Assembly (NCBI GenBank): GCA_963666285.1
Contig: OY762711.1
Direction: 5' to 3' (one strand)
Origin: Sedimentisphaerales bacterium
GTDB lineage: Bacteria > Planctomycetota > Phycisphaerae > Sedimentisphaerales > SM23-30
Length of the DNA: 64,000 bases
Translations under genes and position numbers: made by a program
In this document: piece after piece, positions 1 to 64,000 of the stretch
Position numbering within the stretch: position 1 is the stretch's first letter
Layout: each line of letters starts with the position of its first letter
The notes under the pieces: model-generated
The model's database searches: none
The model's input: the letters and a program-made list of their open reading frames with translations, nothing else
What the model was told of the DNA's origin: nothing

Positions 1-271
1 ATAACAGGATTATGGCAAATAAAAAGAACCCGGGAGGAAGGCAAAGACTTCCAGGAATGGGTAATACATGATACCGCATATGTAAAAAGAATTTCGCCCT
101 GGTTAGATATTAAAATTTGTTTCATGACCGTCAAATATTTACTAAAATCATTTATTGAACAATTCTAAAACATAAGTATAATATAATACGTGGGATATAG
201 TGTCATATCTGATATCGTATAATAATATTTTATAAAATAGAGATTTAATTGATTTCATTGAAAGAAATAAT

Positions 272-3200
272 ATGAGAAATAAAGGTAAAATAAACGTTAT
301 TCCTATTTTTGTCCTGGTTATTGCCTTGGCACTTTTAATTTTGGGAGCTGTTGCCATCCGGCATTGGAATAAGAGTAAAAAAATGAGTGAAGGACTTCGC
401 CTCGGACTTATTGCGTATGAACAAAAAGACTGGATGGAAGCAGCCACACAACTTGGCTATTACCTTGGCGGAGCTCAGGATGATATCGAAATATTGTCTA
501 AATATGCTGAATGCTTGACAAAAGCTAGGCCAACAGAACCATCAAGGTTAATGTCTGCAGCAAATACTTATAAAATCATATTAAGAAACGATAAAACAAA
601 TGTCAATGCAGTCGAAAAAGCTTCTGACATCTATATTGCCATTGGAAGTCCTGGCGAAGCCGAACTCATGCTCTCTAACGCAATTGAGTTGCTTCCTGAA
701 AATGAAGATTTGCATAATAAATACGCTCTTTCACTGGCAATACAAAGAAAACTTGACAAGCTTTTAGAGCTTAAAAATCAATATCCAGATCAATTAAAAG
801 CCTACTATCAGTTTATTGCTGAGCTGTGTACAGCCGAAGATAAATATTCTATTGCTTCCGATATTCTGATGCAGGTAATCGATAAATACCCGGAAGAAAT
901 AAGTGCGTATCAAAGTATGGTCAACCTGATACTGCAGAAGAATTACAAAAATAAAACTTTGCCGAATGTAGATAAAGTCAGTGTTTACAAGGAAATGGAG
1001 CCTTGGGTTAAACAGGCAGAAAAATCTTGTCCTGATTCGCCCAAATTATATCTAATGCTGGCAAACATCGCACTCTGGAATCAAGAGTTTAACCAGGTCC
1101 CAATACACCTGAATAAAGCCCTGGAACTGACAAAGGATGATGAACAACTTATAAAGATACAAATTGCATCAATTTACTCACAACTCGAACAGATAAAACC
1201 TGAAAACTTTAAGGGAATGACCGACCTCGCTATCAATATTTGCACTAACATAGTAGATAAAGATCCAGGTAGCCTGCGTGCCTGGAAGGCACTTATTGGG
1301 TTTATCAGGTTAGCCAACAACCAACAGCTATTAAATGAAATTACCGAAAAAGCCTTAAATTCTCTTGACAACACTTCAAGGTGGGATTTTATCCCCACTG
1401 CTATAGAAAATTACACTTCACTTCGTGAAAATGAAAAAGCCATGAAATTAATTAATGAAGTTGAAGAATCTAAAGTCATGGAAGCTCGTGTTGCATACTG
1501 GAAATCACTTATTGCTAGAAATAATAATGACAGCCTTAAAGAAATTGACCTGCTCAATAAGGCTATTCTACTTGGTTATAATAATAATCTAGTAAAAATA
1601 CAATTAGCCAATGCCTATAGAAATAATAATGATATATCTTCAGCAATCCTGCACCTAAGAGAAGTTCATGAAAAGTCGCCTGATATTAGAAGCGTAACAC
1701 TGGACCTGGCAAATCTGTATCTGCAAACTCAACAATTCAATGATGCAATCGCTACCGCTCAACAACTGCTTCAAAGATCGGAAAATGACGCAGATGCAAT
1801 AGCCATTGTTCTCCAAGCTAATATTCAGGCTGCCTCTAAAAATGAGCTTAAAGATCCGGAAAATTCTCTTTACGCTTCTATCCTGGCTGAGATATCAAAA
1901 CAAATGGACAAATTCGCTAATCCGCTGATCCCTAAAAGAATAATGTTTAGCCTTGCTGTTAAAGCTGAAAAGTTTGACGATGCATATACTATCATTGAAC
2001 AGCTAAAAAATGACAAATCAGTTGAGCAAGTTGATATTGAAAACTTACAACTTAGCCTTTTTCTCAATAAATCGCAATATTTTGAATCATTAAAACAAGA
2101 GGAAGATGCTCAAAAATCACAAAATGAAGCTATCAAAATACTTAAAAAACAAGTAAATTCTAACCCGGATAATATCAGTCTAACTTCAAGCCTTGCCAGT
2201 TTACTAGCAAGTAATAATAAATTTAATGAAGCACTCTCCATGATTGACCATTCTCTTGAAACTGCAAAATCAACTGCAAGCAAAAGAAACCTTATTTTTA
2301 CCAAATCAGACATAATTTTGGCTGAAGATAAAAATAACAAAGTTGATAACCCGGAAAATAGAGCATTAGCTGTTATCGAAAACTATTTGACAGATAATCC
2401 CCAGGATATCACAGCTTTAAGAAAGACTCTATATTTTAAGTCTGTTATTAATGATGCCGCGAAAGCTAAAAATACAATTGATTCAATTAAAGAAATAGAA
2501 GGAACCGATGGGCGTATTTGGAAAATCGAATTTGCCAGATACTGTTTACTGCAGGAAGAATTTAATAAAGCTGATGCACAGGATGCTATCACACAGCTAA
2601 AAGACATCCTGACCAAGAATCCTTTTGATCATGAATGTGCTGCGACCCTGGCTCGACTGTACGAAAAAGATGACCAGCTTCAACTGGCAGCCAACCTCTG
2701 GCTTGAAATTCATAATCGTTATTTGAATAATATCCAATTTGCAGACAGTGCAATCAGATGTCTCAGACGTGCCGGTCAAAATGATAGAGCAAATGATTTA
2801 ATCCAGCAAATGCTCGCACAGAAGCCTGACGACCCTCTCATGCTGGGACACGAAGTTGTTAGATTACTGGAAACAAATCAAAGTGACAAGGCTGAAGCTA
2901 TTCTGGAAAAATTATATTCTAATGGCAGCGATTCAATCACTCAAATTGTAACATTAGCAAACATGTACTACAATAAAGCTGAAAATTTCCCCAAAGAGAA
3001 CACTAACGACAAGGAAGCATACTACAAAAAGGCTTTACAATTATGTAATGACATTATTGCAGACAATACATATAATTATGAGGCATATTCAATTAAAGTT
3101 GGTGCCATGTTAGGTTTAGGGAGAAATAACGAAGCTAAAACAGTCTGCGATAAAGCCCTGGTACAAAATCTATCCGCCCAAAGCTATCTGCTTATGGCAC

Positions 3201-4786
3201 GTTTTTACCTAAACACTGATGATACAGATTCTTCTTTAGAAAATCTGGAAAAAGCTTGTACATTTGATAATCTGCTGGAAACTGATTATGCGAGTATTAT
3301 TGTACTTTACACAGCCCTGCAAGATACAAATGATGCCGTTAAATATGGTAAAATGGCTCTAAATCAGTTTCCAGATAATCTTGTCCTGGCCCGCCAGGTA
3401 ATATCATTATTACTTTTCCCTGCCACAAAACCTGCTTTATCAGCTCAACAAATAAACTCTCTTGATGAAAATAAACAGGAAGAATTAGTAGAGCAAAAAA
3501 TAAAAGAAATGGCCAAAGAAGGTAAACAACTATTAGATACAACAATGACTAAACATCCGGATGATAACCTTTTAAAAACACTTAAATCAAGATTCCTGAT
3601 TGACAGCGGCACGAAACCTGAACTTAGCACTGCTCGTAAACTATTAACAGAAGTCGTATCTAACCAAACAGATAATTTAGAAGCATGGCTGCTTTTAATC
3701 CAAATCGAGTTTAAAGGTCTACAATATGAAAGAGCAATTGACATTATCAATACTGCCTTACAGTATTTCCCTGAACAACCGGCTTTAATTTTCCAAAAAG
3801 CGGAGGCTGAAAGCAGGATAAACCCGGAACTAGCTAAACTAACACTCGAAAAAATATCTTCACTTGCTTCTACAGATGCAAATATTGGGATAAGACTGGC
3901 TAGCATATACCTGACTAGAAATGAACCTGAACAGGCATTAAAACTTCTGGATACCGCTGAAAAACTTACACAGAATAAATCGCAGCTTCAAACTATCACT
4001 ATTCTTAGAATACTTGCTTCATACAAACAAGGCAATAAAGAAGTTATAAATGAAATAAACCAGATACTTTCTGAACAGCCCAATAATATTGATGCACTCA
4101 TTGCAAAAGTTGATATGCTGATTTTTGATGAAAATTGGAATGGCATATCTGCAACCATATCTCAATGGGAACAAAACAATCCAGATGACCTACAATCATT
4201 ATTAAACGTTGTAAGCATGTTATTAAGACACCAGAAAAATGAAAATGCCTATAATATGATTTTCGAGCTTACAGATAAAATCATTGCAAAAGAGCCGGAT
4301 AATATTGCTGCCCTGCAGGTTCAGGCTGCATTATCAAACATAAACCAGGACATCCAGAAAGCCATCGAAAGATATAACCAGATTCTAAAATATGATCCGG
4401 AAAATACAGTAGCTATGAATAATTTAGCCTGGGTTCTTTCTGAGGAGCTTAATAAGCCGAATGAAGCTTTAAAGTTGACTGAAAAAGCTCTTGAAATTAA
4501 TGAAAACTATGCGGATCTAAATGATACTACAGGTGTAATATATTTCAGACTTGGCAATTACGGCAAATCGATTGAAAAACTGGAAAAAGCTGTCTCTCTA
4601 TACAATAATAACGATCCGGAACTGGTTAATACCTTCTTCCATCTAGGCAGATCCCATTACCTTGCTGGCAACAAGGTTGAAGCCGGTAAATTTCTACAGA
4701 GAGCAAAAGAGTTTAACGAAAGTACGAATACACTTACCGATAAGGACAAAACCGAGCTGAATGAACTACTCAGTTCTGATCAATAG
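272..4786 (+). CDS. Large tetratricopeptide-repeat protein with N-terminal membrane anchor (PrsT-like)
   Basis: 1504-aa ORF; N-terminal hydrophobic helix followed by many TPR-like helical repeats (e.g. AMNNLAWVL, DTTGVIYFRLG). Confidence 0.8.
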   Translation: MRNKGKINVIPIFVLVIALALLILGAVAIRHWNKSKKMSEGLRLGLIAYEQKDWMEAATQLGYYLGGAQDDIEILSKYAECLTKARPTEPSRLMSAANTYKIILRNDKTNVNAVEKASDIYIAIGSPGEAELMLSNAIELLPENEDLHNKYALSLAIQRKLDKLLELKNQYPDQLKAYYQFIAELCTAEDKYSIASDILMQVIDKYPEEISAYQSMVNLILQKNYKNKTLPNVDKVSVYKEMEPWVKQAEKSCPDSPKLYLMLANIALWNQEFNQVPIHLNKALELTKDDEQLIKIQIASIYSQLEQIKPENFKGMTDLAINICTNIVDKDPGSLRAWKALIGFIRLANNQQLLNEITEKALNSLDNTSRWDFIPTAIENYTSLRENEKAMKLINEVEESKVMEARVAYWKSLIARNNNDSLKEIDLLNKAILLGYNNNLVKIQLANAYRNNNDISSAILHLREVHEKSPDIRSVTLDLANLYLQTQQFNDAIATAQQLLQRSENDADAIAIVLQANIQAASKNELKDPENSLYASILAEISKQMDKFANPLIPKRIMFSLAVKAEKFDDAYTIIEQLKNDKSVEQVDIENLQLSLFLNKSQYFESLKQEEDAQKSQNEAIKILKKQVNSNPDNISLTSSLASLLASNNKFNEALSMIDHSLETAKSTASKRNLIFTKSDIILAEDKNNKVDNPENRALAVIENYLTDNPQDITALRKTLYFKSVINDAAKAKNTIDSIKEIEGTDGRIWKIEFARYCLLQEEFNKADAQDAITQLKDILTKNPFDHECAATLARLYEKDDQLQLAANLWLEIHNRYLNNIQFADSAIRCLRRAGQNDRANDLIQQMLAQKPDDPLMLGHEVVRLLETNQSDKAEAILEKLYSNGSDSITQIVTLANMYYNKAENFPKENTNDKEAYYKKALQLCNDIIADNTYNYEAYSIKVGAMLGLGRNNEAKTVCDKALVQNLSAQSYLLMARFYLNTDDTDSSLENLEKACTFDNLLETDYASIIVLYTALQDTNDAVKYGKMALNQFPDNLVLARQVISLLLFPATKPALSAQQINSLDENKQEELVEQKIKEMAKEGKQLLDTTMTKHPDDNLLKTLKSRFLIDSGTKPELSTARKLLTEVVSNQTDNLEAWLLLIQIEFKGLQYERAIDIINTALQYFPEQPALIFQKAEAESRINPELAKLTLEKISSLASTDANIGIRLASIYLTRNEPEQALKLLDTAEKLTQNKSQLQTITILRILASYKQGNKEVINEINQILSEQPNNIDALIAKVDMLIFDENWNGISATISQWEQNNPDDLQSLLNVVSMLLRHQKNENAYNMIFELTDKIIAKEPDNIAALQVQAALSNINQDIQKAIERYNQILKYDPENTVAMNNLAWVLSEELNKPNEALKLTEKALEINENYADLNDTTGVIYFRLGNYGKSIEKLEKAVSLYNNNDPELVNTFFHLGRSHYLAGNKVEAGKFLQRAKEFNESTNTLTDKDKTELNELLSSDQ

Positions 4787-4830
4787 TCGATATAACTCAT
4801 TTAATTCGTACAATCACTACATCCATCATA

Positions 4831-4860
4831 AAAGACTTGCCTGTGCAAGTCTTTTTTTTT
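4831..4860 (+). terminator. Rho-independent terminator
   Basis: AAAGACTTGC-ctgt-GCAAGTCTTT hairpin followed by a T-run, downstream of the TPR gene. Confidence 0.85.
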
Positions 4861-4989
4861 GCTGTATATAAATGTTGTTTTTATGCATCATTTTTTTTCA
4901 AATGTTGTTTTTTATATAGTATAATCTATTGAGTAATATGCAATTCAAGTAAATTTCGATAACTATTATCATGCAAGAAAGGCTTTGAT

Positions 4990-5691
4990 ATCAATAATAT
5001 TATCAACAACAATAATGAACAACTTGAGGTTCTTGGCAGAATCACTGCCCAGGTAGCCCATGAACTAAACAACTCCATAGATGGTATGACCAGTTTTCTT
5101 TCCATGGCTCAAGCAAAGCTCAATGCCGGGCAAACAGATAAAACTGCCCAATATCTAAACAATATTGAGCTGGAACTTAAACAAATGGCTAATACTTTAA
5201 CTAACCTTCTGTCTTATTCAAGACCAGATAACATCCAAACAGAAAATGAATGTATTAGTGAAATAATTAAACGTTCTATTTACATGTTTGAACCGGAAGC
5301 CCATAAAAAAAATATTGATATACATGCTGTTTTTTCTCCTGATGCTGATATCTTTCCACTGGAAACCGGGCTGCTACCCGGTGTCTTCAATAATATTATC
5401 AAAAATGCTATACATGCTACGGATTCAGGTCATATCAAAATTAAAACAATACTAAATGATAATTCTATAATCATAACTATTAAAGATACCGGATCAGGTA
5501 TCCCTGAAAAATACATAAATGACATTTTCAGGCCTTTTTTTACTACCAAAGATAAAACTCATGGAACCGGTCTTGGCTTAGCAATCAGTAAAGAAATTGT
5601 TGAAAAAAGAGGCGGCACTATTTCTGCAAATAACCATCCGCAGGAAGGATGTGTGTTTGAAATAAGAATTCCTGTTAGCGAGAATTACTAA
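4990..5691 (+). CDS. Sensor-less histidine kinase (HisKA + HATPase); start upstream of first ATG (5086), probably ATC at 4990
   Basis: H-box AQVAHELNN is in frame upstream of the ATG at 5086; N, G1 (DTGSGI), F (FRPFFTTK) and G2 (GTGLGL) boxes; SD-like AAGAAAGG 7 nt before ATC. Confidence 0.75.
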   Translation: MNNIINNNNEQLEVLGRITAQVAHELNNSIDGMTSFLSMAQAKLNAGQTDKTAQYLNNIELELKQMANTLTNLLSYSRPDNIQTENECISEIIKRSIYMFEPEAHKKNIDIHAVFSPDADIFPLETGLLPGVFNNIIKNAIHATDSGHIKIKTILNDNSIIITIKDTGSGIPEKYINDIFRPFFTTKDKTHGTGLGLAISKEIVEKRGGTISANNHPQEGCVFEIRIPVSENY

Positions 5692-5715
5692 TTATTTATT
5701 TTTGAATGGTTTTTT

Positions 5716-7080
5716 ATGTCAGAAAAGAAAATACTTATTGTTGATAATGATAGATTAACCAGGAACTCCCTGCAAGAGTTACTTTCCAGAAATGGTTTCT
5801 TGTCGGAAGTTGTATCATGTTTTGATGATACAATTAAGGAACTGGGAAAAAACTCTTACAAAATCGTTATTATAGATATTAACCTGCCTGACCAGGACAC
5901 CTTTAAACTATTGAAAATAATCAATAAACAATATCCCTTTATTAAAATTATTATCACTTCTGAGTTCGCTTCTGTCTCAAAAGCAGTTGAGGCCATAAAA
6001 GAAGGTGCTTTCGATTTCATCACTAAACCCATAAATGAAGAAAGTATGTTGCACAGTATCGATAAAGCCTTTCAAAATATAGAATTACTAAATGATGATA
6101 ATAAAAATTCCAAAGAAAATACCTACAGCGGGCTTTATAATATCATGGGATGTGATAGAAAAATGATGGATATCTTCGATATTATCGAGTCTGTTGCCCC
6201 TACTAAAGCTACTGTATTAATCACTGGAAGTAGTGGCACTGGTAAAAGTATGGTTGCACGTGCTATCCATCAAATGTCAGACCGGGCTGATAATCCTTTC
6301 GTTGAGGTTAGTTGCGGTTCCTTACCGGAAACTCTCCTGGAAAGTGAGCTCTTTGGCCATATAAAGGGTGCTTTCACTGGTGCTATTGCAGATAAAGAAG
6401 GAAAGTTTCTTGCCGCAGACGGGGGAACTTTATTCCTGGATGAAATAAACTCTGCCAGCCCTTCGATGCAGGTTAAATTGTTAAGAGTTCTACAGCACAA
6501 AATGTTTGAACCTGTTGGCTCGAATAAAACACATGAAGTTAATGTGCGTATATTATTGGCTACTAACAAAAATCTTACCAGACTTATAGACAAAGGTATC
6601 TTCCGAGAAGATCTCTATTATCGAATTAATGTTATAAATATCGACCTGCCAGACCTAAACCAGCGAAACAACGATATTATAATGCTTGCTGAACATTTCC
6701 TGAAAAAATTGTCTAAATATCATGACAAATCTTTCTCTGGATTCTCTACAGATACTATTGATGCCTTGGTAAATTATCATTGGCCCGGCAATGTTCGCGA
6801 ACTTGAAAATGCTATCGAAAGAGCTGTTGTTCTTGGTAAACAAAACACAATTACAATCCAGGATCTTCCCGGTAACATTTCAGAATCAGCTGCGGAAAGC
6901 ATTTCCGGCAAAGATAGCCACCAAAGCTTAAAAAAGGCTTTGGAAATACCGGAAAAACAAATAATTGTAAACACCTTAAAGCAATGTAACTGGAATCGTA
7001 ATAAGACCGCCGAAATATTGGAAATCAACCGCACAACATTATACAAAAAAATGAAATATTACGATTTATACGCAGGATAA
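5716..7080 (+). CDS. Sigma54-dependent response regulator (NtrC/AtoC family: REC-AAA-HTH)
   Basis: Receiver domain, Walker A GSSGTGKS, GAFTGA loop, WPGNVRELEN, Fis-type HTH. Confidence 0.93.
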   Translation: MSEKKILIVDNDRLTRNSLQELLSRNGFLSEVVSCFDDTIKELGKNSYKIVIIDINLPDQDTFKLLKIINKQYPFIKIIITSEFASVSKAVEAIKEGAFDFITKPINEESMLHSIDKAFQNIELLNDDNKNSKENTYSGLYNIMGCDRKMMDIFDIIESVAPTKATVLITGSSGTGKSMVARAIHQMSDRADNPFVEVSCGSLPETLLESELFGHIKGAFTGAIADKEGKFLAADGGTLFLDEINSASPSMQVKLLRVLQHKMFEPVGSNKTHEVNVRILLATNKNLTRLIDKGIFREDLYYRINVINIDLPDLNQRNNDIIMLAEHFLKKLSKYHDKSFSGFSTDTIDALVNYHWPGNVRELENAIERAVVLGKQNTITIQDLPGNISESAAESISGKDSHQSLKKALEIPEKQIIVNTLKQCNWNRNKTAEILEINRTTLYKKMKYYDLYAG

Positions 7081-7133
7081 AACAAAATCGGCTATCTCTT
7101 TCAATAGACTGTTTATTATTTATATCATAAAAA

Positions 7134-8534
7134 ATGTCAGCACGAATACTTAAAAATTTCTTTAATATCGTCAGTATTATTCTTATCGGAGTGATAAGTT
7201 TCACTGTCTGCTACCATCTATTTTACCAGTACTGGACCACGGGCCAATTCGCTAACCCAAACGAAGAAATAAAGTTTGATAAAGATGTCGTCAACCGCTC
7301 TATTGCTTCCACGGTTTCTGTCGTCGCAAAGAATCTTAATAATTCAACTGTATCAAAAGGGAGCGGCTTCTTTATAAGCAATGATGGCACTGTAATTACC
7401 AATCAACACGTTATTGATGATTGTGACTTCATTATGATTATTAACCATAATGGAAACAAATACAAGGCTCAAATAGTTTCCTCTGATAAAAGGTCAGATA
7501 TTGCAGTATTAAAGATCAATATTGAAAACTCTAACTATCTAACTTTTGGAAATCTTGAAAATGTTTATCATGGACAGCCGGTATTTACCTTGGGTAATCC
7601 ATTAAATTTTGCTACTGACGGCAACGCCGTGGTATCAGTTGGCAGAATAACAAAGCTCAATAGTGCATCATTCCATACTCTTGACTTTCCAAATGACAGG
7701 TTTTATAGCAATCTAATCCAAATCAATGCCGCTACTTATATGGGTAACAGTGGCGGACCTCTTATAAATGCTGATGGTCAGGTAATTGGTATTATGACTG
7801 TAGCAGCTAACTCTATTGCTAATTCGAATATAGGATTTGCTATTGCTATCGATGATGTATTCAAAAAAATGATTAGTGATCTATCCTCTGGAAAAACCGT
7901 TAACCATGGATTTTTGGGAACAATTCATACCCCTGAAATACCTGCTGAAATAATAAGTCAATACAATCTCTCAGACCTGTCCGGGGCATATGTCAGTATG
8001 GTACTGCCCGGCTCCCCTGCCCAAAAATCCGGGATCATAAAAGGGGATATAATTAAATCTGTTGACAACATAGATATAAATGATCGTTCAGATTTGATTG
8101 CTTATATAAATACAATTCAGCCTGGTAATGAAGTGAATATTTCTATACAAAGGCCGCAATACAATTACACTTTAAAAGATATTTCTCTTACTGCTAAACT
8201 GGAAAATCGGACACTCAACAGCCGTAATGGCTATTTTGAAGAAGCAAATCTTCCGGAAACGGCCGCTTGGGGAATTACGGTAAAACCTTTGAGCCAATGG
8301 CGTATAGAAAAATCGCATATCCCGGCTGATATTGAGGGAGTGATTATTTATGATATTGAACCGGAAGGACCTTTGAAAATCATGGATTTACAACCTGGAG
8401 ATATCATTACCCATATAAATGGTAATCCGGTTAAATCTATTTATGAGTTTAGCCTTTTCGCAAGAGAATCAGTCTTTACTCCTCAATTCACAACATGGAA
8501 TAACAGGACCGCCATCGAAGGTTATCGCAAATAA
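7134..8534 (+). CDS. HtrA/DegP-like trypsin serine protease with two PDZ domains
   Basis: GSGF, TNQHV, DIAVLK, GNSGGPL catalytic motifs; PDZ-like GSPAQKSGI..GDII; N-terminal TM helix. Confidence 0.88.
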   Translation: MSARILKNFFNIVSIILIGVISFTVCYHLFYQYWTTGQFANPNEEIKFDKDVVNRSIASTVSVVAKNLNNSTVSKGSGFFISNDGTVITNQHVIDDCDFIMIINHNGNKYKAQIVSSDKRSDIAVLKINIENSNYLTFGNLENVYHGQPVFTLGNPLNFATDGNAVVSVGRITKLNSASFHTLDFPNDRFYSNLIQINAATYMGNSGGPLINADGQVIGIMTVAANSIANSNIGFAIAIDDVFKKMISDLSSGKTVNHGFLGTIHTPEIPAEIISQYNLSDLSGAYVSMVLPGSPAQKSGIIKGDIIKSVDNIDINDRSDLIAYINTIQPGNEVNISIQRPQYNYTLKDISLTAKLENRTLNSRNGYFEEANLPETAAWGITVKPLSQWRIEKSHIPADIEGVIIYDIEPEGPLKIMDLQPGDIITHINGNPVKSIYEFSLFARESVFTPQFTTWNNRTAIEGYRK

Positions 8535-8544
8535 TACATCCGGA

Positions 8545-10323
8545 CTAGCTTATATCAGCTTCATCCATATATCGATATAGTGTCGCCCTGCCTACACCCA
8601 GAATTTCTGCCGCCTTTGTACGATTACCTTCTGATTGACGTAATGCCTGGATAACCCTGCTACGATCGAGCTTACGCTTTCGCTTCCTGCTTTTTTTGCT
8701 GCTTGAATCGCTATTCTTTTTCACACTGCCGGATACAGCCCCCTGACCTATCTCTGGCGGTAAATGTTCCAGCCTGATCACATCTTCCTTGCATTTTACG
8801 AAAGAATACTGTACCGCATTTTGAAGCTCTCGGATATTACCCGGCCAGCTGTAATCTATCATTAGCTGCAGGGCCTGGTCACTTATATCCTTTATTTCAC
8901 GATTCTGCTGTCCGTTAAACAGCTTTATAAAATGCCTGATCAACAGCGGTATATCATTCCGCCTTGCACGTAAAGGCGGAAGCTCTAGTGGCACCACACA
9001 TAACCTGTAATATAAGTCTTCGCGAAAATCACCTGTAGCTACCATCTTCTTTAAATCGCGATTTGTGGCACTTATCACTCGAACATCAATATTAATTGAC
9101 TTCTCACCGCCAACCGGCTCAATCACTTTCTCCTGCAGTACTCTCAACAGTTTTACCTGCATCATAGAACTAAGCTCACCAACCTCATCCAGGAAAATAG
9201 TCCCGCCATCGGCCAACTCAAATTTTCCCTTCTTGTCACGATAGGCCCCTGTAAATGAGCCTTTTACATGACCAAATAGCTCACTCTCCAGGATCCCCTC
9301 TGGCAGAGCCCCGCAATTAACCGCTACAAATGGTTTCCCTACACGATCACTTTCTCCATGGATAGCACCGGCTGCCAGTTCTTTTCCTGTGCCGCTTTCG
9401 CCATTAATCAAAACCGTACAATCACTGTCAGCCAAATCACGGATAAGAGCATATACCTCCTGCATAATCTTATCAGCTCCTATTATTCCATGAAAACTGA
9501 AAGTTCGCTTCATCGCATTTCGAAGCTGGGTAACTTCCGTTATATCATTAAAACATGCTATTACCCCTATTGGATTATCATCAAGATCTTTAATCGGGCT
9601 GATAAACATTTCGATCTTTTTAGGAATTCCGGTTTTTGTCGATGTATTCACTACATAATTCATAGCATCTGTAGATGCCAGATTCTTTGATATAGTATCA
9701 ACATCATTGCAAAATTCACACTTACCGCCGCAAAATCCGTTAAGAAATATTTCATGACAATCATAGCCAATCACTTCTGTACGGGAATAACCCAATATCC
9801 TTTCCGCTGATGTATTAAACCAGTTAATCTTTCGATAAAGGTCATGTACTATAACCCCCGACGGCAGGTGATCAAGAATTGTTTCCAGCTCATGCTTAAA
9901 TCCGGCTATAGCTGCCAGGTATCCGCCATTTAATAAATTTGTAATATTATGGCTCAATTCTCGCTCTAGCTGCTCTAATGAATATTCATTTTCCTCACCA
10001 CATTCATTCAGATCCCAATTCAATACAATTTCTTTTCCTGGCAAGGATTTACACACTCTTTCTATTCCGGTTCCTAAATTGATCACTACATCTGCACCAT
10101 TACAGTCACATTCTTCATAAATATCAATTGAAACCTGAATCGGATCAATGCCCAAATATGACAACTTTGCGGTATCAGATTCAACTTTATATGCTCCAGA
10201 TATAACTGCTCTGATTTCCAATGAGGCCTTGTTGCCGCTTTCCTCCCAGAAACGCCTGGCTAAAGCAGCAGCAACTATTGCACGATGGCCTTTTTCAATG
10301 TCAAAAAAAACTAACTTAATCAT
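8545..10323 (-). CDS. Sigma54 enhancer-binding protein: degenerate ArsC/LMW-PTP-like N-terminus, PAS, AAA, HTH
   Basis: GESGTGKE, GSFTGA, WPGNIREL; PAS segment (FNTSAERILGYSRTEVIG); C-terminal HTH. Confidence 0.88.
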   Translation of the reverse strand: MIKLVFFDIEKGHRAIVAAALARRFWEESGNKASLEIRAVISGAYKVESDTAKLSYLGIDPIQVSIDIYEECDCNGADVVINLGTGIERVCKSLPGKEIVLNWDLNECGEENEYSLEQLERELSHNITNLLNGGYLAAIAGFKHELETILDHLPSGVIVHDLYRKINWFNTSAERILGYSRTEVIGYDCHEIFLNGFCGGKCEFCNDVDTISKNLASTDAMNYVVNTSTKTGIPKKIEMFISPIKDLDDNPIGVIACFNDITEVTQLRNAMKRTFSFHGIIGADKIMQEVYALIRDLADSDCTVLINGESGTGKELAAGAIHGESDRVGKPFVAVNCGALPEGILESELFGHVKGSFTGAYRDKKGKFELADGGTIFLDEVGELSSMMQVKLLRVLQEKVIEPVGGEKSINIDVRVISATNRDLKKMVATGDFREDLYYRLCVVPLELPPLRARRNDIPLLIRHFIKLFNGQQNREIKDISDQALQLMIDYSWPGNIRELQNAVQYSFVKCKEDVIRLEHLPPEIGQGAVSGSVKKNSDSSSKKSRKRKRKLDRSRVIQALRQSEGNRTKAAEILGVGRATLYRYMDEADIS

Positions 10324-10343
10324 AGTTAACTTTCGCTGTTTTT

Positions 10344-10401
10344 AAGTTGCAATAACGAAGTGCCTCTGGTAAATCTCCTAAAAGGCCTTTCTGCAACACT
10401 T
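10344..10401. repeat. Short dispersed inverted-repeat element, copy 1 (related copy at 19715-19754)
   Basis: AAGTTGCAATAA...CCTAAAAGGCCTTTCTGCAACACTT; both ends shared with 19715-19754. Confidence 0.5.
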
Positions 10402-10617
10402 TGAATTAAATATACTCTCAAGAATTAGCTCAAAAATACGATTAAATGCACATATTGTGTCAGATACCGAAGTTCATTATAATTTATATTCTATTGCAAG
10501 AAAAGGACTTAATGTCACTATTTTTTCTTGATTATTAAGACTATCCGTCATAATATAAATAATGGACAGTTAGCTTAAAAAGATTGAGGCCAATGACTTA
10601 CGAAAGGTACAACTTAG

Positions 10618-13293
10618 ATGAAATATTTACCATTTTTTATCCTGACACTATTATGCTGCCATTATACCTATGCTGCGGAACTGGCAGTACCATCTCAATA
10701 TAATACCATTGAAGATGCTCTCAATGCCGCCACTGACAATGACGAAATCATTCTTGCTCCCGGAACATACTCTGGCTCCGGCAACACAGACATAACAATT
10801 AACGGTCTCACTGCGACAATACGCTCACAGGACCCGGAAGATGCGTCTGTAGTCGCCCAGACCATTATCGACTGCGAGGACAACTCAAGGGCATTTATTT
10901 TGTCAAACAATACCGGGGCTTTAACCATAAAAGGTATTACCATTTCTAATGGGAATTCTACTGCCGGCGGTGCCATTCTCGTTACCTCATCGTCACTATC
11001 CCTTTATAATTGCATTATTAATAGCTGCACCTCGAATAGTGATGGTGGTGCCATTGCTGTCACCTCTGGCAGTGTCATCATTTCTCAAGGCTCAATTTTT
11101 ATCAACAATACCGCCGCTAACGACGGAGGAGCGATTTACTCAAGCGGTGACTCGGTTATCACTTTACAAGACTCTATCTTTTCGCAAAATAGTTCTGACA
11201 GGGACGGCGGTGCTATTGCCTGCAGTAACAACAACAGCGATGTACTTATCGACACGTGTTCCGTTATCGGAAATAAATCTACTGACTTCGGAGGCGGCAT
11301 TAACTTCACATATTTGACCAGGACACAGATCCAAAACTCAGTTATTGCCGGAAACTTCGCTGATAGCCACGGTGGCGGAATTTATTATTCTAACTCTACT
11401 TACGAATCTGACACCCCTTCCAACCTGATTATCAACTCTACTATTACCGAAAACAGGTCAGCTGCCAATGGTGGCGGTCTCAGACTTTTTGATAGCGAGT
11501 TAGAGCTGGCAAATACTGTAATATGGAACAATAGTGTTACTGTCGATGGACAATATCAGGAAGTAGCGATTTCCGGTGATAACTCCTTACTGCAAATGGC
11601 TTTCTGTCTAATACAAGGATCGCTTGATGATGACTTCGATAATGAATACGTTTTCTTGGAACTTGGCTCACTTGTAGAAAGACTCGGCGGTAACATATCC
11701 GGCCCCCCTTCTTTTACCTCAACTGGCTCATGGGCAGATGAACAATGGACCCCCGGCAACTATCTGCCAACCAGCGGCTCGTTCTGTTTTAATGGTGGAA
11801 GTACGGATTATATCGATGAACAATTGACTCTTGATTTCGCAGGAGAAGATAGAATCAAAGGGCTTACTGTTGATATAGGTGCATTTGAAATGGACATTCC
11901 TGACGGCTCGGACCTGACAGCTACCCTCGATATCGATCTCAAATACACCGGAGATATTATCCCCGGCGATAAAGGCAAAGCTATTGTTACCGTCACAAAT
12001 ATTGGCAACGAAGATGCCGAAGGTGAAATAAGTGTAAGTCTTTATATGTCAACAGATCAATACCTGGACTCATCTGACACCTTACTCTATTCGCCATCCA
12101 AAAAAACAAAAGTCAAATTCCTGGTTGACAAACTAAAGCCAAAAGCATTTAAACTCTCATTTATTATTCCGGGTGACATTGATACCGGCACTTACTATAT
12201 ATTAGCCCATGTTGATGCTGAAAATGACATCTCTGAAGCCGATGAAAGCATGATTAGCAACATTATAGCCAGTGAGCAGCAGACTTTAGCATGGAAATTT
12301 GGCAGCTTCGGCACAAGGAATAATGCTAAACTTATTCTGGAAGACAGCCAGGGCATTACCAACCAATACCTTATCAAAGATGGCTGGGGTGAAATTGACT
12401 CCAATCGATCTGATATAAATATCACTAGTACTTCTCAAAAATGTACTTTAACCGTAAAACCAATGAGTAAGGATGGCACACCTGAACTTGGCAGCATTAC
12501 ATGCACCGGCGATCTCAGCATAAACGCTAAAACACATAATCTTGCTGGCGATATATATATAACAGGTACAATGCCGAAATTTGTTATCAATGATGCCATT
12601 GACGGCGATACTGGATATACAATCACGGTTCTGGGATCATCAACTGATGAAAAAACCGGAGCAACTATACAAGCTCTTAATATCAGTGACCTGAATATAT
12701 ACTCACCTGATTACCCGATTAAATCCATAAAAGTTAATAAATGGCTGAATTCTAGCCAGCCGCCGGTTATTGAAACTCCATGGATTAAATCTATTAGCTG
12801 TAAGGAAAACTTTGAAGCCTCATTGAGAATAACTGGTGAAAATGCTGATAAAAACATCTCGATAGGCTCCGCCAAAATCGGTGCAAATATTGAAAATGCC
12901 TCCTGGGAAATCGAAGGTGATATTAAATCTATTTCTGCCAATGCCCTTATAAATTTCGCACTTTTCCACGGAACATCTGAAGGTGTATCTGAGCCAACAG
13001 GAAATACATCTGATATCACAAATCAATACTCTCTTTCTCTTTCTCTCAAAGATAGTAATATTGCGATGCAGGATTCAACTATAATTACCTGGGAAGTTAG
13101 CAAATTCTCGTTCTCCGGCAGTGCCGTTGCCGAGGGTTCATGCTACTTTGAATTTTTCTCCAGTCGTAAACCGGTACCTTTGCCTGGCGGCGTATTAAAC
13201 CCGGCTTCCAATTCTGCGCAAACTTCGCTTATGCTAAATCAGATTTCTTCCATCTGGCAGCCAGAACTGAAAAATATTTTTAATCTGTTTTAG
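10618..13293 (+). CDS. Secreted right-handed beta-helix (GGAI/Pmp-like repeat) protein with CARDB-like domain
   Basis: Signal peptide; repeated FxxNxAxxxGGAI motifs; VDIGAFE; VTVTNIGN...YYILAHVDAENDISEADE (CARDB-like). Confidence 0.75.
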   Translation: MKYLPFFILTLLCCHYTYAAELAVPSQYNTIEDALNAATDNDEIILAPGTYSGSGNTDITINGLTATIRSQDPEDASVVAQTIIDCEDNSRAFILSNNTGALTIKGITISNGNSTAGGAILVTSSSLSLYNCIINSCTSNSDGGAIAVTSGSVIISQGSIFINNTAANDGGAIYSSGDSVITLQDSIFSQNSSDRDGGAIACSNNNSDVLIDTCSVIGNKSTDFGGGINFTYLTRTQIQNSVIAGNFADSHGGGIYYSNSTYESDTPSNLIINSTITENRSAANGGGLRLFDSELELANTVIWNNSVTVDGQYQEVAISGDNSLLQMAFCLIQGSLDDDFDNEYVFLELGSLVERLGGNISGPPSFTSTGSWADEQWTPGNYLPTSGSFCFNGGSTDYIDEQLTLDFAGEDRIKGLTVDIGAFEMDIPDGSDLTATLDIDLKYTGDIIPGDKGKAIVTVTNIGNEDAEGEISVSLYMSTDQYLDSSDTLLYSPSKKTKVKFLVDKLKPKAFKLSFIIPGDIDTGTYYILAHVDAENDISEADESMISNIIASEQQTLAWKFGSFGTRNNAKLILEDSQGITNQYLIKDGWGEIDSNRSDINITSTSQKCTLTVKPMSKDGTPELGSITCTGDLSINAKTHNLAGDIYITGTMPKFVINDAIDGDTGYTITVLGSSTDEKTGATIQALNISDLNIYSPDYPIKSIKVNKWLNSSQPPVIETPWIKSISCKENFEASLRITGENADKNISIGSAKIGANIENASWEIEGDIKSISANALINFALFHGTSEGVSEPTGNTSDITNQYSLSLSLKDSNIAMQDSTIITWEVSKFSFSGSAVAEGSCYFEFFSSRKPVPLPGGVLNPASNSAQTSLMLNQISSIWQPELKNIFNLF

Positions 13294-13320
13294 ATATAAA
13301 TGCTAAGTTTAGTTCCGAAT

Positions 13321-15587
13321 TTAATTTTTATCATACACCCTGACATAATCAATATAATATTTATGAGGAAACAGGCTGTCATCAATACCTTTTTGACCGC
13401 CCCATGCTCCGCCAATCGCAAGGTTTAGTATTAAATAATGCGGCTTATCAAACGGCCATTCATTATCTCCGGTACCTTCATTACGAAAAGTAAAATAATG
13501 CTTATTATCAACGAATGTCTCAATCCTGTCATCATACCACTCAATTGCATATAAATGATACTTATCCATACAGGTTGGAACCTTTATAGTAGCACTCTTC
13601 TGTGTGCCGATTACATGATAATAGCTCTTACAGTGAATTGTGCCAACGATAGTCTCCGGATCATAACCAACATTTTCCATTATATCGATCTCGCCGCATT
13701 TCGGCCACCCAACCTGACCAATATTTTTCCCCAACATCCATATCGCCGGCCAGGTCCCTTTCCCTGTTGGCAGCTTTGCCCTTATCTCAAATCTACCATA
13801 AGTCCATTCTTTCTTCCCTGCAGTATGGATACTCGCTGATGTATATTCAGCATTCTCTTTGTACCCCTCTTTTCGTGCCTCAATCAGCAAACTGCCATTC
13901 TCAACACGTGTATTCTCCAGTCTCTGCCTGGTATAATATTGCTTTTCATTATTTCGGATAAAACCAACCTCATGGTTCCACTTCTCAGCATCAGGCAAGC
14001 CCTGATAGTCAAACTCATCATTCCAGCTCAACTTCCACTCAGGATCCTCCGGTTTATTGTAGCCCTTTTCATCACAATGCAATTTTGAATGCAATCTTAC
14101 TTTATTTACCGTATCCCCGCCATTTTGTAAGTAAAACCGGTTTTCCTTGACTCCGGAATCAATTCTATCTGATTTCGTATTATCTGCGGTAAAAACGGCA
14201 CTTGTTAACGGATGCCATATACCATCGATACTCTTCACCCAGCCATTACCAAAACTTGCATTGCGGATTTGCTTGGCACTTTCGCCATTACGCCTGAAAT
14301 CTTCGACAAACGAATAATACCCTTTTAATGGATCGCCAGCGGTTTTTGTCTGGAATGTAGCAAGATGCTTCCAGCCGCTCGTCTCGCTCAAACAAACAAA
14401 AGCTGAGTAAATTGTTGTGTCATTCTCTACCACAGCTTTGACTATACACCTTACAGTCTGGTTCAGCTCCCAATCAGTATAAAACATAGACTTCGCGCCC
14501 GTGCCTTCATTTCCAAACCTGCTTATTTTTACATCATCTCCGGAAAATATAACTTTAACCCGGTTTTCTTCTTGCACCTTAGCTGGATCATTCTGATCAC
14601 CCGGATCCCACACAGAGAAGATTACTACTTTTTTCCCTCCCCATAACTCCTGGATTCCAAAATAGCCGTGATTAAATCCACAAACGCAAAAGTAACTGCC
14701 TGGAACACTTTTTTCAACTGAAACTTCATTATAAAATGCCATACCTTCCGGAGCGTCATACCACAAATGAACACTGCGGGCTGCTCTAGGAAACTCATTT
14801 CCCTGGGCCAAGACATTTGTTACTATTAAAAAACATATAAACAGGAGAATAAACGTATACTTTTGTCGAGTAGGCATGTCGCCTCCTTTCATTAATTTAA
14901 CAAATTCTGAGTTTCATTATATTTTGTGCAAGGAAACGCATGCCCCTCACAGAACCGGACTTGAAGATTTCCCTCATCCGGCTCTTCATTAATGCTCACT
15001 TTGACGGCTACATAAGGCAAAGTAATGTGCCTTGTAGAAGTCTCCGATAGAAGACGCTGTGGAACGTTCATGGTTTCTTCCAGTTCAGTGCCTGGCCAAT
15101 ATCCTGTTTCGCCTTTACACATTAATGCTGACCCCTTCGAGTGCCTCAAACTTCGAAACTCAACAGGCATTACCCTGTTTACTCCTCTACTATGAGTCAG
15201 TCCGACTACCAAAATGCCATACGGCCGCGTCACGGTTTCAGCTCCTTGGCCGCTTCCTTTCGGAGCACTTCGGTTCTCCCAAGTTCCAATGCAGTCAGTT
15301 CGTTTGCCCGCTACGGACTCAGACCCCGGCTCGTCGATATATGCTCGCCGTATTTCGCATATATCGATATTGGCTTCAGGCATATGAAAACCCTGGCCCG
15401 GATGCGATAAGGAATAATTTCGGGGCTCAACACCTTCACTTGCGTTGTGGCTGACAAACTCCTTTCCCGGGGCTTCGTACAGTTCGTTACCTCTCTGCAC
15501 GCCCGGTGCTGTAATGGGCGGGTGGCTAGCCCTTACCCATGCCGGATTGGCCGGCTTGACTACATTAGCTTCGCTTGGCGCTCTCAT
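13321..15587 (-). CDS. Secreted DUF3472-like + GH16 (laminarinase-type) hydrolase, interrupted by a group II intron; exons 15584-15587 and 13321-14864
   Basis: GH16 motif WPAIWMLG..WPKCGEIDIMEN; splicing joins ATGA|AAAAG to give MKKYTFILLFICF signal peptide (515 aa); unspliced RNA has an in-frame ATG at 14877. Confidence 0.85.
14865..15583 (-). mobile_element. RT-less group II intron, copy 1 (719 nt)
   Basis: 5' GAGCG; domain V GAGCCGGATGAGGGAAATCTTCAAGTCCGGTTC (14952-14984, AGC triad); domain VI with bulged A (14871) ending CTCGAC; short DIV closed by CATTAATGT/GCATTAATG; no YADD/RT; identical copy 2955 bp away. Confidence 0.92.
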
Positions 15588-15646
15588 ACTCTTTCCTTAC
15601 CCGGCATAACCAGATGAATTAAAAAATTAAACTTATGGCCAAAATA

Positions 15647-16795
15647 TCATTGTTTTAGCCATTCAAATGAAAATCTGTCAAAAACTATCATCTCATATGG
15701 ATGATCATTTCCTTTCTCAAATAAACAGCCCGCTGTCCCATCAGCCGTCACTGCAAGACACGAATACGCACTGGCTCCGCTATATAGCAATTTTGCGACC
15801 GGCCAGGTCTTACCATCGTCATAACTCAGCCTAACAGTCATGTTAACACGAGAACTCATACTCGCTGGATTAGAAAACAGAAGATAAGGTCGTGATTGTG
15901 AGTTATCATCATCACTCATCCACTTCACAATACTCGCCTGGCAGATTGGCTCAACCAATTCAGAATCATAAAAAGTCTCCGACCAGGTTACTCCGCCATC
16001 GTCACTGCAGCTCACCGCACGGGTCCTATTCTCCCTGAAGTAATTTCTGCTATTCAGCATAATCCTTCCGTCCGACAATTCGACAACCTGACACTCATTT
16101 AACTTATCTGCCCGGGTTGAACCTCCCAGCTTCCAGCTGTTACCATGGTCATCGGAATAACTAACATGAGAATAATACTTCTTGCTACCCTTCTCTATAT
16201 GATCGCAAGGTATCACCAATCTCCCATTAAACCGCCCGCTGCATAGCTGAATCCCGCAACCAGGCCCGGTTGCATACCAGCTCCAGTTTTCCTGCTTTGT
16301 CGAACTGGTTATATCAATAGGCTTTGTCCAGGAAATACCATCATCTGAACTGTGAGACACCCAGACTGTTCTGGTCTCTTTACTGCTGCCATCTATTATC
16401 TGCCTTTCGTGGTCCGAGCCAAGGTTGCGAGTCATAAGCAACCAGATAATACCGGTATCTTCGTCTACCACCACACAAGGATTACCGCAGGTATTTTCAC
16501 CGTCTGACCAGACTATTATCTGATCTGACCATGTTTTACCATTATCTGTACTTCGCTTCAGTAAAATATCGATATTGCCGGCATCCCCTTTGTTTTCCCT
16601 GCCTTCACAAAATGCCAGGATAGTCCCTTTTGTAGTCACTCCCAAAGCCGGAATACGATAGGTATGATAGCCGCCACTGCCACTTTCGTAAACAGTGCAT
16701 ATTTCTCTCTCAAAATTACTTTCAGCCAAAACATGAAAATGACAAACCAAAAGTAATATTATAATTTTCAGTCCAAAATACATGTAATTATTCAT
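15647..16795 (-). CDS. Secreted exo-alpha-sialidase (GH33)
   Basis: YRIP motif; Asp-boxes STDNGKTW, SSDDGISW, SDDHGNSW, SDDGGVTW, SYDDGKTW; signal peptide. Confidence 0.92.
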   Translation of the reverse strand: MNNYMYFGLKIIILLLVCHFHVLAESNFEREICTVYESGSGGYHTYRIPALGVTTKGTILAFCEGRENKGDAGNIDILLKRSTDNGKTWSDQIIVWSDGENTCGNPCVVVDEDTGIIWLLMTRNLGSDHERQIIDGSSKETRTVWVSHSSDDGISWTKPIDITSSTKQENWSWYATGPGCGIQLCSGRFNGRLVIPCDHIEKGSKKYYSHVSYSDDHGNSWKLGGSTRADKLNECQVVELSDGRIMLNSRNYFRENRTRAVSCSDDGGVTWSETFYDSELVEPICQASIVKWMSDDDNSQSRPYLLFSNPASMSSRVNMTVRLSYDDGKTWPVAKLLYSGASAYSCLAVTADGTAGCLFEKGNDHPYEMIVFDRFSFEWLKQ

Positions 16796-16821
16796 ATCTA
16801 CACCTCGATAAGCTGACAGGC

Positions 16822-18542
16822 TTACTGTCTCGTATTGTTCACCTTGACTGCTTCAATTGTCATATCTTTCCATTCGGATTCAATACCGCGTAAATGATGA
16901 TCGAAAAACTGCTTTGTATATTTAATTGTCTCCGGTCCAAATCCTTGACCGTGCCCTCCGTCTTTTACGGTAATCATTGTACAGTTTATTTTTGCTTTTC
17001 TCAAAGCAGTAATAAATAATTCAGATTGATTATACGGCACCAGCGGATCTTTGGTACCATGAATTATTAAAAATGGAGGATCATCTTTAGTAATATACCG
17101 AATTGGATTCGCAGTAGCAACCTTATCCTTATTCTCTTGTATGGCTCCTCCGATAAGTTCTGATTCCGGCGAATCTGGTGCATCGTGGCTCTGGATCGAA
17201 CCTGCTTTATCCATCTGCAAAAAATCGGTCGGGCCAAAGAAATCTGCAACACATGAAACATGACTCGAAACGTCTTTATATTCTCCTAGTCCCCCATCCA
17301 TAACCGCCGCTCCACTGCTCGTACCCAGCATTGATACCAGGTGGCCGCCGGCTGATGATCCCCATACCCCTATCCTATCGCTATCTAATCCGTATTTATT
17401 TGCATTTGCCCTTATCCAGCGAATGGCAGCTTTACAGTCATGAATTTGTGCCGGCCAAACGGCATCTCCACTTAACCTGTAATTTACTGTCGCCGCGGCA
17501 TAATCTCCTGAAGCAACAAACGGTATCAGCTTTCCGACACTACTGGATTTATCTCCCGCTCTAAATGCTCCGCCATGAACATACACAATTACAGGCAAAG
17601 ACTTTTCTCCTGAATTCTTTGGAATCAGCAAATCTAAACACTGTCTTTCATGACTGTTTTTTAGATAAGGTAAGTCTTTTATGTGTAGAACATTATCGCG
17701 GTTCATCTTATACTGCATACCTCTTTCCGGCCTTTCCCTGTTTTGTTCCTGCTGGCCGAATAGCTGAGCTGCTCCCAAAAATATAACCAGAATCACGATT
17801 ATCTGTCTATTAATATCTTGTCGAGTAGGCATGTCGCCTCCTTTCATTAATTTAACAAATTCTGAGTTTCATTATATTTTGTGCAAGGAAACGCATGCCC
17901 CTCACAGAACCGGACTTGAAGATTTCCCTCATCCGGCTCTTCATTAATGCTCACTTTGACGGCTACATAAGGCAAAGTAATGTGCCTTGTAGAAGTCTCC
18001 GATAGAAGACGCTGTGGAACGTTCATGGTTTCTTCCAGTTCAGTGCCTGGCCAATATCCTGTTTCGCCTTTACACATTAATGCTGACCCCTTCGAGTGCC
18101 TCAAACTTCGAAACTCAACAGGCATTACCCTGTTTACTCCTCTACTATGAGTCAGTCCGACTACCAAAATGCCATACGGCCGCGTCACGGTTTCAGCTCC
18201 TTGGCCGCTTCCTTTCGGAGCACTTCGGTTCTCCCAAGTTCCAATGCAGTCAGTTCGTTTGCCCGCTACGGACTCAGACCCCGGCTCGTCGATATATGCT
18301 CGCCGTATTTCGCATATATCGATATTGGCTTCAGGCATATGAAAACCCTGGCCCGGATGCGATAAGGAATAATTTCGGGGCTCAACACCTTCACTTGCGT
18401 TGTGGCTGACAAACTCCTTTCCCGGGGCTTCGTACAGTTCGTTACCTCTCTGCACGCCCGGTGCTGTAATGGGCGGGTGGCTAGCCCTTACCCATGCCGG
18501 ATTGGCCGGCTTGACTACATTAGCTTCGCTTGGCGCTCTCAT
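16822..18542 (-). CDS. Secreted alpha/beta-hydrolase (esterase), interrupted by a group II intron; exons 18539-18542 and 16822-17819
   Basis: HGGAF, GSSAGG nucleophile, HGTKD, GGHG; splicing joins ATGA|AAGAT to give MKDINRQIIVILVIF (333 aa). Confidence 0.85.
17820..18538 (-). mobile_element. RT-less group II intron, copy 2 (719 nt)
   Basis: Apparently identical to 14865-15583 (same translations in three frames); boundaries ATGA|GAGCG...CTCGAC|AAGAT. Confidence 0.92.
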
Positions 18543-18568
18543 AAAAACTCCCTTCATTATTCTATCGA

Positions 18569-19471
18569 TCAATCAAATTTTAAACCTGTATCTTGCCGTT
18601 TTAGTGTAATATCTCGTAAATAATGATCAAAAAATTGCCAAACCTTATCTGTCACCTCTTCTCCAAATCCTTCACCATGCCCACCACCTTCAATAGTAAC
18701 CATTATACATTCATTATTCTTATCTCGCAATGCCTTAGAAAGCAGCTCAGATTGAATATATGGTACAATGGAATCGCCGGTTCCGTGAACGATCAGAAAT
18801 GGCGGCTCATCACCATTAATATATGTCATGGGATTCGCTCCCGCAATTTTACCAACATTATCTTCGATCGGTCCGCCAAACAGCTCAACTGCTGGTGATT
18901 CATCAATTTCATACTCTACGTCAGTACCAAACTTATCCATATGAAAGAAATCTGTTGGCCCATAGAAATCAACTACACAAGATACCTTACTGGAAACATC
19001 TAAACAACATTCAGGCTCACCCTCCAACGATCTCACCCCGTTACTCGTACCTAGCATAACGGCAAGATGACCGCCTGCCGAACACCCCCATACTCCTATT
19101 CGGCTGCTGTCAATTCCATATTTCTCGGCATTGTTTCGGATCCAGCGTAACGCAGCTTTACAATCATGGATCTGTGCCGGCCATATCGCATCACTGCTAT
19201 ACCGGTAGTTAATTGACACTGCCGCATATTGGCCTGACTCCACAAATGGAACAACGATAGGCAAACCAGTAGCTTTATCACCGGTTCGATATGCTCCCCC
19301 ATGTATATATACAATAACAGGAAGCAGATCTTGTTCACGGCTTTCAGGGATCAGCAGATCCAGATTCTGCCTGCAATGACCGTTGTCAACATAGGCAATG
19401 TCCTGTAAATGCCTGACCCCGGTTTTATTAATATCATGCATGTTCTTTCTATTTATCATATACCAATTCAA
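18569..19471 (-). CDS. Alpha/beta-hydrolase (esterase), paralog of the downstream gene
   Basis: HGGAY, WPAQIHDCKAA, GCSAGGHL, HGTGD, GGHG. Confidence 0.88.
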   Translation of the reverse strand: MNWYMINRKNMHDINKTGVRHLQDIAYVDNGHCRQNLDLLIPESREQDLLPVIVYIHGGAYRTGDKATGLPIVVPFVESGQYAAVSINYRYSSDAIWPAQIHDCKAALRWIRNNAEKYGIDSSRIGVWGCSAGGHLAVMLGTSNGVRSLEGEPECCLDVSSKVSCVVDFYGPTDFFHMDKFGTDVEYEIDESPAVELFGGPIEDNVGKIAGANPMTYINGDEPPFLIVHGTGDSIVPYIQSELLSKALRDKNNECIMVTIEGGGHGEGFGEEVTDKVWQFFDHYLRDITLKRQDTGLKFD

Positions 19472-19714
19472 TTATGAAGAATTACAAAATCATAAAAGCC
19501 TTACTATTTATATTTTCATTTTTCCACTTTTGTATCTTTCTGATGAAATCTTAAATGAACATTTAGTTTAATTATATCACTCTAAAAACAATAAAAGAGG
19601 CTCGCCCCTTTTTCATCTAAACATTTACACCATAATTACTTATACTTAAAAAAACTAAATCAGTCAAAGCAACCGTTTATCTCATATATATTATTGTTTA
19701 CTTTCACACTTTTC

Positions 19715-19754
19715 AAGTTGCAATAATCGCCTAAACGGCCTTCCTGCAACACTT
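19715..19754. repeat. Short dispersed inverted-repeat element, copy 2
   Basis: AAGTTGCAATAATCGCCTAAACGGCCTTCCTGCAACACTT matches both ends of 10344-10401. Confidence 0.5.
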
Positions 19755-19816
19755 ATGTTTTAAACAAAGCGTGAGACGATAGTCGACACCTTAATTTTTC
19801 AATTTTCACTATTCGT

Positions 19817-19904
19817 TTTTCACTTAATTGGCCCTGTTCTGGCCTTTGCGTGTAATGTTGAACTGTCAAAAGTGCGCCATGCATATGATGCGAAGCATAA
19901 ACCG
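19817..19904. repeat. ~90-bp dispersed repeat, copy A
   Basis: Aligns with 37117-37206 (shared TTTTCACT.AATTG, GCCTTTGCG, AAGTGCG.CATG, TGCGAAGCATAAACCG). Confidence 0.65.
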
Positions 19905-20159
19905 CAATCTCACTTTTTTTATTTATTTCAAAAAAAATAAAAATCTATTTGCCAAACCCGCAGGCATGTTCTGTGTTTAACTAATAAGGCTGAGTAATTT
20001 GTTTGTCGATCGGGAATTTATCACCCATTCTTGAATATGTGTGCCACAACATGGCCTTTGATGTCGGGACCACTAATTGCGAAACCCTGGCATAACAACC
20101 TAAAAAATCAGAAAGGAGCATACAACGCGGGCACTACAGGCACCCGCTAAAAAAAATAA

Positions 20160-20320
20160 AGTGACCTCTGGAAATTGCTTTTGATGCGATAGTTTAAGAT
20201 TTTGGTTGCTGACAAGGAACATAAAATCGTGCATATTGGGCTATATTCACTGTTTTATGTGACGCATGTCAGAAGGCAAAAGAAAAACTTGTCGCTCAAA
20301 ATGAATTTTCTGAGGTTGCC
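20160..20320. mobile_element. 161-bp MITE-like element, copy 1
   Basis: Imperfect TIRs GTGACCTCTGGAAATT / AATTTTCTGAGGTTGCC; near-identical copy at 34259-34419. Confidence 0.8.
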
Positions 20321-20449
20321 TTAAGTAATGTAGGTAATATCAGAGCCGCGAGGTGAACCGAGCGGTTTATCTCGGCATAAGCCGATTTAATCAGTTTTCC
20401 GCCTTTGGCGGACAACCTTAGCTTATTTCTTATATCTTATTACTTGTTA

Positions 20450-20650
20450 ATCGCCTGTACCACACGTAGCGGAGCTGAGCACTTAACACTCTAAATTGCG
20501 TACCTTCCGGTCGGCGGCTCCGAAGTGACAAGACCGGACGAAACGCGGCACGAAAGACCGCGTGAATGCAGGGATGTACCCTTAACAATTGATAATGCCG
20601 GGTCGAGCGTGGTAAAAATAAATGCAATTTCATTTCAGCTTACATGCGAT
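20450..20650 (+). ncRNA. Candidate structured non-coding RNA (unassigned; some 6S-like motifs)
   Basis: GC-rich intergenic segment with nested complementary arms (20450-59/20641-50, 20473-79/20634-40, 20493-501/20622-30) and internal hairpins. Confidence 0.4.
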
Positions 20651-20840
20651 CGGACATAATCATACACGAGGTGTATATAGACCCTGACGACCTCAATCAA
20701 TCAATATCTCTGCGCCCATACCACGCACTCTTTGACAAGTGAATATATGAATAAACAGGCGTCTAACATTGTTTCTGACCGGCCATAGTGCCGTTGGTAT
20801 TGTCTGTACTACCGACATAAAATAATGTATAATATCGGCC

Positions 20841-22091
20841 ATGCCAGAACATACTGCCAGAAAATCACTTAGCCGCAATACCCTATGGTCGCTGATCGGA
20901 CATATTATCAATGGCGTTGGAAGAATGTTGCTCTTTGTCCTCGCGGCAAAGTATTTCAGTGAGCATGACATGGGCATATTCAGCTGGTCGCTGGCCGTTG
21001 TTACCCCGATTGTATATCTGTTTAACCTGGAGCTGCGGTTAAGCTTCGTTACCGACACCTCAAACCGATATTCTGCCGGTGATATGGTTGTAATGCGGCT
21101 GATTGGCAATACTTTTGCCATAGCCATTATATCAGCTATCGCTGCATATATGGCTAAGTACGACTCCGCTCTTACCGCACTGCTGCTGATACTTTGCGGA
21201 CTTACTCGCGGCACAGAGTGTTTCGCTGACAGCTATATCGGGTTCCTGCAGAAAAATGAAAAAATGCGACAGGCGGCAATCTCATATATGTGCCGAACCG
21301 GACTGGTACTTGGAGCTGCCATGTTCGCTGGTTTGTTTGGCTGGCCTATTTGGTCAATCCCTATCATATGGACTACCGCGGTAATAATACTAAACAGGTT
21401 CTATGAAGCAAATGCTGTCAGGCACATTGCTCCTATATCCATTAAATTTGACTATCATAAGCTAAAAACTCTTTTTTGGGAATCCCTGCCCCTGGGGATT
21501 TTCATGGCTATCGCCAGTCTCAACACCGAAACAGGTAAATATTTCATCAAACATGAACTCGGTAGCTCTTCCGTTGCCCATTATACCATCGCAGTAATAA
21601 TTGTGAACGGCTGCATGATGACCCAAAATGGAATTAACCAGGGTGTACTGTATAGGCTTAGCCAATATTACCAGAATAACCGTCAACAGTTCTTAAAGAT
21701 GCTTGGTAAGCTTCTTTTCCTATCAACAATTTTTATGCTTTTTATCTTATTTGTTTTCTACCAGTTTGGTCAAACTATAATTGCAAAGATCAGCCAGGAA
21801 AGTTACGCTTCAGCCCTGTTTGGTGATTCTCCAATTATGATGATCATGCTTTTCGGCGGAATGCTTATTGTTTGGGCAATGGTCATCGGTGATGCTGTTG
21901 TTGCATGTCGGGAATTTGCCGGCAGAATGACCTCGATGCTGGTAAGTCTTGTAATCAATTTTACTTTATGCTATTATCTAACTATAATAAAAAAAATGGG
22001 CTTATTAGGTATCGCTTGGGCTTTCTGGGGCTCTGCGGCAGCTAATCTGGCAGTCAATATTGTTTATTTGGTTAAATTGATCAGGAAATAG
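20841..22091 (+). CDS. Polysaccharide flippase/exporter (Wzx/MOP family)
   Basis: ~12 hydrophobic helices; N-terminal RNTLWSLIG..INGV pattern; MGLLGIAWA near the C-terminus. Confidence 0.75.
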   Translation: MPEHTARKSLSRNTLWSLIGHIINGVGRMLLFVLAAKYFSEHDMGIFSWSLAVVTPIVYLFNLELRLSFVTDTSNRYSAGDMVVMRLIGNTFAIAIISAIAAYMAKYDSALTALLLILCGLTRGTECFADSYIGFLQKNEKMRQAAISYMCRTGLVLGAAMFAGLFGWPIWSIPIIWTTAVIILNRFYEANAVRHIAPISIKFDYHKLKTLFWESLPLGIFMAIASLNTETGKYFIKHELGSSSVAHYTIAVIIVNGCMMTQNGINQGVLYRLSQYYQNNRQQFLKMLGKLLFLSTIFMLFILFVFYQFGQTIIAKISQESYASALFGDSPIMMIMLFGGMLIVWAMVIGDAVVACREFAGRMTSMLVSLVINFTLCYYLTIIKKMGLLGIAWAFWGSAAANLAVNIVYLVKLIRK

Positions 22092-22093
22092 GT

Positions 22094-22435
22094 ATGGAAG
22101 AAGATAAAAGAAAACTTACAGCGGCAATCCTAACTTTATCTGATACGATGGAAGGATTATTTTCGATCCTTCGCAAAGATTTACAATTTCGCGTTGAGGT
22201 TGAGGAAAGCAAGATAGTCGAAGACTTTTTGCCTGACAGAATGACACCCACCAGGATTAGATTTGAAAAATTTCAGAAAATTCTGGATGAACTGGAAAAC
22301 TCGGAGATTCTTCCACTTGAAGATATCGACTTGGAAGTAAAAAAAGTTCAATCTAATAGTCATTACACTTCTAACGCCGCCAATAAAATGGATAGAGATG
22401 AAAGTCATCCACCAGAAGAATACGGCGTAAATTAA
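22094..22435 (+). CDS. Hypothetical protein
   Basis: 113-aa ORF starting 2 nt after the flippase stop, SD-like AGGA/AGG upstream. Confidence 0.6.
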   Translation: MEEDKRKLTAAILTLSDTMEGLFSILRKDLQFRVEVEESKIVEDFLPDRMTPTRIRFEKFQKILDELENSEILPLEDIDLEVKKVQSNSHYTSNAANKMDRDESHPPEEYGVN

Positions 22436-22479
22436 GGACCGGAAATTATAATTACTAACTGCTGACTAGAGGAAATCTG

Positions 22480-23001
22480 GTGGTAGATTTTACCAATAAG
22501 GACAATAGTGACCTGGAAGCTGAATCAGTTCTTCAGGCCGACCAGGATGGGCGTTTTATGCTTGAAGCTATCAAAGAGGCCAATGCCGCCTTTGAAGCTG
22601 ACGAAGTACCGATCGGTGCCGTTATCGTTTATGATAACAAAGTCATTGCTCGGGCACATAATCAGCGAGAAACGTTAAACGACCCAACCGCTCATGCCGA
22701 AATGATAGCCCTTACTCAGGCATCCGAATACCTCGGCTCCTGGCGATTACACGGATGCACAATGTATGTCACCCTGGAACCGTGCCCAATGTGTGCCGGG
22801 GCTCTGGTTAATTCCCGAATCGATAGACTGGTATATGGACCCAGCGACCCCAAAGCCGGAGCTTGTGAATCACTGTATAATATTGTCGAAGATCAACGAC
22901 TGAACCACAGAATCATGGTTGTCAAAGATTTTATGAGCGAACCTTGCAGACTACTTCTTCAGGAATTCTTTGCCAACAAACGCAGGCAGGGAAAAAAATA
23001 G
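22480..23001 (+). CDS. tadA: tRNA adenosine(34) deaminase
   Basis: [31 protein letters not shown] motifs. Confidence 0.93.
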
Positions 23002-23049
23002 TATAAACAGCTGACTTTTTTGTTTAGCAAGTGCAAAGTCACACTAATA

Positions 23050-24336
23050 CTACAATAGCTCGTAGTCAAAAGGCTTGAGTTTCATAAGGCCGGGCATCTG
23101 GTTATCACCCACTACAGCTTCAATTACAGTACCTGCATCTGTAAACTCTTCACTGAAAACTTGTCCATAAGCCTTTACAAAAGGGATTACTTTACCATTT
23201 GAATAAGGACAGGTAATTTTAATTTTTATGTTCTTTCCGGTAACTCTTTTAAGAACACTCTCAACTAAATCACTTATCCCCTGGCCCGTTTTAGATGACA
23301 CTGCAACTGCATCAGGATAAATAGCCCTGAACTCTTCAGCCTTTGTGACAGCCCCGGGTTTATCCATCTTATTCAAGACCAGCAGAATATCTTTTTCATC
23401 ACAGCCAAGCTCACCCAAAACCCTGTTAACTGCTTCTAACTGCTGAAATACATGCGGATGTGAAACGTCCAAAACATGAAGAAGCAAATCAGCATGAATG
23501 GTTTCTTCCAAAGTAGCGCGAAATGAAGCCACCAGATGATGCGGAAGATCACGAACAAAACCAACTGTATCACTTAGCAAAGCAAAGTTATCACCGTCCA
23601 GCTTCCACTTTGATGTTTTTGTATCCAGGGTAGCAAATAGCTGGTCTGCTGAATATACATCAGAACCTGTCAGTGTATTCATAAGTGTGCTTTTACCGGC
23701 ATTTGTATAACCGACAAGTGAAACCGTATAATGACGATTACGCGAACCGGCCTGTCGGCTTTTCCGCTTATCTATCTCTGATATCCGTGACTTAAGCTGT
23801 GCAACACGTTTACTAACCAGCCGACGGTCAATTTCTAGCTGGCTTTCACCTGTACCGCGAGTTCCAACTCCGCCGGTTGCAGCTCCACCGGTAACTGTAT
23901 CAAGATGGCTCCACATTCGGGTAAGACGTGGGTAAGTATATTCAAGCTGGGCAAGCTCAACCTGCATCCTGGCTTCGGCACTACTGGCACGACGTGCAAA
24001 AATATCAAGGATCAGCTCGCTGCGGTCAATAACTTTGACCTCCATAACTTTTTCCAGTTCACGGATTTGTGCCGGTGTGAGATCATTATCAAAAATCACA
24101 ACGTCAGCCTGACGTAAATGCACAAACTGTGCTATCTCTTCAGCCTTACCCTTGCCAATATATAACGAGGAGTTTATATCTCTTCGTTTTTGCCTGACAA
24201 ATCCAACAACATGAACATCAGCGGCATTTGCCAGTGATTCCAACTCATCCAATGAATCCTTGGAATCGATTACAGCACCCGGCAAAATAACATGCACTAT
24301 GATTGCTTTTTCAAAAGAACGTTCTTCTACTGCCAT
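23050..24336 (-). CDS. hflX: GTPase HflX
   Basis: LILDIFARRA, QVELAQLEY, GYTNAGKST, DQLFATLD, DTVGF, NKMD. Confidence 0.96.
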   Translation of the reverse strand: MAVEERSFEKAIIVHVILPGAVIDSKDSLDELESLANAADVHVVGFVRQKRRDINSSLYIGKGKAEEIAQFVHLRQADVVIFDNDLTPAQIRELEKVMEVKVIDRSELILDIFARRASSAEARMQVELAQLEYTYPRLTRMWSHLDTVTGGAATGGVGTRGTGESQLEIDRRLVSKRVAQLKSRISEIDKRKSRQAGSRNRHYTVSLVGYTNAGKSTLMNTLTGSDVYSADQLFATLDTKTSKWKLDGDNFALLSDTVGFVRDLPHHLVASFRATLEETIHADLLLHVLDVSHPHVFQQLEAVNRVLGELGCDEKDILLVLNKMDKPGAVTKAEEFRAIYPDAVAVSSKTGQGISDLVESVLKRVTGKNIKIKITCPYSNGKVIPFVKAYGQVFSEEFTDAGTVIEAVVGDNQMPGLMKLKPFDYELL

Positions 24337-24377
24337 TTCTAATTAACTACTTCTCTCCCCGTATGTAATAAATAATA

Positions 24378-26777
24378 TTAGAAAGTTAAACCAAAATTGA
24401 AACTGAATAACTGAGTCTCATCTTTGTCATCCTCAACCAGAGGAAATCCAAAGTCAAAATGCATTGGCACCTGCTGAAAAACCTGAGGTATGACAATCTC
24501 TATACCAAAACCAACAGAGACACGATATGGCCCTTCACTTACAAAACCACTATCACAGAATATTTTACCAAACAGAGTCTCTTCAAAAATTGGATGTGTA
24601 ATTTCGGTTCCGGCCATAAAAATATAGCTGCTTCCCACAGGGTCTTCATCCCTGCCGCCGCGAGGACTGATACCACGATAATCAAAACCTCTCAGAGTGC
24701 CAATTCCACCGGCATAAAACTTCTCAAATGCCGGGGCATTTCCATATATTTTACTACCAGAAACCCTGGTTGCCCATACTGTTCTGCGTTCAACAATATC
24801 TTCATATAAAGTATTATAAAAAGTAATTCCTGAACTTAATTCTGTAAATGAATGATCACCGCCAAAAGCACCGAACTGCTCAACAGAAGTATTAAACTTA
24901 TACCCTTCGGTTGGTCTAAAATATCTGTCTGTTGTATTCCTGCCAATTCCAAACTTAAAGCTGGTCAGCCAGTTATCTCCCTCAACACTGGTAATCTGAT
25001 CAGGTGTGGTAACCTCTTTAAAAGGATTATTGGGATCTGTATAGTCATACCTATAGTCAAAATCACCTATCTCCACCAATTCGACTTTTGCCGTACCTTC
25101 AATTGACCAGTCATTATCAAAACGATGTCCTAAAGTCAACGAAGTTCCTCTTCGCTTCAATTTATGTGACTCATACCAGCGCCGGAATAAATACAGGTTA
25201 TAATCCAGGTAGATCGGCTGGTCATATAAATACGGCTCGTAAAATTTTAGATTTCCACGAGTCATACCGGTTCCAGGCTCAATACTTAACCTAAGACGCT
25301 GACCTCCGCCAACATAAGAATTTCCGGTAAAAAACTCCTTTAGTGACTCAGGTTTACGTGAAGCATCAAAATTTCGCTGTTCAACAGAAAACTGCCCCAA
25401 TACACCGTGATTTGTATCAACTCCGACACCAAACATAAGTAACCCGGTATTTGTCTCGGCAACTTCAACGATAGCATCTTTTTTATCTTCGTAATCACCT
25501 ACAGGCTGCACATCAACAGACTCAAATAAACCGCTTCCAGCTAATCTACGCCTGGCTTTATTAGCAGCATCCTGGTTATATACTTCACCCGGTAAAAAAC
25601 CATGACGATCAAAATCTCGCCTGATAACCTTATCCTTAGTTTCAAAATTACCTGATACTATTACCTTATTGAGATAATATTTTTTCCCCTCGGTAATAGA
25701 AAACGTAAGCCTGGCTTCTCCCGGCTTGTCAGTATATGAAATTAGCGGCACAGCATTTGCCTTGATATACCCGTTCTTTCCATAAAGGTCCTTAATGGCT
25801 TTTTCAGCTGACTGAATTTTTTTATCTCTCTTATAATCACCAGGAGCTAAAGTTACAACATTCTGAATTTCTTCAATAGAATATATCTCATTTCCTTTGA
25901 ACGAAATTTCTGATAAAAAGTACCTTGGCCCTTCGTCTATCTGAAAAATAATCTCTACTTTGGAATTATCTTCATTAAACACTTCCTTTGCTGTTACATT
26001 GGCATCAAGAAAGCCTTCTTCATGATAAAATTGAGCTATTGAATCCACATCAGATTCAAGCCTGAGGTCATCCAATTTGCCTTTACTGAAAATACCAAAC
26101 CATGAACGTGCCCGGGATTTAGTTTTCCCCTTAACCTTATATCTTGGAAAAGACTCAACCCCTTCAAATCGAACCTTATTAATTTTCAGTCTGGGGCCTT
26201 CTTCTATTTTATATACAATGACACCATCAGAATCCGCCCTGCTAGCATCAATTTTGACCTTTGAAAAATAATAGCCCTTATCTTTATAATATAGCTCTAT
26301 ATCTTTGGCTCCCTGGTTAACCAGGTATCTATCAAGAAAATCATCTGTTTCAAAAGGGAGCTGATCAGTCAACTTTTTCGACTTTATATTTTTATTTCCA
26401 TCAAATTCAATTGAAGCAACAGATACCGCTTCAAGTATATCAAAAATAATATCAACTTTATCAGGCTGCCCTTCTACCGGAACAGCATACCACTTTACAT
26501 TTTCCACCTGAGGCATGATAATGATTTTTCGAGAATCCTCTGACACAACTTTCTCATTAAAGAATGCATCAGGCCTGGAACGAACATTAGTCATAATAAC
26601 ATCATCAGGAGTATTATCATTTCCCTTAAAAATAATCTTATTGATAATCAAATTCGGGTTTTCTTGTTCAGCATATGCCGGGAATAAAATGAAAGTGCTC
26701 AATAAAGCAATCATTAATGAATAGTGAATAATATACTTTTTTGACACAGCAACAGTGCCAAAGAGACGTCCTATCAT
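24378..26777 (-). CDS. bamA: Outer membrane protein assembly factor BamA
   Basis: POTRA repeats; FYAGGIGTLRGF loop; C-terminal FSFNFGLTF; SD-supported ATG at 26777. Confidence 0.92.
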   Translation of the reverse strand: MIGRLFGTVAVSKKYIIHYSLMIALLSTFILFPAYAEQENPNLIINKIIFKGNDNTPDDVIMTNVRSRPDAFFNEKVVSEDSRKIIIMPQVENVKWYAVPVEGQPDKVDIIFDILEAVSVASIEFDGNKNIKSKKLTDQLPFETDDFLDRYLVNQGAKDIELYYKDKGYYFSKVKIDASRADSDGVIVYKIEEGPRLKINKVRFEGVESFPRYKVKGKTKSRARSWFGIFSKGKLDDLRLESDVDSIAQFYHEEGFLDANVTAKEVFNEDNSKVEIIFQIDEGPRYFLSEISFKGNEIYSIEEIQNVVTLAPGDYKRDKKIQSAEKAIKDLYGKNGYIKANAVPLISYTDKPGEARLTFSITEGKKYYLNKVIVSGNFETKDKVIRRDFDRHGFLPGEVYNQDAANKARRRLAGSGLFESVDVQPVGDYEDKKDAIVEVAETNTGLLMFGVGVDTNHGVLGQFSVEQRNFDASRKPESLKEFFTGNSYVGGGQRLRLSIEPGTGMTRGNLKFYEPYLYDQPIYLDYNLYLFRRWYESHKLKRRGTSLTLGHRFDNDWSIEGTAKVELVEIGDFDYRYDYTDPNNPFKEVTTPDQITSVEGDNWLTSFKFGIGRNTTDRYFRPTEGYKFNTSVEQFGAFGGDHSFTELSSGITFYNTLYEDIVERRTVWATRVSGSKIYGNAPAFEKFYAGGIGTLRGFDYRGISPRGGRDEDPVGSSYIFMAGTEITHPIFEETLFGKIFCDSGFVSEGPYRVSVGFGIEIVIPQVFQQVPMHFDFGFPLVEDDKDETQLFSFNFGLTF

Positions 26778-27041
26778 AATAAATCCTTTCAATCTTTACA
26801 CCTTGTGCAAATAATAACAAGATCGCTCGCATATAATGTGATACAAATTTGAATTTGAAACAAAAATCATTTACACATTGAATGCTTTACAACCAGCACC
26901 TCACACAAGTTATTTATTTTACACAAATAAAAATGTAGGTGTATAATTTGCAATATTTTAACTAATTTATCACTAGTTAACTACAAAAAAACTCTGGAAT
27001 TTATCGGAGATGAATTTTATACCCAAAAACAAAAAAATAAG

Positions 27042-27116
27042 GGTGAAAGACGGGACTCGAACCCGCGACCCCCAGAACCACAATCTGGTGCTCTAGCCAG
27101 CTGAGCTACTATCACC
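27042..27116 (-). tRNA. tRNA-His(GTG)
   Basis: Cloverleaf with encoded G-1, anticodon arm CCAGA-TTGTGGT-TCTGG, GGTTCGAGTCC T-arm, C73; CCA not encoded. Confidence 0.95.
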
Positions 27117-27259
27117 ACTTATAATATAAGCTTTTTAATATCAGAGACTTGTGCATTCTTAACATGATGGCACTGATCTTGATATATTGTTTCGAGACGT
27201 GAAATAATATCAAAGGCAGATTATTTTGTCAATATAATTATCCGTTTAAAACTTCAACT

Positions 27260-28417
27260 TTATAACGCCAGCTTATATATTTCATTTATCAGGTCAATAT
27301 CATAGCCTTCAACACCCCGTTGGATAAATGAATCAAACGCTAGAGTGGCCAGCTTATCAAGGTCCGGTTCCGGTATCCCGGCCTGAGAAAAAGTAACCGG
27401 AGCACCAATAGAATGATAATAATTAACAAACATATCTGCAACTTCTGATGAACTTCGACAATTCTCGCCAAAAACGTTACAGCCGAATTTACAAATACGA
27501 TTTTCATGACGTTTGCCAACAGCTTTGATCCAGGCAGGTATTATAACTGAGAGCCCTGCACCATGAGCAACATCATAAACACCGCTCATAGGCATTTCAA
27601 GGCCGTGACATGGCATTTGAGCAAATGGAATACCCGCCTGCACAATACCGCTCCATGCCAGGGCTGCTGACCAAACAAACGCCGCCCTACCATCATAGTC
27701 ATCAGGATCAGCAACAATTGACTTGTGCGATTCCATTACTGACTGAACTAGAGATTCTGTAAGACGGTCCTGTAGTATCAGCTCTTCAGCACTTGTAGTA
27801 AAGTACGCCTCTGTAAGATGAGATATAACATCGGCAGCAGCAAAGGCAAGTTGACTCGATGAAAGAGTTTTAGTCAACTCCGGATCTAAAATAGCTAATT
27901 TGGGATTCAGTACCCCGGGTAATACAAGGGCCACTTTCTGCTGCGTATGCTCATTTGTCAGCACAGAAATGCCATTTATCTCAGATGATGTTGCAGGAAG
28001 TGTGCTAACCGCTGCCAGCGGCAGAGTTGCTTCAATAGATGCTTCTTTAGTGTAGAATTTCCAAATATTTATATCTGAGACAGCACCGGCAGAAATTGCT
28101 TTTGCTTCATCAATTACACTACCGCCGCCAATTGCACAAATCCAGTCAACCTGAGCTTCCTTTGCCTTATTCACCCCCTCTTCAGCATGAGAAAGCAAAG
28201 GATTACCTTTCACCCCGGAATGTTCAACAACTTCAATTTTATTTTTGGCAAATTGGCTGACTACATTGCCATATAAACCTGACTCTTTAATACTTTTCTG
28301 ACCATATACCAGCAAAATTCTCCTGGCACCAACATTCTTTAACTCCTCTGCAAGCGAATCGATTACCCCTTTGCCAAAAATAATCTTAGTAGGATTGCAA
28401 TATCTGAAATTATTCAT
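27260..28417 (-). CDS. Iron-containing alcohol dehydrogenase (BdhA/YqhD-like)
   Basis: PTKIIFGKG, IGGGSVIDEAKA, ILDPELT, HGLE..HGAGL metal ligands. Confidence 0.9.
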   Translation of the reverse strand: MNNFRYCNPTKIIFGKGVIDSLAEELKNVGARRILLVYGQKSIKESGLYGNVVSQFAKNKIEVVEHSGVKGNPLLSHAEEGVNKAKEAQVDWICAIGGGSVIDEAKAISAGAVSDINIWKFYTKEASIEATLPLAAVSTLPATSSEINGISVLTNEHTQQKVALVLPGVLNPKLAILDPELTKTLSSSQLAFAAADVISHLTEAYFTTSAEELILQDRLTESLVQSVMESHKSIVADPDDYDGRAAFVWSAALAWSGIVQAGIPFAQMPCHGLEMPMSGVYDVAHGAGLSVIIPAWIKAVGKRHENRICKFGCNVFGENCRSSSEVADMFVNYYHSIGAPVTFSQAGIPEPDLDKLATLAFDSFIQRGVEGYDIDLINEIYKLAL

Positions 28418-28439
28418 TCTTTTCTGTCTTATATTTCAA

Positions 28440-28853
28440 TTAATTAAAAATATCCTCATCATCACCGGTACCGCCGACTTTACCGTCTTTTCCGCGGCTA
28501 ATTAAATCGTAACTGCCAGGCTTCTCTTTGCCAGGGATAACATATTCAAAAGGATTTCCCCATGGATCCAGTAAATCTCCGTCATTAAGCAACGGATCTT
28601 TTAATTTACCTGTCAAAGTTGAAGGCACTTTAACCAGTACTTCAAGGCCTTCGGACTGAGTAGGAAATCTACCACAGCTGGTCCAAAAAGCAGTCAAAGC
28701 CTGCTCAACAATAGCCATCCTGGGTCTAACCAGAGTTTTTTTTGCACTTTCGGCCTGAGCGATAAACTTTGGCAGCATAAGAACTGCCAAAAGAGATATT
28801 AAAAACACTACAACGAGAATTTCTATTATAGTAAATGCTTTTTTCTGTTTCAT
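28440..28853 (-). CDS. gspG: Type II secretion major pseudopilin GspG
   Basis: Prepilin motif KKAFTIIEIL; GRFPTQSEGL, DPWGNPFEY, YDLISRGKDG. Confidence 0.88.
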   Translation of the reverse strand: MKQKKAFTIIEILVVVFLISLLAVLMLPKFIAQAESAKKTLVRPRMAIVEQALTAFWTSCGRFPTQSEGLEVLVKVPSTLTGKLKDPLLNDGDLLDPWGNPFEYVIPGKEKPGSYDLISRGKDGKVGGTGDDEDIFN

Positions 28854-28883
28854 TGCTGCACCTGATATATAAAAAATTAAAAA

Positions 28884-30134
28884 TTAGAAGCTAGGCAGGT
28901 TGGTTTCTACTTGTATTATCGGCAAAAGGGTAGCCAAAAGTAAAAAACCAATAAAAATTGCCAAAACAAAAATTAATAAGGCTGGAAGTATTGCCATAAG
29001 CCTTTTAACTGCACGGTCTGTATCTTTATCAAAAGCTTCGGCTGAATTAATAAGCATTTCAGGTAATTTCCCGGTATTTTCTCCAACTGAAACAACCTGT
29101 ATCAGAAGCGGAGGAAACAGACCCGATTTCTTGAGCGGAGATACAAGCGAAGCACCTGCCCGAACATGACTTACAAGAGAATCAATTTCACAGGCCAATA
29201 CCTCATTATCCAGACAGTTACGTACCACCTTCAAGGAACTTAGCATATCAACTCCACTACCAATAAGAACTCCAAGCATACGTGCAAATCTTGCAACTGC
29301 CCATTTTCGGTTAACCTGCCCTATTAAAGGCAAAGAAATTCTTATGCGGTCAAAAACAACTCTACCGGAATTGGTACGCCCCCACCTTAAAAACAAGATA
29401 AATGCAATACCAGAACCAAACAACACTGTCCACCCTGACGGTGAATTCAAAAAATTACTGACATTCATCATCACTCTGGTTGGCCATGGCAGCCATTGTA
29501 TGTCAACCGCAAGTGTATTTATTATCCTGGGGATTATCCAGGTCACCACAACCGTAGCTGATAGTAAGCCTATAAATAATACAAATAGCGGATATAACGA
29601 TGTCGTAATAATAGTGTTATGTATTGTAAGTTCCCGGTCTTTTACTTCTGCAAGGCTTGTCATACACTCATCCAGATTACCGGCACTTTCTCCAACCCTA
29701 ACCAGTGAAACATCTAAACGATCGAAGATATATTTGTATCCGGCCATCGCTTCAGAAAGTGACATCCCGGATCGTATATGCCTGGATAAATTATTTACCA
29801 GTTTTACTGTTTTTTTGCTTGGATTCTGCTGCGATACTACATCAAGAGCTCCCATTACAGGTACTTTTGCACGTAACGCCGTTGCAAATTGAGAGATAAA
29901 TTCCTGCTTTTCCCTCTTTGAAAGCCTCAACTTACTACTAATTCTTGAAGGCAAAGGAGCATCTGCAACCTGATTATTTTCATTTTCTGATATTTCGCCA
30001 GAATCAGATATTGTAGAGACAAACCTACCCTGCTCAGATAAAAGAGAACGGGCAGACTGCATGTCAGCGGCTTCGATTTCGCCGTCAATATGCTGTCCTG
30101 CCCGATTTATTGCAGTGTATCTAAATAACGCCAT
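28884..30134 (-). CDS. gspF: Type II secretion/type IV pilus platform protein GspF/PilC
   Basis: FRYTA..G start, two GE.G.L repeats, three TM helices. Confidence 0.88.
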   Translation of the reverse strand: MALFRYTAINRAGQHIDGEIEAADMQSARSLLSEQGRFVSTISDSGEISENENNQVADAPLPSRISSKLRLSKREKQEFISQFATALRAKVPVMGALDVVSQQNPSKKTVKLVNNLSRHIRSGMSLSEAMAGYKYIFDRLDVSLVRVGESAGNLDECMTSLAEVKDRELTIHNTIITTSLYPLFVLFIGLLSATVVVTWIIPRIINTLAVDIQWLPWPTRVMMNVSNFLNSPSGWTVLFGSGIAFILFLRWGRTNSGRVVFDRIRISLPLIGQVNRKWAVARFARMLGVLIGSGVDMLSSLKVVRNCLDNEVLACEIDSLVSHVRAGASLVSPLKKSGLFPPLLIQVVSVGENTGKLPEMLINSAEAFDKDTDRAVKRLMAILPALLIFVLAIFIGFLLLATLLPIIQVETNLPSF

Positions 30135-30140
30135 ATGTTT

Positions 30141-31310
30141 TTACTGGCCGGACGGTTGTGGGCCTACCTTTTGTCCCGAGCTGTCTTCCGGCTCTTTATC
30201 CTCGACTTGAGGTATATCTTCAATCAGCTCTGAGAAGGACTTAACCATGCTTCCTGCCTTCCATGACTCTAAAACATAAACCCAATCCTTATGACGGGCA
30301 TTAAATTCCTGAGTCGACTGATAAACCTGGATCTGGTTATCCAGTTCTTCCATCGACTCTTTTGAAGAAGCATCAAAAGATATACTACCAGATTTTTGCT
30401 TATCCATAAACTCTTTATTTTTATATTCACTGAAACATTTTACATAATATTTATCCTGCCCCGCCTCAGATGACTTTGCAATTTTCAATGTCAACTCAGT
30501 CTGGTCTGCACATAATATCACATAACTGTAGTCAAATTTTACTGAGGCATCTATATCAGACACCTTTTTAATATCGCTGAACTCGATATTAGTAGCTGCC
30601 CCAAAGACACTTTCGTATTCGAGACCTTTAGCCTGTTTACCTTCGGGAATATTTGGCAGCGACAAATCTACATTTTCACCTTTTAATTTAGCAACAACAC
30701 TGTACGAACCTTCAGGAGTCGTAACAGTCACACTTGATACATCTTTCTTTTCACATTCCAGCAGTTTCTTTTGTACATAGCTTATAGGGTTTGCCTGCAG
30801 CCATGCTGTTTTAGGTGCAAGATATACTCTGGCCGCCTCTTCAGGCTTTTCTGACAGCTTTCGTACATACACACCCGCTCCATTATCATCACGCTTACCC
30901 ACAACAATGCCGGTAATCAATTTGTTGTCTTTATCAAAAAACTTGACGATATGTTTAGCATTTGATTCCAGAACTTCCAGCTCGGTATGGTTATCCGGGT
31001 TATCAGTCACCATATCTTCAACCTTAATATCCAGACAATCGACGATCAATTTATTTACGTTCTCAATCAATGCCGGATAGTTGTCCTTATTAGCTACTAC
31101 AAAATTGTCACCATTTTTTTCCAGGCGGGCCTTTTTGCCGCTTCCTTCAACCTCAATCGCAGCAATATCCGTGGTATTCATTCCCTGGATAAGCGGGGTA
31201 TCCTTAACAATCTCAGATACTTTTTCTGTACGCGGAATTGACACTACTATCGCCAAAACAGCCATAATAGCGGCAACAATACCTATTTTCATGAGATTTT
31301 TATCGCTCAT
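30141..31310 (-). CDS. DUF4340-like membrane-anchored protein (Gld-type ABC locus)
   Basis: SD GAAAGGA before ATG 31310; N-terminal TM helix; position after GldG-like gene. Confidence 0.7.
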   Translation of the reverse strand: MSDKNLMKIGIVAAIMAVLAIVVSIPRTEKVSEIVKDTPLIQGMNTTDIAAIEVEGSGKKARLEKNGDNFVVANKDNYPALIENVNKLIVDCLDIKVEDMVTDNPDNHTELEVLESNAKHIVKFFDKDNKLITGIVVGKRDDNGAGVYVRKLSEKPEEAARVYLAPKTAWLQANPISYVQKKLLECEKKDVSSVTVTTPEGSYSVVAKLKGENVDLSLPNIPEGKQAKGLEYESVFGAATNIEFSDIKKVSDIDASVKFDYSYVILCADQTELTLKIAKSSEAGQDKYYVKCFSEYKNKEFMDKQKSGSISFDASSKESMEELDNQIQVYQSTQEFNARHKDWVYVLESWKAGSMVKSFSELIEDIPQVEDKEPEDSSGQKVGPQPSGQ

Positions 31311-31484
31311 TTTCGATTTCCTTTCAAACCAAACATTGTTTGGAAATAACCTCGGCACTCCAACTGCCTCGGAAGTATAACCTATGTTAATCCTGATAAA
31401 CAACCTTTACAGCTGTACCACTTTCATTTCTTACCAAAATCAATAACATAATTATATTGAATTGTAGAGATGAAAAAGAGTTAA

Positions 31485-33455
31485 TTACTCCTTAACAGTA
31501 CTTAGATAGCTCCGTCTCTTCAAACTTCGTTGTACTGCAAGTATAATAGCAATTAATAAAATTACAGCCGGCGCTGCTATCGTGTTAAAATATTGCAAGG
31601 TTTGGCCTAAAGCCTCTATTTTTTGACGCTTAGACTTTTTCACCTTTCTCAGTTCATTTTCTTTTTCTGCTATATTAACTTCAAGTTTCTTTTGAGCCTC
31701 AGTAAACTTGGAAGCATTAACTACCATCTTACCCTGATTTCTGGCCTCACTCAGAACCGTATTAAGCTCATCCTGATATTTCTTAATATCATCCTGAATA
31801 GCATTAACCTGCTTTTCTGTTTCTTCTTCAGCCTGAGCTTCAATTTTATCAACCCTGGTAAACGGTCTTTTGAAATTTCCTCGACTGCGTATAGCAATCA
31901 GCTCATCAGAACCCAGCAGGTTATCAACTGTATTCATCAACAAGGAAGCATTATCATCTTTAGGAGAAGCTCCAAACGGAGAATTATTATACGCAATACC
32001 ATCGGTAATAAAATCAACATCCGCAAATACCGCTATATTGCTTTTATCTGCCGATTCAGTTATCCCCGTTCTCTTCTCTTTAGTTGGCTCAGCTCCCTCT
32101 TCAGCGTTTTCATCAGCAGGCAGTTCTACTTCAATACCGTCAGGAAATGCCGATTTAAACTTTCCACTTAACAAACATCCAACCACCTGAGATTTATCAC
32201 CCGGGGTAAATTGCTTCATCAAAGCAGGCGGATTCATGTATTTCAGATCATAAGGACCTGCGGGTTTCCAGGTATTACCCGCCGGAGTTGTTGACATCAA
32301 TGGAGTAAACTCCAAATCGTCCGGGGCCGAATCAAGTTTTTCGATCACACTTGAAAAAATCATTTTCACAGTATCAAGATCTGAACTGATTACATTATTC
32401 TTATTAAAACAATTCTCGGCTTCAGATTCGAAACTCAAATACCCGATCAGTTTCTGAGGATTAGATGTCATACTCATCTGTATTGATTCTGCCAAAAGCT
32501 TATCTCCGGCAAACTCATCTTCAGGAACAGTAACCCCCCATGCCTCAAGAAGCTTGTTAATGGAAGACGCCTGGCTTTCCTGTTGCTGCATACCATACAT
32601 CTGCTGCTGCTGAGGGCTAGGCATATCTGCGATACAATGAGGATCAACCAGAAATACAGCTCTTCCTCCATTTAATACATACTGATCGATAGCAAACAAA
32701 GTCTTATCAGAAAAGTCCTTTGGATGTATAACCAGCAGCATATCAACTCCGGTAATCTCATCCAAATCCTGTTCAACTTTAACTACTTCATATTTCTGTC
32801 CCAGATGCTGGGAAATAATCCATGGCTGCTTAGGCCTTTGCCCGCTCTGCATCATCATCTGCCTCATATAAGGAGACAAATCCTCACCAGTAACTTCAAG
32901 AGAACTGATAACACCTAATTTACTCTTTTCACGAGTAGTAAGAGTATCGAGCAGATAACTAACATCGTACTCTATCAAGTTCTGACGCTCTGGCGCAAAA
33001 AACTCGATGGACTTTGAAACCCCATACTCGGTCTTTGCAACTAAACCAAAGAAAAACCCTTCATCCTGGGTAATAGGAAAACGCTTCAAACCATATCGAA
33101 TAGCATTAACTTCTTCATCTGAGTCTGGACGAGGATCTATAACCCTGAACTTAACATTAGGAGTTATTTTACTGTATTCTTCCAGCAATGCCTTAACAAA
33201 AAGATAATAGTCGTTATATCTCTTTATTGCATCCGGGGCCTTCAACGCAGCAGTCTCTGCATAATATAATTCTATCGAAACCGGCTGATTTATTCTTTTA
33301 AGAATAGTTTTTGTTCCGTCCGAAAGCGAATATAACTTTTGATCGGTGATATCCATCCTGGCAAAACTTGAAACTTTATCTACAATCACAATAGCACTTA
33401 CTGCAATTACCAGGATAAATATCAAGGCTAGTATTGTTTTTGATGACCTATTCAT
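31485..33455 (-). CDS. GldG-like ABC auxiliary component
   Basis: RMDITDQKLYSLSDGT, IDQYVLNGG, DVDFI; TM helices at both ends. Confidence 0.85.
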   Translation of the reverse strand: MNRSSKTILALIFILVIAVSAIVIVDKVSSFARMDITDQKLYSLSDGTKTILKRINQPVSIELYYAETAALKAPDAIKRYNDYYLFVKALLEEYSKITPNVKFRVIDPRPDSDEEVNAIRYGLKRFPITQDEGFFFGLVAKTEYGVSKSIEFFAPERQNLIEYDVSYLLDTLTTREKSKLGVISSLEVTGEDLSPYMRQMMMQSGQRPKQPWIISQHLGQKYEVVKVEQDLDEITGVDMLLVIHPKDFSDKTLFAIDQYVLNGGRAVFLVDPHCIADMPSPQQQQMYGMQQQESQASSINKLLEAWGVTVPEDEFAGDKLLAESIQMSMTSNPQKLIGYLSFESEAENCFNKNNVISSDLDTVKMIFSSVIEKLDSAPDDLEFTPLMSTTPAGNTWKPAGPYDLKYMNPPALMKQFTPGDKSQVVGCLLSGKFKSAFPDGIEVELPADENAEEGAEPTKEKRTGITESADKSNIAVFADVDFITDGIAYNNSPFGASPKDDNASLLMNTVDNLLGSDELIAIRSRGNFKRPFTRVDKIEAQAEEETEKQVNAIQDDIKKYQDELNTVLSEARNQGKMVVNASKFTEAQKKLEVNIAEKENELRKVKKSKRQKIEALGQTLQYFNTIAAPAVILLIAIILAVQRSLKRRSYLSTVKE

Positions 33456-34186
33456 TATGCCGCCTTCCTTTCTTCAAGAATCACAGAACTGGCCCAAATC
33501 CAGCATGCAATCATTACAGCAAAAAAGCCTAGATCGCCAAACTGAATGACACCTCTCTGCATTGATTCAAAATGGTTCTGGAAACTTAAATTCACAGCAG
33601 CATTTGCAAGCCCGCTTGGCAGCAAGGCGTTTAACATACTGACAGAGGAAGGTAAACCAATCCAATATAAAACAGAACACGCTACAACAGAAAGGATAAA
33701 ACTAATCACCTGGTTCTTGGTCAATGCCGAAAAGAAGCAACCAACGGCCAGGTAACCACCGGCCATAAGAAATGCTCCAATATAACCTGCTACTATCTGA
33801 CCTAAATCAGGGTCTCCAAGATAACACACAGTCGCAGGCATCGGAAACGTCAAACATAAAGCGATAGCCAGAAAGAGCCAGGCTGCAATAAACTTACCAA
33901 TGACCGCCTGAATAACCGTTATTGGTAACGTAAAAAGCAATTCTATAGAACCACTGCGACGCTCTTCTGCCCAAAGACGCATGGCGACACTGGGAACCAT
34001 AAATATGTACAAAATTGGTATCCACTTGAAAAACAGACGCATATCAGCCTGTCCGATTTCAAAAAACTTGTCCTTAAACGGCAGGTAACCGGCCGCTGCC
34101 AGGAATATCACCAGGAAAACATAAGCTACCGGGGTCGCGAAGTACCCTTTAAGCTCACGTTTACATACTGCAATAAATCCGTTCAT
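33455..34186 (-). CDS. GldF-like ABC-2 permease
   Basis: KRELKGYFATPVAY, MRLWAEERRSGSIELLFTLP, SALTKNQ. Confidence 0.9.
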   Translation of the reverse strand: MNGFIAVCKRELKGYFATPVAYVFLVIFLAAAGYLPFKDKFFEIGQADMRLFFKWIPILYIFMVPSVAMRLWAEERRSGSIELLFTLPITVIQAVIGKFIAAWLFLAIALCLTFPMPATVCYLGDPDLGQIVAGYIGAFLMAGGYLAVGCFFSALTKNQVISFILSVVACSVLYWIGLPSSVSMLNALLPSGLANAAVNLSFQNHFESMQRGVIQFGDLGFFAVMIACWIWASSVILEERKAA

Positions 34187-34258
34187 AATTATATAACTCC
34201 TATGATTTTCTAATTTCCCAAAATATTAATCTGAGATTAGCTGACATATTCAACTAAA

Positions 34259-34419
34259 GGTGACCTCTGGAAATTGCTTTTGATGCGATAGTTTAAGATT
34301 TTGGTTGCTGACAAGAAATATAAAATCGTGCATATTGGGATATATTCACTGTTTTATATGACGCATGTCAGCAGGCAAAAGAAAAACTAGTCGCTCAAAA
34401 TGAATTTTCTGAGGTTGCC
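34259..34419. mobile_element. 161-bp MITE-like element, copy 2, with TAAA target-site duplication
   Basis: TIRs GGTGACCTCTGGAAATT / AATTTTCTGAGGTTGCC flanked by TAAA at 34255-58 and 34420-23. Confidence 0.85.
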
Positions 34420-35126
34420 TAAACTGTTATCTTTCTAAACACCTGATCAAAAGAACCGCCAAATTCATTCTTCAAATTTGCAGAAGTATCATTTGCCACA
34501 ATTCTGCCCCTGTTAACAATTACAACACGAGAACACATAGCTTCAACTTCTTCGAGAATATGAGTTGAAATGACAATACATTTTTCTTTTGCCATTTTAT
34601 CTATAAGCATCCTAACCTCATACTTCTGATTAGGATCAAGACCATCTGTCGGCTCATCTAAAATTAAAACGGGTGGATCATGGATAAGACACTGAGCCAG
34701 GCCTACCCTGCGTTTGAATCCCTTTGAGAGAGTCTCAATCGTCTGATGGTAAACTTTTTTTATCGAGCACATGTCAACGACTTTTTCGATTGCAGCCCCC
34801 CTGACATTCCCCTTGATTTCCCGGGCATCACAAACAAAGTTTAGAAAAGATGAAACCGTCATTTCACCATACGCCGGGGCGTTCTCTGCCAGGTAACCGA
34901 GTTGTTTACGTACACCTATGGGGTCTTTTATAATATCATGACCACAGATAGACGCAGTTCCGCTATCAGGAGCGAGAAAACAAGCCAGCATTTTCATGGC
35001 AGTGCTTTTTCCTGCACCATTTGGTCCAAGAAAGCCTAATACCTCTCCCTTGCCAACTTCAAAACTTATACCATCTACGGCCTTTATCGGTCCAAAGCTG
35101 CGTCTAAGGTCATTTACCTTTATCAT
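34419..35126 (-). CDS. GldA-like ABC transporter ATP-binding protein
   Basis: GPNGAGKS, LSKGF signature, ILDEPTDGLDP, STHIL. Confidence 0.93.
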   Translation of the reverse strand: MIKVNDLRRSFGPIKAVDGISFEVGKGEVLGFLGPNGAGKSTAMKMLACFLAPDSGTASICGHDIIKDPIGVRKQLGYLAENAPAYGEMTVSSFLNFVCDAREIKGNVRGAAIEKVVDMCSIKKVYHQTIETLSKGFKRRVGLAQCLIHDPPVLILDEPTDGLDPNQKYEVRMLIDKMAKEKCIVISTHILEEVEAMCSRVVIVNRGRIVANDTSANLKNEFGGSFDQVFRKITV

Positions 35127-35508
35127 ACAACAGGATCTCCTTAAAACTTAAGCACATAAAATACAAATACTTACACTAGCATTTTCAATTTAGCAGTCGA
35201 AATAATCTATTATTATTTATTTTCGATGAATGTCAATACGGCAAAAAAAATAATCAGGTTCAACTATTTTTTTCACTAACATTATTTATAAATCTATATA
35301 TTTTAACCTGATACACCTGACACACAATATCCACTAACTAAAAATCACACAAAACACTTAAAGATAAACACTTACATGTATTAACGAGCATTATAACCAA
35401 AAAACGCAACATCAAAACCATGAAAGAAAAATATCAAATATAGTCAAATATTATGAATTAAACTGTAATAAATTGATCTTAACCCCACACCTTTTCATAT
35501 ACATTTAC

Positions 35509-35536
35509 TAACGCTTACTTATTCCTTTACCGATAG
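35509..35536 (+). promoter_or_regulatory. Putative sigma28 (FliA) promoter
   Basis: TAAC-N16-ACCGATAG; the same arrangement precedes both paralogs. Confidence 0.55.
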
Positions 35537-35619
35537 TTAGAATATCTTAAATATGTATATCTTTATTAACTGAAGGGAGTAACACAGTCAAATTTCTGAC
35601 TAAGATCGGGAGATGAAAA

Positions 35620-37047
35620 ATGACTGATAGTGCGAGCATCCAAGATATGACTACAACAGAAAAAAGGCACTGTTTTCAAGCGGGTTTTTTACCCGTCCCG
35701 CTGCAATCTGTTCCCCCTGAAAGCTTACAGGGGATTGAAGTCTTCATCTACACACATCCCACATACAGCCTTTATAAAAGTTGCGGGCTGGAATTTAATT
35801 TACAGGATTACAATCGCCTTATTGAGGCTGGAACAGAACACGTTTACATATCTACGAGAGATCATCAGAAATATTATGACGCTATCGAAAGTTCACTGAA
35901 TGAAATTGTTTCTGATAAGAAGATTGCACTCAAGCAAAAATGCGATGTGCTTTATGCCACAACAATGGCTTTGACCAAGGAAATCACTAAAAGCCCGCCT
36001 GAAGGCAAAACCATCACTAAAGCAGAAAAACTAACCGAAAGTACCATAAAGCTGATATTAAATAATCCAAAAGCGTTTCAATATCTATTTAAAGTATCCA
36101 ATCACGATTTCTTTACCGCTACCCATATGTCTAATGTAAGTATATTGCTGGTTTCTTTTGCGGAAAAAATTGGCATTAGAGATATAAGATTGCTTCATGA
36201 TATTGGGACAGGCGGAATGCTTCATGATATTGGTAAAGTTTTCATTCCAAATGATCTGCTTAATAGTACAGAAAAACTCACAACTGAAGAATTTGACCTT
36301 ATAAAAGGTCACGTCCAAAGAGGTTTGGATCACCTGCGAGAAAAAGCAGATCTATCAGAAAATGTGATTAAACTTGTGGCAGAGCATCATGAAAAAATGG
36401 ATGGTTCCGGTTATCCAAATGCTCTGCAAACTGACGAAATATCAATTTTTGGCAGAATGATCACAATAGTCGATATGTTTGAGGCTATGACATCTGTCAG
36501 ACCATATCGCGACAAGAGCTTCTCTCCGGAACAGGCAATGGATATTATTGCCGAAATGACACCTAAACAGCTGGATGAAAAAGTTGTAAATTCTTTTGTT
36601 CAGTTTATTGACTCCTCTTTACTGGGGATAGAACACCCGGAAGACGATAATGACGACAATAACTATATATTGTCAGCTTTGGGCATAAGCAAAGCTGACA
36701 CTGATAATCCTTCTGGCAGACGCCACAAAAGGTATTATTTCAGAATTAAAACTTCAGTAAGAACAGTTTCAGTAACAAACAAACAATGGAGACTCGGTCC
36801 TGAAAAATCTGTTATTGCTCATAATATCTCGCAAAGCGGCATGGGACTTCTTAGTCCGAATAAGTATGAAATTGGACAAATAATTAGTATTTCGCTCTAT
36901 GTGCCTAAATTGGGAAAAACCATAAACTACTTCGCAAAAATAGTAAGATATATGGACCATACCGATGGATGGTATACTTTAGGTGCTGAATTTGTTAAAG
37001 AAAAAACATATGAGCATGTAAATGAAATCTATATGGCACTAAAATAA
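35620..37047 (+). CDS. HD-GYP phosphodiesterase with C-terminal PilZ domain (paralog 1)
   Basis: LHDIGK, HHEKMDGSGYP, RPYR; PilZ RRHKRY...NISQSG. Confidence 0.9.
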   Translation: MTDSASIQDMTTTEKRHCFQAGFLPVPLQSVPPESLQGIEVFIYTHPTYSLYKSCGLEFNLQDYNRLIEAGTEHVYISTRDHQKYYDAIESSLNEIVSDKKIALKQKCDVLYATTMALTKEITKSPPEGKTITKAEKLTESTIKLILNNPKAFQYLFKVSNHDFFTATHMSNVSILLVSFAEKIGIRDIRLLHDIGTGGMLHDIGKVFIPNDLLNSTEKLTTEEFDLIKGHVQRGLDHLREKADLSENVIKLVAEHHEKMDGSGYPNALQTDEISIFGRMITIVDMFEAMTSVRPYRDKSFSPEQAMDIIAEMTPKQLDEKVVNSFVQFIDSSLLGIEHPEDDNDDNNYILSALGISKADTDNPSGRRHKRYYFRIKTSVRTVSVTNKQWRLGPEKSVIAHNISQSGMGLLSPNKYEIGQIISISLYVPKLGKTINYFAKIVRYMDHTDGWYTLGAEFVKEKTYEHVNEIYMALK

Positions 37048-37116
37048 ATTCCTTTACGCTTTACTTAGCTTCTCAGTTTTTAAATTGAAATAACGCAGTG
37101 CCTTGTTCTTTTTTCA

Positions 37117-37206
37117 TTTTCACTGAATTGTCCTTGTTCCAGCCTTTGCGAATAAAGCTAAACCGTTTTAAGTGCGTCATGTATATATGGTGCGAAGCAT
37201 AAACCG
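37117..37206. repeat. ~90-bp dispersed repeat, copy B
   Basis: Aligns with 19817-19904 with a 2-nt indel. Confidence 0.65.
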
Positions 37207-37330
37207 TACTTTAAGAGAAACATTCAATCCGGCATATATTATCTTTATTTATAGATAGTTACATACATTTCCCTACTTCCTTATTTCGGCCACCACAACA
37301 GATGGTATAATAATCTTTTTCATATTCATA

Positions 37331-37358
37331 TAAAATATTGTTAAAATTCAGCCGATAT
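37331..37358 (+). promoter_or_regulatory. Putative sigma28 (FliA) promoter
   Basis: TAAA-N16-GCCGATAT. Confidence 0.65.
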
Positions 37359-37440
37359 ATCAATGAATTGAAATGATTCTAAAATGTTGCTGAGATAATT
37401 TCATAATGATGATATGTATAGAATTAACATGAGGAAGTTT

Positions 37441-38868
37441 ATGGCAGATTCAGCTGTAATAGAAAAAGGAGAACAAACACATAATAAAAAAAGCTGCGTA
37501 CAGGAAGGTTTTCTGCCTGTGCCGTTAGCATCAGTCCCCCCAGACAGTCTTAACGGACTTGAAGTATATATCTCTACTTCACCTTCCTACAGTCTTTACA
37601 AAAGCAGTGATCTTAAATTTTGTGCTAAAGATTATGAACGTCTTATTAACGCCGGTACTGAATATGTCTATATTGCTACAAAAGACCATCAGAAATATTA
37701 TAACGCCATCGAAGACTCACTTAGCGATATTGTAAAAGATAAAACCATAGCATTAAATAAAAAATGTGAAATTCTATATGCGACAACAATTGCCTTAACA
37801 AAAGAACTTTCTTCTGCTCCTATTGAAGCTAAAAATATAAATAAAGCGGTTAAACATACTGAAAGTACCATTAGCCTGGTATTGAAAAACCCCAAAGCAT
37901 TCCACCATCTTTTCAATATATCAAATCACGATTTTTATACCGCTACCCATGTATCAAACGTTAGTATTATGCTGGTAACTTTTGCCCATAAAATAGGGGT
38001 TAATGATACACAAATCCTCAATGATCTGGGAACTGGCGGACTTCTTCACGATGTCGGAAAAGTATTTGTCCCGCAAGAACTTCTTAACTGCACAGAAAAA
38101 CTGACTCAGGAAGAATTTGAAATCATAAAAAGCCATGTCAAAAAAGGAGTGATATACCTTGAAGAAAATGCTGATTTATCTGAAATCAGCCTTAAACTCG
38201 TTGCCGAACACCACGAAAAAATGGATGGTTCAGGCTATCCCTACGGACTTGAAGGAGAAAACATATCCCCCCAGGGACGGTTGATCGCTGCCGTAGACAT
38301 GTTTGAAGCTATGACTTCTGTGCGCCCATACCGTGATTCCGGTATCCCCACTGAGCAGGCAATGGAAATGATACGAAACATGGCACCCGAACAGCTGGAT
38401 GAAAAAATTGTATGTTCATTCATGCAATTTGTCGAAAATTCCATAAGCGGTAATGATACTCAACAATCAGAACAATCTGATTTCCAGGTACTTGCAGCGT
38501 TAGGGATCATGGAAGGCGGCATAAAAAACCCTTCTGGCAGACGCCACGAACGTTATTTTTTCAGAGTTAAATCAACTATCAGAACCGTCTTCCACCAAAA
38601 TAATACAATATACTATGGTCCAGAACACAATATCATCATGCATAATATATCTCAAAGCGGAATTGGTATTCTTAGCTATCGTAAATTTGATGAGGGGCAA
38701 TTCATTAATATCGGGATAAAAATTCCTGGCAAGGACAGCGAAGAACACTATTTTGCCAAAGTAGTAAGAATAATTGACCATGCTGACGGGTGGTATACTC
38801 TTGGTGCCGAATTTGTTAAAATGAAATCAGCCGAGCAAATAATGGACATATATACACAATTGAAATAA
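37441..38868 (+). CDS. HD-GYP phosphodiesterase with C-terminal PilZ domain (paralog 2)
   Basis: LHDVGK, HHEKMDGSGYP; RRHERY...NISQSG; SD GAGGA before ATG 37441 (ORF open from 37414). Confidence 0.9.
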   Translation: MADSAVIEKGEQTHNKKSCVQEGFLPVPLASVPPDSLNGLEVYISTSPSYSLYKSSDLKFCAKDYERLINAGTEYVYIATKDHQKYYNAIEDSLSDIVKDKTIALNKKCEILYATTIALTKELSSAPIEAKNINKAVKHTESTISLVLKNPKAFHHLFNISNHDFYTATHVSNVSIMLVTFAHKIGVNDTQILNDLGTGGLLHDVGKVFVPQELLNCTEKLTQEEFEIIKSHVKKGVIYLEENADLSEISLKLVAEHHEKMDGSGYPYGLEGENISPQGRLIAAVDMFEAMTSVRPYRDSGIPTEQAMEMIRNMAPEQLDEKIVCSFMQFVENSISGNDTQQSEQSDFQVLAALGIMEGGIKNPSGRRHERYFFRVKSTIRTVFHQNNTIYYGPEHNIIMHNISQSGIGILSYRKFDEGQFINIGIKIPGKDSEEHYFAKVVRIIDHADGWYTLGAEFVKMKSAEQIMDIYTQLK

Positions 38869-38982
38869 TCATTATAATCACTACCATTTATTATTACCAC
38901 AACTGACTGATACAATCATCAAGAACACATATAATATTCTTATTTTTTCGTTTTTTTTACCTGTATTACACCTAAGTTCTTC

Positions 38983-39010
38983 TCAAATTCCACAATCATT
39001 CTACCGATAC
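38983..39010 (+). promoter_or_regulatory. Putative sigma28 (FliA) promoter
   Basis: TCAA-N16-ACCGATAC. Confidence 0.55.
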
Positions 39011-39101
39011 AATATCTAGCTGGTAAAAAAGACTTTAACTTTTTCCAGTGTTAAATATATTGCTACAGATAAACATACCGCAAAGGGAGAACTAAAGATA
39101 T

Positions 39102-40526
39102 ATGCCAGTTGAAACTGCCGTAGATAACTTGCAATTAACAGAGAATAAAAGTTGCATTCAGGAGGGTTACCTACCTGTTCCACTCAAATCTGTACCCCCT
39201 CAAAGCCTTAAAGGACTTGAAGTCTATATTTTTGCTTCTCCTTCCTACAGCCTATATAAAAGTATTGGTTTAAAATTTGAAATCAAAGACCATGAACGCC
39301 TTATCGAAGCCGGTACCGACTACGTCTATATCGCCGTTAAAGATCATAATAATTATTTTGCCGCTATAGAAAATTCTCTTAATAACATCATTAACGATAA
39401 GAAAATAGCTCTACGCAAAAAATGTGAAATTCTATATGCTACTACATTAGCTTTAGCAAATGAAATTTCTCGTTCAAATCCAACAAAAAAAGTTGTCAAT
39501 CAAATAAGAAAAGTAACTGAAAATTCGGTTAAGCTTGTATTAAAAAATCCTAGTGCTTTCAGACATTTATTTTCCATATCCAATCATGATTTCTTCACAG
39601 CAACACATTCCACAAATGTTAGTGTAATGCTGCTCTCTTTTGCATGTAATATTGGTATTTCAGAACCGCAAATACTCAAGGAAATTGGTACCGGAGCACT
39701 TCTTCATGACACAGGTAAAATATTTATACCACAAGATTTGCTTAACTATAAAGAAAAACTCAATGAAGAGCAGCTGGCTACTATAAGAAGCCACGTAGAA
39801 AAAGGTGCAATGCACTTGAGAGCCTACTCAGACCTGTCCGAAGAAATTATCAGAATGACAGAAGAACATCACGAAAGAATGGATGGGACCGGGTATCCAA
39901 AACGGTTAAGAACAAAGCAGATCTCCGTGTATGGAAGAATGTTGGCCATTGTCGACTCTTTTGAAGCTATGACATCCGTAAGACCATACAGAGAAGGTTG
40001 CATGTCTGTAGAACAAGCCATGGACATGATAAACGATATGGCTCCCAGCCAGCTTGATGAGAAAATTGTTGAGTCATTTTGCCGGTTCATCGAATCTAAT
40101 CTTTTGAGCCAAAATGAAGAAATTACACCAAATATTGATTACGGCATACTTAAAGCGCTAGGACTGGCTGAAAAAGATAAGGAAAATCCTTCCGGCAGAA
40201 GACATAGAAGGTTTTATTTCAGAGTAAGATCGTCTCTGCAAATTGTTCGCAGAAAAGATAACAGGTTTCTACTCAGCCCCGAACATCTCATTATTGCCCA
40301 TAACATATCACAAAGCGGCATAGGGTTTCTATGTACCAGGGAATATAATCACGACGACATTATCAGGATTACAATTAATATCCACAAAGATAATAAAAAG
40401 ATTACATTTCTGGCTAAAATTGTTCGGTGCCTTGATCACGCTGATGGCTGGTTCACGTTAGGGGCTCAGTTCATCGAAGAAAAATCCTCTGAAAATATTC
40501 ACGATATCCACTCCAGCTTAAGGTAA
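39102..40526 (+). CDS. HD-GYP phosphodiesterase with C-terminal PilZ domain (paralog 3)
   Basis: LHDTGK, HHERMDGTGYP; RRHRRF...NISQSG. Confidence 0.9.
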   Translation: MPVETAVDNLQLTENKSCIQEGYLPVPLKSVPPQSLKGLEVYIFASPSYSLYKSIGLKFEIKDHERLIEAGTDYVYIAVKDHNNYFAAIENSLNNIINDKKIALRKKCEILYATTLALANEISRSNPTKKVVNQIRKVTENSVKLVLKNPSAFRHLFSISNHDFFTATHSTNVSVMLLSFACNIGISEPQILKEIGTGALLHDTGKIFIPQDLLNYKEKLNEEQLATIRSHVEKGAMHLRAYSDLSEEIIRMTEEHHERMDGTGYPKRLRTKQISVYGRMLAIVDSFEAMTSVRPYREGCMSVEQAMDMINDMAPSQLDEKIVESFCRFIESNLLSQNEEITPNIDYGILKALGLAEKDKENPSGRRHRRFYFRVRSSLQIVRRKDNRFLLSPEHLIIAHNISQSGIGFLCTREYNHDDIIRITINIHKDNKKITFLAKIVRCLDHADGWFTLGAQFIEEKSSENIHDIHSSLR

Positions 40527-40750
40527 ACCTCTTATCAACAATGACTTAAACATCACTACCTTCCTCACGCAAATTACATTATTATTTACCTTAACCACAC
40601 CTCAGAATTAACTTGACATATCTTTACATATCCTTTAAACTTTTCGACTTACTGTCTTTTTAAGATGATAGACAGAACATAGTTAATTATTGTGACCTGC
40701 AGGAAATAGTTGTTAAACAACTGTAAAATAATAGTTTAGAGAGATATAAA

Positions 40751-40927
40751 ATGCTACCAGTAAAGAAAAAATCCAAGAGTCGCGTTCGTACAAGGCGCAG
40801 TCATCATGCTCTTAGACCGGTAAACTACTCTGTATGTTCTAAGTGCGGTAATGCCAAACTCCCACACGCTATGTGTGACAAGTGCGGCTATGTTAATGAA
40901 TCTCTGAGTATCAACACAAACGAATAG
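40751..40927 (+). CDS. rpmF: 50S ribosomal protein L32 (zinc-ribbon type); absent from the ORF track
   Basis: Manual translation MLPVKKKSKSRVRTRRSHHALRPVNYSVCSKCGNAKLPHAMCDKCGYVNESLSINTNE; directly upstream of plsX. Confidence 0.95.
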   Translation: MLPVKKKSKSRVRTRRSHHALRPVNYSVCSKCGNAKLPHAMCDKCGYVNESLSINTNE

Positions 40928-40961
40928 TTTTTGTGATATTTGGCGCCTTAAATTACGAGGG

Positions 40962-41957
40962 ATGTCTATGCGAATAGCAGTCGATGCCATGGGAGGCGAT
41001 AATGCACCTGCAGCTATTGTTGAAGGTGCGTTAGATACTTTAGACTTCATTAGCGATGATGATCATATCATCCTGATTGGCGATGAACAGCAAGTGCTCC
41101 AACACTTGGGCGATGAATCAGTCTGGAAAGACAAGATTTCTGTTGTTCATGCGCCTGAAGCTATTGAAATGCATGAATCTCCTGTTGACTCTCTGCGAAA
41201 AAAGAAAAAAAGCTCTATCTCAATTATGGCTAAAATGGCCAAAGATGGAGAAACCGATATTGTACTCAGTGCAGGAAATACCGGTGCTTGTGTCGCTGCA
41301 TGCCAAATGCGAATGCGTTTGATCAATTCTGTACAACGTCCTGGTATTATGGTGACTTTTCCAACCCTTGCAGGTCCGATTATAATTTGTGATGTTGGCG
41401 CTAATGTTGCTCCTAAACCATCACACCTATATCAATATGGACAAATGTGTGATGTATATGCACGGGAAGCATTTGGAAATGCCAATCCTACTCTGGGGCT
41501 GATTAATATTGGCGAAGAAGAGTCAAAAGGTACAGGGCTGGCTAAAGAAGTTAATAAAATGTTCAAAGCCGACAGCACTCTCAATTTTATCGGAAATGTT
41601 GAACCTAGAGAACTGCTAAACAAACCTGCCGATATTTTGATTTGTGATGGTTTCGCCGGCAATATTATCCTTAAGCTCACTGAAGGTATTGCTGAAGCAG
41701 TTTTTAAATTTATTGGTAATGAAGTTGCCCAGCAAAAACCTGAATTGCTTACACAATTTGCCCCAATTGTTGAACAAATATATAAAAAGCATGATTATAA
41801 TGAATATGGTGGAGCTCCCCTGCTTGGAATCGATGGTACTTGCATCATCTGTCATGGAAACAGCGACAAAAAAGCTATTAAAAGTGCCATACTCGCAGCT
41901 CTTAAACATAGTAAATTAGATATAAATAAAAAAATTGCAGCTAAATTAGCTGAATAA
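40962..41957 (+). CDS. plsX: Phosphate acyltransferase PlsX
   Basis: RIAVDAMGGDNAP, SAGNTGA, NIGEEESKG, YGGAPLLG. Confidence 0.96.
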   Translation: MSMRIAVDAMGGDNAPAAIVEGALDTLDFISDDDHIILIGDEQQVLQHLGDESVWKDKISVVHAPEAIEMHESPVDSLRKKKKSSISIMAKMAKDGETDIVLSAGNTGACVAACQMRMRLINSVQRPGIMVTFPTLAGPIIICDVGANVAPKPSHLYQYGQMCDVYAREAFGNANPTLGLINIGEEESKGTGLAKEVNKMFKADSTLNFIGNVEPRELLNKPADILICDGFAGNIILKLTEGIAEAVFKFIGNEVAQQKPELLTQFAPIVEQIYKKHDYNEYGGAPLLGIDGTCIICHGNSDKKAIKSAILAALKHSKLDINKKIAAKLAE

Positions 41958-41981
41958 TCTTTACCCTTCCCAGGATACAAA

Positions 41982-43007
41982 ATGCAAAAAGAATTTCGTG
42001 GAAATTTTTTCAGCAATGACCGCAGAGCTGTTATTGCTGGTACCGGCTCCTTCGTGCCGCCAGGTATTATGACAAACAATGACCTGGAAAAAATAGTTGA
42101 TACTTCTGATGAATGGATAACGACAAGGACCGGTATCAAAGAAAGACATATTGTTGAACCTGGTAAAGAAACTGCTGCATCAATTGGTATCGGAGCTGCC
42201 AAACTGGCTTTGGAAGCAGCCAATTGTTCTGCTGATGAAATCGATTATATTGTTTGCTCTACTATAACTCCTGAAGTTCAGTATCCGGCAACTGCCTGTT
42301 TTATACAGGAAGGTATTGGCAACACACACGCATGTGCTTTTGATATTACAGCTACTTGTAGTGGTTTTGTTTATGCCAATAACATCGCTGCTTCGTTTAT
42401 CAGTGCCGGCCAGGCAAAAAAAGTTCTGGTAGTTGGCACTGAAACCATGTCTACTTCGATGAATTGGAAAGATAGAAACACCTGCGTTCTTTTTGGTGAC
42501 GGTGCTGGTGCTGTCGTACTTGAACTTGAAGAAAACTCTGAAAGAGGACTTATATACAATAATGTTCATGCTGACGGAAGACAATGGGAAACTATAGTTT
42601 GCCCAGGCCCTGGCAGCAAATTCCCTATCGAAAGCATATTAAAGGGTGAACAACAAAGGGTATATACAGAATTAAATGGAAGAGAAACTTATAAACAGGC
42701 TGTTAGCACAATTGTTGATACAATAACTAATTCACTTGAACAGACTAAACTTGATGTCAAAGATATCAAAATGATGATTCCTCATCAGATGAATGCCAGA
42801 ATAATTGAAGCTGTAATGAAAAGAGTTGACTTCAAGGAAGAACAGGTATTTATTAATATCGAAAAATACGGCAATACTTCTTCTGCCTCTATCCCTATTG
42901 CTCTTGACGAAGCAGTAAGAAGCGGTAAACTGGAGAAAAACGATCTTGTCTTGCTGATCGCCTTTGGATCCGGATTTACTTGGGGTTCCAATCTCTTCAG
43001 ACTCTAA
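41982..43007 (+). CDS. fabH: 3-oxoacyl-ACP synthase III
   Basis: DTSDEWITTRTGI, ATCSGF, PHQMN, YGNTSSAS, FGSGFTWG. Confidence 0.96.
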   Translation: MQKEFRGNFFSNDRRAVIAGTGSFVPPGIMTNNDLEKIVDTSDEWITTRTGIKERHIVEPGKETAASIGIGAAKLALEAANCSADEIDYIVCSTITPEVQYPATACFIQEGIGNTHACAFDITATCSGFVYANNIAASFISAGQAKKVLVVGTETMSTSMNWKDRNTCVLFGDGAGAVVLELEENSERGLIYNNVHADGRQWETIVCPGPGSKFPIESILKGEQQRVYTELNGRETYKQAVSTIVDTITNSLEQTKLDVKDIKMMIPHQMNARIIEAVMKRVDFKEEQVFINIEKYGNTSSASIPIALDEAVRSGKLEKNDLVLLIAFGSGFTWGSNLFRL

Positions 43008-43089
43008 AATCATATGATGATTATTGACCTGTTTGTTTTAATGGTCAATATAGAAGTGAATATTTTAATATTAAGAAAGGATCTTTGAC

Positions 43090-44034
43090 TTGAAAACACT
43101 ATTTATGTTTCCTGGTCAGGGTGCTCAAGTCCAGGGTATGGGCAAAGAGTTGGCTGATGAAATAAATGAGGTTAAAGAGCTATACAGTAAAGCTTCCGAT
43201 ATTTTAGGGTATGACCTGGCAAGTCTTTGTTTTGATGGCCCTCAAGATAAACTCAATTTGACTGAACTCGCTCAGCCTGCTATTTTTGTTACTAGCATCG
43301 CTCACCTGATCGCACTGCGGATGGGTAAATTATCTGAAGAACTCAAAGATATTGTCCCAGATGGTTATGCCGGGTTAAGCCTTGGTGAATATACCGCCCT
43401 TCACGTATCAGAAGCAATAAATTTTGAAGATGCTCTTAAACTCGTTCAGCTTCGCGGAAAAGGTATGCAGCAGGCCGCTGAACAATCTAAAGGTACCATG
43501 GTTTCAATTCTTGGCCTTGATGAAGCGAAGGTTGCCGAGCTTTGTAATAAAGTTCTTTCCGAAAGTATTACCGAAGAATCAGGTGATACTATTATTAGTG
43601 GTGTAAATTTCAATTGTCCCGGCCAGATAGTGGTTAGCGGATCAATTAAAGCCTGTCAAAGAGCTGCTGAACTCGCTGCTGATTTCGGTGCAATGAAAGC
43701 GGTACCGCTTGCTGTTGCCGGTGCTTTCCATACTGATATGATGGCACCTGCCGCTGAAATGCTGTCCTCAGCAATAGATAATTGCGATCTGAAAGATCCG
43801 GCTAAACCCGTTTTCTCAAATGTTGATACGCAGGTATATTCCGGAGCTGACGAAATTAAAGATAAACTGTTAAAACAATTAGTTGGTCCTGTTAAATGGC
43901 AGCACACAATCGAGAACCTGCTTAATGATGGTTATGAGAGATTTGTGGAAATCGGCCCTGGAAAAGTTCTTACCGGACTGGTTAAGAAAATTTCACGTGG
44001 CTCAAAAGTTAAAGCCGAAATTATTAAACTATAA
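43090..44034 (+). CDS. fabD: Malonyl-CoA:ACP transacylase
   Basis: FPGQGAQ, GLSLGEY, AGAFHT, EIGPGKVL; TTG start with SD AAAGGA. Confidence 0.96.
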   Translation: MKTLFMFPGQGAQVQGMGKELADEINEVKELYSKASDILGYDLASLCFDGPQDKLNLTELAQPAIFVTSIAHLIALRMGKLSEELKDIVPDGYAGLSLGEYTALHVSEAINFEDALKLVQLRGKGMQQAAEQSKGTMVSILGLDEAKVAELCNKVLSESITEESGDTIISGVNFNCPGQIVVSGSIKACQRAAELAADFGAMKAVPLAVAGAFHTDMMAPAAEMLSSAIDNCDLKDPAKPVFSNVDTQVYSGADEIKDKLLKQLVGPVKWQHTIENLLNDGYERFVEIGPGKVLTGLVKKISRGSKVKAEIIKL

Positions 44035-44049
44035 ATAGGAAATTATACT

Positions 44050-44790
44050 ATGTCTGATAAAAAATTAGCTATCGTAACTGGTGGTACTCGTGGTATCGGA
44101 AAAGCAATCTGCTTTGCTTTGGAAAAAAATGGGTTCAAAGTTATTGCTATTGGTAGAAGCGAAAAAACTACCGCTGATATGGACCAGATAGCTCAACAGA
44201 ACCAACTTGATATCACATCTCTACAGCTTGATGTTTCAGATGTTAACGCTGTAAATGAAGCATTTGAAAAGCTTGCAGAAGAAAATGATGGTATCGCAGT
44301 CCTGGTAAACAATGCTGGTATCACACGCGACAATCTGCTTATGGGCATGACAGATGAAGAATGGGACCAGGTTATCGATACAAATCTGAAGAGCGTATTT
44401 GCAACAATGCGTGCAGCCTATAGACCAATGATGAAAAAACGTTGGGGACGCATTATTAATATCGCCAGTGTTAGCGGTGTCGTTGGTAATGCCGGACAGG
44501 CAAACTATGCTGCCAGTAAAGCCGGCATGGTTGGTATGACCAAATCTGTTGCCAGGGAACTTGCTAAACGCGGCGTAACTGCAAACTGTATAGCACCCGG
44601 TTTTATCGCGACAGACATGACAAATGTTCTGTCTGATGCAATTAAAAAAGCTGCTTCAGAAACAATACCTATGAAAAAGTTTGGTAACCCTGAAGATATA
44701 GCTGCTGCCGTTGCCTTTCTTGCCTCTGACGAAGCTGGATATATAACCGGTCAGACTTTATGTGTTGACGGCGGCATGACAATGTGCTAA
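44050..44790 (+). CDS. fabG: 3-oxoacyl-ACP reductase
   Basis: TGGTRGIG, NNAGITRD, YAASK; fab operon context. Confidence 0.95.
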   Translation: MSDKKLAIVTGGTRGIGKAICFALEKNGFKVIAIGRSEKTTADMDQIAQQNQLDITSLQLDVSDVNAVNEAFEKLAEENDGIAVLVNNAGITRDNLLMGMTDEEWDQVIDTNLKSVFATMRAAYRPMMKKRWGRIINIASVSGVVGNAGQANYAASKAGMVGMTKSVARELAKRGVTANCIAPGFIATDMTNVLSDAIKKAASETIPMKKFGNPEDIAAAVAFLASDEAGYITGQTLCVDGGMTMC

Positions 44791-45077
44791 GTTCCTTATA
44801 CTTACTTTTTTAAGCGAATCTTGTATAAGTTAATGAAATTTTTACCTTCTTAATTATATCAGATGTAAAGATTTGTCTATAAAGACTTTATATACTAAGA
44901 AATTACGCTATTTTTTACCAAATACAAGCAAAAAAGCTTGAATTTCGTCGCCCTTATGGTTATATTAGGCCGTTTCCTGAATAGGGCTGAAAATGTGAAG
45001 GCGGATACGGTTCCGTCAGAATTATAAAAGATAAGAATTAAATTTTAATCCAAATAAAAAATGCAAGGAGTTTTGCA

Positions 45078-45320
45078 GTGACACCAGAAGAAATCGAAGC
45101 TAAGGTAAAATCGATCGTAGCTGAACAAATGAATGTTGATGAAGCTGAAATTAATCTGGAAACATCATTTGTTAACGACCTGAACGCTGACAGTCTTGAC
45201 ACAGTTGAGCTTGTTATGGAATTTGAAGATGCTTTCGATCTTAGCATTCCTGATGAAGAAGCTGAAAAGATTCAGACAGTTGGACAAGCTATTGATCATA
45301 TTTCAAAAGCGAAAAGTTAA
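45078..45320 (+). CDS. acpP: Acyl carrier protein
   Basis: [14 protein letters not shown] phosphopantetheine site; GTG start with SD AAGGAG. Confidence 0.97.
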
Positions 45321-45456
45321 TCTTTTTTAATGATAGAAATATCAATGCCTTTGTAGCTAAATTGTCTGCAGAGGCATTGTTTTAATTTCAACATTTGCTT
45401 ACTAATTGGTCGGCAAATATTGTTTAATTAATTACATTATTTAAGGGACCTCTGAT

Positions 45457-46698
45457 ATGACCAGAAGGCGAGCAGTCATAACCGGATTAGGCATAATATC
45501 CAATATTGGCGAAGATGTAAATCTATTCTGGAATAATCTGTTAGCTGGCAAAAGCGGAATATCGCCTCTTGAAGGAATCGATATTGATGCCTACCCTACC
45601 AAAATTGGTGGACAGGTTAAAACTTTTGACCCTGACAATTATATTAACCCAAGAGAATCGAAACGAATTGACCGTTTTGCTCAATTTGCTGTTGCTGCTT
45701 CTATGAAAGCTGTTGCTGACAGCGGATTGGAATTTGATAAAATCAATACTGAACGTTGCGGTTGTATCATTGGTAGTGGTATAGGCGGACTTGGCGAGAT
45801 CGAACGTGAGCATGTTAAAATGCTTGACAAAGGACCTCGACGTGTCAGTCCGTTTTGTGTTCCCAAACTTATGGCAAACGCTGCCAGTGGTAATGTCGCT
45901 ATTAACTTTGGCCTTAAAGGGTCAAACTATGCCGTTATTACTGCCTGTGCTGCTGCTACTCACTCAATAGGTGATGCTCTCAGACAGATTCAATTTGGCT
46001 ATGACGATGTAGTTATTGCTGGCGGTGCTGAAGCTGCTGTAACGAATCTCGGCCTGGCTAGTTTCTGTGCACTGAAAGCTCTCAGCACAAGAAATGATGA
46101 GCCCGAAAGAGCTTCCAGGCCTTTCGATATCGAACGCGGCGGTTTTGTTATGAGTGAAGGTGCCGGAATTTTAGTACTTGAAGAATACGAACATGCTAAA
46201 GCTCGCGGAGCAAATATCTATGCTGAACTGGTAGGCTTTGGCATGACTTGTGATGCTAATCATATTACTGCCCCATGCGAAGATGGCAATGGCGCTGCTC
46301 GTGCCATTTCTGGAGCTCTCAGAGACGCTGGTATTAACCCTGAACAGGTGGATTATATAAACGCTCATGGTACAGGCACGCAACTGAATGACAAGGCTGA
46401 AACAATGGCTGTAAAAGCTGCTCTTGGCGAAGATTGTGCCAGAAAAGTTTCAATAAGCAGCATTAAGAGTCATGTCGGTCATTCGCTTGGAGCCAGCGGT
46501 GGTTTGGAAGCTGTTGCTACTGCTCTGGCAATCAAGAATGGTATTATTCCTCAAACAATTAATCTGGAAAATCCTGATCCTGACTGCGACCTTGACTATA
46601 CACCGCTTACTCCAAAAGAAAAAGAAATCAAATTTGCATTGAGTAATTCGTTTGGTTTTGGTGGCCATAATGCTTCTATTGCATTAGCAAAAATATAA
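45457..46698 (+). CDS. fabF: 3-oxoacyl-ACP synthase II
   Basis: TACAAA, INAHGTGT, KSHVGHSLG, NSFGFGGHN. Confidence 0.97.
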   Translation: MTRRRAVITGLGIISNIGEDVNLFWNNLLAGKSGISPLEGIDIDAYPTKIGGQVKTFDPDNYINPRESKRIDRFAQFAVAASMKAVADSGLEFDKINTERCGCIIGSGIGGLGEIEREHVKMLDKGPRRVSPFCVPKLMANAASGNVAINFGLKGSNYAVITACAAATHSIGDALRQIQFGYDDVVIAGGAEAAVTNLGLASFCALKALSTRNDEPERASRPFDIERGGFVMSEGAGILVLEEYEHAKARGANIYAELVGFGMTCDANHITAPCEDGNGAARAISGALRDAGINPEQVDYINAHGTGTQLNDKAETMAVKAALGEDCARKVSISSIKSHVGHSLGASGGLEAVATALAIKNGIIPQTINLENPDPDCDLDYTPLTPKEKEIKFALSNSFGFGGHNASIALAKI

Positions 46699-46723
46699 GA
46701 TATAATAACAGCTTAAATTGCTC

Positions 46724-46808
46724 GCCCAGGTGGCGGAATTGGTAGACGCGCCAGCTTGAGGGGCTGGTGGGAGTTATTCTCGTGCTGGTTCGAATCCAGT
46801 CCTGGGCA
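46724..46808 (+). tRNA. tRNA-Leu(GAG)
   Basis: GCCCAGG/CCTGGGC acceptor stem, anticodon arm CCAGC-TTGAGGG-GCTGG, long variable arm, GGTTCGAATCC; CCA not encoded. Confidence 0.96.
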
Positions 46809-46829
46809 ATTAAGCTTGTAAAAAGCAGG

Positions 46830-46859
46830 AAAGCCTGACACTAATGTCAGGCTTTTTTT
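46830..46859 (+). terminator. Rho-independent terminator after tRNA-Leu
   Basis: AAAGCCTGACA-ctaa-TGTCAGGCTTT followed by a T-run. Confidence 0.85.
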
Positions 46860-46910
46860 ATTAATCTGCACTTATCTCATAACATACATTATTTGAAACC
46901 CACCTAAAAA

Positions 46911-46942
46911 AACACCTGGCATAGAAACCTATACCAGGCGTT
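46911..46942 (-). terminator. Rho-independent terminator of the TrpB-like gene
   Basis: AAC(A)CCTGG..ATAG / CTAT..CCAGG(C)GTT hairpin next to an A-run (U-run on the minus strand). Confidence 0.65.
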
Positions 46943-47009
46943 TAATCTTTTTCAAATGTCAGTAACCTTCAAGTAACCTTAACTGACAAACGATAGTAAC
47001 AGATGCCTG

Positions 47010-48401
47010 CTACCATTTGCCGGTTTTAGCATCACTTGGTTTTGGATAACCTTTCATTACTTCCACAGATTTATCTAGGTCTTCCTGTGGTAATGGATGA
47101 TCTGCAAGGTTTCCTTCAAAATAGTTATGATAACCTGTCAGGTCCATCAGGCCATGCCCGCTCAAACAGAACAGAATGTTCTTTTCTTTGCCCTCTTCTT
47201 TAGCCTTCTTAGCTTCACGAATAGTCGCGGCAATCGCATGACTTGTTTCAGGAGCAACAATCAAACCCTCGGTCCGAGCCCACATTACTGCTGCTTCATA
47301 GCATTCTAACTGGTTTAACGCAAGTGGATTCAACAATCCTTCTGCTGCTGCCTGTGATACCAGTGGTGCCATGCCGTGATAGCGTAAACCTCCGGCATGA
47401 ATTGGAGGTGGTACAAACCTGTGACCCAGAGAATACATTGGCAGCAATGGAGTCAAGCCTGCCAAATCTCCGTGATCATAGCTAAATGGTGCTCTTGTCA
47501 AGGTTGGACATGATGAAGGCTCAACCGGTATTATTTCAATATCTGCTCCATTAATTTTATCTGCCACAAATGGGAACGCCAAACCGGCAAAATTACTTCC
47601 GCCGCCGGCACATCCTATTACAACATCAACCTTCTCTTCTCCGATCATTGCCAGCTGTTTTTTCGCTTCAAGACCTATGATTGTCTGATGCAACATAACA
47701 TGATTCAAAACACTCCCCAGTGCATAGCGTGTCTGGCCGCTCTCATCTGTTACTGCTGCCTCGACTGCTTCACTAATGGCTATACCAAGCGAACCTGGAG
47801 TATTTGGCATCTCCTCCAAAACCTGACGACCACAATTAGTTTCAGGAGATGGACTTGGTATACAATTACCTCCCCAGGCTTCCATCATCAACCGACGGAA
47901 AGGTTTCTGGTCAAAACTGATACGTACCATAAATACTTTACATTCCAGACCGCCAACCATTGAACATGCAAAGCTCAAAGCACTGCCCCACTGACCGGCA
48001 CCTGTCTCTGTCGTCAGTTTTTTAATTCCAAACTGCTTATTATACCAGGCCTGCGGAACTGCGGTATTCGGCTTATGTGAGCCCGCCGGACTGACAGATT
48101 CATCTTTATAGTAAATCTTAGCCGGTGTACCCAACGCCTTTTCCAAGGCATACGCACGCTTCAGAGGTGCCGGACGCCACTTATACAGTATCTGGATTAT
48201 CTCATCCGGAATATCAATCCAACGTTCGGTACTTACTTCCTGCTCAATCAAATTCATAGGAAATACCGGTGCCAACGCCTCTGGACTTATTGGCTTGCCA
48301 TCAGGCCCCAAAGGTGGCTGCAGCGGCGTAGGTAAATCAGCCGCTAAATTATACCATTGACGTGGAATATCTTTTTCATCAAGGAAAATCTTCATCGACA
48401 T
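47010..48401 (-). CDS. trpB: TrpB2-type tryptophan synthase beta-like PLP enzyme
   Basis: [11 protein letters not shown] (PLP lysine), [25 protein letters not shown]; stand-alone, no trpA. Confidence 0.92.
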
Positions 48402-48852
48402 ACTAACAACTCCTTTATTAACAGATACTTAAAATAGCTTTAATATTATCAGTACAAAATTATTAATATTATTCTGATATTGCAGACATAAAAACACATA
48501 ATTATTACATACAGATAAATTAAGTTAACATTTATTCAGGTATAAGTCAAGCTTAATAATAATCTTATCTATAATGACCTTTTGACTATTATTTTCACAA
48601 TATTAAAGCTATTGTCTTCATTTGCATAAGATGGAGATGATTTCCAGCACAATATAATAAAAAACATTGGAATACCCCAAAACTGTCGTATAAAATTCCG
48701 ATTTACTTTCGTTTTGAACTTGACCAAATTAACATTATGGAAAAAGCTCAGTTTTATTACTGAACTTTATAAAGACAAAAAGCAATGAAACTTGAGGGTA
48801 CTTCTGTTATGAGGTACCCTTAAATTTCCTGGAATAAACCAAACCGGTTTAA

Positions 48853-50364
48853 TTAAAAATTCCATGCTTTTATTGGAGACGGTACTCGAAGCTTACTAAT
48901 ATCTAACATGCGTTTGATGATTTCAGGATTATCTTTGGCTACATCTTTTGTTTCACCTATATCACTGCTTAAATCGAAGAGCTTAAATGGAGTATCAGGT
49001 TTCTTTTTCAGATTATTTCTATACCCCTTCCACTTTCCAATACGCACTGCTTGCTGATTACCATACTCCCAGTAAAGGTAGTCATGCTGCACTTGCTTTT
49101 CGTCTTGTCCTAATAATGTTGGTAAAAAACTGATTCCATCTGTATCTGCGGATGCCTTTGCACCGGTAATATCTGCCAGCGTGGCCATCACATCCCACTG
49201 CCCCGATATCAGGTCACTTGTAGTACCTGGCTTGATTCTGCCCGGCCAGGACGCGATCATAGGTGCTCGAATACCACCTTCCTTCAAAGAACATTTTAAG
49301 CCATTGAACGGGCCATTGCTTTCAAAATATTCGGAATCTGTTCCGCCATTGAAAGTCGGTCCATTATCACTGCTAAAAATAATAATTGTATTTTCAGCTA
49401 CCCCCAGCTCTTTTAGCAGTTTCATCATCCGGCCAATCTCACTATCCATTCTCGTAACCATCGCTGCATAAGTGGCACGCGGTGTCTGATTCGGCAAATA
49501 ACCTTTATCTCCAAGGTAAGGCTTATCTTCAAACGCATCCTTATACTGTTCAAGGGAATCTTCCGGAACCTGAAGCGAAACATGCGGAACAGGAGTAGCC
49601 CAGTATAAGAAAAATGGCTCATTCTTATTTTCCTTTAGCCAGGTCATGACTTCATTCGCCATTTTATCTGGTGCGTAATCATTCCCCCTGTATTTTTCAT
49701 ATGATTTAGATTCATTCGGATCCTTATCTTTTGGCAGCTTCTCATGAGGGAAATAGTATTCATTTTTCAATGGAACTTTCTTACCATTACGCCACAAATG
49801 ATCCGGATAATAATTATGGGCCTCTCTTTGGCAAATATACCCATAAAAATGATCAAAGCCCTGTTTGTTTGGATCACCGGTTGAACCATACCAGCCAAGC
49901 CCCCATTTACCCACACAGCATGTCTTATAACCAACCTTTTGTAACATATGCCCTATTGTATATGTATCTTCCAGCAAAGGCCGCTGACCTTCCAGGCTGC
50001 GATCATGCCAGGTGTCGCCCCGTTCACTCATCTCATCATTACCGCGAATATAGGCATGGCCGGAGTGTTTTCCTGTCAACAACATACAACGTGTTGGAGC
50101 ACAAACCGCACTTCCGGAGTAATGCTGAGTAAACTTCATACCATTTGCGGCAAGCTGATCTATAAAAGGCGTCTTTATCTTTTTCTGACCATAACAGCCT
50201 ACCTCTGCATATCCCAGATCATCAGCTAGAATATAAATAATATTAGGCTTCTGAACCTTTTGCTTCCCAGCTGAGCTAATATTCGAACATCCTGGAACTA
50301 AAACGCTTGCTGCAGACAAACCGGCTGCTTTGAGAAAATTTCTTCGATTAAAACACTTGTTCAT
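48853..50364 (-). CDS. Tat-exported formylglycine-dependent sulfatase (S1)
   Basis: RRNFLK Tat motif; PNIIYILADDLG, CAPTR..LLTG, GKWGL, SSDNG. Confidence 0.93.
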   Translation of the reverse strand: MNKCFNRRNFLKAAGLSAASVLVPGCSNISSAGKQKVQKPNIIYILADDLGYAEVGCYGQKKIKTPFIDQLAANGMKFTQHYSGSAVCAPTRCMLLTGKHSGHAYIRGNDEMSERGDTWHDRSLEGQRPLLEDTYTIGHMLQKVGYKTCCVGKWGLGWYGSTGDPNKQGFDHFYGYICQREAHNYYPDHLWRNGKKVPLKNEYYFPHEKLPKDKDPNESKSYEKYRGNDYAPDKMANEVMTWLKENKNEPFFLYWATPVPHVSLQVPEDSLEQYKDAFEDKPYLGDKGYLPNQTPRATYAAMVTRMDSEIGRMMKLLKELGVAENTIIIFSSDNGPTFNGGTDSEYFESNGPFNGLKCSLKEGGIRAPMIASWPGRIKPGTTSDLISGQWDVMATLADITGAKASADTDGISFLPTLLGQDEKQVQHDYLYWEYGNQQAVRIGKWKGYRNNLKKKPDTPFKLFDLSSDIGETKDVAKDNPEIIKRMLDISKLRVPSPIKAWNF

Positions 50365-50812
50365 AATTGTCACACTTTGCTAATTATTACATCTGCCGCC
50401 TGAGCAACTGACAGAAATTATTAATGAACGGCAGAGTTGCCGTATGTCTTTATTAATTCTTATAATCTCACAATTTGAATCAATAATAATAAAATATATC
50501 ACAGATTAAATACTTATGAAATAGACAGTTGTAATGCCGCAATGGATATTTGTAATTATTACTGTCAAATTCTCCCAAAAACAATGTTTTTTGAGACTAA
50601 AAGAGAAGTAGTGTATGCAAAGCACTCTACACAAGTTTTTGAATACGATCAGAAATGACATGAATTGCTTTATAGCAATATTTTATAAAACCAAAGATAT
50701 GAGAAAGTCTGTTCAAAAAAAAGAAATTACTGCTTGTAATTTTTTACATATCAAAATACAGTCACTCAATCGGACCAAAAATCCGGACTGAGTGACTATA
50801 TTTCAATTCGAT

Positions 50813-52477
50813 CTACCATTTTAATACAGCACCGGTATCTGCAGAACTCGCCATAGAGGCAAACTTACCAAGAACACCATGATTTATTCGTGGCTCTGGA
50901 GCCTTCCATTCTTTACGGCGGGCTTCAAGCTCTTCATCTGAGAGCTTAACATTAAGAGAACTCGTCGCAATATCATATTCAATTATATCGCCATCACGTA
51001 ATAAACCTATGGTACCTCCTGATGCAGCCTCAGGACTGATATGACCAATACAGGCACCACGGGTACCGCCGCTGAAACGACCGTCAGTAATGAGGGCAAC
51101 TGATTCACCAAGCCCGGCACCCATTATATAACTTGTAGGACTCAGCATCTCCTGCATACCAGGACCGCCGCGAGGACCTTCATAGCGAATTACAACTACA
51201 TCACCGGCTTTAACCTTACCGGCCAGAATACCTTCACAAGCTTCTTCCTGGCTGTCAAATATAACTGCCGGGCCGCTATGGCTGTGCATTGCCGGCAACA
51301 CACCCGCTGTCTTTACTACCGATCCGTTTGGTGCTAGATTGCCTTTCAATATAGCAAGACCGCCTGTCTTGGAATATGCATTTTCGAGATTTCTGATACA
51401 TTGCTCATCTTTAATATCAGCATCAGCGATATTCTCACCGACCGTCTTTCCAGTTACTGTAATACAATCTGTATTGAGCAGACCAGTCTTAGAAACCTCT
51501 TTAAGTATTGCACTTATACCACCGGCTTTGTCTACATCTTCCATATGATAATGACTCGAAGGTGAGACCTTACAAATATTAGGACATTTTGCCGAAACTG
51601 CCGCCATCTCATCCAGAGTATAATCCACCCCGGCTTCATTTGCCACAGCAAGTGTATGCAGTACTGTATTTGTTGAACCGCCCATCGCCATATCCAGAAT
51701 CATGGCATTGTCAAATGATTTACGATTTACTATATCAAGCGGCCTGATATTTTCTTTTACCAGCTCCACAATTCTACGGCCGGCTTTTTCCCACAATTCT
51801 TTACGTCTTGGATCTACCGCAGGTATGGTTCCATTACCTGGCAACGCCATGCCAATACCTTCGCAAAGACAATTCATACTATTTGCCGTAAACATACCGG
51901 AACAGCTGCCGCAACCGGGACAACCTGCCTTCTCCAGTTCATCCAGGCCTTCATCTGTAAGAGTGCCGCTATTGTATTTTGCCACTCCTTCGAAAATGCT
52001 AATAAGGTCAACAGCAGAACCATCTCTCTTGCTACCGGCCAGCATAGGCCCGCCTGATGCAAATATAGTCGGTATATTAACACGCATAGCCGCCATTAGC
52101 ATTCCAGGTACTATCTTATCACAGTTCGGGATACAGATTACACCGTCAAAACAGTGAGCTCTTAGCATTGTCTCAACCGAATCTGCTACTACTTCCCGGC
52201 TTGCCAGCGAATATTTCATACCGGTATGACCCATTGCAACGCCATCACAAACAGCAATGGAATTAAATTCAAATGGAACACCGCCGGCTGCTCGAATTGC
52301 TGCTTTCACAATCTGGCCAACCAGCTGAAGATGAACATGTCCTGGAACAATATCTACATAACTATTAGAAACACCTATAAACGGCTTGCCAAAATCTTCA
52401 TCTTTTACACCACATGCTCTCAGTAAACCACGATGAGGCGCACGCTGAAAGCCTTTTTTAACTGTATCAGAATTCAT
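50813..52477 (-). CDS. ilvD: Dihydroxy-acid dehydratase
   Basis: [40 protein letters not shown]-supported ATG at 52477. Confidence 0.97.
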
Positions 52478-52551
52478 AAAGCTCTCCTTCATATGTCAAT
52501 CAAGCAGCTATGGCTCAATAATAAAATTTTTCAATAGACCATACTGCAAAC

Positions 52552-53106
52552 TTACAGTTTATGCAGTATCTCTAATATTCTCTCGAGGATAATGTCTGGC
52601 TCACTCATGCGGCCTTCCCCTTCTTCTTCACAAGCTAACCTTCCGCTGTCCGGGCCAATGAAGTAATAACCGGCATCACATAGAATCTCAACATTTCGCT
52701 GGGTAATAGGATTATTCCACATACGTTTATTCATGGCTGGAGCAATAAGGACATCGCAATTCAAGGCACAAATTGTTGTTGTCAGCAAATCATCACAGAT
52801 ACCATGTGCCAGTTTTGCCAGGACATTAGCTGTCGCAGGCGCGACAATAGCCAGACGTGTTCGCATGCTAATTTCAATATGTTTGGAATCCCAGACATCA
52901 TTTGCTTCCCACATATTCGAAAATACCTTGTTACCGGAAAGTGTACTAAATGTAAGCGGACTCACAAATTTCTTTGCATTTTCTGTCATTATTGTTGTTA
53001 CATTAGCGCCATGTCTGGTAAGGTTAGATGACAAAACCGCAGATTTGTACGCTGCTATTCCACCACTAACCCCTAATAATATCTCGCAATCTTGTAATGC
53101 TTTCAT
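52552..53106 (-). CDS. coaC: Phosphopantothenoylcysteine decarboxylase (flavoprotein half of CoaBC only)
   Basis: GVSGGIAAYK, APATAN, APAMN, LACEEEGEGRM; ends before the CoaB domain. Confidence 0.9.
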   Translation of the reverse strand: MKALQDCEILLGVSGGIAAYKSAVLSSNLTRHGANVTTIMTENAKKFVSPLTFSTLSGNKVFSNMWEANDVWDSKHIEISMRTRLAIVAPATANVLAKLAHGICDDLLTTTICALNCDVLIAPAMNKRMWNNPITQRNVEILCDAGYYFIGPDSGRLACEEEGEGRMSEPDIILERILEILHKL

Positions 53107-53299
53107 AAAATCGCCTCACCCGGATAAACCGGAAAATAAATTCTCATTTTACCTGGGCAGGGTATACCTTTTCGCCAGGACTCACCATTTTCATTATCAA
53201 TTACCAAAACCATAAATACATATCAACATGCAGAAATAAGCATTTCCTGTTTATACATTCAGCAATGCTTTAGCATTCAATATTTGTTAAGTTCTGGTA

Positions 53300-53533
53300 T
53301 TAAACTTTTTTCTTGGGCGGAACCATATCCGAAGTCTTTTCATAATCGATCTCGATCTTATCCTCTACAATCTCCTGGATAACTATCTCAACCATATTTT
53401 TGCCGCGAATATCGTCAACTAGCGGACGAGAACCATCGATGATTTCTCGCAACCGACGCTGGATTAATGCTGTTAAACGAAATTTGCCGCCTACCTTATT
53501 CACAATGTCATCACTTTTTAACGCTTCAATCAT
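53300..53533 (-). CDS. rpoZ: RNA polymerase omega subunit
   Basis: KVGGKFRLTALIQRR; located between gmk and coaC. Confidence 0.88.
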   Translation of the reverse strand: MIEALKSDDIVNKVGGKFRLTALIQRRLREIIDGSRPLVDDIRGKNMVEIVIQEIVEDKIEIDYEKTSDMVPPKKKV

Positions 53534-53587
53534 TTCTGTGTTTTCCTCACAAAATAATTACATATTATCTAAGTAATTTGCTCATTA

Positions 53588-54172
53588 CTATGCTATTTGA
53601 GTTACTATATTGACAATCTCTTTTTTAGCTGCCTCAAGATCATCATTTACAATTTCATTTCCATACCTACCGCTATGCCTGGCAGAATCAATTTCCCACC
53701 TTGCCTTCTCCAGTCTTTTCTGGATCACAATTTCACTGTCGCGTCCTCTGGTCTTCAGACGCTTTTCCAGTGCCTCTTCACTCGGAGGTATAATCAATAT
53801 TCCTTTCGCCTCAGGCATATTCTCAAATACCTGCAAGCCGCCCTGTACATCTATTTCCAGGATAACGGTTTTGCCTTCTGCCAATAATTTTTTTACCGGT
53901 TCGGCCGGGGTGCCATAATAGTTATCAAATACTACGGCATATTCCAGCAGTTCACCTTTTTCTATCTTTGATTTAAATTCGTCATGACTAATAAAGAAAT
54001 AATCTTTACCATCAATTTCTCCAGGACCAGGCTTTCGTGTTGTTGCTGAAATACTTAAAACAACATCTTCATTTGTATTTTTTAGCAGTGCCCTGGTAAG
54101 AGTCCCCTTCCCGGAGCCGCTTGGACCGCTTATAACAAATAACCTGCCTGCTTGTAACTGATCTTCATTCAT
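53588..54172 (-). CDS. gmk: Guanylate kinase
   Basis: GPSGSGKGT, SATTR, DGKDYFF, YYGT, EIDVQG. Confidence 0.97.
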   Translation of the reverse strand: MNEDQLQAGRLFVISGPSGSGKGTLTRALLKNTNEDVVLSISATTRKPGPGEIDGKDYFFISHDEFKSKIEKGELLEYAVVFDNYYGTPAEPVKKLLAEGKTVILEIDVQGGLQVFENMPEAKGILIIPPSEEALEKRLKTRGRDSEIVIQKRLEKARWEIDSARHSGRYGNEIVNDDLEAAKKEIVNIVTQIA

Positions 54173-54234
54173 ATATTTTGACGGCAGGAGCTTCCCCCTC
54201 CCATTTGTCTTCTTGTACTACTTTATATTTCAAT

Positions 54235-55122
54235 CTATTCGACGTTCTGAACTTGCTCTCTCAGGCGATCTATAGCCACTTTTATATCAACCACAAATTG
54301 GCTTATCTGAGCATTATTAGCTTTACTGGCAATAGTATTCGCTTCTCGCAGCATCTCCTGGGTCAAAAAGTCTAGCCTTCGCCCTACCTGCTCTTCATCA
54401 GTGCATATCTTGTCAAACTGTACCAGGTGAGCGTTCAGGCGGGATATCTCTTCGTTAATATCACATTTGTCCGCAAATACGGCAACTTCTCTCAAAAGAG
54501 TGTCTTCATCTACTTTAAGCTTTGCGCTTGCTAACAGCTCATTTACTCTGCTCTCAAGTTTATCTCGATATCGATTTACAACTTCGTGTGTCATTCCTTC
54601 AAGCTTATCGAGAGTAACTTTGATGAATTCGCAATTCTTTCTCAAATCATTGAGCAACGCCTGGCCTTCATGAACACGCATATCATTCAACTTTACCAGT
54701 GCCTGGCTAATCTGCTCAGCTAATATCTCCATGAACTGCTTATTTTCATCTTCACTGTAAACTTTAGGCTGGCAAACACCAGGGAGCATCAATAATCTGG
54801 CAAGATCCAGGTGCGGCTTGTCCATATTTGTACTGCGTGCAATCTCAAGCATATTGTCATAATAATGCATGGCTGCGGCATGATTGATGTCAGAAACATT
54901 AACTGTCCCGGAATCTTTCACATAAATATTGCAATACACCGAGCCGCGACAAACATTTGATTTGATAATCTTTTCCAGTTCTGTTTCAGCAAAAGATAAT
55001 ATATCCGGTAACTTGATTGATACTTTTAAGTACTTATTGTTTACTGTCTTGATCTCAACCATAAAGCTTAACTTCTCAGCTTCATACCTGGAATCTCCAA
55101 AACCAGTCATGCTCTTTAGCAT
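54235..55122 (-). CDS. yicC: YicC/YloC family endoribonuclease
   Basis: KSMTGFG, DINEEISRL, GRRLDFLTQEMLREANTIASK, REQVQNVE. Confidence 0.95.
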   Translation of the reverse strand: MLKSMTGFGDSRYEAEKLSFMVEIKTVNNKYLKVSIKLPDILSFAETELEKIIKSNVCRGSVYCNIYVKDSGTVNVSDINHAAAMHYYDNMLEIARSTNMDKPHLDLARLLMLPGVCQPKVYSEDENKQFMEILAEQISQALVKLNDMRVHEGQALLNDLRKNCEFIKVTLDKLEGMTHEVVNRYRDKLESRVNELLASAKLKVDEDTLLREVAVFADKCDINEEISRLNAHLVQFDKICTDEEQVGRRLDFLTQEMLREANTIASKANNAQISQFVVDIKVAIDRLREQVQNVE

Positions 55123-55306
55123 AAATAAATCCTTTTCTATCAATCCGGATAATAACTTTCAATTTAGACAGATATGGCTGTAAAAACTAAAAATTACACG
55201 GTTCTGTAAATCGAGAAATGACCAGTGACTAATTTCAAACAAAAAGTCACTGATCATTCGTAAGTTTTTTATAAAAAACGGAATTAACCGAGTTATATAT
55301 CAAATA

Positions 55307-55816
55307 TTATTCTGTTGTGGTGGTTTCTGCTTCTTTTGGAGTTTCTTCAGGAACTGGAACATCTGAAGTATCAGCTTTTTCCGCTCCCTCTTCAGCAGTT
55401 ACTGCACTATCAGATGCGGTTTCTTCAGCATCTGCCGCAGCGGCACCTGCCTTATCGCCGGCATCAGCTTCCGGTTTTGGTGCTTCCGCATCAACAGGCA
55501 TTGAAGTATCATTGCTCTTTATGCCGGCACCCTGCTGAATGTCTTCGTCAAGACTGGCAGGCTTATAGCCCAGAGATAATGATATAGCTATAAGGAAAAA
55601 TGCAACTACAATTACAATTGTTACCCAGGTAAATACATCACCTGTCTTGCTGCCAAAAGCAGACTGGCCGCCTTCACCGCCAAATGCTGCTGCCAAACCG
55701 CCACCACGGCCCTTTTGCAACAGAACCAGGGCAATTAATATCAGACAAACCGCAACAAATAAAATGCCAAGGGCACTTGCCCACCAAGATACAGCACACA
55801 ACATAGTTGCAAACAT
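55307..55816 (-). CDS. secG: Preprotein translocase SecG with acidic C-terminal tail
   Basis: VLLQKGRGGGLAAAFGG..SAFG; two TM helices; downstream of tpiA. Confidence 0.92.
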   Translation of the reverse strand: MFATMLCAVSWWASALGILFVAVCLILIALVLLQKGRGGGLAAAFGGEGGQSAFGSKTGDVFTWVTIVIVVAFFLIAISLSLGYKPASLDEDIQQGAGIKSNDTSMPVDAEAPKPEADAGDKAGAAAADAEETASDSAVTAEEGAEKADTSDVPVPEETPKEAETTTTE

Positions 55817-55971
55817 ATTATACTCCAAAAACAAAAACAGTTATTATTACACCAAGTGTAAACTTGTTTATTAAATTGTCACAATAATATCTATAATTTT
55901 GAATTTTCTTCAAAAAATCAAAAATAAACACCAATGCTTATATAAAATGCCATTTTCAGGAATAATGCAGT

Positions 55972-56775
55972 TTATTTGCAAGCACAACCACAGGAACAAC
56001 CGTTACCAGGATTGATTCCGCCCTGAATAATATTCATAAAGTCTGTTGATTTCAGTGAAGCACCGCCAACCAGAGCTCCGTCAACATCCGGCTGTGACAT
56101 TAGTTCAGCGGCATTGTCAGGCTTTACGCTTCCGCCATACTGAATTCTAACCGCAGCAGCAACATCAGCATTAAACATATCAGCAATAACACCACGACAG
56201 AAGACATGAGCTTCCTGGGCCTGTTCGGTAGTAGCTGTTACGCCTGTTCCAATCGCCCAAACCGGCTCATAAGCTATTGTGATATTCGCCATCTGCTCAG
56301 CAGTAATACCGGCCAGACCTTCGCGAATCTGCTCATTCAAAACTGCATCCATCTTGCCGCCTTCACGTTCTTCCAGCAGCTCGCCTATACAAAATACAAC
56401 ATCAAGACCACCAGCCAAAGCTGCCTTGATCTTCTTATTTAGAATCTCATGCGTTTCGCCGATAACATGGCGACGTTCGCTATGACCGACAAGAACGAAG
56501 TCACAACCAACATCTTTAAGCATCTGAACACTGATTTCGCCAGTGAAAGCGCCGTTACCTTCGTAAAATACGTCCTGGGCTCCCAGCATAACCGGGCTGT
56601 CGCCAAGGGCTTCTTTTACTGCTGCCAGGTAAACAAATGGAGGACAAACAGCTACGTCAACCCCGGCTTTATCCTGACAACCACCAAATTTCTGAGCCAG
56701 TTCAGATGCCAGAGTTTTTGCACCAGCGGCATCCAAATTCATTTTCCAGTTACCAGCAACATAATTCTTACGCAT
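55972..56775 (-). CDS. tpiA: Triosephosphate isomerase
   Basis: AGNWKMN, GHSERR, AYEPVWAIGTG, YGGSV, LVGGASL. Confidence 0.98.
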   Translation of the reverse strand: MRKNYVAGNWKMNLDAAGAKTLASELAQKFGGCQDKAGVDVAVCPPFVYLAAVKEALGDSPVMLGAQDVFYEGNGAFTGEISVQMLKDVGCDFVLVGHSERRHVIGETHEILNKKIKAALAGGLDVVFCIGELLEEREGGKMDAVLNEQIREGLAGITAEQMANITIAYEPVWAIGTGVTATTEQAQEAHVFCRGVIADMFNADVAAAVRIQYGGSVKPDNAAELMSQPDVDGALVGGASLKSTDFMNIIQGGINPGNGCSCGCACK

Positions 56776-57040
56776 ATCTAACTCCTGCAATTATCATAAG
56801 TTCGCTCTCTATAAATATTTACACAAAACCGGGACATACAGTCGCGATTTAAGTCCCACATTTTATCAGCAAACATGTATTAATGCAAGATTTATTCCAT
56901 TTTTTAGGCCGGTAAAATGAAAATAATTGCTGTAAAGGCAATGAGATACAGCACTAACGGCTATGTTGGAAAAACGAGGCAAAAATAGCCCAAAAATCTA
57001 AATAACTGGTAGAAAAGACGTAAGGGAAATGTTAAAATAG

Positions 57041-57721
57041 TTAAATTATAGGAAATATGATGAATATGGTGATATCCCAGAGTGCATGCGAGATGATGCA
57101 GGGCCAGAGGCTTCGTGTCATGGCGAAGAGCAGCCCCCAGAAACCGCCGCATAACGCCGAGGCCGCGACCAGCATGAGGTTCATGGACGGAAGGTGCACG
57201 AAGGTGTAAAGAGCCGCGGCCACAAGAAACCCCATAACGGCACCTCGAAACCATATAGCGGCGAGCTGAAAAGCGGTAACGGAACCCTGAAACCATGGCG
57301 CGGCGCCCCACCGGTTGCTCAGTCGATACTGCACGAACCCTCGCCAGAAAATTTCTTCGGCAGGCCCAATTATGCAAAATAAAAGAGTTAGGATCACCCA
57401 CGGATTCTGGGCAGCCCTGATATCATAAATCGAATTTACCTGCGAATCTGCAAAAGGCAGGATGCGAATCGCCAAAAAATGACCGATCCAAAATACCAGA
57501 TACAGAGCGGCGGCTGAGATTATGCCGACCGGAATATGCCAGAGTTTGAAGGCATAAATTTCCTTGAGTTCTTTTCGACCGACGATCAATGAAGAAACTC
57601 CAAGCAAAGCAGTCGTACCAACCATCATCGGCCAGAACGGAACATGCGACTTGGTAAGCGGGCAGAACATTAGAAAGAAACATACTGCCGCAATTGAACA
57701 AAGAAAAATAACAGCTCTCAC
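57041..57721 (-). CDS. CPBP/Abi-family intramembrane glutamic endopeptidase
   Basis: EEIFWRG, FVH, SHALWD motifs; GTGA overlap with the menA-like stop. Confidence 0.88.
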   Translation of the reverse strand: MRAVIFLCSIAAVCFFLMFCPLTKSHVPFWPMMVGTTALLGVSSLIVGRKELKEIYAFKLWHIPVGIISAAALYLVFWIGHFLAIRILPFADSQVNSIYDIRAAQNPWVILTLLFCIIGPAEEIFWRGFVQYRLSNRWGAAPWFQGSVTAFQLAAIWFRGAVMGFLVAAALYTFVHLPSMNLMLVAASALCGGFWGLLFAMTRSLWPCIISHALWDITIFIIFPII

Positions 57722-58635
57722 AGAAACGCTCCCAGTAGAATCGAGATAACCAGCAGAATACTGAACGGCAGATGCAGCTGCGCGGTCTGCACATCAAGAG
57801 TAGCGATGTTTTCGGGATGGTTGACATCGCTGGTCAGGGCAAGTTTGATATTTTTGACTGCCAGCGGGATAGTAACCAGAACGATAAGCGACCATGCCGG
57901 GAGTATACCGGTGAGGATAAGCGGCGGAACCGCTGCATAGGCCCCTATCAGCAGCGAGATATATTCGATACGAGCGATACCATGGCCGAGGACGGTGGCG
58001 GTACTGCGTATGCCTGCCTGGGTATCGTGCATGATATCGCGGAGATTGTTGGCTGTTAGGATGGCAGTTACCAGGAACCCGATACCAAGCGAGGTCCAAA
58101 GCACTTCGAGGCGGAATGTGCCGGTGAGTACGTAGAAGCTGCCGATGACCATAAGCGGGCCCATAAGAATAAATACGCCCAGGTCGCCGAGTCCGAGGTA
58201 TTTGAAGCCGACGGGATAGCCGGTATAGAAGAACCCGCCAAAGAGGCCGATAAGGCCTAGCAACAGGATCGGCCAGCCATGGACATAGATGAATACCAGG
58301 CCGATAGCGGCGGAAAGAGCAAATAGTGCCATGCCGACGAGCAGGACTTTATAGGGCAGCAGATGGCCCTCTACCAGGATACGGCTGGAGCCGTAGGTTT
58401 CGGGGCGGTCGACACCATTTCGCAGGTCGAAATATTCACTAACCATATTTGTGCCGGCGTGCATCGCAAATGAAGCTATGATAATCAGCGGGAGAAGTAC
58501 CCATCGTGCCGGGAGACTGTAGTATGGCACTAATGCGGCACCGAGTATGACTGGCATAATGGATGCGGTAAAGGAAAACGGCCGTGCGGCCAGTATCCAG
58601 TATTTGAGTGAGGTACATTTTTTTGATTTTGTCAT
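57718..58635 (-). CDS. menA: UbiA-family prenyltransferase (MenA-like)
   Basis: AARP, EYFDLRNGVD, KYLGLGD, ANNLRDIMHD. Confidence 0.82.
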   Translation of the reverse strand: MTKSKKCTSLKYWILAARPFSFTASIMPVILGAALVPYYSLPARWVLLPLIIIASFAMHAGTNMVSEYFDLRNGVDRPETYGSSRILVEGHLLPYKVLLVGMALFALSAAIGLVFIYVHGWPILLLGLIGLFGGFFYTGYPVGFKYLGLGDLGVFILMGPLMVIGSFYVLTGTFRLEVLWTSLGIGFLVTAILTANNLRDIMHDTQAGIRSTATVLGHGIARIEYISLLIGAYAAVPPLILTGILPAWSLIVLVTIPLAVKNIKLALTSDVNHPENIATLDVQTAQLHLPFSILLVISILLGAFL

Positions 58636-58884
58636 AAATCAGGTATTTGGTATTAGGTTTTAGGGAAGATATCGCCTAAAGGCGCATCCTGTTTTTTAAT
58701 TTCAATACTAAATTACACTTAATATTATACTATGTATTGTATGGTTGGAGTCAAGTATAACTTAAGACGATCACCTAAGAAAGGTATTTAGCGTTGGGTA
58801 CTGGTAAATGTATCATCTAGCGGCGAGCTAAAAAGGCTTTACCACTAATGAACGCGAAAGTTACAGATTGTATTATCGGAGGCT

Positions 58885-61800
58885 TTATTTTGCTTCAAAA
58901 ATTCTAATGTTATCAATCCAGGCAACATCGCTACCCTCGCTAATAGAAACATCTTTGGAATATGTCCACGTAAAAGTATGGATGCCGCTGCTCACAGGAT
59001 AATCGACATTCTGCCAATCAAGTTCGCCAGACCACTGATCCAGCTTGACACCATCGATATAAAAACTTAAAGTATCCCAAATAGCTTCCGATGATACTTT
59101 ACAGTTAAAACTAACAGTATCACAATCATCCGTATTTACAGTTATTTCAATTGAACTAGTCTGACTATCTGCGATTACACCACTTTGAGCAGCGTAACCT
59201 TCCTGGTAAGCAACCTGATTTTGAGCGAACCAGTCAGTATTACCATAAAAATTAAAACCATAAGAGCAGGCAGAGCCCGTTTCAAAATCAGCTTCAAAAC
59301 CTTTATCAACAGAGACATCCTGCAACCATTGGTCTACAAATATATTTAGATCATTTAAATCAATACTGCCGTCATTAGAATAGTCTACATCAGAACATAC
59401 CTGACAATCACATTCATTCAACCAGTAATTTGCCAATAATGAAAAATCAACCAAATCTACTTTATTTACTACATGTAAGCTAATGACCAGATATTGTTCT
59501 TGATTACTATATGTCCGTATTGGCATCAGGTAGATATAATTACCAACAGTCAAACCTGAAGAATCTAAAACAATCTCAACCGGATCACACTCACCAAAAG
59601 ATGTAAAACTACCAAACTGTGGAGTAACAGAAGATATCCAAGGGCAAGAATCAATATCTGTAACCTTCCAAGCAAAATCATCATCTGAAAGAGAATACAA
59701 ATCAATATTGACCACACCTGACTGATTTGGGTATAGATAGATTTCTGCAACACCTTTAATGTATACACCATGCTGCCATAAAAGTTTTGGATAATCATCG
59801 TTGATGATTATCCATTTTGAGTCTTCTGCCTCATTTATAGACCAATTAGAGCTTGAATATGTATAAAGAGACACCATTACACTTGTTGTTTTCCCATCAG
59901 CCCCATCACTAGTATCACAGCCAGAAGTATCTATATCCCAAAAGCAATCGAGAATTTCTGACCTGTTTTTGCCACAGAATCCTCCAACGTAGTTAAAACT
60001 AGTACCAGAAACAACCTGACCAGTAGAATAACTTGTTTCAATTGTTCCGATATAATTTTCACCACACAAGCCAGCAATATACGCTGAGTTGTCACCACTG
60101 GAGACATTGCCAGAAGAATAACAATCATATATCAACCCTTCGTTATTATCTCCGCAAAGACCGCCAATACGTTTAGAATTTGAACCGGCAGTAACAACTC
60201 CATTTGAGTAACAACCGCTGATCTCAGACCATTCATTATAACCGCATAAACCACCGATAGAAGCGGCATAGTCACTACCAACAATATTTCCAAGGTTATA
60301 GCTATTTTCAATCGTACTGTCACTATTTATGCCACAAAGACCACCAACACTATTTGTGCCGGAAACAGTTCCCAAGAAATGTGAATTTGAGATAGTACCA
60401 TTAGCATTTTCGCCGACAAGTCCGCCAACTGGAACGGAGTTAATTGCTCCAGTTACAATAGCTGATGACTGGCAATAGTCTATCTGGCCATTATTGTTTA
60501 TGCCACAAAGGCCGCCAATATGATCTGCACCATATGAGCTGGTAACAGAACCGGATGTACTGCAATTGCTGATAACGGCGTTGTTTTCACCGGCAAGGAT
60601 GCCGATATAATATGCACGTATACCTGAGATAACGTTTGCGTTTTCGATAGTGAGGTTATTGACCTGGGCAGAGAAACCGAGTTTGCCAAAGAGGCCGATA
60701 TAATCGTCCTCATTTTTTGATGAATTGATAGTAAGGTTAGATATTTTATGGCCAGTGCCATTAAATATACCGCTATAGGCTGTTCCCTGGTAGAATACCT
60801 TGTTAGATGTATCACGAGCAATAACAGCAGAAGGGTATGTACTTCTGCCGGGGTTGGCTGGGTCCAGGTCGAGATCGGTTGTCAGCTTGACATAGACACT
60901 TTCTGCCCAATAGTCTTTATTAAATACAAACGAATCAAACTCATGCAGGCTCGTGATAAGATATGGTTCTGATTCGCTGCCATTACCGGATAAATCAGCT
61001 GGAGGACCTAAAGAAACGACAAGATCAACTTGTGTACCAGCTAATACGTTGGTTAACACATCTGACTTGTGACTTATAATATGCCCTTCCGGGATGGAAT
61101 CTGAGATAGAATACTGGACGTCTCCAACCTGAAGATCGGCTTCAGTAATCAGGCTTTCGGCATCCTCTAATGTAACACCAACAAAATATGCAACAGAGAC
61201 TATATCTGACAAGTCGGAAAGAACCGGATATTCACCCATAAACCATGGAGCTTGAGGACTCTCATTAGAAATAAAATCCCAGCCGCAATTAACGAATGTT
61301 TGTTTCTCCTGCATCTGACCAGCGGTTTTGCCTATGATTAACTGGGAGTACAAGTTATTATAGTCATACTCATTACACCCATAAGATAGCCCAGATGTTT
61401 CAGTGTCCCAAAAACAAGACAGGATATCAACTCCATCGATATAGCCGATAAGCCCTCCAGTATAATTGTAACCCGAAACATCACCTCTCGAATAGCAATA
61501 GAAAATTGTGCCGTCAGAAGCAAGGCCAACAAGTCCACCAACTTCCTTTCCAGCAAATACATCACCGGCAGCATAGCAATTTTGAATGGTACCGGCAGAA
61601 CTCCCGCATAATCCGCCAGCGGTTTTTTCTGCGTTAACACTTCCAGCAGCAAAACTTTTTTTGATATTGCCGTTATCTATACCGCATAGCCCACCGGCAT
61701 TTTGCCCTGCTTCAACATTACCAGTAGCATAGCAGCTGATAACACTTCCGCTATTATTGCCACACAAACCTCCAATGTAATTTGTGCCTGCAACATTACC

Positions 61801-63882
61801 TGTAGCATAACAGCTGGTAATATTGCCACTTCTAACATAACCAACCAAACTGCCAACATTTTCAAAACCACTGACAGAGCCACTTGAATAGCTATTTAGG
61901 ATAATGCTATCATCAACATATCCTACCAAACCACCAACGTAATTATTACCTGCAACACCTACATCTGCATAACAATTGTCAATTGTAGTAGAAAAACTAC
62001 TACCCACCAGTCCACCAACACTCATCCCCAAAGATGATACATTCCCTAAAGCGAAACAGTTTTTTATTGTTGTGGAATTTGAACTGCCTGCAAGAATGCC
62101 TGCATTGTAACCCTCTTTATTATTCACAACTGAGCAGTTAAGCAAACCAAGATTGTCAATTTCAGCTTCTTCAACCCGGAAAAAAAATCCAACTGGCTCA
62201 GAATAGTCATCATCAGCACCAACCTCAATCTGCATATTTTTGATTACATGGCCATTACCATCAAAAGAACCATAAAAATATGAAATTAGTGAATGGTTAT
62301 AGACTATTCCTGCCAGATCAATATCGCAATCAAGCCGCGTGTGTGTTCGGTAGGCTCTGTAATAATCGGAAAATTGCACATCACAGAAAGATTCAAAATC
62401 GGTCATATCATCGATAACAAACGGATCAGATTCTGTGCCCGTGCCGGGTAAAGGAAACGAGAGACCAATCGATATAACAGTACCTTGTGTAAGCGTTGAT
62501 CCGGCAGGGATTGACTGGCTGATAATGGTATCGCCAAGTATAGCAAAGTCAAAATTATATGTAATATTGCCAAGGATAAGTCCGGAAGCAGAAATAGCTT
62601 CTTCGGCCTGGGCTCTTGAAAGGCCTGTCAGATCTGGAACTACTACTGCCCCTCCAGTATCCCAGTCAAAAGCGGGATAGCCATTCATACGCCAAATATC
62701 TTCTGTGCCGTTATCAGTTTCACCGACAAAGTCCCATCCGGCAGCTAAAAATGTGTTCACATCCTGCATCTGGCTAGTTGGCAGGCCAATACCAACCTGG
62801 GATGAATCTGCATCTATTCCAGATGTTTGGGTGTCCCAGAAACAGTTGCTGACAATTCCTCCCCGATAAAAACCACAAAGACCAGCTACAAGATGTCCAC
62901 CTGTAACATCACTTGTAGAAAAGCAATTAACGATTGTACCTTCGCTTTCACCCACTAAACCACCAACATCACCTAATGCCACCACTGAGCCCGAAGAATA
63001 ACACTGAGATATATTACCTTGTTTATTATCACCTACCAAACCTCCAACTTTATATGAACCAGTTACTGCAGAAGTTGAATATGAGCTAGAAATATTTGTG
63101 TCGTTATATCCAACCAGGCCACCTATCTGTTCGCCATTACTTGTTACGCTTCCAGATGAATAACAATCCGATATTTCACTATTTTGGTAATGATAGGCGA
63201 CCAGCCCGCCAGAACAATAATTAGAACTGGAAACGGTTGCAGAAGCATATGAATTTGAAACATTAGAACCACCTGCAGTACAGCCAATCAAACCACCAAT
63301 CAGCTCTAAGCCAGAGATAATGCCAACAGCTTTGCAATTTGTGATATCAGAACTATTTGCAACACCAACAAGTAGGCCAATTTCAACGCCTCCAACAATA
63401 CTTCCCCTAACCGAGCAATTTGTTATTTGTCCCGAGTAACTAGTGCCGCACAGTCCTCCTAAGTGAGATATCCTTTCATTTCCATCAATTGTGATATTAT
63501 CAAGGGCAAGGTTAATCACTTTCGAACTTATTCCATATCTACCAACGGAGCCAAAGAATCCAATATTGCTGCTGACAGAAACATCGTTAACGATCGTAAT
63601 GTTACTAATGGTATAACCATTGCCATCAAAAGAGCCGTTTAAGCCCGGAAAGACATAATTGCTAAAGGTTTTGCCTGTCAGGTCAAGGTTGGTGGTGAGT
63701 TTGAGATACTGATCACAATCGAATTGGCCGTAATTGGCAACAAGATAGTCGAAATCGGCAAGATCTTCGATGAGGTATGGGTCGGTTTCGGTACCTGTGC
63801 CGGGAATGATGCCATTGGCGGCATTAAGTATTGCGGACAGGCAAAGACATAAAAACACGATAAAAAGACCAGATTTTTTCAT
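58885..63882 (-). CDS. Large secreted GLUG-repeat protein with PASTA-like and dockerin/EF-hand-like domains
   Basis: Signal peptide; three G.GT..DPY...GGLVG/GGLCG repeat blocks; PASTA-like VPDLTGLSRAQAE; DYSNDGSIDLNDL..F...WL. Confidence 0.85.
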   Translation of the reverse strand: MKKSGLFIVFLCLCLSAILNAANGIIPGTGTETDPYLIEDLADFDYLVANYGQFDCDQYLKLTTNLDLTGKTFSNYVFPGLNGSFDGNGYTISNITIVNDVSVSSNIGFFGSVGRYGISSKVINLALDNITIDGNERISHLGGLCGTSYSGQITNCSVRGSIVGGVEIGLLVGVANSSDITNCKAVGIISGLELIGGLIGCTAGGSNVSNSYASATVSSSNYCSGGLVAYHYQNSEISDCYSSGSVTSNGEQIGGLVGYNDTNISSSYSTSAVTGSYKVGGLVGDNKQGNISQCYSSGSVVALGDVGGLVGESEGTIVNCFSTSDVTGGHLVAGLCGFYRGGIVSNCFWDTQTSGIDADSSQVGIGLPTSQMQDVNTFLAAGWDFVGETDNGTEDIWRMNGYPAFDWDTGGAVVVPDLTGLSRAQAEEAISASGLILGNITYNFDFAILGDTIISQSIPAGSTLTQGTVISIGLSFPLPGTGTESDPFVIDDMTDFESFCDVQFSDYYRAYRTHTRLDCDIDLAGIVYNHSLISYFYGSFDGNGHVIKNMQIEVGADDDYSEPVGFFFRVEEAEIDNLGLLNCSVVNNKEGYNAGILAGSSNSTTIKNCFALGNVSSLGMSVGGLVGSSFSTTIDNCYADVGVAGNNYVGGLVGYVDDSIILNSYSSGSVSGFENVGSLVGYVRSGNITSCYATGNVAGTNYIGGLCGNNSGSVISCYATGNVEAGQNAGGLCGIDNGNIKKSFAAGSVNAEKTAGGLCGSSAGTIQNCYAAGDVFAGKEVGGLVGLASDGTIFYCYSRGDVSGYNYTGGLIGYIDGVDILSCFWDTETSGLSYGCNEYDYNNLYSQLIIGKTAGQMQEKQTFVNCGWDFISNESPQAPWFMGEYPVLSDLSDIVSVAYFVGVTLEDAESLITEADLQVGDVQYSISDSIPEGHIISHKSDVLTNVLAGTQVDLVVSLGPPADLSGNGSESEPYLITSLHEFDSFVFNKDYWAESVYVKLTTDLDLDPANPGRSTYPSAVIARDTSNKVFYQGTAYSGIFNGTGHKISNLTINSSKNEDDYIGLFGKLGFSAQVNNLTIENANVISGIRAYYIGILAGENNAVISNCSTSGSVTSSYGADHIGGLCGINNNGQIDYCQSSAIVTGAINSVPVGGLVGENANGTISNSHFLGTVSGTNSVGGLCGINSDSTIENSYNLGNIVGSDYAASIGGLCGYNEWSEISGCYSNGVVTAGSNSKRIGGLCGDNNEGLIYDCYSSGNVSSGDNSAYIAGLCGENYIGTIETSYSTGQVVSGTSFNYVGGFCGKNRSEILDCFWDIDTSGCDTSDGADGKTTSVMVSLYTYSSSNWSINEAEDSKWIIINDDYPKLLWQHGVYIKGVAEIYLYPNQSGVVNIDLYSLSDDDFAWKVTDIDSCPWISSVTPQFGSFTSFGECDPVEIVLDSSGLTVGNYIYLMPIRTYSNQEQYLVISLHVVNKVDLVDFSLLANYWLNECDCQVCSDVDYSNDGSIDLNDLNIFVDQWLQDVSVDKGFEADFETGSACSYGFNFYGNTDWFAQNQVAYQEGYAAQSGVIADSQTSSIEITVNTDDCDTVSFNCKVSSEAIWDTLSFYIDGVKLDQWSGELDWQNVDYPVSSGIHTFTWTYSKDVSISEGSDVAWIDNIRIFEAK

Positions 63883-64000
63883 AAACTCTTTTCCGGTAAC
63901 AATAAGGCGGACAGTCAGCAGCTAAAGCGGCACTACTGCCCTATCAATTTTAAGTTATTATAATAAAGTAACTTATCGCAGAAATGAGATTTATAGAATC

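Follow-up and report, generated by a model that had tools for sequence, protein, structure and literature searches.

ORF-less group II introns directly after ATGA at translation starts in a Sedimentisphaerales genome, from a clade that probably homes to initiation regions

On the minus strand of the window, two genes are each interrupted by a copy of the same 719-nt group II intron. The window is the 64,000-nt stretch of contig OY762711.1 (Sedimentisphaerales bacterium, assembly GCA_963666285.1) that was analysed. In all likelihood, the two copies are introns that have lost their reverse transcriptase (RT) gene and belong to a clade of small IIB-like ribozymes of the IIE/IIF type that homes to initiation regions, after ATGA; the class assignment is based on RNA features and the Rfam D1D4-6 model, not on a tree with named class E/F members. 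The insertion point lies right after ATGA and splits the second codon behind its first base. A full-text literature search found no published description of this lineage.

14865..15583, minus strand: copy 1 of the ORF-less group II intron, 719 nt (Rfam RF02005 at 15314-15550, RF00029 at 14865-14986)
17820..18538, minus strand: copy 2 of the ORF-less group II intron, 719 nt (RF02005 at 18269-18505, RF00029 at 17820-17941)
13321..14864, minus strand: exon 2 of host gene 1, a secreted DUF3472 and glycoside hydrolase family 16 protein (Pfam PF11958, PF00722)
16822..17819, minus strand: exon 2 of host gene 2, a BD-FAE family esterase with a signal-like segment at its N-terminus (Pfam PF20434, 239.9 bits)

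The identity and boundaries of the intron are established. Both copies score 115.9 bits (E 4e-32) with RF02005 (group-II-D1D4-6; gathering cut-off 49) and 55.5 bits with RF00029 (D5/D6; cut-off 40), the latter match ending exactly at 14865 and 17820. A search of D4 for an RT remnant found none, in keeping with the sequence-only reading, which had called the elements RT-less group II introns. On the minus strand, each reads 5' GAGCG...CTCGAC 3'; the canonical group II 5' end is GUGYG, from which GAGCG departs. The copies are 100% identical over 726 nt (14863-15588 and 17818-18543), comprising the intron and the common flanks TATGA and AA, outside which their surroundings are unrelated: GGGTAAGGAAAGAGTATGA precedes and AAAAGTATACG follows copy 1, while ATGAAGGGAGTTTTTATGA precedes and AAGATATTAATAG follows copy 2. 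Both insertions have a Shine-Dalgarno (SD) sequence and ATGA upstream and A downstream. With distinct Pfam domains in the hosts and frames restored in each, the two are independent insertions after the ATGA of different genes, as had been proposed.

Excised in silico, the introns leave host 1 with 515 codons (MKKYTFILLF...) and host 2 with 333 codons (MKDINRQIIVILV...), each with ATG-AAx and a signal-peptide N-terminus, so the start and signal peptides anticipated by the earlier reading are recovered. Host 1 scores 277 bits with PF11958 and 87 bits with PF00722, and its homologue in genome G004 starts MKYKSN... directly 3' of an SD. Genome-wide, six of the nine ORF-less copies break clear ORFs of 153-515 codons, and intron removal is shown to restore the reading frame in all six (by chance 1/3^6 = 0.0014). 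Pfam domains are present in five of these six genes, and in one host a prepilin N-methylation motif starts at residue 1 of exon 2. Two of the nine copies are not at real genes and one more sits at a doubtful 86-codon ORF; C1:5267085 lies away from real genes, and C1:2351430 is doubtful.

The genome holds eight copies of the 719-nt element with 0-3 differences (99.6-100% identity), which places the two identical copies of the window far beyond chance and fits the recent activity that had been suggested. Further members are one 648-nt variant and two full-length RT-bearing relatives. TATGA stands upstream and A downstream of all nine ORF-less copies. TATGAA occurs at 6259 sites in the genome, 336 of them SD-bearing and start-like; finding at least six of nine copies at such sites by chance has P = 1.7e-6. 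An SD-like motif precedes 7/8 copies against 25% expected from neutral TATGAA sites (P = 4e-4). The siting of copies is thus shown to be non-random, which upholds the earlier claim that initiation sites are targeted and answers its concern that other copies might lie at random positions. Each of the 11 full elements points in the direction of replication-fork movement, compared with about 63% of long ORFs (P about 0.009, with ori at about 5.73 Mb and ter at about 2.70 Mb), an orientation partly due to that of the genes.

In both copies, the EBS1 loop, the candidate EBS2 and their exon partners lie as follows.

15584..15588, minus strand: IBS1 of copy 1, TATGA, the start codon ATG plus base 1 of codon 2, pairing with the EBS1 loop
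18539..18543, minus strand: IBS1 of copy 2, TATGA, the host start codon plus one base
15382..15387 (copy 1) and 18337-18342 (copy 2), minus strand: EBS1 (UCAUAU), domain I hairpin loop, from covariation in 38 elements
15406..15414 (copy 1) and 18361-18369 (copy 2), minus strand: candidate EBS2, UUCCUUAUC, internal loop on the 5' side of the EBS1 hairpin
15593..15601, minus strand: host SD and candidate IBS2 of copy 1, GGTAAGGAA, with 9-bp complementarity to UUCCUUAUC
18548..18555, minus strand: host SD and candidate IBS2 of copy 2, GAAGGGAG, forming a 7-bp helix (AGGGAGT) with the EBS2 stretch

Compensatory changes in relatives show that the EBS1 loop (5'-UCAUAU) pairs with UAUGA at the end of the exon. 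This pairing comprises at least 4 bp in 38/38 scored elements (mean 5.8), and elements with non-ATG targets combine exon ends and loops as UAAGA/UCUUA, ACACGG/CCGUGU, UAGGGA/UCCCUA, GGGGACA/UGUCCCC, CCUUGA/UCAAGG and AAAUGU/ACAUUU. The candidate EBS2 resembles the anti-SD tail of 16S rRNA, whose 3' end is ...CACCUCCUUUCU. At the eight occupied sites it forms helices of 9, 7, 6, 7, 6, 7, 4 and 6 bp, compared with a mean of 4.1 bp over all TATGAA sites. The candidate IBS2 lies 0-8 nt away from IBS1; in copy 1, 4 nt separate the SD from TATGA. In relatives, the EBS2 loop pairs with non-SD sequence beside IBS1 (8 bp in L018 and L053, 9 bp in L146, 6 bp in L058 and L059); clade-wide, own and permuted helices show no difference (5.5 versus 5.1 bp). 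Helices of at least 6 bp occur at 7/8 occupied sites and at 51% of the start-like sites that bear an SD (P = 0.04), a comparison that leaves EBS2-SD pairing inseparable from mere location at SD-bearing starts. According to passages of Nagy et al. (PMC3753933), EBS2-IBS2 is dispensable for IIE/IIF self-splicing in vitro. We postulate that the anti-SD-like loop binds the SD-like purine tract 0-8 nt 5' of TATGA and that the A at +1 is read by a U; base pairing would thereby let the ribozyme recognise SD, AUG and A.

Of the 38 distinct junctions that the clade shows beyond this genome, 24 follow ATGA and one follows GTGA; where the 3' flank is usable (n = 13), the downstream frame is open in 12. 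Relatives occupy unrelated genes in other phyla, and ATGA-sited members fall on either side of the basal split of the RT tree (clade support 100/99). The clade is widespread and seems adapted to inserting where translation starts.

The 3' part of the intron carries an SD-like strand and an AUG.

14952..14984 (copy 1) and 17907-17939 (copy 2), minus strand: domain V, AGC triad, 5-nt GAAAU loop (RF00029 alignment)
14865..14950 (copy 1) and 17820-17905 (copy 2), minus strand: extended domain VI with bulged branch-point A (MFE fold)
14875..14890, minus strand: domain VI of copy 1, SD-like GAAAGGAGG (14882-14890), then AUG (14875-14877)
17837-17845 and 17830-17832, minus strand: domain VI of copy 2, SD-like GAAAGGAGG and AUG, respectively
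14892..15587, minus strand: reading frame of 231 codons, open from the host ATG across the whole intron (stops TAA TGA)

Domain V looks IIE/IIF-like, and the MFE fold places the predicted branch-point A 7 nt from the intron 3' end. The domain VI AUG lies 13 nt from that end, in phase with exon 2, and its ORF (MKGGDMPTRQKYTFILLF...) continues into exon 2 in the ORF listing. GAAAGGAGG is complementary to the 16S 3' end over 9 nt. ATGA-sited elements with a located 3' end have both the AUG at -13 and the SD-like strand, which are absent from the subclade that left start codons. In the predicted fold the SD-like strand has an anti-SD-like 5' strand as its partner, and its role may therefore be structural alone. 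The 231-codon frame terminates 11 nt upstream of the domain VI AUG; its openness was matched in only 1 of 20000 shuffles, and the other two frames contain 14 and 20 stops. Early stops in the host-phase frame of 37 related elements indicate that a whole-intron open frame does not hold for the clade in general (390, 410 and 357 stops per frame in the first 540 nt of 38 elements). Host genes would be expressed following splicing; as a back-up, unspliced expression may start from the domain VI SD-like sequence and in-phase AUG, and in the ORF-less family ribosomes could cross the long frame from the host AUG and terminate just before the second AUG.

Both full-length relatives in the genome encode an intact RT of 443 aa (TIGR04416 340 bits, cut-off 300), which lacks an endonuclease domain, as RVT_1 is its only Pfam match. 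The search for an RT-encoding parent thus yielded relatives, neither of them the direct parent: they are only 86% identical to the ORF-less copies in D1-D3, with another EBS1 (UCUUA) and a different EBS2. Their presence nevertheless makes the suggested mobilisation of a non-autonomous intron in trans plausible. The copies may have spread through reverse splicing into DNA, with this endonuclease-less RT acting in trans to copy the intron and nascent strands at the replication fork probably serving as primers.

Selection alone could, in principle, produce the same distribution, if EBS1 reads just UAUGA followed by A, every such site is open to insertion, and copies persist only at translation starts, made harmless by the SD and in-phase AUG of the intron or by efficient splicing there, with the upstream SD a by-product of location at real starts. 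The marginal EBS2 advantage over SD-bearing start-like sites (P = 0.04), the clade-wide helices no better than permuted controls, and an SD-to-ATG spacing that matches natural SDs are all compatible with it. However, 864 TATGAA sites outside ORFs of at least 100 codons should be equally harmless, and an SD-like motif stands at just 106 of these; selection alone predicts one at about 25% of survivors, not at the 7/8 seen (P = 4e-4). C1:5267085 and the doubtful C1:2351430, not at real genes, also keep SD-like tracts, with EBS2 helices of 7 bp and 6 bp. We therefore regard selection alone as unlikely. Adoption by the host as regulators, tying the output of mostly secreted enzymes to splicing and hence to maturase supply, appears considerably less probable still. 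The intron parts SD and AUG from the coding body, so output would depend on splicing; all six clear host proteins start with a signal-peptide-like, membrane or prepilin-type leader, two hosts share one gene cluster in the window, and passages of PMC12584367 describe a comparable coordinated control, by maturase, of ORF-less introns in Trichodesmium dnaN and RIR. Yet the near-identity of the copies points to recent rather than ancient fixation, relatives sit in unrelated genes of other phyla, the same-genus genomes G001 and G003 gave no match to the intron, and the MK(K/N/D) bias is expected from the AUGA-A target alone.

That copy 2 is an assembly artefact, or the element another type of repeat resembling an intron, is scarcely credible. 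Short-read contigs do end within the repeat, none bridging a junction by at least 31 nt on both sides, but those from unique flanks enter the intron by 26 and 23 nt, word depth in the element is about 9-10x that of the flanks (matching roughly 10 assembled copies), nine different flank pairs each have ORF-restoring geometry, and both Rfam models score far above gathering. Membership in the specialised IIB1 (CL1) lineage of initiation and termination codons (Avi.groEL, EcKTE56.groEL) is very improbable. The D1 core model already begins at intron position 34, none of the hosts is a proteobacterium, and no housekeeping gene is among those interrupted. The RT matches LtrA at 157 bits and a IIC RT at 153, but only at 109 the 6me0 chain, which we take to be a IIB1/CL-type RT. 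The start-codon association is common to both, and the sections of PMC12584367 on IIB1 define subdomain Ia as 300-700 nt near the 5' end, whereas here the whole intron is 719 nt; its 5-nt D5 loop is of the kind noted for IIE/IIF. The Avi.groEL-type precedent cited by the sequence-only reading thus holds as analogy, not family, since the defining 5' subterminal insertion is absent here.

As portrayed in parts of Gomes et al. 2025 (PMC12584367, after Michel et al. 2007), the IIB1 introns are found in proteobacteria at the start or stop codon of a gene, measure about 3.2 kb and typically occupy one housekeeping gene (e.g. the groEL stop codon). They too are linked with translation signals and not with the sequence of a single gene, and ribosome involvement has been proposed. 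The clade described here differs in its small IIE/IIF-like ribozyme without the 5' insertion, its endonuclease-less RT, its many unrelated target genes per genome at a position fixed after AUGA, and the SD and AUG in domain VI. Group IIC introns insert after terminator hairpins or attC sites, recognise stem-loops, have no EBS2 and lie outside genes. They are alike in targeting a generic functional DNA/RNA signal, in the short IBS1, the endonuclease-less RT and many copies per genome; this clade, in contrast, reads SD (probably) and AUGA by pairing and sits within the first codons. Also comparable are IIE/IIF introns (class E/F), for which passages of Nagy et al. 2013 (PMC3753933) and Toro and Martinez-Abarca 2013 (PMC3552965) give small IIB-like ribozymes of 450-700 nt without the IEP, a 5-nt D5 loop, an RT without D/En region, EBS1/EBS2 in D1d with IBS1/IBS2 just 5' of the splice site and, in IIF, a long, structured D6; start-codon specificity, an anti-SD-like EBS2 and a D6 SD/AUG do not feature in those passages. 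Related RTs serve ORF-less introns in trans in Trichodesmium dnaN/RIR (PMC12584367) and Thermosynechococcus (PMC2882425), and more generally (Zimmerly and Semper 2015, PMC4424553), and in the parts of these accounts that bear on it, ORF-less copies likewise share a genome with related RT-encoding introns. Here, by comparison, the ORF-less form is the most abundant (8 versus 2 copies), has its own EBS1 and EBS2, and is open in frame from the host AUG to domain VI.

The two introns lie on the minus strand of the window, are 719 nt long and 100% identical. The identical stretch extends over 726 nt (14863-15588 versus 17818-18543) rather than 719, because TATGA upstream and AA downstream are common to both flanks.

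The two intron copies and their flanks.
Window 15583 to 14865, minus strand: first copy, with GGGTAAGGAAAGAGTATGA on the 5' side and AAAAGTATACG on the 3' side of the intron.
Window 18538 to 17820, minus strand: second copy, with ATGAAGGGAGTTTTTATGA on the 5' side and AAGATATTAATAG on the 3' side of the intron.

Each copy matches both Rfam models for group II introns. The match to RF02005 (group-II-D1D4-6) reaches 115.9 bits against a gathering threshold of 49 and covers all of model positions 1-225, while that to RF00029 (domains V and VI) reaches 55.5 bits against 40 and stops exactly on the final intron base. A group II intron is expected to carry a 34-nt D5 hairpin with an AGC triad, a bulged branch-point A situated 7-8 nt before the 3' splice site and a 3' end AY; the predicted fold of domain VI places a bulged A 7 nt from the intron 3' end, which reads AC. 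The 5' end is GAGCG in the copies of this genome, with an A at position 2, compared with the consensus GUGYG; at the same place, relatives mostly read GUGCG or GUGUG, and three RT-bearing relatives read GAGUG. No RT remnant was found in D4 of the 719-nt copy by blastn and tblastx. Removal of the introns restores one ORF of 515 codons (MKKYTFILLF...) and another of 333 codons (MKDINRQIIVILV...), which encode a DUF3472 and GH16 protein and a BD-FAE esterase (Pfam), respectively; the neighbourhood also includes a sialidase-like gene and a second esterase, situated between and upstream of the two host genes. The sequence-only reading had described two identical RT-less group II introns, each inserted after the ATGA of a different gene. 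Its observation is real, down to the Rfam matches it had called for, and its interpretation is supported. The intron is probably spliced in vivo.

The window corresponds to C1:3616001-3680000 of an assembly of 6.35 Mb. Beyond it, blastn brings the number of 719-nt copies in the genome to eight, of which four are identical, three carry two differences and one carries three, and adds one 648-nt variant (89% identical in one block and 96% in another) and two short fragments. The intron is thus dispersed in multiple, near-identical copies. Two identical relatives of 1929 nt (C1:910721-912649, locus L011, and C1:5395339-5397267 on the genome contig) each encode an intact RT of 443 amino acids, which scores 339-341 bits against the group II RT/maturase family TIGR04416 (cut-off 300). 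RVT_1 is its sole Pfam match, so that the enzyme is without an endonuclease domain. A third, different group II RT gene (C1:3875013-3876035, 315 bits against TIGR04416) is broken by one TAA. One 1929-nt relative occupies a cognate UUAAGA site adjoining a putative transposase ORF, which on inspection of its sequence we take to be of the IS110 family; the other follows AATTATGA, with one EBS1 mismatch, and shares a repeated 20-nt flank with the 648-nt variant.

The sequence-only reading had proposed targeting of initiation sites, with other copies at random positions as the contrary outcome; the placement is far from random. All nine ORF-less copies have TATGA directly 5' and A directly 3'. Six interrupt ORFs of 153-515 codons with signal-like N-terminal segments, and excision restores the reading frame in all six (chance 1/3^6 = 0.0014). 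Pfam domains are present in five of these six hosts, namely GH16, esterase, HlyD, transglutaminase and the prepilin N-methylation motif; as the last starts at residue 1 of exon 2, the true start of that gene is fixed just upstream. An N-terminus beginning MK... is supported by one homologue. The remaining copies precede a doubtful 86-codon ORF (one) or no gene (two). Among the 6259 TATGAA sites of the genome, 871 are start-like by generous criteria, 336 of them with a Shine-Dalgarno (SD)-like word, and at least six of nine copies falling on SD-bearing start-like sites has P = 1.7e-6 (P = 4e-4 without the SD criterion). A search for empty sites in five genomes gave only paralogues of both host proteins, at no more than 56% identity, and no orthologous empty site.

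The position of the 5' splice site is explained by EBS1, the intron loop that pairs with the last exon bases (IBS1). In the D1 alignment, EBS1 is the hairpin loop that immediately follows a variable internal loop on its 3' side, and it reads 5'-UCAU(N)-3' in every ATGA-sited element. Relatives at other sites carry compensating changes in this loop.

Exon ends and matching EBS1 loops in relatives at other sites.
Exon end UAAGA, EBS1 loop UCUUA (resident full-length relative).
Exon end ACACGG, EBS1 loop CCGUGU.
Exon end AAAAGUU, EBS1 loop GACUUUU.
Exon end UGUCCC, EBS1 loop GGGACA.
Exon end UAGGGA, EBS1 loop UCCCUA.
Exon end GGGGACA, EBS1 loop UGUCCCC.
Exon end CCUUGA, EBS1 loop UCAAGG.
Exon end AAAUGU, EBS1 loop ACAUUU.
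Exon end UAAUGG, EBS1 loop CCAUUA.

At least four contiguous pairs ending at exon position -1 are present in all 38 elements scored (mean 5.8), a count that excludes the three rearranged elements L022, L031 and L035. This pairing, with its compensating loop changes, places the 5' splice site after ATGA. The three excluded elements, from genomes G012 (L022, L031) and G018 (L035), are internally deleted, about 400-500 nt long and located at non-ATG sites; in their layout, the 5' part of D1 continues into other sequence and then into D5/D6.

The variable internal loop itself acts as EBS2 in the relatives L018, L053, L146, L058 and L059, where it forms 6-9 bp with non-SD sequence, its target lying 2-4 nt from the 4-nt exon core NUGA and adjoining IBS1. 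The candidate EBS2 loop of the 719-nt intron is UUCCUUAUC; compared with the 3' end of the organism's 16S rRNA (...CACCUCCUUUCU), it resembles an anti-SD. At eight occupied sites, the predicted helices measure 9, 7, 6, 7, 6, 7, 4 and 6 bp and lie 0-8 nt upstream of TATGA. By comparison, TATGAA sites as a whole have a mean helix of 4.1 bp and reach 6 bp or more in 14.5% of cases (occupied versus all, P = 9e-6). SD-bearing start-like sites reach a 6-bp helix in 51% of cases (occupied versus these, P = 0.04), so that EBS2 pairing is inseparable from the mere presence of an SD at the site. Across the clade, EBS2 helices with the elements' own exons and with permuted exons do not differ significantly (5.5 versus 5.1 bp). 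According to part of the account of Nagy et al. (PMC3753933), EBS2 is dispensable for self-splicing of IIE/IIF introns in vitro, and a role in homing is suggested. We postulate that the ribozyme would mimic the anti-SD of 16S rRNA, EBS2 pairing with the SD and EBS1 with AUGA, and would in this way read a translation start.

The same distribution might arise if the intron inserted at TATGAA alone and selection then retained the copies at harmless sites. Outside long ORFs there are 864 TATGAA sites, 106 of them with an SD-like word, from which about 25% of harmless sites are expected to carry one; an SD-like word is present at seven of the eight occupied sites (P = 4e-4). Moreover, the copy at C1:5267085, which precedes no gene, still has an SD-like tract. 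Both observations disfavour insertion at TATGAA alone followed by selection.

The lineage extends well outside this genome. A DNA search of 41 related genomes gave matches in 13, this one included; G037, a genome of another family, holds three RT-bearing copies, all after ATGA and with AGGAG or AGGAA upstream, and G004 holds a 732-nt ORF-less copy after ATGA. A wider DNA search of 401 genomes of the phylum, with two candidates scored per genome, matched seven and gave no new ORF-less copies. Searching collections of genomes and metagenomes with the RT yielded 160 loci, and those with at least 50% RT identity constitute the close clade (support 100/99 in the RT tree), whose members come from Planctomycetota, Lentisphaerota, Ignavibacteriota and others according to the record titles. 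Among its 38 distinct 5' junctions outside this genome, 24 read ATGA|, one each reads GTGA|, TTGA|, ATGT| and ATGG|, and ten are other sequences. In 12 of the 13 ATGA elements outside this genome for which the 3' end and 30 nt or more of flank are available, the downstream frame stays open for no fewer than 30 codons or until the contig ends, and the host genes are unrelated, as their N-termini vary between elements. Members at ATGA stand on both sides of the basal split of the clade, so that start-codon siting looks ancestral; non-ATG members are single tips of the RT tree or belong to one five-member subclade. Start-codon siting is non-random within this genome and also across a deep clade. 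Distant loci (41-47% RT identity), largely from Acidobacteriota and Planctomycetota, match RF02005 too and occupy other, specific sites. At some of these (L130/L131, L063-L065 and L128), a GGAGGA...ATGA-like sequence occurs within 90 nt upstream of the RF02005 match; it falls in a stretch common to the copies, whose 5' ends look non-canonical.

The orientation of the elements bears on their mobility. The GC skew of C1 is very clean, with a minimum at about 5.73 Mb (origin) and a maximum at about 2.70 Mb (terminus), and every one of the 11 full elements, like both fragments, is oriented co-directionally with the replication fork. The same holds for about 63% of ORFs with 300 codons or more (summed bins); if this rate is rounded up to 0.65, P for 11 of 11 is about 0.009. 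Introns whose RT has no endonuclease prime on nascent strands at replication forks, and their insertion is co-directional with the fork. The co-orientation fits such fork-primed insertion, though it is partly explained by gene orientation. RmInt1 is guided to replication forks, as described in part of PMC12584367. The sequence-only reading had suggested mobilisation in trans and a search for an RT-encoding parent. Two intact related RT genes are present in the same genome, and these resident relatives can serve as the enzyme source; as a direct parent they do not qualify, since their EBS1 and EBS2 differ and their D1-D3 are 86% identical. The ORF-less copies are probably mobilised in trans at replication forks.

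With respect to known classes, the D5 loop of 5 nt (GAAAU) and the length of 719 nt without an intron-encoded protein (IEP), together with the 443-aa RT with RVT_1 only, are features of the IIE/IIF type. D6 measures 50-125 nt in the elements tabulated and about 32 nt in the subclade off start codons. The RT scores 109 bits against the 6me0 chain, which we take to be a CL-type RT, 157 bits against LtrA and 153 bits against a IIC RT. In the parts consulted of PMC3753933 and PMC3552965, IIE/IIF introns are characterized by a 5-nt D5 loop, a small ribozyme, a long D6 (IIF) and an IEP without D/En domains. We accordingly file the intron as IIE/IIF-type group II with a new generic target, the translation start, a class drawn from described features. 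One IIB1 lineage of proteobacteria, with a subdomain Ia of 300-700 nt, is also found at start and stop codons, and how it finds its targets is described as not understood in the part of PMC12584367 dealing with it. The two are alike in their insertion in or next to initiation codons. In contrast to that lineage, the 719-nt intron has no subdomain Ia, the D1 core model starting at position 34; it lacks the defining 5' subterminal insertion at the base of domain I and is very probably not a member, and its 5-nt D5 loop points to IIE/IIF. Membership of group IIC was rejected as well: IIC introns insert after a terminator or attC hairpin and have no EBS2, whereas here the flanks are SD...ATGA without a hairpin requirement, and relatives carry an EBS2-type loop covarying with the exon.

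A 2015 review (PMC4424553), in the portion seen, distinguishes three bacterial target specificities, namely homing sites, terminators and attC sites, and describes bacterial ORF-less group II introns as rare and usually found alongside related IEP-encoding introns. In the full-text literature searched, we found no account of this clade or its design, which may be mentioned in Simon et al. 2008 or Michel et al. 2007, and the IIB1 clade was the only other start- or stop-codon lineage found described in the literature searched. The present introns represent a second, unrelated and widespread clade on start codons, with a readable pairing code consisting of EBS1 = UCAU and a candidate anti-SD-like EBS2. 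This code would provide a concrete, testable mechanism by which a retroelement aims at translation starts in general, and the siting would illustrate a low-cost way for an intron to live within bacterial genes. Small ribozymes of this endonuclease-less kind, whose short target can be programmed, are also of practical interest as gene-targeting tools.

Domain VI carries a further feature that may relate to this siting. The final 13 nt of the intron read AUG CCU ACU CGA C, which puts the AUG in phase with any gene interrupted after ATGA; the ORF listing accordingly reads MKGGDMPTRQ followed by exon 2. Four nucleotides upstream of this AUG, GAAAGGAGG forms a 9-nt complement of the 16S 3' end, and relatives have an AAGGAAC-type strand 7-9 nt before the same AUG. 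This strand may be structural, as in the predicted fold it pairs with a UUCCU-type 5' strand of the extended domain VI. Six elements off start codons, comprising the five-member tree subclade and L112 (whose RT frame is too short for the tree), have a domain VI of about 32 nt without the extension, with ACG or GGG replacing AUG and with C or U as the first base of exon 2. The AUG is also absent from domain VI of the distant RF02005 group. As its loss off start codons amounts to about one evolutionary event, the association is only suggestive.

The frame of the host ATG is open for 231 codons through the 719-nt intron and ends at TAA TGA (positions 690-695), with 11 nt separating it from the domain VI AUG. 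The other two frames contain 14 and 20 stops, and among 20000 mononucleotide shuffles only one equals this openness. In the 648-nt variant and in the full-length relative, the host-phase frame is interrupted by stops at codon 5 and further on. An open frame throughout the clade was rejected: a stop occurs after 5-154 codons in 37 related elements, and the first 540 nt of 38 scanned elements hold 390, 410 and 357 stops in the respective frames. A protein search with the 231-codon frame returned 254 database entries, one of them of 230 aa, 71% identical over its full length and with the N-terminus MRAP, which again corresponds to ATGA|GAGCG. Among the best 52 of the 254 matches, 38 are 190-201 aa long, and the nine of these inspected share the ...LN stop, their starts falling on or shortly upstream of an internal MRS.GKG motif. 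Such a narrow clustering of lengths suggests a constraint on the frame, with the scope that the database holds called ORFs only, in which broken copies are invisible and their share is not countable. Another set of matches, about 131 aa long, has its start at this internal motif and seems to derive from RT-bearing introns. Many 131-aa database proteins (P0056-P0120) are translated D1-D3 of RT-bearing relatives such as L017 and L055; their frames run from an internal AUG (MRSHGKG...) towards the start region of the RT ORF. In the RT-bearing relatives, one ribozyme frame is poor in stops, with 3-6 per 180 codons versus 7-17 in the others.

Domain VI may offer a translational back-up. Ribosomes would load at the host SD and AUG, read the whole ribozyme as a 231-codon frame and halt within the domain VI loop, at UAAUGA; their passage would melt the helix hiding the intron's perfect SD, GAAAGGAGG, and they could restart 11 nt downstream at the AUG in phase with the host gene. 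That the ORF-less intron is translated through and, by such a restart, tolerated without splicing is a speculative reading, to which we give less weight than to its being wrong. If true, one RNA would be ribozyme, translated leader and ribosome-binding site together.

Contigs from three DNA runs terminate inside the intron repeat, and within them neither a joint skipping the intron (an empty-site allele) nor a junction bridged by 31 nt on both sides was found. Over window 13300-17700, contigs of runs X1 and X2 contain at least two intron-junction flanks that are absent from the nine assembled copies. One of these (26 nt) exactly matches C1:2802446-2802471, where the assembly reads ...GAAGGATAAAAAATCAAGAG, without intron and without TATGA; the other (30 nt) has no match allowing up to two mismatches. 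These flanks may reflect strain variation or a paralogous repeat.

The window also contains other repeats. An intergenic repeat of about 165 nt occurs at 20158-20324 and 34257-34423, the two being 95% identical; it has at least 60 blastn matches in the genome, with about 40 among the matches listed at 88% identity or more over about 160 nt, and no Rfam match at gathering. Its orientation tracks the replichore, the reverse complement of the window plus strand being co-directional with replication, and it may represent a MITE, an sRNA or a REP-like element. Window 35662-40246 holds three units in tandem, each about 1.7-1.8 kb long and 62-72% identical (repeat families D1, D2 and D5), presumably three paralogous genes in a row.

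What the first reader, a model, noticed from the sequence alone, without database searches (positions are those of the whole stretch)
15377..15420. Intron guide sequences mimic the initiation machinery: EBS1 is anti-start-codon and EBS2 is anti-Shine-Dalgarno
Seen (minus strand): stem-loop CAGG-GTTTTCATATG-CCTG. Its loop UUUUCAUAU (15382-15390) is complementary to AUAUGA|AAA and fits both sites (GTATGA|AAA, TTATGA|AAG), extending across the splice junction. Just 5' of it, after GAGCCCCGAAA, lies UUCCUUA (15408-15414). This pairs 7/7 with the SD TAAGGAA of site 1 (15593-15599) and 6/6 with one G-U with AAGGGA of site 2 (18549-18554). The IBS1-IBS2 gap is 3 and 4 nt. Inference: the ribozyme reads SD + AUG-AAA much as 16S rRNA and initiator tRNA do, giving it many potential targets among Met-Lys-starting genes.
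Basis: partly seen in the sequence, partly recalled or inferred. Interest (0 to 1): 0.9.

Follow-up and report, generated by a model that had tools for sequence, protein, structure and literature searches.

The report
Intron guides that read gene starts
A small mobile self-splicing intron carries two guide loops that pair with the ribosome-binding site and the start codon of bacterial genes, which explains why its copies sit right behind gene starts.

Summary
Window 14865-15583 and 17820-18538 (minus strand) are two copies of a 719-nt group II intron that has no reverse-transcriptase gene. The genome holds eight near-identical copies.

UCAUAU (15387-15382) lies in a hairpin loop. UUCCUUA (15414-15408) lies in an asymmetric internal loop. 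Both loops are flanked by helices that covary among 40 relatives.

Across 46 intron/site pairs from the same bacterial order, both loops covary with their own 5' exons; 0 of 5000 permutations reach the observed score for either. They are therefore EBS1 and EBS2.

All eight copies follow UAUGA and precede A. Their upstream sequence pairs with EBS2 better than ordinary ATGA gene starts do (p about 7e-4), and better than starts that carry a Shine-Dalgarno 4-mer (p about 0.007). UCCUU is shared with the organism's 16S 3' tail, and AAGGA is its commonest Shine-Dalgarno pentamer.

The first 3'-exon base is read by a separate EBS3 (U15456), not by the U run beside EBS1, so "AUG-AAA" is really "UAUGA|A".

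Anti-SD loops mark one well-supported clade. A second start-codon-targeting group lacks them. Earlier notes of this scan saw similar introns in this and other genomes. Six literature searches found no description in print.

The parts
14865..15583 (-). Group II intron copy 1 (719 nt, no RT gene). 5' end GAGCG, 3' end CCUACUCGAC. It interrupts codon 2 of a secreted DUF3472+GH16 gene.
   Evidence: RF02005 115.9 bits and RF00029 55.5 bits. Eight near-identical copies in the genome. Contig graphs of run X1 branch at 14864 and 15588, with intron depth about 168-178 against 17-23 in the flanks. The spliced ORF is 515 codons and starts MKKYTF. Pfam assignment.
17820..18538 (-). Group II intron copy 2, the same 719-nt element, in codon 2 of a BD-FAE esterase gene.
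   Evidence: The spliced ORF is 333 codons and starts MKDINRQ. Pfam assignment.
15382..15387 (-). EBS1 of copy 1, UCAUAU, in the terminal loop of the Id hairpin (copy 2: 18337-18342).
   Evidence: Loop columns in the Rfam alignment and in the MFE fold. The closing helix covaries. EBS1/IBS1 covariation over 46 pairs: 0 of 5000 permutations reach the observed score.
15406..15417 (-). EBS2 loop of copy 1, UUAUUCCUUAUC. The anti-SD core UUCCUUA is 15408-15414 (copy 2: loop 18361-18372, core 18363-18369).
   Evidence: Unpaired 5' strand of an asymmetric internal loop. These are the most variable columns of alignment A1 together with EBS1. Loop/exon covariation: 0 of 5000 permutations reach the observed score. 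The parent intron differs exactly here.
15456..15456 (-). EBS3 candidate of copy 1 (U in gUUUG-UCAGCC), pairing with the first 3'-exon base (copy 2: 18411).
   Evidence: The column is U with +1 A in 14 of 14 rows and with +1 G in 3 of 3. It is G with +1 C in 3 of 3 rows, but those three belong to one clade.
15584..15589 (-). IBS1 of site 1, GUAUGA, which is the start codon plus the first base of codon 2 (site 2: UUAUGA 18539-18544).
   Evidence: UAUGA occurs in 8 of 8 copies against 41% of ATGA starts, p = 8.6e-4.
15593..15601 (-). IBS2 of site 1, GGUAAGGAA, which is the gene's Shine-Dalgarno region (site 2: AAGGGA 18549-18554).
   Evidence: 9 contiguous pairs with the EBS2 loop, duplex energy -10.0 kcal/mol.
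14864..14864 (-). IBS3 of site 1, the first base of the 3' exon, A (site 2: 17819).
   Evidence: A in 8 of 8 copies. Background is 53% of ATGA starts.
14875..14889 (-). Intron-borne AAAGGAGG-N4-AUG in domain VI. The A of the AUG is 13 nt before the 3' splice site, in the same phase as the host AUG-A (copy 2: 17830-17844).
   Evidence: Sequence read. The same arrangement occurs in G037, G079, G004 and G054 relatives and in the Caedibacter plasmid copy.
14952..14984 (-). Domain V of copy 1, with the AGC triad.
   Evidence: RF00029 alignment and pattern match.

Best explanation
The element is a non-autonomous, IIB-like group II intron whose three exon-binding sites together read the generic bacterial translation-initiation region.
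- EBS2 (UUCCUUA in an internal loop of domain I) pairs with an AAGGA-type Shine-Dalgarno.
- EBS1 (UCAUAU in the next hairpin loop) pairs with (R)UAUGA, that is the start codon plus one base.
- EBS3 (U15456) pairs with the following A.

Inferred mechanism: a reverse transcriptase/maturase supplied in trans mobilises the intron. Two related full-length copies in the same genome encode one (443 aa, no endonuclease domain found). The excised RNA reverse-splices into the sense DNA strand at such sites and is copied, probably at replication forks. Because the guides match a motif shared by hundreds of genes, the intron spreads among unrelated gene starts instead of homing to one site.

Shown here by computation: the structure, the covariation of all three pairings, the site pattern and its enrichment. 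Inferred: splicing activity, trans-mobilisation, a DNA target, and use of the replication fork.
For: Identity of the element.
- It matches RF02005 and RF00029.
- There are eight near-identical 719-nt copies, plus two longer copies of about 1.9 kb carrying an IEP that scores 340 bits on TIGR04416 against a cut-off of 300.

The motifs are unpaired loops.
- Both lie in unpaired stretches between helices that are 89% paired. 17 of 29 pairs show compensatory changes, and 0 of 500 shuffles reach the observed values.

Covariation with the exons.
- Loop/exon covariation is strong for EBS2 and EBS1.
- Clear non-SD cases fix the EBS2 register: UAAAAUUU with AGAUUUUA, UUAUUCUU with AAGAAUAG, AUGUCU with AGACAU, and UGAUG with CAUCG.
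- Parent and ORF-less copies are about 86% identical in domain I, yet they differ in 4 of 7 bases of the EBS2 core and most of the EBS1 loop. The parent sits at UUAAGA, which matches its EBS1 UCUUAA.

Site pattern in this genome.
- All 8 copies follow UAUGA and precede A, and 7 of 8 have AAGG upstream.
- EBS2 pairing at these sites exceeds that of 2032 ATGA starts (p = 7e-4) and of 1294 starts carrying an SD 4-mer (p = 0.007 on helix score, 0.012 on duplex energy).
- One copy (C1:5266367) sits at a non-genic look-alike, AAGGA-N4-GUAUGA|A followed by a 5-codon frame. That argues for RNA-guided choice rather than survival at real genes only.
- AAGGA is the commonest pentamer at -18..-5 of putative starts, 494 of 4175. 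The 16S 3' tail carries UCCUU.

Phylogeny and orientation.
- All anti-SD loops fall in one clade with 100/100 support, in 6 genomes.
- 11 of 11 copies are co-oriented with replication, against 58.6% of ORFs.
Against: - A Shine-Dalgarno lies upstream of nearly every start codon, so complementarity at occupied sites is partly expected.
- The background gene starts are crude: the 5'-most ATG of each ORF of 150 codons or more.
- There are only 8 sites.
- IBS1-IBS2 spacing varies (best offsets 6-8 in this genome, up to 9 in relatives), whereas non-SD relatives pair contiguously.
- One of three G037 sites pairs poorly, with a score of 6.
- A second start-codon-targeting group (G079, G340, G309, G294, G381, G398) has a conserved loop UUNNCAACAU that does not pair with the SD of its sites.
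- The anti-SD trait has probably one origin, so clade members are not independent.
- The 5' end is GAGCG, not the usual GUGYG.
- Splicing was not observed. No RNA run of this organism was available, and no contig joins across the intron.
Confidence: 0.75

Rival explanations
1. Only EBS1 (and EBS3) select the site. The intron lands at UAUGA|A, and the upstream Shine-Dalgarno is there simply because the targets are gene starts. The UCCUU in the loop is inherited and plays little part in target choice.
For: The CAACAU-loop group targets start codons without any anti-SD complementarity. Spacing to IBS1 is variable. One G037 site pairs poorly.
Against: In relatives the same loop clearly acts as EBS2: 0 of 5000 permutations reach the cognate score. 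The occupied sites pair better than SD-bearing starts, p = 0.007. A non-genic site carries AAGGA at the right distance. The parent and the derivative differ precisely in this loop.
Confidence: 0.12
2. Survival filter. The intron inserts at many UAUGA|A sites, but only insertions right at gene starts persist, because the domain VI ribosome-binding site and AUG keep the host gene translatable. The enrichment for a Shine-Dalgarno would then be produced by selection after insertion.
For: TATGAA occurs 6259 times in the genome, yet 7 of 8 copies sit at ORF starts; six of those ORFs are 153 codons or longer and one is 86 codons. The intron carries an in-phase SD+AUG.
Against: This does not explain why pairing exceeds that of SD-bearing starts, nor the non-genic copy, nor the swap of loop sequence between parent and derivative. 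Intergenic insertions should also survive, but apart from the one look-alike none are seen.
Confidence: 0.08
3. UUCCUUA acts mainly inside the RNA as an anti-SD that masks the intron's own AAAGGAGG in domain VI, or the exon's SD, and so controls translation rather than guiding insertion.
For: AAGGA occurs within the domain VI AAAGGAGG (14889-14882), so 5 pairs with UCCUU are possible; this follows directly from the sequence.
Against: There was no test for it here. The loop covaries with exons, not with domain VI, across relatives. Relatives with non-SD loops keep a domain VI SD.
Confidence: 0.05

Closest known systems
[quoted passage not shown] 2007 Biochimie; Avi.groEL, EcKTE56.groEL). Known to me only from passages of the Introduction, Results and Discussion of PMC12584367; the 2007 paper itself was not read.
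   Same: These are group II introns placed in or next to initiation or termination codons, and they use EBS/IBS pairing.
   Different: [quoted passage not shown] Each member homes to one conserved housekeeping gene in proteobacteria. PMC12584367 states that how they colonise start or stop codons is unknown. Here there is no such insertion, the IEP has no endonuclease domain, the targets are many unrelated genes, and the guide is anti-SD.
Group IIC introns that target transcription terminators or attC sites (recalled; PMC3001079 seen only in a search listing).
   Same: A mobile intron lineage that recognises a generic, recurrent genomic signal rather than one gene.
   Different: IIC introns lack EBS2 and read a DNA stem-loop plus a short IBS1. 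Here a full EBS1+EBS2+EBS3 set reads the sequence of the initiation region.
ORF-less TeI3 and related families of Thermosynechococcus elongatus (Mohr, Ghanem, Lambowitz 2010, PMC2882425; passages read).
   Same: ORF-less derivatives proliferate using the IEP of related copies, and the families differ in their EBS sequences and targets.
   Different: In the passages read, TeI3 introns home to specific sites, for example between the two start codons of an intron ORF. The passages I read (a term search for start codon, initiation codon and Shine-Dalgarno) mention no generic SD+AUG recognition.
16S rRNA anti-Shine-Dalgarno tail and the initiator tRNA anticodon.
   Same: The same mRNA nucleotides are read by Watson-Crick pairing. 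EBS2 shares UCCUU with this organism's 16S tail. EBS1 contains CAU, which is the tRNA-fMet anticodon (recalled).
   Different: The resemblance is analogy by complementarity, not homology. The intron also needs U at -5 and A at -1 and +1, and it most likely reads DNA.

Membership tests
Group II intron ribozyme | Domain I-IV fold matching a curated covariance model | tested here: met
   RF02005 scores 115.9 bits against a gathering score of 49, over the full model 1-225, for both copies.
Group II intron ribozyme | Domain V with the AGC triad and domain VI with a bulged A near the 3' end | tested here: met
   RF00029 scores 55.5 bits against a gathering score of 40. GAGCCGG...CCGGUUC and CCUACUCGAC were read.
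Group II intron ribozyme | 5' GUGYG and 3' AY boundaries | tested here: inconclusive
   The 3' end is AC. The 5' end is GAGCG in all 11 copies of this genome, while relatives have GUGCG or GUGUG.
Group II intron ribozyme | Splicing at the predicted junctions | not testable with these tools
   No RNA run of this organism was available, and no contig joins across the intron.
IIB-type exon recognition | EBS1 loop pairs with the last 5-7 exon bases | tested here: met
   Cognate score 589 against 405.5 +/- 16.2 in permutations; 0 of 5000 reach it, over 46 pairs.
IIB-type exon recognition | EBS2 pairs with exon bases upstream of IBS1 | tested here: met
   Cognate score 484 against 364.1 +/- 17.6 in permutations; 0 of 5000 reach it, over 46 pairs.
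IIB-type exon recognition | EBS3 in the coordination loop pairs with +1, rather than delta next to EBS1 | tested here: met
   U with A in 14 of 14 rows, U with G in 3 of 3, G with C in 3 of 3. The G-C cases come from one clade, so this is probably one evolutionary event. The U 5' of EBS1 stays U even with +1 C.
Specialised IIB1 start/stop-codon clade (Michel 2007) | [quoted passage not shown] | tested here: not met
   Only 33 nt separate the 5' end from position 1 of the RF02005 model, and the whole intron is 719 nt.
Specialised IIB1 start/stop-codon clade (Michel 2007) | CL1-lineage RT with a C-terminal endonuclease domain | tested here: not met
   The IEP of the full-length copy is 443 aa. 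Pfam finds RVT_1 only, and TIGR04416 covers residues 40-409; no HNH domain was found. The RT lineage itself was not determined.
Specialised IIB1 start/stop-codon clade (Michel 2007) | Placement at an initiation or termination codon | tested here: met
   8 of 8 copies lie one base after ATG.
ORF-less intron mobilised in trans | No RT gene in the element, and a related RT-encoding copy in the same genome | tested here: met
   The 719-nt element has no RT ORF. Two copies of about 1.9 kb, 86% identical over domain I, carry the IEP.
ORF-less intron mobilised in trans | Mobility that depends on that IEP | not testable with these tools
   This needs a genetic assay.

The most novel reading that the evidence does not exclude
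A clade of endonuclease-less, IIB-like group II introns has evolved a guide set (EBS2 anti-SD, EBS1 anti-UAUGA, EBS3 U) that recognises the generic bacterial translation-initiation region. Any gene start of that form then becomes a homing site. The same clade carries a spare ribosome-binding site and an in-phase AUG in domain VI. In this genome there is also an intron-long open frame that ends in a TAATG stop-start overlap. The host gene could therefore stay translatable while ribozyme and ribosome compete for the same nucleotides, making the intron a built-in splicing/translation switch at gene starts.
Probability: 0.45. Interest if true: 0.8.

Novelty: new variant of a known kind. Interest (0 to 1): 0.65.

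Why it matters
Mobile group II introns are usually thought to home to one site, or, for IIC introns, to terminators. An intron whose guides match the Shine-Dalgarno plus start codon shows a third strategy: parasitising a universal gene-expression signal. That would explain how one ORF-less element spreads among unrelated gene starts.

It also predicts direct competition between ribosome binding and 5'-exon recognition. This makes the long-asked question of how bacterial introns coexist with coupled transcription-translation testable on a natural system.

Finally, it offers a natural design for targetrons aimed at gene starts. The authors of PMC12584367 state that how start/stop-codon introns find their sites is unknown. 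Here the answer can be read from the guides.

Tried and rejected
- Sequencing runs. I laid contigs of four public runs on 14400-16000. No contig joined across the intron, so neither an empty site nor a spliced form was seen, and no RNA run of this organism was offered. The one metatranscriptome (X8) holds only relatives mostly under 95% likeness. None of this counts for or against splicing.
- Delta pairing.
- IEP class. I tried to place the IEP in a named class. The solved structures and plasmid records give only generic group II RT hits. The best hit is Caedibacter plasmid pKAP298 at 64.7% identity, and the class remains undetermined. That plasmid copy has no RF02005 match, so its 5' exon could not be used.
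- More copies in relatives. Searching five relatives for further copies gave few new sites, because in draft assemblies the copies lie at contig ends.
- The 231-aa frame. It has no Pfam family.
- Stem register. The choice does not change which bases are in the loop.
Full report
**What is there.**
On the minus strand, window 15583-14865 and 18538-17820 are two copies of a 719-nt element. It matches the group II intron models RF02005 (domains I-IV, 115.9 bits) and RF00029 (domains V/VI, 55.5 bits). It has no reverse-transcriptase gene.
- The genome holds eight near-identical 719-nt copies. It also holds one decayed 648-nt variant and two copies of about 1.9 kb.
- The 1.9-kb copies encode a 443-aa protein. 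It scores 340 bits on TIGR04416 (group II RT/maturase) and has no endonuclease domain by Pfam.
- Contigs of a public run branch exactly at 14864 and at 15588. They show the element at about eight- to ten-fold the depth of its flanks.
- Splicing at ATGA|...CGAC|A rebuilds ORFs that start MKKYTF... (DUF3472+GH16, 515 codons) and MKDINRQ... (BD-FAE esterase, 333 codons).

**The observation.**
- At site 1 the EBS2 helix is longer than stated: 9 contiguous pairs, 15601-15593 with 15414-15406.
- In the Rfam alignment, UUUCAUAU is the terminal loop of a hairpin. AAAUUAUUCCUUAUC is the unpaired 5' strand of an asymmetric internal loop.
- The MFE fold of 15432-15318 leaves both unpaired.
- I aligned this subdomain from 40 distinct relatives (A1). 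The flanking helices are 89% paired, and 17 of 29 pairs show compensatory changes. None of 500 shuffles reaches the observed values, and slid controls give 26-50% pairing.
- The two motifs occupy the most variable columns of that alignment.

**Are they EBS1 and EBS2?**
RF02005 matched in 35 of 151 related genomes searched, G000 included. A BLASTN search with domain I matched in 53 of 401 genomes of the same order, G000 included. From the loci I extracted 61 distinct combinations of 5' exon and loops. I dropped 15 rows whose loop region did not fit the subclade pattern, mostly other subclades. That left 46 rows for the tests.
- EBS1 covaries plainly with the exon end. Examples are UCAUGG/CCAUGA, CUGUUUU/AAAACAG, CCGUGU/ACACGG, ACUCCAU/AUGGAGU, UCUCCA/UGGAGA, UUACCA/UGGUAA and UUAUCC/GGAUAA. 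The summed cognate score is 589 against 405.5 +/- 16.2 in permutations, with 0 of 5000 reaching it.
- The ten bases after CGAAA covary with exon positions about -7 to -16. The score is 484 against 364.1 +/- 17.6, again 0 of 5000.
- Non-SD cases fix the register, with loop base i pairing with exon position -(6 or 7 + i). Examples are UAAAAUUU/AGAUUUUA and UUAUUCUU/AAGAAUAG at 8 pairs each, plus AUGUCU/AGACAU and UGAUG/CAUCG.
- Relatives are not independent, so these permutation figures overstate the number of evolutionary events.
- Within this genome, the RT-bearing parent is about 86% identical over domain I. Yet it has GAAAUUA where the ORF-less copy has UUCCUUA, and UCUUAA where it has UCAUAU. 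One parent copy sits behind UUAAGA, which matches its EBS1.

**Is the anti-SD match more than the fact that targets are gene starts?**
This is the main confound. Several results bear on it.
- All eight copies follow UAUGA, against 41% of ATGA starts (p = 8.6e-4). All eight precede A, against 53% (p = 0.006). Five of eight have AAGGA at -18..-5, against 11.8% (p = 9.5e-4). Seven of eight have AAGG, and none has GGAGG.
- The background is 2032 putative ATGA starts, taken as the 5'-most ATG of ORFs of 150 codons or more. This is a crude proxy. Against it the eight sites have a mean helix score of 13.6 versus 9.5, and a mean duplex energy of -6.4 versus -3.4 kcal/mol (p = 7e-4 and 9e-4).
- Against the 1294 of those starts that carry a 4-mer complementary to the 16S tail, p = 0.007 and 0.012.
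- One copy (C1:5266367) lies at a non-genic look-alike: AAGGA-N4-GUAUGA|A followed by a 5-codon frame. Six of the eight copies start ORFs of 153 codons or more, and one starts an 86-codon ORF.
- The 16S 3' end is GGAUCACCUCCUUUCU, so EBS2 shares UCCUU with it. AAGGA is the commonest upstream pentamer of this genome.
- The motif AAGGR-N3-7-TATGAA occurs 114 times in the genome, 46 of them at putative starts. TATGAA alone occurs 6259 times. The EBS2 match therefore sharpens the aim at gene starts.

**Evidence that weakens the reading.**
- The spacing is not fixed: best offsets are 6-8 here and up to 9 in relatives.
- One of the three G037 sites pairs poorly.
- A second set of start-codon-targeting introns (in G079, G340, G309, G294, G381 and G398) has a conserved loop UUNNCAACAU. 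It does not pair with the SD of its sites.
- I built a tree from domains I-III with both loops masked. All anti-SD loops (G000, G037, G079, G103, G282, G383) fall in one clade with 100/100 support. Three retargeted members are nested in that clade, including this genome's parent. The trait therefore probably arose once.

**The part that fails.**
- Only +1 is constrained. Position +2 is a purine in 7 of 8 sites against a 70% background.
- Over 20 rows with a known 3' exon, the column at 15456 (third U of gUUUG-UCAGCC) is U with +1 A (14 of 14) or +1 G (3 of 3). It is G with +1 C (3 of 3, from one clade).
- The U just 5' of EBS1 stays U in all 20 rows.
- This is the IIB-type EBS3-IBS3 pairing. 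The target is SD-N-UAUGA|A, not AUG-AAA.

**Mechanism.**
Inferred from established group II biology (PMC4424553, passages read): the excised RNA, with the IEP supplied in trans, reverse-splices into the sense DNA strand where EBS1-3 pair. It is then reverse-transcribed.
- The IEP lacks an endonuclease domain.
- 11 of 11 copies are co-oriented with replication. GC skew places the origin near 5.70 Mb and the terminus near 2.65 Mb, and 58.6% of ORFs are co-oriented, giving p about 0.003. This fits priming at the replication fork, a link I recall from RmInt1-type introns.
- In the pre-mRNA the same pairings would cover the host SD and AUG. Ribosome binding and 5'-exon recognition should therefore exclude each other; this is inference only.

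**Comparison with what is known.**
[quoted passage not shown] PMC12584367 states that its way of colonising those codons is unknown (passages read).
- The present lineage fails two of that clade's defining features. It has no large domain I insertion, and its RT has no endonuclease domain.
- Six full-text searches found no paper describing an anti-SD EBS2 or generic start-site homing. Michel et al. 2007 is not in the library and was not read.
- Earlier notes of this scan had already seen this element on start codons in this genome (e1-2078246, e1-2078247). They had also seen intron guides pairing with ribosome-binding sites in other genomes (e1-6650020, e1-6682939). I did not check those other genomes.

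**Verdict.**
The finding is real and its core interpretation is supported by comparative and statistical evidence. It is a new target-specificity variant of a known kind of element. Experimental proof of splicing and of EBS2 use is still missing.

Noticed in passing
window 14892-15587 (-), and 17847-18542 in copy 2: Starting at the host ATG, the reading frame stays open for 231 codons through almost the whole intron. The other two frames have 15 and 20 stops in 240 codons. The open frame ends at a TAA that overlaps an ATG (TAATG), 15 nt before the domain VI AUG, and that ATG is in frame with the host gene. The frame closes after 30-35 codons in the G079, G004 and G037 relatives and after 5 codons in the parent copy. 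No Pfam family matches.
   Followed up: partly
window 14875-14889 and 17830-17844 (-); L047, L036, L051, L070, L132: Domain VI carries a Shine-Dalgarno and an AUG whose A lies 13 nt before the 3' splice site, in the same phase as the host AUG-A. This is conserved in relatives, both with and without an RT gene, and in a Caedibacter plasmid copy. Earlier notes of this scan had already recorded it.
   Followed up: partly
window 15579-15583 (-), and all 11 copies in G000: The intron 5' end is GAGCG in every copy of this genome. Nearly all relatives in other genomes start GUGCG or GUGUG.
   Followed up: no
G000 contig C1, 11 intron copies: All 11 copies are oriented with replication: plus strand between the origin (about 5.70 Mb) and the terminus (about 2.65 Mb), minus strand on the other arm. 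58.6% of ORFs are so oriented.
   Followed up: partly
L053, L085, L088, L092, L106, L121, L128, L130, L131: A second group of start-codon-targeting introns keeps a conserved loop UUNNCAACAU at the EBS2 position. The loop does not pair with the upstream exon, and several members begin G-CAGCG, one base off the usual boundary.
   Followed up: partly
L096-L110 and related loci: A sister clade, seen here in at least ten genomes, homes to one conserved site...GUGGAGACAUUUUGGAGA|C. Its EBS1 is UCUCCA and its EBS2 is AUGUCU. I did not identify the host sequence.
   Followed up: no
G000 C1:5266367-5267085: One of the eight copies lies behind a terminator-like hairpin at a non-genic imitation of a gene start (AAGGAUGAGGUAUGA|AGGAUGAAGG...). 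Downstream is a repetitive purine-rich stretch.
   Followed up: partly
window 15380-15415, runs X1 and X4: Contigs of a second organism (runs X4-X6) carry a related intron whose differences cluster in the EBS1 and EBS2 loops (15380-15391, 15411-15415). This again marks the loops as the variable guide segments.
   Followed up: no
window 27042-27115 (-) and 46724-46808 (+): Two tRNA genes.
   Followed up: no

Follow-up and report, generated by a model that had tools for sequence, protein, structure and literature searches.

A group II intron lineage that targets translation start codons and carries a putative replacement start signal in domain VI

The window analysed here, a 64,000 nt stretch of the Sedimentisphaerales bacterium contig OY762711.1, contains two group II introns that lie one base behind the first codon of a host gene, and the locus raises the question of how such a gene could be expressed when the intron parting it from its own start codon is not removed. 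Copy 1 (14865..15583, minus strand) and copy 2 (17820..18538, minus strand) were delimited by Rfam matches and by alignment of the copies; they begin with GAGCG, end with AC, are identical across all 719 nt (15583-14865 and 18538-17820) and lack a reverse transcriptase (RT) gene. Minus-strand matches to Rfam RF02005 (15550-15314 and 18505-18269) and RF00029 (14986-14865 and 17941-17820) place domains I-IV and V-VI in the window twice. The group II hallmarks were all present, namely the domain I-IV core, GNGYG...AY ends, a domain V (14951..14985, minus strand) with an AGC catalytic triad at 14983-14981 and a 5-nt GAAAU loop, and a bulged A in domain VI. Domain VI and the 3' end of copy 1 occupy 14865..14948 (minus strand), where the helix (14948-14868) has the 81 nt given to it by the first-pass annotation, with the bulged branch A at 14871. 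Copy 2 had been called alike (17820-17903), as it must be given the identity of the two copies: its domain VI lies at 17903-17820, its spare ATG at 17832 and the native ATG of its host at 18542-18540 (minus strand).

Exon 1 of copy 1 (15584..15598, minus strand) consists of the native Shine-Dalgarno (SD) sequence AAGGAA (15598-15593) and an ATG (15587-15585) followed by one A. EBS1, UCAUAU (15382..15387, minus strand), is complementary to the exon end (A)UAUGA, that is, to the start codon; a probable EBS2, UUCCUU (15409..15414, minus strand), the position of which was deduced from the fold, is complementary to the host SD. Exon 2 of copy 1 (13321..14864, minus strand) encodes a protein with DUF3472 and GH16 domains, 515 aa if spliced and 518 aa from the spare ATG, and exon 2 of copy 2 (16822..17819, minus strand) encodes a BD-FAE alpha/beta hydrolase of 333 aa if spliced; both have a hydrophobic N-terminus. 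Elsewhere in the window are three diverged tandem gene copies (35662-40246, spacing 1824 and 1658) and a 167-nt two-copy repeat of 95% identity (20158-20324 and 34257-34423). Contigs C2-C4 of the genome (G000) are of near-equal size (65.6, 65.6 and 66.6 kb) and are possibly variants of one plasmid or phage.

A spare SD, GAAAGGAGG, was found in domain VI at 14882..14890 and a spare ATG at 14875..14877 (both minus strand), the ATG lying 13 nt upstream of the 3' splice site in the frame of exon 2. The spacing between the two is short (4 nt), and the host 16S tail, ...GGAUCACCUCCUUUCU, is complementary to the spare SD with a duplex energy of -15.6 kcal/mol. In the predicted fold GGGCAUG (14945-14939) pairs with CAUGCCU (14878-14872) and CGUUUCCUU (14938-14930) pairs with AAGGAGGCG, the latter pairing occupying the spare SD. 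The first-pass annotation had proposed that these two pairings hide the SD and ATG, and the modelling agrees: domains V and VI together fold at -48.7 kcal/mol (z -6.1, 0/200 shuffles as good), and a fold of the whole intron gave the SD and AUG bases a pairing probability of at least 0.9. A scan of the minus strand for promoters and terminators returned no site within domain VI.

The same annotation had placed an SD and ATG in frame with exon 2 at both sites. ATG 14877 is indeed in frame at both, but the insertion phase (ATGA|) is fixed in every copy, so that the spare ATG is automatically in frame at each site and the match at two sites represents a single 1-in-3 event and not two observations. 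The evidential weight for a spare start comes from its conservation in relatives, not from the frame match. A second ATG at 14892 also shares the exon 2 frame, as claimed, but was rejected as a conserved second start, since the three closest of the listed loci outside this genome (L104, L113 and L127) read TTGAAG at that position.

The genome holds eight copies of the intron, 99.6-100% identical, together with a 648-nt variant and two fragments. Each of the eight sits after TATGA and before A, and EBS1-IBS1 pairing with the 5' exon (5-8 bp) was found in 8/8; among the matches listed, an exact 4-nt match between EBS1 and the exon was found in 28/46 introns, with 8 of the misses unparsed. Removal of the intron yields Met-Lys or Met-Asn joined to an ORF of 86-515 aa in seven of the eight copies, and 5 aa in the eighth, so that one copy, like the 648-nt variant, is at a site without an ORF. 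By comparison, 1619 of the 6061 TATGAA sites on the main contig (27%) are open for 80 codons (p 0.0006 against 7/8). The near identity of the eight copies suggests recent spread, and hence mobility, in unrelated genes. No match to the 719-nt query was found in two same-genus and two same-family genomes, a strict domain V pattern matched only its own genome among 401 of the phylum, and viral contigs gave no match to either the domain V pattern or the RT. Uninterrupted orthologs of the two host genes of the window were not found in four kin genomes, where the best hits (42% and 47%) left the N-terminus uncovered. In contigs of four runs there was no joint spanning either intron site and no empty allele, although contigs cannot show absence.

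Two 1929-nt relatives in the same genome (G000:C1:910721-912649 and 5397267-5395339) encode a 443-aa RT, one with the motif YADD and one with YADN. They have a different EBS1 and are located in intergenic repeats, yet keep the SD and ATG of domain VI. G000:C1 also carries a 3' fragment (4809701), the 648-nt variant, which is degenerate (1613560-1614207), and a 50-nt 5' fragment (5748538). The RT-bearing relative, the variant and the fragments for the most part occupy intergenic repeats that are rich in AT and end with TTATGA or TTAAGA.

By a crude hydropathy rule, 6/7 hosts have a hydrophobic N-terminus. The background for this property is 0.60-0.63 at ATGAA-type starts (0.63 for SD plus TATGAA) and 0.34 at starts other than ATGAA; an intron that targets ATGAA will land more often in genes for proteins with hydrophobic leaders. 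Enrichment of exported proteins beyond that due to the target motif was ruled out, 6/7 being compared with 0.63.

To assess conservation, species genomes were scanned with a domain V pattern, which returned at least 115 loci; the pattern was derived from the 719-nt intron, and the sample therefore consists of its kin. Among the matches listed, the 3' end could be parsed in 113 of 118, with an ATG at -13 in 47, at -16 in 52 and at neither in 14; thus 99/113 have an ATG at one of these two offsets, and in none was the nearest ATG at any other offset within 22 nt. The two offsets are in the same reading frame. When reduced to the 80 distinct domains VI among the matches listed, the corresponding figures were 38, 30 and 12, so that homologs, in which the first-pass annotation had proposed to look for the SD, the ATG and its frame, retain an ATG in this frame in 68/80. 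The loss of these signals in homologs, named by that annotation as a refutation, was not observed. The SD was stronger than in shuffled sequence in 66 of the 68 distinct domains VI with an ATG (mean -9.2 vs -3.6 kcal/mol, among the matches listed), and it was kept throughout stems of 49-123 nt with unrelated loops, again among the matches listed. In the 38 stems with ATG at -13 among the matches listed, the 5' partners of the AUG wobble, from C to U in 7 and from A to G in 8; invariance of the AUG itself holds by definition within this group. At this position the 12 ATG-less stems are paired differently, which indicates that the domain VI helix does not need the AUG. Openness of exon 2 was scored over 60 codons in 73 distinct loci with 240 nt available and, among the matches listed, was found in 27/73 in the frame of the spare ATG vs 10 and 11 in the other frames. 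This signal was clear in the -13 group (15/32 vs 2 and 5) and weak in the -16 group (12/41 vs 8 and 6), both among the matches listed.

The spare ATG was associated with the insertion site. Among the matches listed, 41 distinct complete introns came from outside this genome, of which 29 have a spare ATG and lie at a start site, 6 have a spare ATG elsewhere and 6 have neither; introns lacking the ATG were thus found at start codons in 0/6 (nominal p 0.0002). Start-site relatives follow ATG or GTG plus one base, with an upstream SD in 22/29 (among the matches listed). A role of EBS2 as an anti-SD across relatives was not significant (16/29 vs 4/13, p 0.19, among the matches listed). The six with SD and ATG at non-start sites, among the 41 matches listed, were L039 and five archaeal -16 members; the latter (L045, L062, L089, L098 and L099) combine a tight domain VI SD and ATG with non-ATG sites and an altered EBS1. 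Hosts among the matches listed belong to Planctomycetota, Spirochaetota, Fibrobacterota, Bacillota, Deltaproteobacteria and several archaeal groups. A quick tree of 54 RTs, from which RTs failing a motif filter (including most of L177-L232) were excluded, grouped the -13 members (41 rows, ∼24 with the ATG state scored, support 99) and placed the -16 members (3 rows, support 99) beside them. In L047, which is nested in the clade, EBS1 has changed, the target is not a start site and ACG stands where the ATG was lost. More distant relatives (41-45% RT identity), inspected by eye, have no ATG at the -13 or -16 positions. These data, which come from comparison of homologs, make it highly probable that domain VI carries a conserved back-up start.

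Some further arrangements were seen in individual relatives. An unrelated deltaproteobacterial MAG contains six copies of a -16 family intron (L070, L263, L265, L267, L269 and L271), all after SD...ATGA, and the domain VI arm of L070 nearly duplicates its own exon-1 start region. Nested or tandem introns, in which one locus gives two domain V matches or a further intron starts within domain V, were found at L073, L099, L156 and L221.

Opening of the ribosome footprint was calculated to cost 21.9 and 20.7 kcal/mol at the two spare sites vs 11.8 and 7.2 kcal/mol at the spliced native sites; such energies take no account of tertiary structure or of the timing of folding during transcription, and the opening costs are therefore not decisive. 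A predicted cost of ∼21 kcal/mol would make unaided initiation at the spare ATG unlikely. The fail-safe start suggested by the first-pass annotation is accordingly upheld in part: homologs support a replacement start and the predicted folds support its concealment, but at 21-22 kcal/mol the hidden site is probably too costly for ribosomes to enter without help. Compared with 7-12 kcal/mol at native sites, this cost implies that the spare site probably needs a ribosome arriving via a read-through frame, something absent from the first-pass annotation, and such a frame is open in the window element. An ORF of 231 codons without a Pfam match (14892..15587, minus strand) runs from the host ATG across the ribozyme to the stops TAA TGA (14889..14894, minus strand), of which the TAA overlaps the non-conserved ATG 14892, and ends just ahead of the spare SD, 14 nt before the spare ATG. 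Stop-to-start distances of such size permit translational coupling. The frame was free of stops in 0/20,000 shuffles, but one frame of the ribozyme is stop-poor throughout the clade, also at non-start sites (L047 and L061), and the shuffle test therefore overstates the improbability.

Among the matches listed, a related frame had no stop between nt 100 and domain III in 18/46 introns vs 2 and 0 in the other frames. Read-through in the host frame across the clade was ruled out, with 3/26 stop-free over the first 450 nt and a mean of 6.7 stops among the matches listed. In L104 and L072 the frame begins at an SD and ATG in domain I, and 14 and 11 nt, respectively, separate its end from the spare ATG, while in L058, L068, L070 and L255 the stop of the read-through frame overlaps the spare ATG. 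Among the matches listed there were 30 start-site introns, and opening costs are 15.9-22.6 kcal/mol in the six whose ORF of at least 150 codons ends at the spare ATG, compared with 3.6-20.0 kcal/mol in the other 24. The nominal p for opening cost against read-through ORF was 0.0003, an overstatement since the six coupled cases come from about three lineages; L255 is a seventh coupled case (225 codons, opening cost 27.3). The absence of stops between the window element and L104 alone was not significant (P about 0.10). Given the roughly three lineages, this P value and the open frame in some non-start introns, the association of tight stems with read-through is a lead, not proof. That coupling opens the hidden start in the window element is, on our estimate, slightly better than an even chance.

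Related frames also approach the RT in some introns. Four RT-bearing introns (L011, L154, L155 and L157; intron nt about 100-480) have a frame of 126-140 codons that extends over domains I-III, with its stop 2 nt short of the RT start codon. The frames of L011 and L154 open at a domain I ATG, and in L047 the frame overlaps the RT start. Such a frame, stopping near the RT start, may be coupled to RT translation. In L058 (732-2690) and L045 (776-2584) the RT is fused to the ribozyme-crossing frame (652 and 602 aa), and the 652-aa frame of L058 starts at the host ATG and has a stop that overlaps the domain VI ATG.

The targeting geometry, the spare SD and AUG, their predicted pairing, their conservation and the open frame are read directly from the sequence. 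The reading that we prefer, at a probability of roughly 0.6, is of a non-autonomous class-E-like intron that would home to translation starts, carry a replacement start in domain VI and leave its transcript in either of two states. In the folded state EBS1, and probably EBS2, would bind the native AUG and SD while domain VI hides the spare pair, and splicing would rebuild the Met-Lys-... reading frame. In the translated state a ribosome would start natively, traverse the 231 codons, which should unfold the ribozyme together with domain VI, stop 14 nt before the spare AUG and restart there, giving MPTRQ- instead of MK-. We infer that the spare AUG is translated, that this is coupled to the upstream frame and that it and splicing are mutually exclusive. 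In exported hosts the three extra residues would depart with the cleaved signal peptide. Insertion would then be nearly harmless to the host and the intron could spread; the likely benefit is the intron's, the gene being expressed whether spliced or not. For mobility, and perhaps for splicing as well, the intron would use the RT encoded by the 1929-nt relative of the same genome.

The spare start might alternatively be used by ordinary de novo initiation, the 30S subunit catching the SD during transcription or breathing of domain VI, with read-through as a by-product of a stop-poor ribozyme. This would suit the 24 of 30 start-site introns among the matches listed that have no long ORF to domain VI, as their stems are weak (median about 10 kcal/mol) and native-like (7-12), and it would gain from the very strong spare SD of the window element (-15.6) and from the single stop-poor frame found across the clade. 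In the window element itself it has to meet an opening cost of 21-22 kcal/mol, and in relatives the tight stems accompany read-through frames; we consider it unlikely as the explanation here. Less likely still is that the SD and ATG have no use, being part of a purine-rich helix arm that was inherited and may have been captured from the target, with host genes relying on splicing. Retention of the SD over stems of 49-123 nt with unrelated loops, wobble changes confined to the partner strand, loss of the ATG along with retargeting in L047 and the finding that 0/6 complete introns without ATG (among the matches listed) lie at start codons all argue against this, even though the pair persists in introns at non-start sites, the L070 arm nearly copies its own exon-1 start region, and the frame match is one 1-in-3 event to which the shift from -13 to -16 adds only one more.

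The two states are structurally exclusive in the predicted folds, as would be expected of a regulated switch in which temperature, RT supply or translation rate toggles between splicing and internal initiation and so controls host genes. We regard such a switch as the most improbable of these alternatives: both routes would yield nearly the same protein, the copies are 99.6-100% identical and recently spread in unrelated genes, and the two same-genus and two same-family genomes hold no match to the query. Recent spread, near-equal products and the lack of a match in kin fit a selfish element limiting its harm, and not host control.

In bacteria, group II introns are often inefficient at splicing and for the most part stay out of genes. 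The lineage described here enters genes at the first codon and seems to carry its own rescue, which would offer a testable route to residing in expressed genes without splicing. A more general proposal, tentative and in our judgement somewhat short of even odds, is that the lineage is translationally transparent, with the start codon (often with its SD) as target, a replacement start supplied by domain VI and, in three sublineages or more, a ribozyme that doubles as an ORF leading to a locked domain VI, all separately from the IIB1 clade. If this is true, passage of the ribosome would decide between splicing and restart for each transcript, start-codon targeting would be a third strategy of harm avoidance beside terminator and attC targeting, and the lineage would be a natural system for competition between the ribosome and ribozyme folding. 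A practical caution concerns annotation: an N-terminus given as MPTRQ or MSTRQ, for example, can derive from the intron.

In organellar group II introns that have the RT ORF in frame with the upstream exon, domains I-III are traversed by translating ribosomes. L058 resembles these in that its 652-aa ORF starts at the host ATG and continues through the RT; unlike them, the frame of the window element encodes no RT and ends at a domain VI restart signal. For start-codon members of the IIB1 clade, Michel et al. (2007) may have noted a site for ribosome binding and an initiation codon within domain VI, which we think less likely than not. A literature search, which covered few subscription papers, gave no description of an SD and AUG in domain VI or of this lineage.

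The C.te.I1 intron of Clostridium tetani is likewise without an RT and found in exported-protein genes, and 75-95% of its RNA is unspliced; start codons of downstream ORFs have been annotated in its D5/6 motifs, but the part of the account consulted treats them as annotations removed by splicing and describes no SD (PMC3919590). It differs in its alternative splicing, four D5/6 repeats and long exon 1 (PMC3919590, same part). Class E (IIE) introns such as Ac.ma.I1 and Cl.be.I2 share the small ribozyme, the 5-nt domain V loop and an RT of ∼430-450 aa without endonuclease, and neither start-codon targeting nor a domain VI start signal was found in the portions seen of their descriptions (PMC3753933, PMC4244168). 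In class E and F introns EBS2 is dispensable for splicing and has a proposed role in homing, according to the section of PMC3753933 that was seen. The partner RT of the 1929-nt relative (443 aa) has RVT_1 only and lacks HNH; the best-scoring class-labelled RT relative found was that of Ac.ma.I1, class E, at 44% identity, which was linked to its label by organism and a length of 432 aa. In the quick RT tree the only class-labelled reference was of class E and sat on a long branch, and the class E features present, the 5-nt domain V loop and small ribozyme, are both shared with class F. The 602-aa ORF of L045 and class E UA.I6 (602 aa, ANME-1) agree only in length and host group.

Published start/stop-codon introns of the IIB1 (CL1 RT) clade, for example Avi.groEL and EcKTE56.groEL, likewise insert at translation signals, and in the part of that report available those at stop codons bring a substitute stop codon with them, UAA to UAG (PMC12584367). 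The same part describes colonisation of their sites as unknown and leaves an SD or AUG in domain VI unmentioned. It assigns to the clade a subdomain Ia of 300-700 nt, a CL1 RT, with an endonuclease domain in that of EcKTE56.groEL, and proteobacterial housekeeping genes as hosts (PMC12584367). The introns studied here have no subdomain Ia, the Rfam D1-D4 match starting at intron nt 34 and the whole intron measuring 719 nt, and their lineage is found mostly in exported-protein genes of many phyla and of archaea. Judged from these comparisons, the lineage looks class-E-like and separate from the IIB1 start/stop-codon clade.

Follow-up and report, generated by a model that had tools for sequence, protein, structure and literature searches.

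An open reading frame leading from the host start codon through a group II intron that lacks an ORF and is inserted at start codons

How does a group II intron come to be readable from the start codon of its host gene almost to its own 3' end? Bacterial introns are thought to exclude ribosomes from their catalytic core. In the window, that is, the whole stretch of 64,000 nucleotides from a Sedimentisphaerales bacterium analysed here, translation from a host ATG on the minus strand yields 231 sense codons (14892..15587) up to the stop TAA at 14894-14892. Met 173 of this frame lies at 15071, and the TAA overlaps an ATG at 14892 that opens an ORF in the frame of exon 2 (14892..13321). Translation thus bears out what the first-pass annotation had described, both the length of the frame and the stop/start overlap. 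The product has no match in Pfam or NCBIfam. The open frame is real but lineage-specific, and it belongs to an intron that homes to start codons.

The intron (copy 1; 14865..15583, minus strand) is a 719-nt group II intron lacking an ORF; it starts with GAGCG and ends with AC, its boundaries being defined by eight different flanks. It matches the Rfam families RF02005 (115.9 bits), which marks the domain I core, and RF00029 (55.5 bits), and its fold has a z-score of -4.5. These matches place D1-D4 at 15550-15314 and DV-DVI at 14986-14865, and they are repeated 2955 bases away. Domain V, a domain VI with a bulged A and an AY end are present, as judged from RF00029 and folding; the 5' boundary reads GUGYG in most relatives. 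Exon 1 (15584..15598, minus strand) comprises the host Shine-Dalgarno sequence AAGGA (15598-15594), IBS1 and ATG plus A (ATG at 15587-15585), and the intron is placed one base after the start codon, i.e. following ATGA. Further along the same strand lies the Ic1 hairpin (15476..15503), in which the host-frame stop of the family reads AGA (15494-15492) and the internal AUG of the family reads GUA (15480-15478). It is followed by a candidate EBS2 loop (15406..15417) with an anti-Shine-Dalgarno-like UUCCUU, whose register of pairing with IBS2 varies, and by EBS1 (UCAUAU, 15382..15387), which, as covariation with IBS1 indicates, base-pairs with the final six nucleotides of exon 1, the AUG among them. 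Domain IV holds a relic of an RT gene (14985..15142, minus strand), with a Met at 15071-15069 and no stop in the register leading on into domain V. The catalytic domain V (14952..14984) and domain VI (14865..14950), whose bulged A is placed by folding at 14871, complete the minus-strand structure. The labels Ic1, EBS2 and DIVa are to be taken as provisional. A scan for promoters and terminators returned consensus matches only, plus one weak terminator-like hairpin (15662-15635) preceding copy 1.

Besides eight copies of the 719-nt intron, the genome contains two fragments, two RT-bearing relatives of 1929 nt and a sister of 648 nt whose domains I-III are 89% identical to those of the intron. 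The second copy in the window (17820..18538, minus strand; host ATG at 18542-18540) is identical to the first, with the same open frame from 18542 to 17847. Indeed, the frame is the same in all eight copies, and since these differ by 0-3 bases they count as one event. Joining the exons over the eight sites produces plausible N-termini at six; of the other two, one gives a short open frame and one has no gene. For copy 1, exon 2 (13321..14864, minus strand) encodes a DUF3472 and GH16 protein whose signal-peptide-like N-terminus would be restored by splicing; for copy 2 it encodes a BD-FAE family esterase (16822..17819, minus strand). Window positions 13321-19471 (minus strand) form one cluster, consisting of a BD-FAE esterase, the intron, a second BD-FAE esterase, a sialidase-like BNR protein, the intron and the DUF3472-GH16 protein.

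The related RT is a protein of 443 amino acids that matches RVT_1 only, plus TIGR04416, with no match to an endonuclease. Its two near-identical copies, at C1:5397267 (minus strand) and C1:910721 (plus strand) (L042, L043), both have the EBS1 UCUUAA and lie at AT-rich sites without a long downstream frame. The copy at 5397267 has YADN in place of YADD, which suggests that probably only one of the two encodes an active reverse transcriptase. The sister at C1:1613560 (plus strand) (L009) shares its upstream flank with the RT copy at 5397267 and has a degenerate EBS1. Where its domains III and IV meet, 71 nt are deleted between short sequences that resemble each other; the sister could be a copy in decay or a recombinant. 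The joint of this deletion is present in all three DNA contig runs of one study. A joint lacking the intron was seen in none of these runs, a result that speaks neither for nor against splicing.

As to the choice of site, ATGA precedes the intron at all eight genomic copies, and AAGG or AGGA occurs at -19..-11 in seven of the eight targets, the background being 335 of 5298 for matching genomic sites and 161 of 526 for start-like ones. EBS1 changes together with IBS1 in seven retargeted relatives (L011, L019, L047, L052, L053, L280, L289). By this covariation EBS1 is shown to read the AUG region, while the UUCCUU in the EBS2 loop suggests that EBS2 probably reads the Shine-Dalgarno sequence. 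Judged from its insertion sites, the lineage homes to ATGA start codons, although the metagenome scan required ATGA and the collection therefore gives no rate of such targeting.

Specialised IIB1 (CL1) introns have likewise been described at initiation and termination codons, e.g. Avi.groEL and EcKTE56.groEL (PMC12584367, PMC4028801); how that clade colonises start and stop codons is called unknown in PMC12584367. The lineage in the window resembles the clade, as described there, in its position at or next to host start or stop codons (eight of eight copies after ATGA, six to seven of which open long frames on splicing). It differs in several respects from what those accounts describe. The IIB1/CL1 clade has a 5'-subterminal insertion of 300-700 nt, whereas the window intron, 719 nt as a whole, has none, its domain I match beginning 33 nt from the 5' end. 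EcKTE56.groEL has a CL1 RT with an endonuclease domain, unlike the RT related to the window intron, and the targets of the window intron are unrelated genes.

Could a frame of this length arise by chance? The first-pass annotation had put the chance of 172 open codons at about 3e-4, and dinucleotide shuffles are in line with this (at least 172 open codons in 3 of 20000, at least 231 in 0 of 20000), though such a null is too generous because family stops concentrate in two registers while total stop content is normal. In the conserved core of 61 aligned sequences, an alignment that omits eight deleted or aberrant loci, two registers contain 437 and 398 stops compared with 65 in the third. The mean number of stops per 100 codons in the three frames is 4.3, 4.6 and 5.1. 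A mosaic null gives an open host frame in about 0.1% of introns, as against about 1% for frame +1. The host frame is open in 2 of 45 clusters (1 of 44 without the index case), an excess over this null to which the index case itself contributes one. Open runs of at least 100 codons occur in a sense frame of 36 of 57 clusters and in an antisense frame of 22 of 57, the shuffle mean being 69 codons. In the window, an antisense ORF of 131 codons lies over the ribozyme at 15059-15454 and again at 18014-18409 (plus strand).

Relatives were collected by searches of genomes and metagenomes and by RT-based searches. At least 180 pattern matches gave 122 with at least 300 nt, 101 verified introns and 72 clusters at 92%, 60 of which have an ATGA member. 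The host frame stops within 100 codons in 58 of these 60 clusters, at a median of codon 31; the expectation that diverged homologs would keep it open is thus contradicted. The sister and both RT copies in the genome carry host-frame stops at codons 6 and 32. At codon 6 (15570..15572, minus strand), copy 1 has GAA where these three have TAA. Over 143 codons the frames of sister and window copy differ in openness only by these two stops, and the window copy enters the stop-poor register via small indels. Only the window family and L051 have an open host frame in the DNA sample. L051 is 70% identical to the window intron over the first 300 nt and crosses partly different registers. A protein search adds two cases of host-frame read-through, P0003 (230 aa, 71% identical overall and 84% over the first 62 residues) and P0054 (159 aa).

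The early closure of the host frame in almost all clusters, and the mere two stops that separate the sister frame from that of the window copy, argue for the reading that we favour on balance, namely that the 231-codon frame is a by-product of a stop-poor register of the ribozyme. The long antisense open runs point the same way. Conversely, the excess of host-open clusters over the mosaic null and the openness of P0003 and P0054 count against it. In outline, a non-autonomous group II intron homes to translation starts and is probably mobilised and spliced in trans with the help of the related RT at C1:910721. Host protein would be made from spliced RNA, or might be made from unspliced RNA by means of a Shine-Dalgarno sequence and AUG found in domain VI (see below). 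The conserved ribozyme possesses one stop-poor register, in which the RT relic and domain V are open too. Small indels in a single master copy, together with the absence of two stops, would have linked the host ATG to this register, and that copy would then have spread to eight sites. Passage of ribosomes may occur but would not be needed for the life cycle of the intron.

Yeast aI1 and aI2 are examples of an intron ORF fused with the upstream exon. A frame that descends from such a fusion would explain the present one in another way: the RT-bearing parent would have been translated from the host ATG, and the window frame would be its remnant. The relic RT N-terminus in the window copy does share its frame with the host ATG, and there is precedent in organellar group II ORFs, described as fused to the 5' exon with "core creep" (PMC3073962, PMC8393795). 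Like those introns, as far as these sources describe them, the window intron has an open frame from the upstream exon through the ribozyme core into domain IV. In the window copy, L051, P0003 and P0054, such a frame leads from the 5' exon through domains I-III. Unlike the organellar frames so described, however, that of the window enters a relic of 59 codons and no RT, and the RT-bearing relatives are not fused. Among 30 RT-bearing ATGA clusters, the RT lies in frame 0, +1 or +2 relative to the host ATG in 14, 9 and 7, respectively. It is open from the host ATG in 0 of 30, each having at least three upstream stops. This answers in the negative whether the parent RT ORF lies in an open host-ATG frame, as the first-pass annotation had supposed it might. 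Both RT copies in the present genome lie in frame +1 and have eight stops upstream. In intact cases the RT ORF ends 9-29 nt before domain V and never reaches domain VI. By these sequence comparisons, descent from an RT fusion is refuted for the sampled introns, and as an account of the window frame it can hardly be credited at all.

Domain VI contains features that would permit a fresh start of translation on exon 2. In copy 1, the Shine-Dalgarno sequence AAAGGAGG at 14889-14882 precedes an AUG at 14877-14875 in the frame of exon 2, and according to folding both pair with the 5' arm of the domain (CAU, UUUCCUU). An AUG at -13 from the 3' splice site, in the exon 2 frame, is found in all 39 complete introns inserted at ATGA (25 clusters) and in 0 of 4 outgroup introns, which have a short domain VI. 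The Shine-Dalgarno sequence and AUG at -13 are the conserved candidate for restart. The TAATG overlap, proposed earlier as the restart site, does not qualify: among 44 complete introns, the in-frame TAATG occurs at this site in the eight copies of this genome and the sister only, and it was rejected as a conserved restart. In the window copy, the host-frame TAA (14894-14892) is followed in domain VI by TGA; in L197, L204 and L299 the position of the TAA (-30) is taken by TGA, with no ATG. The available descriptions of the IIB1/CL1 introns mention neither a spare Shine-Dalgarno sequence and AUG in domain VI nor a crossing frame (PMC12584367, PMC4028801).

The Ic1 hairpin of most relatives carries the host-frame stop (codon 31), followed by a purine run and, 14-17 nt downstream, by an AUG. 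Of 40 ATGA clusters with the Ic1 motif (five clusters without it being excluded), 16 possess an unbroken internal frame across domains I-III, which in every case begins within 25 nt downstream of the host-frame stop. A further 2 are host-open, and in 22 neither frame is intact. In 14 of 34 clusters of RT-bearing introns, the internal frame ends between -20 and +11 nt of the RT start. It spans 180-195 codons, as far as domain VI, in the ORF-less subfamily. The window copy has GUA in place of the internal AUG and the host frame is open instead. P0003, judged from its protein sequence, seems likewise to have lost the internal AUG.

This anatomy can be taken to mean that ribosomes are relayed across the intron under weak selection. 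In the common form they would initiate at the host ATG and terminate at codon 31, thereby opening the Ic1 hairpin that carries it, and restart at the AUG downstream so as to cross domains I-V. They would stop about at the RT start in RT-bearing introns and, in the ORF-less subfamily, in domain VI some 5 nt before the sequestered Shine-Dalgarno sequence, restarting there on exon 2. In the window copy, direct read-through would have replaced the first hand-over. The peptide would be irrelevant, the benefit being coupled expression of exon 2 or the RT and less polarity. Such a relay is possible, but we hold it with less than even confidence. It would be consistent with the close spacing of host stop and internal AUG, and an intact internal frame goes with a late host stop in 16:0 cases compared with 15:9 in the rest (Fisher p=0.006, uncorrected for kinship). 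Moreover, at most one restart suffices to cross 19 of 45 clusters, compared with 0.35 expected from shuffles, and none of the 4 outgroup introns can be crossed in this way. In 34 of 59 sequences (two fewer than in the alignment above) the block is open in one sense frame, and in 9 of 59 in an antisense one. However, descent from a single common ancestor makes the 19 of 45 roughly one event, and more than half of the clusters are broken. Three retargeted introns away from ATGA retain the same crossing anatomy, the RT has its own purine-rich, Shine-Dalgarno-like run, and the internal AUG belongs to a structural stem. The last point counts in favour of the by-product reading, as does the report that ribosomes in group I intron cores impair splicing (PMC3073962).

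Of the transit from the host ATG to domain VI that the first-pass annotation had envisaged, the end point finds partial support, a crossing frame that ends beside the Shine-Dalgarno sequence and AUG being typical of the ORF-less subfamily; the point of departure differs, the usual launch being the internal AUG just behind the host-frame stop. The model of host fusion plus TAATG restart is thus unsupported, and transit ending in domain VI might survive in the modified form of the relay, a suggestion that we regard as tentative. A broader version, which we also advance with some doubt, supposes that the lineage has evolved transparency to translation. EBS1 and EBS2 would mimic initiation pairings, and the Ic1 and domain VI hairpins would each provide a relay of stop, Shine-Dalgarno sequence and AUG. 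Synthesis of the RT or of exon 2 would be coupled to host initiation, and ribosome traffic would set the balance of splicing and unspliced expression. The window copy would be derived, its first hand-over now being read-through.

Whether selection has acted on the frame was assessed by substitution tests on pairs of extant sequences rather than on tree-based counts of changes. Codon periodicity is absent in 30 extant pairs (504, 583 and 568 differences, p=0.34), which indicates that the peptide is not conserved as a protein. The relic has pN/pS values of 0.4-2.0, below 1 in most pairs. Uncorrected values below 1 are expected from transition bias alone. The proposal that the product of 195-231 residues is a functional protein overprinted on the ribozyme could invoke these low ratios and the predicted proteins that resemble the frame, at least 254 in number. 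The missing periodicity, the missing Pfam and NCBIfam matches and the switch of register in mid-sequence in P0037, P0047-P0049 and L051 make it very improbable. By contrast, the by-product reading draws on the same absence of periodicity, on the spread of pN/pS and on the 22 of 40 clusters in which neither frame is intact.

The fate of the relic is harder to reconcile with a by-product. In the ORF-less subfamily, a single register is open through both the domain IV relic and domain V, and none of the 6 DNA-found types has a stop in its relic over a span of at least 78 substitutions (P about 0.02-0.09). Among the protein clusters of the subfamily (120 of the 254 matches being listed), 49 of 51 continue in register into domain V, and at least 108 missense changes are seen in them. 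These figures, together with the 16 internal frames that begin close to the host-frame stop, count against the by-product reading. The relay would further be favoured by the domain VI stop shared by 46 of the 51 clusters and by the absence of clean nonsense ends among them, where about 3.5-7 would be expected, the protein set overlapping the DNA set. Relic lengths of 44, 43, 40, 39 and 37 codons form in-frame classes, and P0049 has a compensated frameshift, both also in keeping with a relay. However, the protein search is biased towards open frames, and shorter members are concealed within the clusters. Among 97 cluster members checked, 57 reach the stop, several start late and 13 with the subfamily signature end elsewhere, mostly with odd tails or at possible contig ends. 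In favour of a by-product, seven other ORF-less introns carry stops in the relic, and open frames do not persist significantly in pairs (both open in 11 of 23 sense pairs, 8.3 expected, P=0.13; antisense 1 of 8, 4.0 expected), a result that also weighs against the relay. L150 and the sister are broken upstream.

Three further lines of evidence were rejected. An apparent deficit of stop gains (30 observed, 55 expected) vanished because the expectation had counted both directions; halved, it is about 27, and the pattern recurs in the antisense frame. The two principal length classes account for the anchor distances modulo 3. The relic Met is not a conserved start, as the residue varies among M, V and I.

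A literature search returned no account of the lineage or of a relay, supplementary intron tables, Michel 2007 and Simon 2008 being outside its scope. Several described systems share single features with it. C.te.I1 of Clostridium tetani is ORF-less, with start codons of downstream ORFs annotated in domain 5/6 and 75-95% of the RNA unspliced (PMC3919590). As far as it is described there, it resembles the window intron as an ORF-less bacterial group II intron with start codons in its terminal domains, but differs in being class B-like, without EBS2, with alternative 3' ends and a shifted 5' splice site, at a single locus and not at a start codon. The ORF-less introns of Trichodesmium dnaN and RIR are described as served in trans by a related RT (PMC12584367), and the several ORF-less copies plus related RT-bearing intron per genome recall the present case. 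Unlike what is described in Trichodesmium, the RT copies here carry a different EBS1 and lie at AT-rich sites without a long downstream frame, and trans action would have to be presumed. The N-terminus of the related RT resembles, we assume, that of class E. Bacterial class E group II introns are described as having an RT/maturase without endonuclease (PMC3552965), like that found here.

If the relay is real, the lineage does the opposite of excluding ribosomes from the core, which would explain low-cost introns on start codons inside operons and would offer a simple system for testing competition between translation and group II splicing. Should the frame prove to be a by-product, the clusters of "hypothetical proteins" that resemble it (at least 254) are probably shadows of the ribozyme, which matters for annotation.

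Searches of other collections yielded few members. In a viral collection, the 5' pattern gave 31 stretches, and 15 of the 15 distinct ones scored failed the homology filter; a protein scan of that collection found no lineage member. Contigs C2-C4 of the genome assembly (65.6, 65.6 and 66.6 kb) are nearly equal in size and have no intron match. A plasmid collection contained one lineage member, a 5'-truncated copy on pKAP298 (L340; NC_005915.1, about 742-2659), whose RT is 64.7% identical and whose domain VI has a Shine-Dalgarno sequence and ATG. In a clade formed by L147, L170 and L130, frame +1 is open for about 130 codons, starting in L147 and L170 at the first GTG of the intron, and might be another route through the ribozyme. 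P0075 and P0109 represent a separate ORF-less lineage, one record being labelled Fibrobacterota, in which frames of 203-208 codons cross a longer relic and end in domain VI.
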